A stretch of 52,554 nucleotides of DNA, filler included, from Sphacelaria rigidula (lineage: Eukaryota), in NCBI GenBank assembly GCA_964200075.2. It is 3 parts of 3 records of this genome, joined end to end, with 100 filler letters (N's around TTAATTAATTAA, not from the genome) between each part and the next. Parts side by side here need not be neighbours in the genome. Positions count along the whole stretch, not along the records: positions 35,109 to 52,554 come from CAXNAA020001080.1; 2 more parts are not named here. One strand, 5' to 3'. Position numbers and translations under genes: made by a program. Under the pieces are notes generated by a model that ran no database searches, was not told where the DNA came from, and worked only from the letters and a program-made list of their open reading frames with translations. This document shows, piece by piece, positions 1 through 52,554 of the stretch; within the stretch, counting starts at the first letter, position 1, and each line of letters begins with the position of its first letter.

Positions 1-10700: not shown

Positions 10701-13700
10701 CGAGGCTTACGGTATATTTTCGCGTCTTCACGCGCCGCGTTTCGACGAGCGGTTTCGAGGACCGGGCTTGGACAAGGTATCTTACTGTTGGCATCTATCT
10801 CGCCTTGGATGGTCATTCCAGGTGCTACCAGCGGCCTTTGTCCTCCAAGTTCGACCCCACCCGCCGCCGAAGAACGGCCGTAGAGGGTTAGACCTCCCGA
10901 CACCAGAGCTCAGCGCCGCGACCGCTGGCCTGTTTCAGCGGTTTTGTTCCGAAATCGATCGCTCCCTTGGTGCTTCAGAAGAGGAGAAGGATAAAGGGAG
11001 GGAGAGGGAGAAGGTGGACGAGCAGAGTGAGCAGCAGGAGGAGGAAAGGACATGTTCAATCCGCGGTCGCCGGCCGTCGTCACGCCCTCCTGTCCAGGAA
11101 GAGCGAAGTTACGAAGTACTCGCGGGTATGTCGCTGCTAGCGTGGGGTGACTGCTGGGCTAAACGGATGACTGACGTTAACACCACTACCGATAGCAGCA
11201 GCAGCAGCAGCAGCAAGAACAGTGTGTGCGGTAGCGGTTGGAACCTCAAGGGAAGTAAGGATTTGTGGGGAGGTATAGCCGAGGGAGAAGCTAACTGCGG
11301 GATTTTTTTCGGTGGCGACGGTTTTGGAGAAGAGAAACAAGAATCGCCACCAAAGAGAATGGTGGGTCGATGGATACGCATCCGCCTCTTCAAGCTCAAG
11401 CCGGAAGATCGCGTGTGCGGAATCCTCGGAAGATCTGTTGTCGAACCCCACGCGATTCATGGAGTCGTGCGATACTGGATACGCCCTCACTGGGGCTTGG
11501 ATACAAGTATATGTGGGAAGCTCCCCGGCTTGGGAATGTCAGGGGAAGTGCGATTCTTAGCGCGCTGGCGCGCCGGTGCCTTGGTGTACTGTGAGTTGGA
11601 GAGACTTGGTCAGCCGCTACGGGACATCTGCAAGGTAGGGATACGTACGGCAGACCCTGAGTTTTTCCTGAAAGCAAACTGAGCTTCGCGAAACTTCCAA
11701 ACGAACACATACCGAGCGCTGTCACGCGGTATACCCTCAGTCCTAGTATTTCTCGTACCACGGATTCCCTTCTTCTTCCTGGGGTAAAATATTGCGCTCC
11801 TTTAAATAGTGCTCGTAATCGTTAGGTTCACGTGGCGTTCGAGAGGCCCTTTCATCTCGAGAGAGGCCAAGCGACGTTGCTGCAGCTCGAGGCGGACTTG
11901 AACGGCAGCAACCGAGGGGGGGGTGGTCAGCTTTCGTTCCGCGCATGGGCAAATGACGAGCGAATCTATGAGGCTCGAGTTTACGCGGAAGACAACGGGT
12001 CCGCCGAGATGAGAATAGAGCACGTGGTACTGCACGTTTGTGCTGCCGCAGCAAACGACGCCGCAGCGAATAAGGGCCGTAACAAGCCACGTCCTTCTTA
12101 TATCCCCGCGGACCAGCAGCAGCAGCAGCAGTACAACTTTGTAGACATCGGAGGGATCGAGGTGTGGGGTCGGTGTATCCCAAGGAAGCCGCCGATAAAG
12201 CCACCAAAACCCGGCAATGACGTCAACAACGAATTGTCCACCGTACACAATAATAACGGTGTCCAAACGCTCACGACAAGGTGCGTGGGTGGTGCTAAGG
12301 ATGATTCGCGGGAAGACCAGATAGCACTCTGTCACCTGGTCACCGCCGCCCTCAGGGCGGAGAAGGAGAATCTACGTTTTGTGTTTGTGGCAAGGTAAGA
12401 AGGCACCTTTCCGCAGAAGCTTGTCGCCGTTGTAGCTGCTGATTGTACAACACGGGCCACCATAGTAGTTCCATTCAAGACCGCTCGGTATGCGCATGAT
12501 TAGTACATTCGGCGTGCTCTTGAATGCCCGGGGCAGGTAAAAAAATAGCATTAAACCATGACGCTACTAGAGCAGGGCGGCACGAACAAAAAACCACACC
12601 CGTGTAAACAGCTCACTGTCTCTCTCCCGCTTCGCCCCGATGAACACAATTAATCGCGCTCTTCCGAAGTAGCACAGGGCGATGCGGGACACACTACCTT
12701 TCCCAGCTCCTCAGCACAGCACCTGGAGTTCAGTCGTTTCACGAGGCTTCCCCCTCTATGTGCGGGCACGATATGCTCCTCTCCGCCGCTCGTGCCCCCG
12801 AAGCAAGATACCGAGAGCGTCGGCATAAGGTGGACGCCATTCTCCAGTCTGCGCTTCACCATCTGCAAATACGGCGGGAGCAAGGAGACGCCGGGCAAGG
12901 CCTTATATACGCGGATACGTCGCACCTCTTCCTCAAGGCTTTTTCCGACGTTGTGATGGTGGGTCATTGGAATATATATATATATATATAACTGACGTGG
13001 AAATAAGACGTTTAATGGAGTATATCGAACCTTCGACGTACGTTGACTTTTAAACTATGTGTCCACAGCCTGATTTATGGCTACCTTACGGTTTTTCTGG
13101 ACCTAAAACGCGAGCTATTTTTTTATTTGAGATTGCGTGAATACTCAAGAAGTCATACACCATTCAGTTACCATTTGAGAATTCGACGGTGACCTGCAAG
13201 TTCTGTCCATTCATCTTTATTGAAAGTCTAGCTTACCTAGTGAGTGGTGGCTAGTGTCAACCTTTTGTGTTATTATAGTCCTGGACCTTCTGTGCTGTGC
13301 GCAGACGTTGTTATTGAGGCTGTAAAATAAATTCAAGTGGGTTCACGACAAGGGTAGCATCTGGTCTCACAATTTGAAGCATGTTCACGAGTGTCTGTTT
13401 CAGGAAGCGCAACTTTGCACATATGCACAAAAAATGTGTAGAGAACAAGCGTGATTCCAGTACCATCCGGCGTAAAATACGTGGGGGTAGGGTCTGACTC
13501 ACCTCACAGTGCACCAAGGCAACATGCAAGAGTACGAGCCAATATCCATCATTCACCGGCCGGCGTGCATCAAACCCCTTGCCCTTTTTTTGCATATGTT
13601 TGCCTTTTTGTTGGTACTATCACCCCCATAGCGCGAGCTAGCGCCATTTTTTCGGATTGACGTCGTTGTGCTGCGGCGTGATCCGGCTGCGGTTTTGAAG

Positions 13701-14845
13701 AGCCGGATTGAGCTCGGCCACTTCTGTAGGTCCCAGAAACGAAGCGACTGGCTCTTGCTGCCCGAACGGTGTCGCTTGTGCTGCGGCGCCGATAAGCCTG
13801 CAAGTTGTTGCTTGCGCGGACACGACCAAACTACTGACGAGAGCGATATGGATGGGTTTGAAGCGCTGGTCGCGTACGCGTCCGACGTGGAGGATCAGAT
13901 TCGGTACGAGAGTCGGATTTTTTCCAAGAGTGTATTGGGTAGGGTACTCGCTACACTTAAGCATTTCGAACGTCCGTACTCTAGGCAACCAAGTCGTAGG
14001 GTATGGTCTTGAGATCGTTCTCAACAATACGCAGATATTTGGCAGAATATTGCGATCGTACCTACACTCCGCCCAATATCTTGGGAGAGTTTGGAGATCG
14101 GACCTTTGCAACACAAAAATTCGGAAGAGTAAGTACCCGAGTATTTGCCCTACCCAACAAGCACACCTTTGGAGAATTCGCTCAGAATACCACATCTTCT
14201 TCGAGATAAGTGAGCAGGAAGAAACATAATGCTGCTCTCCGTCATCTACGTTCTGCTTGATTGGTGGCGATAACAAGGGTGACCCGTGCCGTCCACACAC
14301 GGTTTTCCGTTCTTCTCTGTAACAAGCACCCGCGAAGGTAACGCGCAGACTGTCACCCCTCAGATAAAGTTCTCGGTTGTGTCGCACAACTCGACGTGAC
14401 CAACGTTGTTCATGAACACCGTCACACCCAAATCTCCAACTATACCATGCACCACCCTGCGAACAGGGTTTTCAAGAGACGTTATGAAAGGAGCCCCGTG
14501 CAGCAACATTGCACCGCAACGCACGAGGAGCGAGAAAAAGAAGACGGTTCTGCGTCAGCTCCGTCGGCGGAACCAGCCGAGATGACTGCTGGTGCCGCGG
14601 CGGAGCTCACCCGCGATAACCTGTCGTCAAGGTTATGTTGCAACAAAGTCATTGAGACGACTCTAGAATCTCTAATAACGAGCGACGGTGTACGCCAGAT
14701 GTTTGCGGAATTGGACTTAGAGGTTTCGGAGGCCACGTGGCACGTGCTCAGGGGAGGAGCCACGAACAAGCGGGAAAGTGAGAAGGCGGGGAGGGTGGTG
14801 CCGCTGGAGTACTGCCGCCGGCGCTTGGCGGGATACTGTGAATAG
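7716..14845 (+). CDS. Multidomain protein: GT49 + GT49 glycosyltransferases + PL14-like lyase fold + sulfotransferase
   Basis: GT-AG exons with matching phases: 7716(or 7616)-8762, 8994-9460, 9709-10048, 10246-11634, 11826-12394, 12673-12958, 13632-13903, 14467-14845 (1582 aa from ATG 7716). Tentative extra 5' exons 6800-6989 and 7281-7434. GT49 motifs occur twice: YPINxLRN, DVD, PAF/LE, FDERFxGxGxN/DKV. PL14-like GKLPGL at 11515-11532. Sulfotransferase motifs FVFVASTGRCGT...HE and LRRDPAAVLKS. Confidence 0.8.
13935..14157. mobile_element. Small MITE-like insertion in an intron
   Basis: Terminal inverted 10-mers TTGGGTAGGG...CCCTACCCAA, non-coding interior, inside intron 13904-14466. Confidence 0.45.
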
Positions 14846-17459
14846 CACAGAGCACGTCTTGTGTTGTGGTGTGCTGGAACCTTTTGCGGCGGTTGATGAA
14901 ATCCCTAGTTTTAGCCCTAAGAACAGCAGGGTTTCCAGGCGTGCCGTCTGGTACTGTACGGACATATAATGAGAGAATATTATGCTTTAGGGGTGTGAAA
15001 CTGCACCGTCAAAGTGCACTACTGTTTGCAGCTACGATTGTACAAGTAATATTCACAGAGCAGGATCAGGAGATATAAAATGCTGTAATAATTAATGTAT
15101 GCTGCGTCAAAAGAGTATATACCAAGAAGGCACTGAAATGCTTCTGCGATGAGTTTGGTATACAGCTCGTTGTATTTGTGGTTTAGCGGAGAGGTGCTGG
15201 TGCTGCATACGTGCGGGAGTGCACATGAAACGCAAACGCCATCATCGCGGCACGGGTAGGGAAGGTGAAAACTTCTGCGGGAAGGGGGTTACTTTCGCGA
15301 GCGTTTTCATAAATAGTCTGCTTCCATTTGATGCGCGTTTTTCGTTTTTGCACAACACGGCATGCTCCTGCGAAAACCATACCTTAGAGTAAACTTCCCC
15401 TGCTAGGACAAAGTACGCACGATCCTCACTCATCATATCACCAGCCGCGGGATATATTACCTACCGCCCGTGTTTGATGTGCCTTGCCTTTGTTGCATGT
15501 AAACGCGAACAGCTGATGCGCCCAACTCTTCTTTCAGCCCAACACAACTAGGTTCGATCGCATCTTCAGACGACGAACACGGGTGGGAGGCAGCTGATTG
15601 GTGAAAGTGTTTGAGTGTTGTCTTCAAATCTCTCCCCCTCATGTACCCCCGGTCACATCGTACCAGGTCCGCTACGTTCCTTTGACGCTGTACTCCGTGT
15701 AGGAATATGACATTAATCAGTATGCGGTCCCATTGCGTATGTTTCCTGTCATCTTTCCCCTTACATACACCCTATTTGTCTCATCTCTGTGCACACAAGA
15801 ATGTTCCCCCCTCCGTCGCGTCGTCCCAACTCCACCCTCCCTTCCGGTCTTGTGACTACGGCATGCAAGATCATGAGTACACCCCCCTTTCCCATTTGCC
15901 AATTCTCTATTTCTTGTTCAACGTTTGCACCACGTGCTGTCCTCCTGACTACACTCCCAGCATCGTCCACTCCCTGAGCGATGCACTCAACACCTTGCAG
16001 GCATCTACCCTCAAGGGCGTTTACGATGTATAGCATGAATCCATAGCATTGCTCTTCTGTCTACCCCTGCGTTGAACAGTCAGGGCTGAAACCCCCCCGC
16101 CGCGACACGTGTCGTCCCTCTCATCCTGTCCGAGTGCGAAAATGTATCTTAGCTCGTCTCGGGAATATATGTGGAATAAATCACTGCGGTAGTACCCTGT
16201 AATTGCGATCCTGCGAAAGGGTGCGGCGCGTAACGGGCAGGCTGGGTTTACGCGAATTCGATATCAAATCACCATGGTTGTTGTGTTTTAGATATACGGA
16301 TCCTAATCCTTGCTCCACCCCCCAACCCAAGGCATACCTTGAAGCCTCGGGGAAGGGGAAGGGGAATTGAATGCCTGTGGTGTCTCGAGCAAATCATGCG
16401 TTGGGAAAGTTCAAATCGGCCCCTAGGGTGACGATTTTCAGCAAAAACGCGTGGTGCGCACAATGGGGGCAACCGAGGACAGGTCAGGTTTTGAAAGCTC
16501 CGAATCTGATTCCAGATTTTCTATTACCCAAGCATGTTTCAGTCGCGATGACTTGACGATGAACCCGCGCGAATTCCGCTGGGTACGGGGGGGGCTATCG
16601 TATATTTTCAATTTTGCTCGGAATACGGCATATGGTTCGCCGAAACTGCGGTGCGGTGCGGTGCGGTGCGGTACGGGGCCGGACGACTGTGGTTTCTATA
16701 GCGGTACAATCAGAACATGATGGCCATGACTGTATTCGAAAACGTGAGTACACTGTACTGAGGCAATCGCAGTTTTCGACGTACCACTCTTGTGCGTGTT
16801 GTACATACACGAATCGACCAATCAACCTCAACCCCAATGGCCATGGTGTGGGTACGGAAAGGAGCTCAGGATTAAAGAGAAAACGACGCAACGACAAGCA
16901 GGCATGTCGCTACTGGTGGCTCTATCGTACCGTCACTTCCAGAGCTCTGGCTCCACCGTGGCGTGCATGTCCAAGGTGCGTGCCTTACCCTCGGAGTACC
17001 GAATGGATGGGATAATCCTGCCAAAAAAAACCTTTACTGCTCGGCGCACAAGGAAGTTAATTTATTGATCGGATGTCGCACTTCAACTGACCACCCATAG
17101 GTCCAACCGTGGTCGCATGATAGACGTACCCAAGAAAAGCAGAACCGAAACACTCGTTCAAGAAAACGAAGGCGAAGAAATCAAGTCGAACAGAACGACA
17201 TAGTAGACTGAGACGTAAAAATAAAAAGAAGGAAAACAACAACAAAAATGAAGCACAGGAAGAGGTGGCCGACCTGACAAAAAAAAGGCGCAAAGTGCAA
17301 ATTGCAATTCTCTGCCAGTCCGATCAGCAGCGACAGTAGGAAGCGTAAGGCACTCCCCCGACGACCGCAAACTCTCTCCGCCCCAAAGTCAGGGTAGGAA
17401 AGACACCGCGCGGACAACGTACTGTTTCTTCCTAGACGCGCAAAAGGCTTATGACACAG

Positions 17460-17559
17460 NNNNNNNNNNNNNNNNNNNNNNNNNNNNNNNNNNNNNNNNN
17501 NNNTTAATTAATTAANNNNNNNNNNNNNNNNNNNNNNNNNNNNNNNNNNNNNNNNNNNN
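17460..17559. other. Assembly gap (100 nt, N-padded TTAATTAATTAA linker)
   Basis: N runs flank TTAATTAATTAA, which has stops in all six frames. The same construct occurs at 35009-35108. Confidence 0.95.
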
Positions 17560-18211
17560 CAACCATTTATTGTGGGAAAAACTTCAGTTGTAAATCCTCA
17601 GTTTTCCATCAACGGTTCCAAAAGGGTTAAGACCAACAGCATGCTAGCTATCTCTTTCCCCACGTTAGAATCATTCTCCCTCGGAATATCAGCCGGCGTA
17701 TGCTCCAAAACACATCCCCCAACCCACAATCTACAACCAAACCACCGACGCGGCGCCCGCGGGAGCCATTCGTCCATAGTAGCATACTGCTCTCATGAAC
17801 ACACATCATCACAAAAAAAATTGTCCTGACTCGTGCAGTATTACTGCCCTATTGGTAAGATTGTACAGGGCGGTTATTCAGACCTTTCGTACTCCGCAGC
17901 TCACGGTGTTGTCTCGTCCTTGACCTGTGCTATAGTGTTTTACGTCGTGTGTTTTATCATATGGGTTTCATTCAATATTAACACCCATGTATACAAGTAC
18001 GAATATGTAGGTGTAGAGCAGAAAAAATTTCCAGCGTTCGCCATCAGCAAGCGGGCCATCACAAGTGCTTGCGGTACTTGACAAACTTGTGTGAAATCAG
18101 CTGCTACAAGCGCACAGGCGGGTGCCAGTCGTACGCACAGCACTTTTTTCATGATTCATATATTTTGCACGCTTCGCGTACGATCCATCTTCCGGGTGTC
18201 GGAGGAAACAG

Positions 18212-21200
18212 GTGGTCCAGGCAAAGGTCCCTGATTTGCACGGTCTCGAGGATATAAGCGAGTATGTCGAGGGTGGCTTGGCCGGGGGTGCATCGGACAG
18301 TGAGATGGAGGATGAGGACTCTCGAATCACGCTGCCGGAGGACTACGTTGGGCGAGGCAACGTCAAGTCTCAGAAGAGGTGGGTATTATCTTGCAGTGGT
18401 GTGGCTTACCGAACAGAACAGTACCCTGTCAGGTGCGTACATACCTGGTCTTTGGTTTCCTTTGGTAGCTTATCGGGTACGCGCAGCACGCAGCTGGCGG
18501 GTTCGATTGGCCGCGCTCAGTTGGTACACACGCACTCTGGTTGAAGCTAAGTGCTTGGTCGTGGCCGAGCCAATTTCCGAAAAAGGTGCAGCACAGGCTT
18601 TGAAATGAAGCATGCTTCCTCGCCGTTGGAATCATCCGCGATGTCGATTGAGGCTAGGTGGAGAACAGAGTATGGGGTTGTGCATTATTTGGCCTCAAGT
18701 TCACGTGTGAGAGTCATTTTCTGTACTGATTTGGCGACTGACGGCACTTACTGTCATTGCGTGTTTTTCGGATAGCTAGGCTCCTGTTTGGTTCGTCAGT
18801 GGTGGTCGCGCTGATCCGCTTTGTTGAGCATTTTGTGTGTGTCTTCGTGACAGCCACTCCCGCCCCTGTCGTGCGCGTGCAGCTCCATCAAGTTGCAGGA
18901 ACTTGGGCCGCGGTTAACGCTTGAGCTAATGAAGGTTGAGAGGGGTTTATGCGAGGGAGAGGTGCTGTACCACAGCTATGTCACCAAGACCCAAGAGGAG
19001 GTGCGTCAGTGTGTCTGCACTCGCCACCTTTCGTATAATCATGCTTGTGAAATGGCAGCTGTGTATTGTCAGATGGCGGCCTGATGTACGGTGCGGGGGG
19101 GCAGTGGCAATAAAATCGCGAGTAATTAGTTTCGGGTGTGTCATTCAGGCACAATACCGTATATATATATATATATATATTTTTTTTCCCTCCCGGGATG
19201 GCTGCCGGACCCCATTCCCTCGGTCATGAAGGAGTCACCACGTGCACCACACGAAGGAGAACAAAACTGTTACTACAGACTGTACTGTGCACTATCCGTT
19301 GCACAGCGTTATACCATCATGCTACTTGTTGTAAAAACCTCGATCTCCCCCCACACGACCATGTAGGTAACAATTGTAACTCTTGGTAGCAAATTGACAC
19401 GTGGATGACACGGGCGTGTCGGCTGTCAGGGCATGGAAAAACCTCCAAAGGATAAGCATTGTGGTTACACAAGTGTGGTACCCCAATTTGTCGCTACGGC
19501 TTGTTTGAAAGCTCCCTCCAATCTGATACATGCACTGATACACCGTATATCAATTGCATCTTATACTTGTGACATAATGGAATAAAACCAACTGCAAACA
19601 TGTTGGTGCGGTGCTGTATGTGCTGACTGTATTTACGCTGAGCCGACTCCATCTATAATTGCAGTCTTGGACTGAAGTCTACGGTTATCACAAGCAGCGC
19701 ACGCTGTGTAGGCTGTCTGACTCACAGATACGAGGCTGAAGGCTAGACAACAACCACTGTGGTTCACAGTAGTGTTTGATATTTGGACGGACGCAGTCGT
19801 GATGTATGTAGTCGTATCGACTGCTGACGCGTTTGCTGTACCTAGAAAGAAAAGTTCATGGGAGTGTCACGTTTATCTCACATATCCCTTATCTGCTCAA
19901 TACAACCAACAAACGACTTTATTTTTTTTCAGTTTAGTCTTGGAATAGCACACAGCAGGCCAACTATAAACCCAACCCAACCCCCGATGTGCCCTCAGCC
20001 AAGCTACCCATTTCTTATCGGCAACCGCTGTGAGTTTTGGAGAGCTACTTGGTGCTCGTCTGCGTGAACCTGCTCCTGGGAACGGCCGTGCATGAGCTCT
20101 GTTCCCGGGGAGCAGGGTCGAATCGCGGGGCAGAACTTTCTCTGAACATGATTTTCTCCATCAATTCCCCTAAGCGCCATCACAGAAGTCCAGACCGTTC
20201 CCAGCGTCCTAGGCCCATGGACGTTTTGGTATACGTTTGGGCTTACTAGGTACCCTCTGTAGCAAGGAACCTTACCGCAAAGTTTCCGATCTAATATGCG
20301 TATAACCGCTTTCAAAGCTAGTCAACAAAGGCGCTTCCCTATGGGCTGAGGACAGGGGAACATCACAGTAGAAGAAAGAGAAGATGAATTTAATTTTTGT
20401 CCTCATATTGCGGATGTACCCCCAATCGTACATCAGGCCGTCGTATACTCGTAGGCTATGGTACGGATAGTAAAGTAGTAATAGTGTACACTTAGCCGGT
20501 CGCCCCGGTGGCTCAGTTGGTAACCTCGAAACTTTCTGACGGTTGGGTCGTGGGTTCGAATCTCGGAGCGATCTGAGATTTTTTCTTACACAATGACCAA
20601 CAGTGGAGAGCGACTATCAATGTCGTGGGTACACAGAATTTGACTCAACGGTCGGCGAGGAAATGGAAAGGGACTGCTGAATCCCCTCTCGATGAAAAAA
20701 TGAAGGCAAGCACCGCGAAAGGAAGGTGGAGAACTAAAACCAATGGGAAAAAAAAAACTCTTGTGGTGGCCTTCCTCCTGTGTGACCCCGGCTGGTGCGC
20801 CCACATACACCAAGAGGTGTAAACCGGCGTCCAGAAGAGATTGGATGACAAGACATGAAGTAGGACGACTTTGTAATTTGCTTTGAGTTGGAGTATATGT
20901 TGTTGGTTGACCGCATTCGGATGTTGATCTGTGTTACATATTGTGATCCTACACCCCCGCGTATGGAAGACAACTGAAGGGTCCTTTCGTTGCTCCCGCC
21001 TTTCGCGCAGATTCGAGCCCAGCGTGCAAAGGTGGAGCAACGAGATCGCCTCAAGCGCAAACGACGGGAGGAACAGGAGCAAAACGTTGCGCGAAAAAAG
21101 CAAGCTGCACAAACATTGGCGGCGGAAAAGGCGGCAAGGCGACGAGAGAGGGCAGAACGAGCCGTTGCACAGGGGGATTCCGACGATAGCGACAAAAGCG

Positions 21201-21352
21201 AAGAAGGGGAAGATGGGGAAAATGGGAATGAAGAAGATGGTGTAAAGTCTGGTACAAAGGGGGTGGTGAGGGGTTCAGGTGCTGAGCGTAGGGACGCGAT
21301 GGAGGAGAGCGATGGGGAGAGTGAGGTGGAGGAGGAAGAGGAGAGCGAATGA
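18212..21352 (+). CDS. PPAN: Peter Pan / SSF1 Brix-domain ribosome biogenesis protein, 3' part
   Basis: Exons 18212-18378, 18883-19000 and 21011-21352 are in consistent phase. They read VPDLHGLEDISEY...SDSEMED...[33 protein letters not shown], then a K/R-rich helix and acidic tail typical of Ssf1/PPAN. The 5' exons are not visible and probably lie in the gap at 17460. Confidence 0.85.
20497..20855 (+). mobile_element. Full-length tRNA-derived SINE, family A (intronic)
   Basis: Pol III A-box TGGCTCAGTTGG (20509-20520) and B-box GGTTCGAATC (20553-20562), followed by a ~290-bp body homologous to 22150-22498 and 875-1060. Confidence 0.8.
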
Positions 21353-22149
21353 AGCATATCTAATGATCGATAGAACACGCGCAAATGGATGCCGACTGTG
21401 ATGTGAATGAACGGTGGTCCATGCTAGGCCTGTGTGCGAAAGAGGAGATGGTGAAATTTCAGAGAAATCTGACGGGTTTTTGTGTTGGCGAATGACGAAT
21501 TATCTAGATAGTGAGGGTTTCAGCTTGGGGACGACTCCGCAGGTCGCCTTGTCCCACCTCCACTAGCTCACTCGCCTGTAAAAACAGACGAACACTCTCA
21601 GTGCCAGGAAGTTAGCAGAAGCACCAGCTAGAATATCTTGAACATGCACACGTACAACGCGACTCTTGGGTAGTGATTCACGATTCCTACGACTAAATTC
21701 GAATAATGGCGACAATTAGAGAAGTCGAATGAGACGTCTCTACGGGGAATATCCAAAGATGCACCCGATAGTAGCTCCAAGTCCTGGCGCTGGTATCTAG
21801 CGGTGGTCCGGGAAGGTAGTACGTTGTGCCGAGAAAGATCAGAGGGAATAATCAAACAAGCCGCTCGTGAACGAGAAATGCCTTGGAGTACTGTGCATGG
21901 TACGTTGTGCTGCTGATGAAAAGAGGTGGCGATGATTTAACAGGCGCTTGTGAGCGAGAAAAGCCTTGGAAAACTGTACTGTGCCAATTCCAGGGATGAG
22001 ATCTAAGTGGAGACAGTAGGGTGTTATGGATTCTACAATATGGAACAGCCTTGAAAATCTGCTGAATGAAACGGGTGTCTAATTAGCCCTCCCCTATTCG
22101 TATTAGCCGTACTACTGGTGGAACTTCATCATACCATTGAATGCGGGAA

Positions 22150-22498
22150 GTGTTGTCATCCCATTTATTCTGGACGTCGGTCTGTTCCTGTCGGTATATG
22201 TGGGCACATCAGCCGGGGTCACACTGGAGGGAGGCCAACACAGGATTCTTCCCCTATTTTTTTGTTTTGGTACTTCACCTTCCTTCTGCCATGCTTGCCT
22301 TTTTTTTTCATCGCGAGAGGGGTTCAGCGGTCCCTTTTCCTCGTCGACCGTTGAGTCGAATTTTGTGTACACACGACATGATCGTTGTCCACTGTTGGGC
22401 ATTGTGGGAGAAAAAATCCCACATCACCCCCAGACCCGAACCCACGAACCATTCGTCAGAAGGTTTCGAAGTTATCAACTGAGCCACCGGGGCGACCG
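22150..22498 (-). mobile_element. Full-length tRNA-derived SINE, family A
   Basis: The reverse complement begins CGGTCGCCCCGGTGGCTCAGTTGATAAC..GAAAC..TCTGACG...GTGGGTTCG and is colinear with 20497-20855. Confidence 0.8.
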
Positions 22499-23149
22499 AG
22501 ATACAAGTAACAGTGCTTTCGTGAGATATAGAGTAAAGCGCTGATTGAGATTTGCTTCTATCGTTCGCTTCAACTCGGCCAATTTTTCACTCCATATGTG
22601 CTTTTTTTTGCCTGCATCATATGTGCGTTTGCTTACAGCTATTTTACACGTCGATATCCTACTCAAGGATATCAAGGGCTTCAGAGGCAAGCTACACCAG
22701 GGAGCATATCGGACCTCGTGTAGGGGCATTTCGGAATTGAAACGATTCATTCACTGATTGAATGCTCCTCACTCTCACACGTATCCTCTACTCTCAATCT
22801 CACGAAACCGTTGTCAAGTTTAACTTGTCTATCGTTGTAGCAACATGCTCCTGAGCATACACAGTAAACTCTCAGCAACAAAAAAGCGTCGAATGTTTTA
22901 GATATTGTGCTTCTCAACAGACTCAGAGTCGGTTCATACGGTTAAATTCGGGGGGTAAATGACAACGAAAATTCATACATAAGTACAAGAGTCGACTCCT
23001 ACATGACTCAGGGCGGGAAACGAGGACGACTAATTCGACGACCACGAGCCCGACGACTCACAGTCGCAGTCGTTGGACGTGTCAAAACTTGTAGTGATGA
23101 AAAAAATTGTCATTTCCCAACAAAAAGCTCTGTGCACTTCATGATGACA

Positions 23150-23216
23150 CAAATGAAGAAGCAACATGATGACAAAAAACGCACAAATGAAGAAGCAACA
23201 TGATGAAAAAAACGCA
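23150..23216. repeat. 34-bp tandem duplication
   Basis: CAAATGAAGAAGCAACATGATGA(C)AAAAAACGCA occurs twice. Confidence 0.85.
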
Positions 23217-23695
23217 CGGCAGGCAATACTGCTCGCAGGCAATTTTCAGATACGAGTAGTATCTAAATGGTCTTATTTTGTGTGGTCGTGAGAACAATTA
23301 GCTGTCATCAAGTTATTATACGAAAAAAAACAATTATTTGAATAATTTTCAACGACCGTTGATCATCATCGAATATGTACACCGGGATCTCATGGCAATA
23401 CAACATGTAGCAGTAGGATACAGCCCGTCAGTATTGTTTTTGTAGCGCTTGAGCGAATTTCTCGGTCCGCTGCCCCAATGCCCAAGGGAGATTGGAACTA
23501 GGGTATGGCACTCGTTTTCGTTCCCTTTCGTTTGTTCTTGTCTTGTTTTTTTTGCTCTCTCGTTTTTACTTCCGTTTGGTTTGCTGATGAAGCTCCTACC
23601 CTTCGGGAAGAAGGGAGACTCATTGACTTATCCCTCAGGAGGGTCAAAAATTAAATTATCATAATCGTGGCGGGTTAGCTCGATAGTTTTTCTTT

Positions 23696-23998
23696 ATTTC
23701 ATTTCATTTCATTTCATTTTATTTCATTTTATTTCATTTTATTTGTTCTGTCACACTATGAACACCTTCCCTCCTCGACGCGGATCCGTGGCCTCTAGGG
23801 ATCAACCCACCTCTCCCCGGTACATGACTTACATTTTGATCTCGCGGATTGGGCCAGCATCCCCGCACCGCGTCAACTCTCGTCAAACAAACTCAGTCAA
23901 CCACTTTTTGTTTACTCCCCACGTCGTACTAACGCTTTCGACGGTGGAAGTCAGATTATTTGAAGAAAGAAACCAACGCATCGGGATTTGAACTCTCA
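23696..23998 (-). mobile_element. SINE family B copy with (GAAAT)n tail
   Basis: (ATTTC)n at 23696-23742, then a body homologous to 2110-2270. The minus-strand 5' end has a B-box-like GAGTTCAAATCC. Confidence 0.6.
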
Positions 23999-24894
23999 TT
24001 TTATCCTCTCTAAAATAATGGTGATGATTATTATTATATCCGCACATGAGTCCGATCTTTCAAACTCGTGGTCACAGACGTAGGCTCGTCTTTCCAATAC
24101 CGTCCCAGCTATTCCTTACAAGACATAAAATCCTCCATCATTTTTTCAGAAACTCTAGCCTAATTACACAAACGCAATCAACTCAAACATTAGTAGTAGT
24201 GGTTACTTTTTGAGGGTCCTCGGCAGGCACTGAGGGAGCTCTAATAATAGCAAAGAAAAAAGTTCCTTCGCGTGGCGTGCTTCGCCCAGGCTGCCATGTA
24301 CATGTTAGCCCTCTCCCTACAACTCGGGACCATTCGGGCACATCTCTTGGGCAACCTGCGTCCACGATGTCGCATTTTTCCCGAAGCACGAGCAGTAGTC
24401 CGTGATACAGTATTATTGTAGTAGTAGGTGATGGTCGGGCCATTACACCCCCAGGGTGCGGTGAAGTGTGAATGTGTGTGTTCCCAAATACGATAGTGGC
24501 GCAAACGGTGTGGTGTAAGTTTGGGCTTCCTTTCTCGTTGTTCTCCCTGTTTGGTGGCTTTCTTGATAACTCATCCCCTCTTACCCCTCAACAAATGACG
24601 CCAACTACTTTTTGTCGGTCGTACTGTACTGTCAAGTGAAATATACTTTGACGACAAGCGGATATGCCTGAGACTGGAGTTAGTCGAAGGTGACGACAAA
24701 CAATGTGAGTCGGAGAGGCGAAAAAAAAGAGAGATCGGCAGATCACACAGCAACGGCGCTGCCAGACTGTGTACCGCACGAGGATTGAGGCACTGGTTTC
24801 GTACTAACGTGATTACACCGAAGTGGTGTGCTCTGCATCTGTGAAGACAATCAACTCGAAGGTTTGCACGACAAGGAAGGGAGACTGCTAGGAG

Positions 24895-27800
24895 ATGGCT
24901 GCTGCAGTAGCCATGTCTGTGGATTCCGTACCGGCGCCGCCGCCGTCCTCTTCAGGTGATTGACTGCTTCACCGAGTTCTACATCGTAGATTGCTGTACA
25001 TTGCTTGCGCTGCCAAAATATACCGATCGCTTGCAGTTGTTGCTTAATGGGTATGTCGGCGTTGTGTGGGTTGCATTGCGCAAAAGTGCGTGCATGCAGT
25101 CAGGCAGGGGGCGAAATAACGTGCGAAACGTCCGAAATGCCACTCCTTGCCGTTCCACCAGCAGTATGTATCAACATACTCCGCGTAGCTCGCGGTACGA
25201 AACACCCACCAGAGACAGTACGGGACCTCTGACTTCACCTCTGTACAGCTGACTGTCCCAGTGGTATTTTCCTCGTTTGCCAATATCCTAGCCTATCTTG
25301 CTTACCTTTGAGGCGTTCGTTGCCCTTCACAAGTTTGGCTGCAGTGTCAAAGCACTCGAACGAATGTCCCGAGTCGCAGTCCCAACCTACTTTTGAGGGT
25401 ACATGCTCGCACCACTCAGTCGGTCGCACCCGATGATGCCCCTCACCCACCACAGCTGCCGGGTTGATCTCGCTGCTGGAAGAGGAAGATGACGCCTTAC
25501 GCACACATGCCCTCAAGCGCCTACACGAAGTTGTTGATCAGCATTGGGCGGAGGTGGCCGCGGTCGTCCCTCTCATCGAGGAACTCAGTGAGGACGACAC
25601 TTTCGCCGCTCGCGAACTAGCAGCCGCAGTGGCTAGCAAGTGCTTTTTCCATCTCGAGGAATATAGCGACGCTCTCAGGCTCGCGCTTGGCGCCGGGCAG
25701 TACTTCGATGTCTCGTCCAAGACAGAGTATGTCTCCACCATGGTGTCCAAGTGCATTGACCAGTACACAGCCCAGCGGAGCGCTGCGGTCGGGGCGACGG
25801 GAGAGGGGGACGTGCCCGTCGAAGAGATGGACCCCCGCATGGAAGGCATTGTCGAGCGCATGTTCGACAGATGCTACGCGGACGGAGAGTACACCCAGGC
25901 CATGGGGATTGCTCTAGAGGCGAGGAGGCTGGACAAGGTGGAGGAGACCATTCAGCAGGCGGTGGACAAGCCGGCACTGCTCAAGTACACGTTTGATGTG
26001 TGCCAGACTCTGGTGACATCCCGCGAGACGAGGCTGAAGGTACTGGCTATCCTTGTAGCGATGCACCGCCTCATCCCTGAGCCGGATCACGTTGCGGTCT
26101 GCCAGTGTCTTCAGTTCTTGGGGGAGGTGAGAGCCTGTGCACGATCTTTGTACAGTGCGCTAAGACTCGAACTTTGTTAGCTCATTAGCCCACCCTTTTC
26201 AGGGTGACACGGGTAAACAAATGTGTCTGACGCAATCAGTATGGGGTGTCACTTAAACCAGACGTATTGCCTGCCTTGTGGATACTGGCGGTAGCGTAGA
26301 TTTTCTTGTTGCCTCACGTGAAACAACGTCGAGTAATTCAAATATGGGACCATGTTCGCTGGCGTAGAGTGCATGGATTACGTCTGTTTTGCAGAAATAT
26401 CGGAGCGCTGTTGGAGCAATATGATCCTGTCTCACATGTTACCACGAGGCAGCGAGGCATGGGTGTACATGCTGCTTTCAAAATGCTGAACCCTTTCGTT
26501 TGGTAAAATAATCGTCATTTCACTATTGATGTCTCAGGCGGCACAAGTCGCTGAGGTGCTGAAGGAGCTCTTGCGAGGGCCGGACGAATCGGCCCTACTT
26601 GCCTACCAGATCGCTTTTGACCTCATAGAATCTGAGCACCAGCACTTTGTCATGGAGGTTAACAAGAACCTTCCGCAGAAGAAGAAACCAGACGTTTCCG
26701 AAGGAGAGACTAAAGACGGTGAGGCTAAGGAGGACCCCACGGCTGCAGAGGATGCAGCCTCCGAGTCGACTCCTGCAGCAGCTAGTGGAATGGAGGTGGA
26801 GGGTGGTGGGGCGGGGAGCGGGGAAGAGGAAAATGAAAGCAAGGAGTTCCTCGGGCGCATGGACAAGCTGAGGCAGGTGCTCGTGGAAGGGTTCGGCATC
26901 GATCTGTCCCTGAACTTCCTGTATAAGATGAACAAGACGGACCTGTTGATAATGAAGAACATAAAGGGAGCGTTGGAGACGCGCAACAGCGTATTGCACA
27001 ATGTGACTGTTGTGGCGCATGGGTACATGCAAGCGGGAACCACGGTAAGTCAGCTCTTGGGACACACTTGCATGTCTCTGCTTTGATATGTTGTGCTCCA
27101 GTAGCGTGTTACAGGTGATGCCGGCCCATATCCTTCGTTTCGATGTATATGCTATGGAGAGAAATTATGGTACGCCCTAGTGTTCCGTGGAAATTGCATA
27201 TGCCACTACCTACATGGTATTTCGCGTGTTTGTCGTAGGAGCCCACTCTTGCTCCAAAGGCCTTTTCATCGCTATGCAATGGGTAAACGTCAGTGTCGTG
27301 TTGACCGATTAAACTATCCGTACTGTGTCCCACTGGCGGCACTTGAAGGTTGTGTGTAGTGTGTTATTTGTGATGTGCGGAAGCGGCAACGGTCGTTGAA
27401 AAAAGTGTGTTGTTGACACTGCCCGCCTGCTGACACTTTGAAAATGACCACTAGTGCCTGAAAAACCGTATCGCATCAGGCCCGTGCTGTACACGACTCC
27501 AAAATCTGTCGTTTTCGTTCAGGTGGATACTTTCCTCCGCGATAATCTGGATTGGATGGGTCGTGCAAGCAACTGGGCCAAGTTCACGGCTACGGCGAGC
27601 ATCGGGGTGGTGCACCGTGGCCATATGAAGGAGAGCATGAACCTTCTGCAGCCGTACTTGCCTCAGGGTGGAGTCAGCGCGCTACCCTACAGTGAGGGCG
27701 GAGCTCTGTACGCTTTGGGCTTGATTCACTCGAACAAGGGAAGCGACGGCAACGCGGAGGTGTGGTTATCCAAGTCTCGAAGACTCGGCTTCAGTATCAG

Positions 27801-30800
27801 ATACCGCACTACGTCGTTACCATGTGTACTTGCTGTTTCGGTATCAGTGCAGCGATTGTGGTTCTCTCGTCCGTATCGCAGTTCTGAAAGTATCTTGATG
27901 GTGTGCACCGAAAATCACAAGGCGTGTCCGCTTCACGAACACCCACCGCCTAAATATAAATAGCCTCTTTGGTCCATCTTGCAAAGTCGAAACTCATACC
28001 TGATGATGTTGTAAATCGTGCATACACTGTCGTGTGCAGGTCATCCGGTACCTACGAGAGGCCCTCCGCAACGCGGGCACCAATGAGACGGTCCAGCATG
28101 GAGCTTGCTTGGGTCTAGGGTTGGCGGCCATGTCGACTGGGGGAGCCGAGCTGTACGAGGAGTTGAAGAACACTCTGTACACAGACAGCGCTAACGCTGG
28201 AGAGGCGGCTGCTTACGCAATTGGTCTGACGATGCTGGGTAAGGGCGGTAGCACGGCGGAGTCGCGCACTGCGCTTGAAGAGATGATCGCTTACGCGCAT
28301 GAGACGCAGCACGAGAAGATTATTCGAGGTCTAGCCATGGGCATTGCGCTCACTGTGTACAGGTGCGGGTGAAGGCAACATTTGACGTACAGTTGATACA
28401 TGGCTGACAGGCATGGGTCGAATGTTGCAGTATCTACATCTTAACATACGTGGGTGGATACCATTTCCAGTAAGTCTAAGTGCAGTCGCCATTCATCGAT
28501 ATCAACCAATGGGATAAGTGTGAGAAAATCTTATAATGTTTATCGTTGGTCTCCGTGGAGGGTTGATATATGGTTGTGCGAGAAGAAACAACCGTGGCAC
28601 AGAGGGGTGGCAGCTGCCTTTGGGTTGTAGAGAACAATCTTATGTTTGTTTGCACCTATAGCTGAGTCAAGTCAGTTATCGTGGACCGTTCCACTGTTTC
28701 ATCTATTGGACCTATGTGTGTTTCGATACAAGCATATTCCGTATCCTCTGGCTCAAGTGAAATTTGCTCTCATCCACACGCCGCTTTACTATGGTTACGT
28801 CAATGTGATCCACTGACTGCTTCATGCTGATAACAGCCAAGAGGAAGCTGCGGAAGGCACCATCGAGCAGCTTGCGAGAGACCGAGATCCTATTCTGCGC
28901 TACGGTGCGATGTACGCTATCGGGATGGCGTACTGCGGGACCTCCAATAATAGCGCCATCCGGCGGTTGTTGCACGTTGCTGTGTCGGACGTGAGTGATG
29001 ATGTTCGTCTCGCGGCCGTCACATGCCTCGGCTTCGTGCTCTTCCGGACACCAGAACAGGTGACGAGTGTCAGTAAAGTGATCTTCATGGCGAGTGAAGA
29101 CATTGGTGTTGCTACACTTGTCCACGTAGGAGGAGGAGGGGGGGGGGTTGTTGGAATTTATTAACCCCCTTCCCGACGAAGCTGATTTGAACCCTTATTC
29201 GTATCGCTCGCCTCGTACTCGCCCCTTGCTCTGAAACGAGATAGTTTGATGTCATGTTATGATATCTTGGTGCACGATCGAGCTTGCGTACGGTGAAGAA
29301 TAATTCGAAACGTTGCGTGCTCACTTCAATGGAGGCTACTCGAACATCGGAGGGTATCATGTGCGCAGTAGTCGAGTCAAGATAGCAGGTCAACGGGTGG
29401 CGGTTTTGTGTGTGGATGCGGTCCTCGTACTGTCGGTGAGCAAGCCGCCTATTGACAGCTGCTTCGCCTGCACGTTATGCGATATATTTTTCGAAGGTGC
29501 CGCGACTCGTTTCTCTCCTGGCGGAGTCGTTCAATGCGCATATGCGCTTTGGGTCGTGCCTCGCAATTGGCATCAGCTGCGCTGGGACAGGCTCTCGCGA
29601 GGCGATGGATGTGTTGGAGCCGATGATGGAAGACGCCGTTGACTTCGTACGACAGGTATGTGTACGCGCGAGATTCAGTTGCAGTCGGTGATCTGAAATT
29701 CAATTCCATTTTTTTGGTTTTCCGGCGTGCCGGTCTACGGTGGGTGCCATTTTGGTCGTGTGTCCCAACGTCATGAGTGACTAGAATGGCAGTCACTTCA
29801 TTGGCTCTGGTATCATCTGATTCAAGTCCGACGTAGGTACAACGCAAATCAGGCACAACCCTGTTCGTTGTTTGATGGAAAGGTGGGCTTCATACCACTT
29901 CTAAACAGTATGTGTTTGTGGTGGCGAGAGCGGTGCCGAGCAAATATCCTCATTTGCTGATTATCTTTAGTGCCACGAAACCCTCCTCTCGTGGGCGTTG
30001 TTTTACAGGGTGCCCTGATCGCTATGGCAATGGTGCTGATGCAGCAGTCGGAGGCCAGGATTTCCAAGGTGAAAGCTTTTCGGGCTAAACTCACCAGTGT
30101 TGTGTCGGACAAGCACCAGAGCACCATGACCAAGATGGGAGCAATCATGGCAAGCGGTATTTTGGAGGCTGGCGGGCGCAACGTGACCATCACCATGCAG
30201 TCCCGCGCGGGCTTCACCAAGATATCGTCCGTCGTGGGTCTTGCCGTATGGTGTCAGTACTGGTACTGGTACCCACTCATGCACTTCTTGCCTCTCGCCT
30301 TTACGCCCACAACCCACATCGGTCTCAACAAGGACTTCAATATGCCTAATAAATACGAGGCCACTTGTGAGGCACGTCCCAGCCACTTCGCCTATCCCAA
30401 GAGGCTCGAGGAGAAGAAGGAGGAGAAGAAGGAAAGGGTCACAACGGTTACCCTTAGCACCACGGCCAAGGCTAAAGCGCGAGAGGCGCGCAAAGAGTTG
30501 AGCACAAGGAAAGAAGACGCTGACAGTACGGTGGCAGTAGGCGCAGGTGCGGGTGCTAACGCATCGGGCACTGCCGATATGAAGGTGCAAGGGGAAGAGG
30601 AGGGAAAAGCAGGGGTGGAGGAGTCGAAGGGGGAAGATGCGATGGACGGGGAGGAGGAAAAGAAGGACGAGCCCGTGAAGACCCCTAAGAGAGAGCCCGA
30701 AGCAACCAGCTTTAAGATCAAGAACCCTGCCCGAGTGACGCCATCCCAGGAGCCCTTCGTGCATTTCGAAATGGAACAAAGGTGCGACGTGCTGTGAGGT

Positions 30801-31462
30801 GGAGACGTAGCTTGATATTTTGTCGGATTTACAAGCGACCAAGCCGCGAAGTGCGTCTTTTAGAGCACTCCCTCAAAAGTCGATTCTCGCCTTCGCTCTT
30901 GGATGAACTCATTTAGCGTGATTCTAGTTGAATGTGCGCACTCGGGCTATTTTCATCAGGTTCAATGCTTTTTTGCCCATAGGTTTGCCGTCTTCGCTGC
31001 CATGGTGACATCTTTCACTTCGTTTTATCATGTATGCTGCCGATCGCAGTCTCCGCAAGATGACCGCACCCTGCACATCTGGTTCCCCACTCCGGTTTCT
31101 GTCGATACATATTTCATCTTGGTGTCACTTTGTGTTTTGATTTTCGTTTACGCTCCAAAAGAAAACAAGTAGTTGTAGCCACCCCAAAGCCCATCTGATA
31201 TCGATGTAGTGACCAAGGGTGATTGAGATTAACCCCCGCTGCTGTCTGACTAACGCGACCGACTAGGTATGTGCCGGTGCGAAAATCGGGGAAGCCTCTA
31301 GGTATCATCATGCTGTTGGATAGAATGCCTGACGAGCCGGAGGATGTGGCCATGGTGGAGGCCCCGTCCGCCGACCCAGAAGAGGAAGAGGCAGATCCCC
31401 CGGAGCCGTTCGAGTGGACCCCAACAGGGGGCGGAAAACCTATTCCTGCGGGAGAGGCGTGA
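24895..31462 (+). CDS. RPN2: 26S proteasome non-ATPase regulatory subunit 1 (RPN2/PSMD1), 9 exons, 1049 aa
   Basis: Exons 24895-24955, 25456-26126, 26538-27044, 27523-27759, 28040-28362, 28837-29059, 29497-29655, 30009-30781, 31267-31462, all GT-AG and phase-consistent. Hallmark motifs: [89 protein letters not shown]. Confidence 0.97.
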
Positions 31463-33509
31463 ATGGTTGGGAAATGTTGCTTGTTGTCGGAAAAGTGGAG
31501 TGAGCGCATAAGTGGGGAGCCAGGCACTCTTGCCCGCTTTGTCGAGTGTTGATCGACGAGTGACCGGCTAGGGTTATCTTGCACACGCGGAGTTTCATGT
31601 ATTAGTCGAGTTGGAAGCGGTGGACGATGGCAATGCAAGTATCGGATGCTGCCAGGGTTTGTCGTCGTCTTGCACTAAACAGTAGTTGAATCTGTTGTGT
31701 CGATAGTGACCGTACGCTAGCGAACTACAATATGGTGCAGTCTCTGGAATATGACGCCAGGGTTGAACAGCTCTATGTAAAGCTTTCCCATTGTTTCGAT
31801 GTGCAGGCAATCCGTGCTAGGGCTTTGAAGAAGCAAGCTCCGACGTCCATCGCGCGACGATTGCATCGTCATATTGTTTGTCTTGGCTATCACCAACACT
31901 CTCACACGCGTCCTGCACTTCTTTCAGCATTCGCACCAATCACAAGGTTTTTCCTACATCATCAAACATTTTTCTTCTGACGTTAAGGCGGATACTGGTG
32001 AGACTCATGAGTGGTGCGGGAAGTTTCGTGTGCCTTGACCCTTGTGGAACTCGCGAAAAACAGCACAAATTCCCGTGTGCGAGCTTTCGTCGACGGGAAG
32101 AAGCCACTCCGCGTTCCGTGCACGAACCTGTCACTGGTATACTTGAACTTGAAGTGATGCACCGTTTTGTTGGGCTGCATTATCGACACTTGCAGAAGAA
32201 CAATCATATCTTGCCCACACGAAAACGTCAAGTGTAAATCGTCACGTTTCCATGGACGATCCCAAAAGGGGTGAAGGCCATACGTGTACGCGTATCCATA
32301 CCGTAATAAGTGAGTGAGGTATGGGGAATCAACGGTTCGGGTTCTCAGCCATCATCGCAGTTCCTAGGCAGCATGTTTACATGCTGCATACAATATATAG
32401 TTAATTATAAATATTCACCAGTTTACAGCGACGACTGCGGTGTCCAGGAACAACGGTTATGGATGAGAGTCTGAACCGTCGACTCCACATACGTCGGGTT
32501 CACTCGCGATGCCACGTGCTACTTCTCTTCACTCTATGTATATGTATTTCAACTTCAGGACCTGCAGCGCGCGGCAGTAACCTCGGTCGCGCTGTAAGCT
32601 TCCAACCCCGTTGCATGAGGTGGACTTGAAATCTAGGGTTCATACCGATGGAAAACGCTCAACAACTACTGTACTTTCTTCCCGGCACTACGGTAGTGGG
32701 CGGTCTAACTATTTAGCGGGGTTTTGGGATATTCCTTGCGTACTTCTCTTCAAAAGAACTCGAAATTGCTAGCGTCGGTAGATTTTGGTACAAAAAACAA
32801 ATCATCCTCGAAACACAGTGCCCAAGTCAGTGCTCGTCGATGTTATCGGGCGAAACGAGGATATACCCCGTTCATCAGGAGGGTGTTATTGACCGTGAAA
32901 GACAGTTTTTCGGCTCTAGTGCATTGAGTAGGCAAAATCTCAAAAAAATAAAACTCTACATTTTTCAAGCTCGATCGACCGAAAATACCGAGGCTCACAA
33001 ATTCTTTAGATCCCCAATGTGACAAGTGGTGGCAAGCGAAAAGAGCCCAAGAAAGCCGCCAAATACGAAGAAATCACAAAATGCCTCAAAACGAATAGGT
33101 AGACCGCCCACTACTGTACACCCGTGAAATGCTACTGCAGAGGCAGTTCCACGGTCGTCAGGCCGATGTGTCGCTGACCCGTGCAGTTCCCGCCTGTGTT
33201 GAAAGATAGATAATGTGTTCCCCCTGAACGTTCGGTGCAGACGCCGACTCCGTGGGCCAGTCTTGTACTTGATGTATGTATGTACCCGATCCGGAGTATT
33301 GAAGTCAGGTAATCAGAAGTCAACCGGATATCGAGTCTACTTCGACCAGGTAGTGGAAGAGGAGCTGTCTTTTGTCAAAGTTGGATCCGCGTCCGCGAAC
33401 GCCAAATGAGGATTTCAGGACCTCAATGGGCTTGCCCGGACCTTGTCCCGTTGATTCAATTTTTGACTTTATTTGTACGAACAACTTGCGGACTAAAGTT
33501 ACCCCTGAA

Positions 33510-33938
33510 CACGGGATTTTACAAATTGGGGATGGATCTTTGACTGGGGATGAAAACCCGGAGAAAAAAAACATTCGTATCCACACCGAATCTTCGAAGT
33601 ATGCTTCCATTTCTTCACTTGCTGGTAGGTTTGATAACTACTACACGCCATTCAAATTTGGATTCCGATATCCGAAATGGCGGCGGGGTCCCACGTGAAG
33701 AATCAATGTGGGGGGATTTTAGGTGCCCGATCGGACGCCGAAATTGGTTCTTCACCTAAGACCCCGACATTTCCTTTGTCGACATTCAAATTTGTACGGC
33801 GTGTAGTAGTTGTCAATAGCTACCAGCAAGTCAAGAAATGGAAGTATACTTTAAAGATTTGGTGTGGATACGAAGATTTCAATTCTCCGGGTTTTCATCC
33901 CCAATAAAAGATCCATCCTCAATTTGTAAAATCCCGTG
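33510..33938. mobile_element. Foldback MITE (~430 bp, ~185-bp TIRs), copy 1
   Basis: Left arm CACGGGATTTTACAAATTG...GTGAAGAA is the imperfect reverse complement of right arm TTCTTCAC...CAATTTGTAAAATCCCGTG. A second copy lies at 35380. Confidence 0.85.
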
Positions 33939-35008
33939 TTCCTTGTTTCGACTGTTTCAGTACACTCAAGATGTACATGATTATATGTCGAGAAGTTGAA
34001 GCATGATGTGCGTGACGTAAAAAACTTTACATGAAGTTGTGTTCGGAGGGTGGCGCTTGACTCTTCCGGAAACAGGTGAATATCATCCACAGTGGTGATG
34101 GCTATGTTTGGGCTTATCCCAAACCAATTCTTTTATCCAACGCTGTACCCCTGTAAGTATCCCAGATGTCCATACTCCCTCTCTCCAGAAATATGTGCAA
34201 GGTTTCTACCATAAGCTCCGAAGTAGGTAATTTAGTCGTTGCTTGATGTCGGACGGGTATAAAATACGATCGGATATGACATGGTTGGACGAAAGGAATA
34301 AATCTGTAGGGAGGGAGGGGATGAGAGTTTCGTGTCCCCTGATTGGGATATCCGGGAGTGTAATTAGCGAGGAGGTACCGAATCATTGTACCCTTTTCCA
34401 ATTCGTTGGCATTCTTGCGCTTTGGCCCCTGGGAGGCACTCCCAGCAGTGAACATGCCTTATCCTCTGATTCAGAAGATGGGAAGGCTTTTCACCGGAGG
34501 TTCCAAGTTAAAGGTGACTTCGAGCTACTGTACTGCTGCTGGGGAGGAAGAACCATTTTTGGCGTGAAAATGAAAAAAAACACCGGTTTGGGGCAAACCG
34601 CGCGAGAGCCGCCGAACCGAAGAAAAAAAACGATCGTGGAAAAAAAGGACGCCGCGATTGGACCTCTTTTTCTCCCAACCTTGCTTGTAGTTCCGGATAG
34701 AGGTAGCATATATCTCGTCAAAGTTTTGATGTGATGATACATCTCACGTGTGTTTGGAGGCATATTGAGGTCGGCCCGCAGATGGTCGAAATATGTCGAA
34801 TGGCACCCCTCGTTCCGATGAAAATATTTCGGAAGGGCATGCCTCGTTTTCTACCCCGGAAGAAGGGTCGGGGGGCGAGGGGCGGGCTGAGAATGAGCAC
34901 GTCGAAGTTATGCCTTCCATCCGTCCAGCAGCATCTAACAGCCGATTTTCGACAATGGGGTTGAAAAATAAAATGAGGTTCAACTCAAAAGCCGTGCTTT
35001 CCCTGACC

Positions 35009-35108
35009 NNNNNNNNNNNNNNNNNNNNNNNNNNNNNNNNNNNNNNNNNNNNTTAATTAATTAANNNNNNNNNNNNNNNNNNNNNNNNNNNNNNNNNNNN
35101 NNNNNNNN
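35009..35108. other. Assembly gap with TTAATTAATTAA linker
   Basis: Same N-padded linker as 17460-17559. Confidence 0.95.
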
Positions 35109-35379
35109 TTAAGTGTCATTGCGCCAACTCTAGCGATCACGTCAAAGGGGTCATCGCGACACTTTTCCAACACAGCCGCGGCACGATACACTACAGACTG
35201 CACAGCAAATATATGAGGCTTAATAATCAGGTGGTCGACAAACACACCACCGTCTGTGTTATGACTCTCACAACTATGTGTCTCTTATGCACTCCCGGTC
35301 CCTTCCGCCGTAGAGTAGGCGTTTTGAGTTGTGACAGAGGAATGATGCTGAACCCAAAACAACGTGGAGAGTGTCTAAG

Positions 35380-35815
35380 CACGGGATCTTACAAATTGGG
35401 GACGGATCATCTATTGAGGATGAGAAACCCGGAGAATGAAAATCTTCGTACCCACACCAAATCTTCGAAATATGGTTCCATTTCTTCACCTACTGATAAC
35501 CATTGACAACTGCTACACGCTATAGAAATTTGGATTTCGATCACCGAGATGTTGGGGTCCTAGGTGGAAAACCATTTTTCGGGAATTCCGGGTGTCCGAA
35601 CGGACGCCAAAATGGCTCCGATGTTTTTCACCTAGGACCCCAACATCTCGGTAATCGAAATCCAAATTCCTACGGCGTGTAGCAGTAATCAATAGCTATC
35701 AGTAGGTGAAGAAATGGAACCATATTTCGAAGAATTGGTGTGGATACGAAGATTTTAATTCTCCGGGTTTCTCATCTCCAATAAATGATCCATCCCCTAT
35801 GTGTAAGATCCCGTG
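35380..35815. mobile_element. Foldback MITE (~435 bp, ~190-bp TIRs), copy 2
   Basis: CACGGGATCTTACA...TGTAAGATCCCGTG, colinear with 33510-33938 including the central loop (GGTG.CCGA.CGGACGCC.AAAT). Confidence 0.85.
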
Positions 35816-36614
35816 TTTCGACCTCAGTCTACCAGCGGGGGGGTCGTCGTCTAAGGGCTAATTACGATAATTTAGTTGCGTCTTTCTCTGTCGAATCCTG
35901 TTTCGGCCTATTTCGTCTTTTATTTTCCCTTTTTGCAGCCTTGTTGTTAATGGGCTCGTTTTTTGGTACCGTCAACCTTTGGCCCTTGTCGCGGTCATCT
36001 TGTCTTGCCCTGCCCTGGTTCCCAGTATGCCGAACCTTATACAAACAGAATGGTATTGTGCATAGTTGTTGTTGACATTCTGTGTCTCTACTATATGTTA
36101 GCCGAGTACTAGAGCGAAGCAACAACAGCCTTTCGGTCATGCAAGTTACGATGTCTCGCTAGCTCATGAAAATACGACTTACTTTTACTAAATGCTAACA
36201 CATTTCACCATCTTTCGATGCACATCGTTCATCTCTGACTACTATGTCGACCTCCTTACATCTGCTCACTGCTTGAATCAAACATCTTTACAGTCTCATC
36301 GTTGTTCCTGAAACAATCGTGAGCTCACAGCACGTGGGAGAAGTCCACACAGAACGATACACAACGAACGTCAGGACATTCTTGATCACAGCTTCAGGCC
36401 GATTCGATTTCTATTTTCCTCTTGGTGGTGTTGACTCATCATACTTCAGAGAAGTGAACACCAGGGTGACAGCTGGTTGAATCCATCCCTGGAAAAAACC
36501 GGATCCAACCAAATGTAAAGAGGCATGTTTATGTATTCCATCTCTTGACGGATTACGTCATCCTCAACCCTGATTGCGGTACTTGTAATGCATGAGAGGA
36601 CCACGTGCCTAGAG

Positions 36615-36858
36615 GATGGCGCCGTAGTTCAAAACACCGCAGGATCGATGTTTTTCAAAACCAATCGGGCCAGTCCTTGCAGGTACCACGCCCCTGACCC
36701 TAACCCCAACACTAACCCTAACCCTGACCCTAACCATGGGGATGTTCAAATTCCGATGCGGTCCTCTAAGCACGCGGTCCTCTCACGCATTACAGTACTA
36801 ACCAGTTCTCGCAATCAGCCCTCCGGGCGAGTGGTGTCGTTTTGAAATCCACGGCCCA
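36615..36858. repeat. Interstitial (CCCTAA)-like tract within a short element with imperfect inverted ends
   Basis: CCCTGA CCCTAA CCCCAA CACTAA CCCTAA CCCTGA CCCTAA at 36692-36733. The flanks GCCGTAGTTCAAAACACC and GGTGTCGTTTTGAAATCCACGGC are imperfect inverted repeats. Confidence 0.6.
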
Positions 36859-38614
36859 TTATCGCACCACCCTTATCCACCACGCCAGGCCGCGATCCGT
36901 AATGGACCACGCAGTTTCCTTACTTGGTATTTTCTGTCTCCGATGGTGTACTTGCCATGCAGTAGCTGACGTTTTTCTCCTTTTTTTTTGTTCGTTTTTT
37001 CGAGCCTTACATGAGTTTTGGTGTATCTGGGTTTTTGCTGACGTACGTGTAGAACCCCTACCTTCGGGCTGCGTTGTTTCCTGTTCATGGGTATTGCTTA
37101 ATTTTTCGTGTTTTCTATATTTTCGTGCCATGGCGTTGTGACCACGGACGTCAAATTTCTAGGAAAAGCCTCATGCGAGAAGCAACAACAGAACACGAAA
37201 AATGCTGTTGGGTGTTGTAGAACATCGTGCAACGCGGTGCTCAGCGCACACCTCGACTTTATTGATTTACGTGTTCGATTGATCGATTGTCGCTTATTTA
37301 CTGATCCGTTTCGAGTCCAACCGTTGCCACAAAAGACAGACGTACGCACGAAACCAGTCAAATCGACGAAAAATCTCCCGCTGGAGAAAACCTCCAGAAA
37401 AGTGTGATACACGAAGAGAGAAGAAAAGGAGGAAGTTGGAGAAAACAAAACATGAACAAAAAAACGCAACGTTGAAGATACGTAGTAGTATCGGTCTCGA
37501 AAAAAACCCTGATAAGTCTCTGCCAGGGAACTCTCACGATATGTGACAACTGCATATCGTGCGACACGGCTCACTAACTATACGTACAACAAGCCGAAAG
37601 AAAGCGCGGCATAGGGAGAACAGTATGCATCATTAACTTTGACACGCTCCGTGCATCACTCTCAAGAGAGGAAACATACGCCCATATATCATGTCGCGGT
37701 CAGTTGATGAAACGAAAAATCAGAAGAGATTGAATTTAGGCTCAAGCAAGCAGACTCAAACCCTCTTGCCCTCCCTCCCTCTCTCCCCTCTTGCCCCCTG
37801 CTTACATCAGCCGAGAAAAGACAAAAAACAAAACTGTGAAACACGCCCTGTCTTTTCTTACGGTTCCGCTTCCAAGAACAGCTGCGCATGCCATTCATTG
37901 CGGCGTGTTTAAAACACATTATTTGCGACCTTCGCATGCCGCGCGCTTAATCTGCATGACTTATGACTCGTTAGTGTATTTTTCAATAAACGGACGTAAG
38001 CCTTGCTTAATTTTTTTTCGATGTCCTGATCTTCCCTTCTCTGCTCTTTCCCCCCTTCCCCCTTTCCCTCTAGTCTGTCTCTTTTCAGGGTTTTTTTTGG
38101 TAGATTGTTTTGCTTCTCGGCTCCGCTCAAGACGCATAAAATTACTTTACACATAGAAGACTACCCTGACGGATTAAAATATAACCTACTCTCTCCCTTA
38201 TACTGTGCAATTTTCACGGTATACAGCACCTGGAGAGCAAACAGCGCCCCCTTCTTTCTCTCTCCCGCAAATGAAAAATAGAGGTTCTAGGTTACAGACA
38301 AGCTAGTCAAACCATCCAAGATTCGCCAAATAAAAAGCAGGCACGCCCTGGCGAGGCTTTGGCAATAGTCATGTGTTGCTTCCAATAGAGCACTCGCTCC
38401 CTCGCCACCCAAAAGGCGGGTGATGCCCTCGATATTTCGCACAACAACCCAAAAACGACACTTACACATACACCCACCTCTGCTTATCATACAAGTGACT
38501 TCGTTTCCCTACAACGGCATTCTTGGGAAATCACAGAAAGCTGCATGGATAGTCGGCGACAGGGTACCGTACCCGACCGGCAGTAGCCTGCATTTCCGGG
38601 GTAATTCGCGGTAG

Positions 38615-39086
38615 CAAGCACCCCACGGTGGGCGCCTGGAGTATGCACACGCGAAATTGTCCACATCCGTACTCGACCGGGTATTTGCAGGAGCAAGTAC
38701 CCGAGGGCGGGTGAGATGCACACGCGAACATACCATATCCATACTTTACCGGGGATTATGGTATATATGCAGTAACACATAACACAACAAATACCCCAGG
38801 GTGGAGGTCCCTCGAGTATGCACAACCCCATACCCGTATCCGTACTCTACAGGATATTCATTGTGACGAGTACACCACGGTGAGTGCCTGGAGTATGCAC
38901 ACGCGACAATACCATATCGGTACTTCACCGGGTATTAACAAGTACCCCAGGGTTGGTGTTTGGAGTATGCAGATCCGGGAATACCCGCATCGGTTCTCTA
39001 CTGGGAATTGGGTATGTGCAGCAACAAGTACCCGAGGGTGGGTTCTTGGAGTGTGCAGACCCCCGAAATACCCACATTTGTACTCC
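38615..39086. repeat. Degenerate ~80-bp tandem repeat (~6 copies)
   Basis: CAAGTACCC.AGGGTGG...TGGAGTATGCA.AC....ATACC..ATC.GTACT recurs at about 38617, 38694, 38788, 38868, 38939 and 39024. Confidence 0.75.
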
Positions 39087-40665
39087 AAGAGCCTAATCAC
39101 CTCCCACAAGTGCCTTCCATAAAAGTCATCCACACAAACGACAAAAACAGCTCAATCCAGTTGAAAGCTGAAAGAGCCCTTCTTTTCAAGTGGGACAAAA
39201 ACTCGGATACGGAACAGTGTACTCAGCTGCTTGGTTGGTTCAACTTCACGTCCAACCTTCTCGATGGCCGTCTTTGCTTCATTAGCCCGCACGAAGAGAT
39301 GAACCCACATCCGATCGTGGTCAGAACGCCGCCCTTCGACATTTGGTTTCGAGTAAAACGGTCCTGTACATGCTACTCCCGCGTCCCTACCTCCGGCTCC
39401 CTTAGTGATCCGAACCCCGTCCCAAACATTTAACCAAGCGGTCAAAGTGCGGAGAGCATGTTCCTCACGTTCCTCACGTTCGTAGGGCACCGCAACCTCG
39501 GTCCCGCCACACAATTCCACGGAAGGTTTCTCCCAATGCCAAGCAGCTTGCTAGCTCACCTGGTCCCCACGACAGCTAATAATCCCCATGGCAAGTGACC
39601 TAGGTTGCTGCACGCCACATTACATCTACGAGCTTAGACCGACCTGACAACCGGAGTATGGACACGGCCTTCAAGACCGCCAGTCTTCCTTGGAAGCGCA
39701 GTGCTCTCGACAACTCGACGTTTCTTTCCCGACCCTCGACATGACTTTTGCTGCCACCTCTCAACCGTTCAACGCACAAAAAATAACGAACATCTCACGG
39801 GGAATTCTCAAGTTATCGCGCAGCGTAACGAGAAGGGGAATAACTGGGCAGGTGAATAGATTAGCAACCTTAACAAGCATCACCGCGACAACAAGTGCTC
39901 GACACCGGCCTACATGTACACAACAGTATTCCGTATACGCATATGGCTACCCGACTGTGAGAATGTCTTGTGCTTGTCTCAGCGACACAGTCGGCGACAT
40001 TCAACGGTCATGGTGAGGCAAGACGCGAAAGATATGGTTGTGCTTTCTTGTTCTTGTGGGTGATCGTAAAAAAATCCACAACTGAAGCAAACGGCAAAAA
40101 GCAGCAGAAGCAACAACAACATCCAAGACCAGAGCTTGTAATGAAAAACATATCGTGTATACATGCTGCAACAAATAAACTGCTTCCTGTTCTCCTCATG
40201 CTGAGAGCGACAGCAAGGGAGAAAATGACGTGGAAAAAAAAAAAGGGAGCTAAAAAACGGGACATTTAATCTTCGCCGACATAAGAAAACACTGAACCGA
40301 ACTGAAGATCGCTAAATCGTGCATACTCCTTCACCGGTTGCAAAATCGCAATAAAAACACCACAACTTCTCTGCGCCCACTATAAAACAAAACATGCAAA
40401 GATTCTACTAGCTCATACATACAAATGTCATAGTAAGAAATTACCCACCACACCATCCTCCCCTCCCCTCTCCCCTGCCCCCCTTACCCCGGCGAACTCC
40501 CTGATCAGATCGGATCAATCGAAATATATAATCGAATCCGAATAAGAATCGAGTGGAATCGAATCGATTCGAATCGATTCGAACTAAAGTCAATCAAAAT
40601 CCGGTCAAAGCCCCACCATATCATGTGTGCCTACGTGGTGTTCGCCTTCCCCCTTGACAAAAAAA

Positions 40666-40902
40666 TCACGTGGACACGACGGCATTCAGCAACCTCTCGA
40701 TGAGCTCTGCCTTTTTCCCGCTCGACGACACCCCGACACCCTTGCATCGCTCCCTCAAGTCCTTCACAGTGAACGTGCTGAGCTTTGCCGCCGACAAATC
40801 TCCATCCCCCGTGGCTACCGCGGGCGCTGCTTCCGTAGGCGCTCGCTCGGGCCTACTCGGCTTCTTGGATTTCTTCGCGTCGGACTCGCTTGCGCGCGCA
40901 GC
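40666..40902 (-). CDS. Terminal exon encoding a SAP DNA-binding domain
   Basis: LSTFTVKDLRERCKGVGVSSSGKKAELIERL matches the SAP consensus (L..ltV.eLr..l...Gl...G.K.eLi.RL). CCCAG acceptor at 40904-40903 and stop at 40668-40666. Upstream exons were not identified. Confidence 0.7.
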   Translation of the reverse strand, partial: AARASESDAKKSKKPSRPERAPTEAAPAVATGDGDLSAAKLSTFTVKDLRERCKGVGVSSSGKKAELIERLLNAVVST

Positions 40903-41419
40903 CTGGGTCATTCAACGGTTATGTGTGTGTGTGTACGTATGTGTTGGGTGGCGGGGTGGCGGGGTGGCGGGGTGGCGGGGGGTGGGGGCGCGCAGCCAAG
41001 GTCATTCAACGGCCATGTGTGTGTGTACGTATGTGTTGGGTGGCGGGGGATGAGGGGATACAGTACTTAGACATGGAGCACTGGAGGGAACAAGGCCTTC
41101 GATATCAATACACATAGTAACTACTACTCTTCTTTTTTCATAGATGGTATACGATGGAACATGACAGCTTCCGAGATAACTATTAATGAGCAACTAGCCA
41201 ACACATGACATTTTGAGTATATTCCGAGTGTCAGCGGTGTGATTTATGTTCATGCGAAAAATAACCTCAGATTCCCGGATAATGATTGCATTAGACAGAG
41301 TTTGCACTAGGAGCGGATGCGGAGGGGTATAAGGGTGCAAAGTTACACTTCTTTGCACACAAGAAAGGGATAAAACCGTGATTCGTCCCATATTCAACTT
41401 TTGAAAAACTCAAATAATC

Positions 41420-43000
41420 AATTATCGATCATACGATTTGTGCACAAATTGTGATCGTACATGTTTTGGGCTCATGATTCGTGCGACACTACATGGCACG
41501 TACATATTACCACGTGTCGTTCATGCGTCGAAGGTACATTTTTCCCATCTGTGATTGGTCTGGCTTGATCCATGGGCACACTGTCTTACACATCGAACAG
41601 ATCGTCTCCATGCAGCTCGAGCAAGATTTTTTTAGCGTAGCTCCCTGCTGACTTACGAGAGGGACAAGAGCTGTGCCTGTTTGGTCAGGGTGAGCTACCG
41701 GACGTCGCACCCTCGCTCATCTTTACCCTGGGTGACCTATCGCACGTACAGTAGCTCATCCGTACATATATTCCCGGGGTGAGCTACAGAACGTGAGAGA
41801 GCTAAGCATGACTTGGTAGGTATGAGCGCCACGCGAGAGGGGCTGTTTCTGTTCTAATGCTCACGCACGTCGTTGCATGAGAACGATCACATAGCTGCGC
41901 TCTGTGTTCTGCGTCGGTGGATGATTTCCAACATTCGTGGCCCACGTGAAATATAGGTGGAACTACGAAACAATGTACTCCGGTCAGCAGTTGCGGGGTC
42001 ACCATAACCCACCATTTCCTTTGGATCGCCAGTCTGCAGACCACTGTACTGCTGTGTGCAGAAAGCACAGGCAGTACAGGCAGGAGTACTGTATTGTCTG
42101 TACGTTGATCAAAATATTTATTAGTACGGCCGCTGTACTAAGGTGCTGCGCGCAAACTCGCATCGACGTAATCCTCCTGTGTGCAGACCGTGCAGCACCG
42201 CACAGTGTGCGCCGCACGTCGAACGGTACATTGCTGCACACATCACGCGGGACTGCCAGTCGAAGGACTGTACCAAAGCGAGGCCCGGGACCCAAAGGGC
42301 TGACGCGATTGCACACGTGGGACAGATCAGCTCCCTGTAGCTCGAGCTAGCACTTTTTGAGCGTAGCTCCCTACTGAGCTATGAGCACTAAATGAATTAC
42401 GCGTGTTTGCCCTCAGTGAGCTAGCGGACGTAGCTCATCCGCGCATGTTCGCCGCGGGTGAGCTATCGGTCGTAGGTCATTAGCACATGTTTGACCACAG
42501 GTGAGCTACATACAGCGGATGAGCTAGCTCATGAGCGTTCAATGTTCGAATGTTTCCTACCTGTCATTCATGCGGCATAAATCATTAGTACATGTTTCCC
42601 ACCTTCCGCTCATGCGGCATGAACCAAGCGTACATGTTTCGTACCTGTGATTCGTGCAGCATAAAATCAAGGGTTCATGTTTCCCACCCATCATCCACAA
42701 CATGAATCGAATGCATAAATCCCCGCCCACCATTCCATGCGGCAGGGCCATTTTGGACAAAGTTCGCAGACGTCCTGCATGAGGCGCGAGTCTTCGTTGA
42801 ATTTTTCGCGGTCGTCACTCAGTAGACCCGAGTAGCTCGTGTACTTCTCGAAGCCGTCATTCATGAGGCGCAACTTTCCGGTACATATCCCGGACCCGTC
42901 ATTGCTGAGACGCGTCTCTTTAGCCCATTCTGCGTACCCGCAATTTGTGTGGCACAAATCTCGCACAGTGTGACGAGCCTCGCCTAACAAGCTTTTCGCC
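41420..43000. repeat. Degenerate ~40-42-bp repeat complex with an internal ~210-bp direct repeat
   Basis: (CA)TGTTTC recurs at about 42549, 42591, 42633 and 42676. TAGCTC/GAGCTA-rich blocks 41597-41810 and 42322-42534 are diverged direct copies (ACAGATC..CTCC.TG.AGCTCGAGC...AGCGTAGCTCCCT.CTGA). Confidence 0.65.
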
Positions 43001-43067
43001 AGGTTCATTGCCCAGCATTTGATTGCGAGTGAGTTGCATTATTCTCTTCAACTTGACATTTTGAAAT

Positions 43068-43100
<33 letters not shown>

Positions 43101-45730
43101 TATATATTGCCTGTAATAATGCCATGTGCGTACAGCTACATGTCGATATATTGCTGTTGTTGAAATACCTCCACCCCGTGTACACGTACAGTTACTTGTT
43201 GAGTAAATCTCAAACCTCTTGTCAAGAGAATGAAACGCACGATTCAATACAAGTGTATACATATTATATATATATATATATACATTGCCTTCGGGAGGTC
43301 GACTACTCCACTCCTCGGCATGATGAACGCCCATGTTGTGCAAAAGTTCGAGATACTAGGGGCATTCAGTGGCCGAGGCAACCACTCGATGTTCTTCAAA
43401 TTTTATCTGCGTGGCCCCTTGGGACGCCAGTTGGGTCATCCGGGTCTTGCAATCATTCTTCGAGTGAAAAATAATGCCGGTTCATGTTGAGCTTGAAATG
43501 TTGATGTTGAAGTCGACAAAAAAAATGGGAATGAAATATGGGAGCAGAGGTGATACGGCAGCGCATTCAAAGCACCCCCCCGCCTTCCAGCATCACCCGT
43601 CCATCATCGCAACAAAACGCGACAGCATGAACACTGGGCAGTACAGCTACTGGTATCGCCGCCGCAGTATCAACAGCTCCACCCCATCAAGCATCTTCCG
43701 ACGACTTATCTCCGGGGATAAGAGACAGATATGACAGCGATGACGAAGATGACGAAGGTGATCCGGGTCATGAGAACAAGGCAGTGGTAAATACAGCATC
43801 TGTTTTTCTTGTTTATGCTGTGTCATTCGTCGTACCGTTTACTGCGAGTAGTGTCTGGTGAGGAATGACGGCATTCGATACTCTCTCATTGGTGCAGTGT
43901 GATTTCCTTATTTTTGTTGCTGCTGATGCTGCGTTATCGTTTTGTTGTTTGCTGTGAGGGGGGAATGGGTGAAAAAAACATGCAGCTCTCACTTTGGTAC
44001 TGTTGTGTACATGACAAGGCCAAAGAATATACAGAGTAGGTAGTTGCAATATATATATATATATATTCCGCCGATAGTCGTATGGTTTGAATGCAGCACG
44101 TGAAGCAACATTGAAGCGCGGTTTCGGGGCTTCTGCACGTTATGAAGTGCCCTTTGCGCGCACCAATCACCAGTTCAAAGATCCAAACACTCGAATGATT
44201 CACGTTTCCGTTTATTTTACTTTTAGCCGTGTAGAACTGTAGGGAATTCCCAGGACCTTTACGATTTGTTCTTCAAGTTATATGAGCAAACCAGTGCCCG
44301 AAAACCGCATAACCGTCTTGTTCAGCGCATCCTTGCAAACTAAACGCTGCGAAACGATATATGTAATTTTTGTCTTCACTACTGAAAAACCGCCCGCTGT
44401 TGCGATCCGTTGACATTCAATCTCGCATTCCACGCTTCGCTTTCAATATCTCGAAGCAACGGTAGCTCGGGATGGGATGTGGTGGACCCCGTCCCCCTCT
44501 CGATCATTTTCTAATGTGCTCCAACGGGTTGTCGGGGCAGTTTGCCTCAGGACCCATCACCCGAAATGCTCCAAACCGGCAAAATCGGCCGAAGAGCGAG
44601 GGCGGGAGCTACGCAAGGCACTGTTTATTATATTTCTGTTATACCAGGTCATTATGCAGAGAGAACAATGCGTGGATGCTGCCTGTGCTGAAAAAAATCT
44701 ACATTTGACTTTTGTAAAGCCCTCTGGGAAACATGCTTGGACGGAAAATAGCATGTGCATCTATTGCTAGCATTGATGCCCGCTGACGGTGGACGGGCGC
44801 TGAACAGTTCACAGCACTTCTCGCTATCCATGCAGTGCGACGCCTTTTGCTTCTCATCGGGGTTATTGCAGTCTCGGTCGTACAAGACATCTGCGTCATC
44901 TTTGATGGATCGGTTCCTGCTCTTGGGGGGGGGGGGGGGGGGGGGGGTGGGGCCAAATGCGTTTTGGAGGGGGGGTCCGGCTCGCCCATGGGGCGCCCCT
45001 GCGCTTCCTGGGNNNNNNNNNNTGTTTCGCTGTTTGCCGCTCCCCGCGCACAACCTGTCGTGGTTTGTTGTTTGGGTGCGCGCTGCGGGGGGGGGGGGGG
45101 GGGGGGGGGGGGGGGCGCTTGTGCCCATCTCGTTCTGGAAGGGGTGTTCGTCTCTCCCATGGCGCGCTCCATCGCTTCCTGAGCGGACTATGATGGAGAA
45201 GGCGTCGGCAGCGGGAACCAGCAGGACCCAATGGTTCTCCTGGGTCCCGCTGCCGACGCCTCCCTTATCTCCATTAACCCAGGAAGCGATAGGCGCCCGT
45301 GTTTGAAGGTGCTCACGTCAAAATGAGGAAGGCGTTTCCCAAGCATGCTGAGCTGCGCGCTTGCCGAGGTGAGGGAACGGTGGAGTTTGTTCGAAGCGCC
45401 GAGAACATTGTGCACGCTGAATTGGCGGATGAAAACCCGAAAACGGTAGAGGGAGACCAATCTGCATTGTGGCACCATCGGGTATTCACGACCGTAACTT
45501 TTTTTTTTGTGTTTGCAGCTTTTACCGATGAGTAGACTGTAACGGACGGCGTGACGATCAATCGCACCAAAATGGGTTAAAGGTTCATTTCTGGTGTAAG
45601 AGAGTGCAGCAAGTGTAAGTGATGTAGACCACCGCCATGGAGGGCCAAATAGGGACACAAATGAATACATTGCTGCAGTCAACACCACGCAAATGTGCGC
45701 ATGCACATTCAAACGCCCACAGTATATCAT

Positions 45731-46279
45731 ATCACTGCAAACACGGACCCCACCGCCACGGTGCTCATCTCGGAGCTCGAAGACTCACTCAGGTGCTGAA
45801 CCACCTTGTTCACCGCGTCGATGCACTGTCGGGTTTTAGCGCTTCTGGGGATGCCCTCTAAGCATTAGTTCCAAACGCTCGACAACAAAGTGAACGGTCG
45901 CGGCAAACATTCAAACATACCGCACCTCGTTTGGAGCACGCGCACATGTAAATGGTGACGACCGCAGCAGTGCATTCATTCATGCCACTATTGAAAAAAG
46001 ATATGCAAAACTAAATACACTGCTTCGGTCGACACCATGCATACGTGCGCATGCTCCAAACGAGTTGCGGTATTTTTTTCATGTTCGCCACGACCGTTCG
46101 CTTCGTTGCCGGGCGTTTAGAACTCACGGTTAAAAATATCATAACCCTTCAAGGGCATCCTCCCGAAGCGTTAAGACCGGACACGCCATCGATGCAGTAT
46201 AAACGGTGGCCGAACATCTGAACACGTCTTTCAACTCCGAGATGGGCACTGTGGCGGTCGTGTTCATGTTTGCAGTGAT
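45731..46279. mobile_element. Foldback element / long inverted repeat (~240-bp arms)
   Basis: ATCACTGCAAAC pairs with GTTTGCAGTGAT, ATCTCGGAG with CTCCGAGAT, CTCGTTTGGAGCA with TGCTCCAAACGAG, and GCAGTG with CACTGC around a ~45-nt loop. Arm differences are mostly transitions. Confidence 0.8.
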
Positions 46280-47583
46280 ACAATGCACGCGTTGAAGACG
46301 CATTGAGAGTGTGATTTTTCGTAGCCGTTAGTCTTCAACGAATTTCTTACAAGTGATGCAACACGTCTCTTACAATGATAGAGCTGCTGCTCTACTGCTG
46401 TATCTTCCGTTGATATGTGACTATTTCAGGAGTTTTGAACTCGGCACAATATTTTATTGTTTCGTTGAAATTAATATTTTGACCACACGAATTGCTGGCA
46501 ATTATTGTGCGTCGTCATGCTTTGCACGTTGAACATTATCTTTATTAGGTCCGTTACAACAGTCGTGATCTACCAGGTTTGCTGTTGCCACGGTCGAGTG
46601 TCGGTGTTTGAACGAGCCGGGGCTGACAGCGATCAAATACTCCGGCCAGAAATGCGGCGCATGACGAAAGTAAAATAACCTCCTCACGATTACCCCGCTC
46701 AAATTACAAAAAGGTGAAGTTCGAAGACGTCCAAACGACACTCTGCGGTAACACCGACAACCAATCAAAAAAGTTTCGTAAAACGCTTCTTTGTCACATC
46801 AGGGTGCAAATATCTCAGGATAAGAGCGTAGAATAAAGAAAAACATCGCATCCAAAAGAGTTAACCCTTTTGGAACCCTCCTCTCCTGTCCCCGGGCCAA
46901 ACGCCTCATTGTGAAAAGCCCCGACAAAGATGAAAAGATGGAAGCAGAAAAAGCCGACAGCAACCATTTTATAATGGAAGACCGAAGAAGAATCCAGTCG
47001 CACGCCCGGCGGGTGCAGGAAAAATGTCCTCCCTGGAGAGGTCGGATGAGATTTGTCCAAACATACCACGCAACGGATTAAGTGTTTCCGATTGTATCCA
47101 TCGACAAAAATCAGCAAAAAACACCATGAAATATTCCACTCAAGAAACAGCAATGGATTCCAGGACCTGATACGGCACATTGGTGACTACGAAGCCTTTT
47201 TTGTTCGACTTGTCACTCGCACGGATATGAAAAATACGCATTTGGTGAATGCTGTTCCGTCTGACCTGTAAACCACGAGCCACATCATGCTCAATAACCG
47301 TCAATTGCAAAGGATCAATCTTCCATTATGAGTTCCAAAAGGGTTCAGGGGATACCACATTTGACGGAGGGAAGAATAGTTTCGTTACACTCTGATCCTC
47401 AGATTTTTGCACCCTGACATAACAAAAAAGCGTTTTCCGAAACTCTCCAGTGCCGTGCCTCATCGGTGGATATCCACGTGTAACGTACTCCATCCGTGGT
47501 TTCGGGTAGGTTCGCGCTTGAGCACCTCCACACCAAGAATGAGCCAGTGGCATTCCCCCTGTCCGCCTCATGGGCCAGCATGG

Positions 47584-50475
47584 AGGAACTGTACTCCCTC
47601 ATCATGTCTAGCGCGATCTTGATGAAACCAACTCAGAAGACCAGGGTGCCGACGGGAGCAGCGACGCTCCACAACCTGATGGCTACTGGGGTGTCTCTAC
47701 CGAAGAAAGGCTGGTCCCTTCAATAGAGACACCCTGATAGCCATCAGGTCGTGCAGCGTCGCTGCCCCCGTCGGCACCTTGCTCCTCTGAGTGTCTTTGA
47801 TCGAGATCGCAACAGCCTTGACCACAGAATACTGTTCCTCCACTGTAGGGAATGTACTCCCTCACCATGTCTGGTGCCATCTTGATCAAAGACATGCCCG
47901 ACGATGAAGATGCCGACTGGGGCAGCGACGCTCCTCGGCCTAATGGCAACCGGGGTGTCTCTACCGAAGAAAGGCTGGATCCTTCGATAGAAATACCCTG
48001 ATCGCCATCAGGTCATGAACCGTCGCTGCCCCCGCCGGCACCTTGCTCGTAAGAGTGTCTTTGATCAACATCGCAACAGCCTTCATCATAGAGTAAGGTT
48101 CCTCAACAGTAGGAACTGTACTCCCTCATCATGTTTGGTGCAACCTTGATGAATAAGTCAGAAGACCAAGGTGCCGATGGGAGCAGCGACGCTCCACGGC
48201 CTGAGGGCTACCGGGGTGTGAACCAAAAAAAGGCTGGTTCGTTTCATAGAGACACCCTGATAGCCATCAGGTCGTGCAGCGTCGCTGCTCCCGTTGGCAC
48301 CTTGCTCCTCTGAGTGTCTTTGATCAAGATCGCAACAGCCTTGATCACAGAAAATGGTTCTTCAACTGTAGGAACTGTACTCCCTCATCATGTCTGGTGC
48401 AATCTTGATCCAACAAACTCAGAAGACCAACATGCCGACTGGGGCAGCGACGCTCCACGACCTGATGGCAACCGGGGTGTCTCTACCAAAGAAAGGCTGA
48501 ATCCTTTCATAGAGACACCCTGATAGCCATCAGGTCGTGGAGCGTCGCTGCCCCCGTCGGCACCTTGCTCCTCCGAGTGTCTTTGACCAAGATCGCAACA
48601 GCCTTGATCACAGAGTATGGTTCCCTACCTGTAGGAACTGTACTCCCTCATCATGTCTGGTGCCATCTTGATCAAACAAACTCAGAAGACCAAGGTGCCG
48701 ATAGCAGCAGCGACGCTCCACGGCCTGATGGCTACCGGGGTGTCTCTACCAAAGGAAGGCTGGTTCCTTCAATGGAGACACCCTGATAGACATCACGTCG
48801 TGGAGCGTCGCTGCCCCCGTCGGCACCTTGCTCCTCTGCGTGTCTTTGATCGAGACCGCAACAGCCTTGATAACAGAGTATGGTTCCTCATCTATAGGAA
48901 CTGTACATCCCTATCATGTCTGGTGCCATCTTGATCGAACAAACTCAGAGACCAGGGTGCCGATGGGAGCAGCGACGCTCCACGACCTGATGGCTACCGG
49001 GGTATCTCCACCAAAGGAAGGCTGGTTCCTTCAATAGAGACACCCTGATAACCATCACGTCGTGCAGCGTCGCTGCCCCCGTCGGCCCCTTGCTCGTAAG
49101 AGTGTCTTTGATCAAGATCGCAACAGCCTTTATCACAGAACACTGTGCCTTCACTGTAGGAACTGTACCCCGTCATCATGTCTGGTGCCATCTTGATAAA
49201 AGGAACTCAGAAGACCGAGGTGCTGATAAGAGCAGCGACGCTACACGACCTGATGGCTACCGGGGTATCTCTACCAAAGAAAGGCTGGATCCTTCAATAG
49301 AGACACCCTGATAGACATCAGGTCGTGGAGCGTCGCTACTCCCGTCGGCACCTTGCTCCTCTGAGTGTCTTTGACCAAGATCGCAACAGCCTTGATCACA
49401 GAGTATGGTTCCCTACCTGTAGGAACTGTACTCCCTCATCATGTCTGGTGCCATCTTGATCAAACAAACTCAGAAGACCAGGGTGCCGATGGGAGCAGCG
49501 ACGCTCCACGACCTGATGGCTACCGGGGTATCTCTACCAAAGAAAGGCTGGTTCCTTCAATAGACACCCTGATAGCCATCACGTCGTGAAGCGTCGCTGA
49601 CACAGTCGGCACCTTGCTTCTCCGAGTGTCTTTGACCAAGATCGCAACAGCCTTGATCACAGTGTATGGTTCCCTACCTGTAGGAACTGTACTCCCTCAT
49701 CATGTCTGGTGCCATCTTGACAAAACAAACTCAGAAGACCAGGGTGCCGATGGCAGCAGCGACGCTTCACGACCTGATGGCTACCGGGGTGTCTCTACCA
49801 GAGGAAGGCTGGTTCCTTCAATGGAGACACCCTGATAGTCATCACGTCGTGCAGCGTCGCTACTCCCGTCGGCACCTTGCTCCTCTGAGTGTCTTTGATC
49901 AAGATCGCAACAGCCTTGATCACAGAGTATGGTTCCTCATCTACAGGAACTGTACATCCTTATCATGTCTAGCGCGATCTTGATAAAAGAAACTCAGAGA
50001 CCAGGGTGCCGATGGGAGCAGCGACGCTCCACGACCTGATGGCTACCGGGGTGTCTCTACCAGAGGAAGGCTGGTTTCTTCAATAGAGACACCCTGATAG
50101 CCATCACGTCGTGCAGCGTCGCTGCCACAGTCGGCACCTTGCTCCTCTGAATGTCTTTGACCAAGATCGCAACAGCCTTGATCACAGAGTATTCTCCCTC
50201 AAATGTACGAACTGTACTCCCTCGTCATGTCTAGCGCGATCTTCAAAAAGCAAACTCAGAAGACCAAGATGCCGACGGGAGCAGCGACGCTCCACGACCT
50301 GATGGCTACCGGGGTGTCTCTACCAAACGAAGGCTGGTTTCTTCAATAGAGACACCCCGATAGCCATCAAGTCGTGCAGCGTCGCTGCCACAATCGGCAC
50401 CTAGCTCTTCTGAGTGTCTTTGATCAAGATCGCAACAGCCTTGATCACGGAGTATGGTTCCTCAACTGTAGGAAC
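47584..50475. repeat. Tandem array 1: 11 copies of a ~263-bp palindromic unit
   Basis: The unit start AGGAACTGTAC (or a variant) occurs at 47584, ~47848, 48111, 48370, 48633, 48896, 49158, 49421, 49682, 49945, 50207 and 50470. Confidence 0.97.
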
Positions 50476-50755
50476 GTTTTTTTTCTCCCCGCCCACAGAG
50501 AACAGAAAGGAACCTTAGACCATGCTCTTCGCTATTACTAGTTTCGTGCAGCGCTTCGAGTCGCTCCACCCGTCAGACATGCCCGTCAAATGTATGGATA
50601 GGCACCAAGGTGGAAGTGTCCCCCCATCCAGGGACTGTCGGACTTAGAAAAAAAAAAAACGCTGTTCCTCACGGACCAAACCTTTTACGATGTCTCCTAT
50701 CTCGACTCTGTACACGACACACCCTCCCCATCCGGGCGACGGTCCTCAGAACTGT
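50476..50755. repeat. Inter-array spacer (~280 bp), repeated at 52341-52554
   Basis: CCCGCCCACAGAGAACAGAAAGGAACCTTAGACCATGC...CCTCACGGACCAAACCT is nearly identical at both positions. Confidence 0.95.
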
Positions 50756-52340
50756 AAGAACTGTACTCCCTCATCATGTATGGTGCCATCTTGATCAAAG
50801 CCACGCCGGATGATGAAGATGCCGACTGGGGCAGCGCGCTCCACGACCTGATGGCTACCGGGATGTCTCCACCAAAAGAAGGCCAGTTCCTTTCATGGAG
50901 ACACCCTGATAGCCATCAGGTCGTGCAGCGTCGCTGCCCTCGTCGGCACCTTGCTCGTAAGAGTGTCTTTGATCGAGATCGCAACAGCCTTGATCACAGA
51001 GTATGATTTCTCAACCTGTAGGAACTGTACTCCTTCATCATGTCTGGTGCCATCTTGATGAAAAAAACTCAGAAGACCAAGGTGCCGATGGGAGCAGCGA
51101 CGCTCCACGACCTGATGGCTACCGGGGTATCTCCACCAAAGGAGGGTTGGTTTCTTCAATAGAGACACCCTGATAGCCATCACGTCGTGCAGCGTCGCTG
51201 CCCCCCTCTGCACCTTGCTCCTCTGAGTGTCTTTGATCAAGATCGCAACAGCCTTGATCACAGAACACTGTGCCTTCACTGTAGGAACTGTACCCCCTCA
51301 TCATGTCTGGTGCCATCTTGATCAAACAAACTCAGAAGACCAACATGCCGACTGGGGCAGCGACGCTCCACGACCTGATGGCAACCGGGGTGTCTCTACC
51401 GAAGGAAGGCTGGTTCCCTCGATAGAGACACCCTGATAGACATCACGTCGTGGAGCGTCGCTGCCCCCGTCGGCACCTTGCTCCTCTGAGTGTCTTTGAC
51501 CAAGATCGCAACAGCCTTTATCACAGAACACTGTGCCTCAACTGTAGGAACTGTACCCCCTCATCATGTCTGGTGCCATCTTGATCAAACAAACTCAGAA
51601 GACCAAGGTGCCGATGGCAGCAGCGACACTCCACGACCTGATGGCTACCGGGGTGTCTCCACCAAAGGAAGGCTGGTTCCTTCAATGGAGACACCCTGAT
51701 AGACATCACGTCGTGGAGCGTCGCTGCCCCCGTCGGCACCTTTGTCCTCTGAGTGTCTTTGACCAAGATCGCAACAGCCTTGATCACAGAACACTGTGCC
51801 TCAACTATAGGAACTGTACCCCGTCATCATGTCTGGTGCCATCTTGATCAAACAAACTCAGAAGACCAAGGTGCCGATGGGAGCAGCGACGCTCCACGAC
51901 CTGATGGCTACCGGGGTATCTCCACCAAAGGAAGGCTGGCTCCTTCAATAGAGACACCCTGATAGCCATCACGTCGTGGAGCGTCGCTGCCCCCGTCGGC
52001 ACCTTGCTCGTAAGAGTGTCTTTGATGAAGATCGCAACAGCCTTGATCACAGAACACTGTGCCTCAACTGTAGGAACTGTACCCCGTCATCAGGTCTGGT
52101 GCCATCTTGATAAAACAAACTCAGAAGACCGAGGTGCTGATAAGAGCAGCGACGCTCCACGACCTGATGGCTACCGGGGTGTCTCCACCAAAGAAAGGCT
52201 GGTTCCTTCAATAGAAACACCCCGATAGCCATCAAGTCGTGTAGCGTCGCTGCCACAATCGGCACCTTGCTCCTCCAAGTGTCTTTGATCAAGATCGCAA
52301 CAGCCTTGATCACGGAGTATGGTTCCTCAACTGTAGGAAC
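50756..52340. repeat. Tandem array 2: 6 copies of the ~263-bp palindromic unit
   Basis: Unit starts at 50756, 51020, 51283, 51546, 51809, 52072 and 52335. Confidence 0.97.
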
Positions 52341-52554
52341 GTTTCGTTTTTTCCCGCCCACAGAGAACAGAAAGGAACCTTAGACCATGCCCTTCGCTAT
52401 TACTTGTTTCGTGCCGCGCTTCGAGTCGCTCCACCCGTCAGACATGCCCGTCAAATGTATGGATAGGCACCAAGGTGGGAGTGTCCCCCCATCCAGGGAC
52501 TGTCGGACTTGGAAAAAAAAAAAAAAACGCTTTCCCTCACGGACCAAACCTCCT
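52341..52554. repeat. Second copy of the spacer (runs off the window)
   Basis: Colinear with 50476-50685. Confidence 0.93.

What the first reader, a model, noticed from the sequence alone, without database searches (positions are those of the whole stretch)
47584..52340. Tandem array whose 263-nt unit is a gap-free closed rod (viroid-like / hairpin-RNA geometry)
Seen: folding my by-eye consensus unit about its centre (GGAAGGC|TGGTTCC) pairs it end to end without a gap, as 128 positions per arm plus a 7-nt loop (CAACTGT), totalling 263. About 104 of 128 positions are Watson-Crick. The core 84-bp stem (ATCTTGATCAAA...GTGTCTCTA / TAGAGACAC...TTTGATCAAGAT) has only ~9 non-WC pairs. A second symmetry axis lies at the unit junction (GAGTATGGTTCCT-loop-AGGAACTGTACTC). 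The array is therefore alternating-orientation ~131-bp half-units, and a monomer circle would be an unbranched rod. Established: viroid-like rods are ~250-400 nt, the 275-nt carnation retroviroid-like element has tandem DNA copies, and brown-algal miRNA precursors are long foldbacks. Inference, three alternatives: (a) a polycistronic miRNA/hpRNA cluster, (b) an integrated multimer of a rod-shaped circular RNA/ssDNA or a rolling-hairpin product, (c) a satellite derived from a foldback transposon. G:U bias does not identify a strand (~4 on +, ~7 on -).
Basis: partly seen in the sequence, partly recalled or inferred. Interest (0 to 1): 0.8.

Follow-up and report, generated by a model that had tools for sequence, protein, structure and literature searches.

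The report
Palindromic-unit tandem repeat, brown alga
A brown-alga contig ends in a tandem DNA repeat whose 263-bp unit is an old, decaying palindrome, and it looks like a local satellite built from a foldback-type sequence, not a viroid-like or structurally conserved RNA.

Summary
Window 47584-52340 carries 17 units of 263 bp (TRF). The consensus unit pairs end to end without a gap: 103 Watson-Crick plus 4 G:U of 128 positions. It folds as an unbranched rod, -173 kcal/mol on + and -195.5 on -.

The rod is inherited, not maintained. Arms of the same unit pair no better than arms taken from different units (93.5 vs 93.6 WC pairs). Paired cells are 90.0% against 90.2% in shuffles, and only 1 pair shows a double change against 3.7 expected.

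The array evolves as DNA. A retroposon-like insertion with a 12-bp target-site duplication splits it. Block 2 plus that insertion is a copy of units 2-7 of block 1.

No ribozyme or Rfam family was found, and there is no coding potential. No relatives turned up in the collections searched. Unrelated dispersed foldback elements of 435-551 bp lie in the same window.

Best reading: a low-copy local satellite from a foldback or inverted-duplication founder. The viroid-like reading is rejected. A hairpin-siRNA cluster remains untested. Interest is modest.

The parts
47584..50475 (.). Array block 1: 11 units (u01-u11) of 259-264 bp. It starts abruptly at the first base of a left arm.
   Evidence: TRF, anchors, alignment A1. 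No degenerate unit in the 584 bp upstream.
48633..48895 (.). Example unit u05: left arm 48633-48760, right arm 48761-48888, 7-nt junction loop 48889-48895.
   Evidence: Folds as a single rod as RNA on the - strand (-170.9, z -16.0) and as DNA on the + strand (-79.2, z -12.1).
50464..50475 (.). Left copy of a 12-bp target-site duplication (AACTGTAGGAAC), made of unit-junction sequence.
   Evidence: Read. It matches 50750-50761 at 11 of 12 positions.
50476..50749 (-). Retroposon-like insertion that splits the array. A T-run at its left end would be an A-tail on the - strand. It contains modules of a very high-copy dispersed repeat at 50527-50626 and 50687-50746.
   Evidence: Sequence. Summed contig depth in the modules is mostly 1e4-4.5e5, against 60-4200 over the unit. 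Diverse loose ends occur at 50496/50520 and 50748. No similarity to the unit. Not unusually structured (z +0.71).
50750..50761 (.). Right copy of the target-site duplication (AACTGTAAGAAC). It overlaps the start of u12.
   Evidence: Read.
50756..52340 (.). Array block 2: 6 units (u12-u17), a diverged copy of u02-u07. Unit u17 is a chimera of u07 (left half) and u11 (right half).
   Evidence: In-register identity is 90.0%, against 85.1-88.4% in the other five registers. u17 vs u07 is 95% in the left half; u17 vs u11 is 94-95% in the right half.
52341..52554 (-). Second copy of the insertion (93% identical), cut off by the end of the window.
   Evidence: BLAST of the spacer against the window.

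Best explanation
This is an old, low-copy, locus-restricted tandem DNA repeat (a small satellite) in a brown-alga genome. Its 263-bp monomer began as an inverted duplication of a ~128-bp segment, either a foldback-type element or the product of fold-back repair.

Inferred order of events:
1. A near-perfect palindrome arose.
2. Its two arms diverged by about 20%.
3. The whole dimer was amplified head to tail. This automatically creates the second symmetry axis at each junction.
4. Units diverged to about 87% identity.
5. A non-LTR retroposon inserted at a unit junction.
6. A multi-unit block including that insertion was duplicated by unequal exchange.

The rod geometry is therefore a legacy of the founder that is decaying unit by unit. 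It is not a structure held by selection. If the array happens to be transcribed, each unit would form a ~128-bp imperfect duplex that Dicer could cut, but nothing here shows that it is.

Shown: the array, the palindrome, the lack of compensation, the block duplication and the insertion.

Inferred: the order of events and the nature of the founder.
For: 1. All 17 units share the same arm-to-arm differences. The consensus has 21 mismatches and 4 G:U of 128, so the arms had diverged before amplification.

2. There is no compensation. Within-unit WC pairs average 93.5, chimeras of arms from different units average 93.6 (sd 3.8), and arms across a junction average 93.2.

3. On 107 pairs x 17 units, 90.0% of cells are paired against 90.2% in shuffles (457 of 500 shuffles as high). 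One pair has a double change against 3.7 expected. 43 pairs depart only by unpaired cells.

4. When a WC pair changes: 166 cells go to a mismatch and 40 to G:U after a single change; 5 go to a mismatch and only 2 stay WC after a double change.

5. Dynamics are at the DNA level. Block 2 matches u02-u07 in register (90.0% vs 85.1-88.4%), u17 is a u07/u11 chimera, and the insertion was copied along (93% identical).

6. The insertion carries a terminal T-run, a 12-bp target-site duplication made of junction sequence and very high-copy repeat modules.

7. Other full-length foldbacks lie in the same window. P1 (33507-33941) and P2 (35373-35822) are 78% identical copies of one dispersed family with different flanks. 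P3 (45730-46280) folds at -316 kcal/mol, z = -23.4.

8. There is no coding potential: the longest stop-free frame is 134 aa and stops occur in every frame of each unit.

9. No Rfam family reaches its gathering score on the 17.4-kb contig.

10. Rough copy number: summed contig depth over the unit, divided by the depth of an exact single-locus contig, gives about 30-70 in X1 and in X2. The tool warns that such depths are not copy numbers.
Against: 1. Consensus WC-paired columns vary less among units (6.5% non-consensus) than mismatch columns (10.5%) or G:U columns (18.4%); Mann-Whitney p = 0.013. This could be weak purifying selection on pairing, or simply site-rate heterogeneity.

2. The arms show no indel despite ~20% substitution divergence.

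3. All 17 units fold more stably as the - strand (mean -166.0 vs -141.9 kcal/mol). Transitions that leave G:U on the - strand are over-represented by cells at paired columns (92 vs 43). By independent events the excess is not significant (39 vs 26, p = 0.14), and it is absent at unpaired columns. The unrelated foldbacks P1-P3 show strand asymmetries of 10-31 kcal/mol in either direction, so this is not distinctive.

4. No solitary monomer or TSD-flanked copy was seen, so a mobile-element founder is unproven.

5. Lack of covariation does not exclude a long hairpin that is diced, because such hairpins tolerate mismatches.
Confidence: 0.7

Rival explanations
1. Tandem hairpin-RNA (hpRNA / endo-siRNA or miRNA-like) cluster. 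The array would be transcribed, most likely as - strand-sense RNA. Each unit would fold into a ~128-bp imperfect duplex and be diced into 21-nt small RNAs, as in the Drosophila hp-CG4068 tandem hpRNA cluster.
For: Every unit is a very stable hairpin: mean MFE -142 (+) and -166 (-) kcal/mol, against about -78 for shuffles of u05. The - strand is the better rod in 17 of 17 units. Paired columns are somewhat more conserved.

[quoted passage not shown] Brown-alga miRNA foldbacks are long, 170-183 nt on average (PMC4513859, PMC5381526, passages). Ectocarpus AGO loads 21-nt sRNAs, and many putative miRNAs there come from inverted-repeat regions (PMC12867755, passages).
Against: There is no compensatory change at all. 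No homology of the arms to any protein was found: 0 hits for the 134-aa frame and only one spurious repeat match for the 106-aa frame. No 15-mer or longer is shared with the other 47.6 kb of the window.

Rfam gives only generic sub-threshold miRNA-hairpin hits, 18-53 bits against gathering scores of 40-100. [quoted passage not shown] The strand asymmetry is matched by unrelated foldbacks nearby.
Confidence: 0.18
2. Integrated multimer of a rod-shaped circular RNA (viroid-like or retroviroid-like), or a rolling-hairpin replication product of a small ssDNA replicon.
Against: No self-cleaving ribozyme or other viroid-related Rfam family scored E<=1 on either strand. There is no covariation. Units are only 87% identical on average (78-94%), with shared fixed arm differences, so the sequence has long resided and diverged as DNA.

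The array grew by block duplication that includes a retroposon. One conserved 28-nt motif had no match in viral contigs, and that motif and a second had none in metagenome contigs. A 128-bp half-unit is too small to be a replicon.
Confidence: 0.02
3. Structural DNA element. The dyad-symmetric monomers would be kept because cruciforms or hairpins in DNA serve chromatin, replication or chromosome-end functions, as proposed for dyad-symmetric satellites of Tribolium.
For: The unit folds strongly as single-stranded DNA (-79.2 kcal/mol, z = -12.1). The array sits at a contig end. Intramonomeric dyad symmetries are discussed as possibly functional in Tribolium (PMC13081366, passages).
Against: The copy number looks low (rough). 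Brown-alga centromeres are reported to lack satellite DNA (10.64898/2025.12.07.692804 and PMC11541908, passages). The Ectocarpus subtelomeric satellite is a ~98-bp unit with TTAGGG motifs (PMC11541908, passage), and I saw no TTAGGG or its complement when reading the consensus unit. Pairing decays freely within units.
Confidence: 0.05

Closest known systems
Satellite DNAs with intramonomeric dyad symmetry: Tribolium madens TmSat2 (704-bp unit with ~300-bp inverted segments), T. brevicornis major satellite (1061-bp unit with ~470-bp inverted segments), Trichogramma brassicae (385-bp unit with 80-bp inverted repeats). Source: PMC13081366, passages.
   Same: A head-to-tail array of non-coding monomers, each made of two inversely oriented, diverged subunits. 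A whole-monomer hairpin is predicted. Evolution is by higher-order or segmental duplication.
   Different: Those satellites are megabase-scale, putatively (peri)centromeric and found in beetles or wasps. This one is a few kilobases, apparently tens of copies, in a brown alga. Its palindrome covers the whole unit, leaving only 6-7-nt loops.
Drosophila hp-CG4068 tandem hpRNA cluster (PMC10317233, passages)
   Same: About 10-20 tandem copies of a long hairpin unit, with copy number changing quickly by local duplication.
   Different: hp-CG4068 is shown to be transcribed as one precursor, to give Dicer-2-dependent siRNAs and to have a target gene (mus308). None of these is shown here, and no target homology was found.
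MITE- or foldback-element-derived tandem arrays. MITEs are abundant in Ectocarpus, for example the 217-bp TcMar-N1_Ec32 (PMC12477816, passages). That MITE-derived satellites exist in other taxa is recalled, not read here.
   Same: The unit has the geometry of a non-autonomous element that is nearly all terminal inverted repeat. Dispersed foldback elements of the same geometry but unrelated sequence lie in the same window.
   Different: No solitary or TSD-flanked monomer was found, no recognisable superfamily termini, and no related autonomous element.
Brown-alga miRNA precursors (PMC4513859, PMC5381526, passages)
   Same: A long, unbranched foldback. Genomic hairpins are proposed there as the source of new miRNA loci.
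   Different: The mean foldback is 170-183 nt, against 263 here. The loci are rarely clustered or multi-copy. Membership is defined by miRNA/miRNA* reads, which could not be examined here.
Viroid-like / retroviroid-like RNAs (carnation small viroid-like RNA; recalled, not read)
   Same: The size class and the rod-like predicted fold.
   Different: No ribozyme, no structural covariation, and a long history as diverging genomic DNA.

Membership tests
Satellite / tandem-repeat DNA with dyad-symmetric monomer | Head-to-tail tandem arrangement of a non-coding monomer | tested here: met
   TRF period 263, 18 copies. 17 aligned units. No frame longer than 134 aa.
Satellite / tandem-repeat DNA with dyad-symmetric monomer | Monomer built of two inversely oriented, related subunits | tested here: met
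   103 WC + 4 G:U of 128 in the consensus, with no gaps.
Satellite / tandem-repeat DNA with dyad-symmetric monomer | Array evolution by unequal exchange or higher-order duplication | tested here: met
   Block 2 is a copy of u02-u07 (90.0% in register). u17 is a chimera. The insertion was co-duplicated.
Satellite / tandem-repeat DNA with dyad-symmetric monomer | High copy number and long arrays | tested here: inconclusive
   17 units are in the window. A rough depth ratio suggests about 30-70 units (the tool warns this is not a copy number). The array runs off the contig end.
hpRNA / endo-siRNA cluster | Long inverted repeat able to form an extended duplex | tested here: met
hpRNA / endo-siRNA cluster | Transcription, and Dicer-type 21-nt small RNAs from the arms | not testable with these tools
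   No run on record as RNA holds the stretch. The one guessed RNA run is kept only as contigs.
hpRNA / endo-siRNA cluster | Arm homology to a target gene | tested here: inconclusive
   No protein relatives for two frames. No shared 15-mer in the window. The rest of the genome is not available.
Brown-alga miRNA locus | miRNA/miRNA* pair with 2-nt offset, supported by reads | not testable with these tools
   No small-RNA reads are accessible.
Viroid-like / retroviroid-like element | Self-cleaving ribozyme or conserved viroid motifs | tested here: not met
   The Rfam E-value scan of both strands gave 18 sub-threshold hits: 16 miRNA-family hairpins, one bacterial sRNA and one lncRNA. None is a ribozyme. 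There were 0 hits at gathering score.
Viroid-like / retroviroid-like element | Rod structure maintained by compensatory change | tested here: not met
Viroid-like / retroviroid-like element | Circular RNA form | not testable with these tools
   Needs RNase R treatment with divergent RT-PCR, or a northern blot.
MITE / foldback transposon-derived satellite | Terminal inverted repeats | tested here: met
   The whole unit is an inverted repeat. This is trivially met.
MITE / foldback transposon-derived satellite | Solitary dispersed copies with target-site duplications | tested here: inconclusive
   None in the other 47.6 kb of the window. The genome is not available. Only the best-supported loose ends were shown, and all of them lie in the spacer.

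The most novel reading that the evidence does not exclude
The array is a tandem hairpin-RNA cluster, transcribed as - strand-sense RNA and diced into 21-nt small RNAs. It would be a brown-alga counterpart of the Drosophila hp-CG4068 cluster, born from a foldback element. It would be a multi-copy clustered small-RNA locus in a lineage whose published miRNA loci rarely cluster or form families.
Probability: 0.15. Interest if true: 0.6.

Novelty: new member of a known kind. Interest (0 to 1): 0.3.

Why it matters
Satellites whose whole monomer is one long dyad are called 'not so common' in the passages I read (PMC13081366). My full-text searches listed no paper describing one in brown algae.

The locus has value as a natural experiment. 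Seventeen diverged copies of one 128-bp hairpin show directly that pairing is not being preserved. The palindrome also starts with zero strand skew by construction, so its present skew records strand-asymmetric substitution since it formed.

The window also suggests that long foldbacks may be frequent in this genome: three of 435-551 bp in 47.6 kb. That bears on the proposal that brown-alga miRNAs arise from genomic hairpins (PMC4513859). If small RNAs do map here, it would be a rare clustered hairpin locus in this lineage. Otherwise it is an ordinary, if geometrically neat, tandem repeat.

Tried and rejected
- **Whole genome:** none is held for this window, so genome-wide copy number and solitary copies could not be examined.
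- **Earlier findings:** none on this genome or sequence. One unrelated red-alga minisatellite note turned up.
- **Sequencing runs:** 5 rows from 2 studies hold part of the stretch (shares 0.22-0.58). The best holder may be the source sample. No RNA holder is listed.
- **Laid contigs:** run X8, only guessed to be RNA, has no cover on the unit bins but does cover the spacer's high-copy modules. Contigs cannot show small RNAs, so this says nothing about expression.
- **DNA motif scans:** two conserved unit motifs in metagenome contigs and one in viral contigs gave 0 matches each. These collections are not expected to hold brown-alga genomes.
- **Protein-space searches of unit frames:** 0 hits for the 134-aa frame. 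There was one hit for the 106-aa frame, a 2491-aa repetitive ORF at 29% identity over about 50 aa, which I judge spurious.
- **Neighbourhood:** Pfam on 16 ORFs of the array's own contig gave no family. In one search, 6 of the 8 ORFs scanned lie on this contig.
- **Promoter/terminator scan:** it uses bacterial consensus patterns and is not meaningful in a eukaryote. Its 'terminator' at each block end is the junction hairpin followed by the retroposon's T-run.
- **Degenerate units:** none in the upstream flank or in the spacer.
- **Spacer as a structured or unit-related element:** rejected.
- **Strand asymmetry as evidence of a transcribed strand:** not significant by independent events, and not distinctive.
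- **Transposon superfamily:** I could not assign one from the unit termini, so I make no claim.
Full report
**What is there**

Tandem Repeats Finder reports one array at 47584-52340: period 263, 18.0 copies, 82% matches. A 13-nt anchor recurs 17 times at 259-264-bp spacing.

There is one break. At 50476-50755 an unrelated ~280-bp segment separates 11 units (u01-u11) from 6 units (u12-u17). The same segment follows u17 at 52341-52551 with 93% identity, and the window ends inside it. The 17 units align in 270 columns with 90% mean column identity. Pairwise identity averages 86.9% (range 78-94%).

**The palindrome**

The consensus left arm and the reverse complement of the right arm align globally without a gap. 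Of 128 positions, 103 are Watson-Crick, 4 are G:U and 21 are mismatches. A 7-nt loop sits at the unit junction and about 6 unpaired bases at the centre.

- The consensus folds as one unbranched rod: -173.1 kcal/mol (+), -168.0 (+, circular), -195.5 (-).
- Unit u05 on the - strand gives -170.9, z = -16.0, with 0 of 200 shuffles as good. As DNA it gives -79.2, z = -12.1.
- The linear fold has a single hairpin loop in 10 of 17 units on + and in 16 of 17 on -.

The second axis at the junction is real. It is an automatic consequence of repeating a full-length palindrome head to tail.

**Is the structure maintained?**

No, on three tests.

1. Arms of the same unit form 93.5 WC pairs on average. Left and right arms taken from different units form 93.6 (sd 3.8, range 81-102). 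Arms facing each other across a junction form 93.2.
2. On 107 consensus pairs x 17 units, 90.0% of cells pair against 90.2% in 500 shuffles (457 of 500 as high). One pair has a change on both sides against 3.7 expected, and 43 pairs depart only by unpaired cells.
3. Where a consensus WC pair has changed, a single change gave 166 mismatched cells and 40 G:U cells. A double change gave 5 mismatched cells and only 2 WC cells.

The 25 non-WC positions of the consensus are shared by the units. So the arms had already diverged about 20% before the dimer was amplified, and each unit has since lost about 10 more pairs.

**Hints in the other direction**

- Consensus-paired columns vary less (6.5% non-consensus) than mismatch columns (10.5%) or G:U columns (18.4%), p = 0.013. 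Site-rate heterogeneity would give the same pattern.
- The arms have no indel.
- All 17 units are more stable as the - strand (mean -166.0 vs -141.9).
- At paired columns, transitions that leave G:U on the - strand outnumber their complements by cells (92 vs 43). By independent events the difference is 39 vs 26 (p = 0.14), and it is absent among singletons (21 vs 17) and at unpaired columns.
- Three unrelated foldbacks in the window show strand asymmetries of 10-31 kcal/mol in either direction.

I treat these as weak.

**History as DNA**

The interrupting segment looks like a non-LTR retroposon inserted in the - orientation.

- A T-run abuts its left end.
- It is flanked by a 12-bp duplication of unit-junction sequence at 50464-50475 and 50750-50761, matching at 11 of 12.
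- Contigs of three DNA-type runs pile onto two of its modules (50527-50626, 50687-50746) at summed depths mostly of 1e4-4.5e5, against 60-4200 over the unit. Diverse loose ends mark its borders.

Block 2 matches u02-u07 in register at 90.0%, against 85.1-88.4% in the other five registers. Unit u17 is 95% like u07 in its left half and 94-95% like u11 in its right half. So a multi-unit block with the retroposon was duplicated by unequal exchange. This is ordinary satellite dynamics, and it is hard to reconcile with a recently integrated RNA multimer.

**What it is not**

- Every reading frame is closed within each unit; the longest open frame is 134 aa.
- An Rfam E-value scan of both strands gives only 18 sub-threshold matches. 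Sixteen are miRNA-family hairpins (18-53 bits against gathering scores of 40-100), one is a bacterial sRNA and one a lncRNA. None is a ribozyme.
- Nothing reaches a gathering score on the 17.4-kb contig.
- Two unit-derived frames have no credible protein relatives.
- Conserved unit motifs are absent from metagenome and viral contig collections.
- No 15-mer or longer is shared between the array and the other 47.6 kb.
- No degenerate unit lies in the flank or spacer.

**Surroundings**

The window is a pseudo-scaffold. Linkers of N44-TTAATTAATTAA-N44 at 17460-17559 and 35009-35108 join three contigs. The array therefore ends a 17.4-kb contig (35109-52554) on which 16 ORFs gave no Pfam family. The RPN2 and GT49 genes lie on the other contigs.

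The RPN2 fragment places the organism in the brown algae: 78% identity to Choristocarpus, and 88-99% to unnamed assemblies.

The rest of the window holds other full-length palindromes.

- P1 (33507-33941) and P2 (35373-35822) are 78% identical copies of one family with unrelated flanks.
- P3 (45730-46280), 1.3 kb upstream of the array, folds at -316 kcal/mol, z = -23.4.
- None resembles the 263-bp unit.

Foldback elements of this geometry therefore look common here, which makes a foldback founder plausible.

**Spread and abundance**

Five runs from two studies hold part of the stretch. Many variant unit contigs map at 80% likeness or more in X1, X2 and X4.

I divided the summed unit depth by the depth of an exact single-locus contig (12.8 in X1, 63 in X2). 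This gives roughly 30 on average and about 67 at the peak in both runs. The tool warns that such depths are not copy numbers, so I take only that the family is low-copy.

**Comparison with what is known**

- *Dyad-symmetric satellites.* Intramonomeric dyad symmetry is described for Tribolium and Trichogramma satellites and called 'not so common' (PMC13081366, passages).
- *Brown-alga satellites.* Brown-alga centromeres are reported to lack satellites (10.64898/2025.12.07.692804 and PMC11541908, passages). The Ectocarpus subtelomeric satellite is a different ~98-bp unit with telomere motifs (PMC11541908, passage).
- *Tandem hairpin clusters.* The functional precedent for tandem hairpins is Drosophila hp-CG4068 (PMC10317233, passages).
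- *Brown-alga small RNAs.* Brown-alga miRNA foldbacks are long but rarely clustered (PMC4513859, PMC5381526, passages). Ectocarpus MITEs and LINE-dependent non-autonomous elements number in the thousands (PMC12477816, passages). AGO-bound sRNAs are 21 nt, with many putative miRNAs from inverted repeats (PMC12867755, passages). For all papers I read only search listings and found passages; supplements were not seen.

**Verdict**

The best explanation is a low-copy local satellite descended from a foldback or inverted-duplication founder, with the rod as decaying heritage (0.7). An hpRNA cluster remains possible but untested (0.18). A structural DNA role is unlikely (0.05) and the viroid-like reading is rejected (0.02). 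It is a new member of a known kind, of modest interest.

Noticed in passing
window 17460-17559 and 35009-35108: Two N44-TTAATTAATTAA-N44 linkers. The window is three contigs joined artificially, so genes on the first two contigs are not shown to be neighbours of the array.
   Followed up: partly
window 33507-33941 and 35373-35822: Two 78%-identical copies of a ~440-bp element that is one full-length palindrome (RNA MFE -271 to -341 kcal/mol). Their flanks are unrelated, which indicates a dispersed foldback (MITE-like) family. No clear target-site duplication was seen.
   Followed up: partly
window 45730-46280: A solitary 551-bp imperfect palindrome 1.3 kb upstream of the array. It folds as a near-unbranched rod (-316 kcal/mol, z = -23.4). 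It is unrelated in sequence to the array unit and to the P1/P2 family.
   Followed up: partly
window 50476-50749 and 52341-52554: A retroposon-like insertion in the - orientation, with an A-tail and a 12-bp target-site duplication. It contains modules of a dispersed repeat at very high summed depth in three DNA-type runs. The same modules are present in contigs of a run guessed to be RNA.
   Followed up: partly
window 36692-36735: An interstitial telomere-like repeat, (CCCTAA)x7.3.
   Followed up: no
window 44901-45290: Long G homopolymers (up to 29 G), a 10-N gap at 45013-45022, and a 58-nt-arm palindrome at 45171-45290 with a 4-nt spacer.
   Followed up: no
window 42416-42688: Two adjacent 42-bp tandem repeats of 2.2 and 3.3 copies, at 73-80% matches.
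   Followed up: no
window 7566-11682: Three consecutive + strand ORFs with Glyco_transf_49 matches. They may be exons of one gene or tandem paralogues.
   Followed up: no
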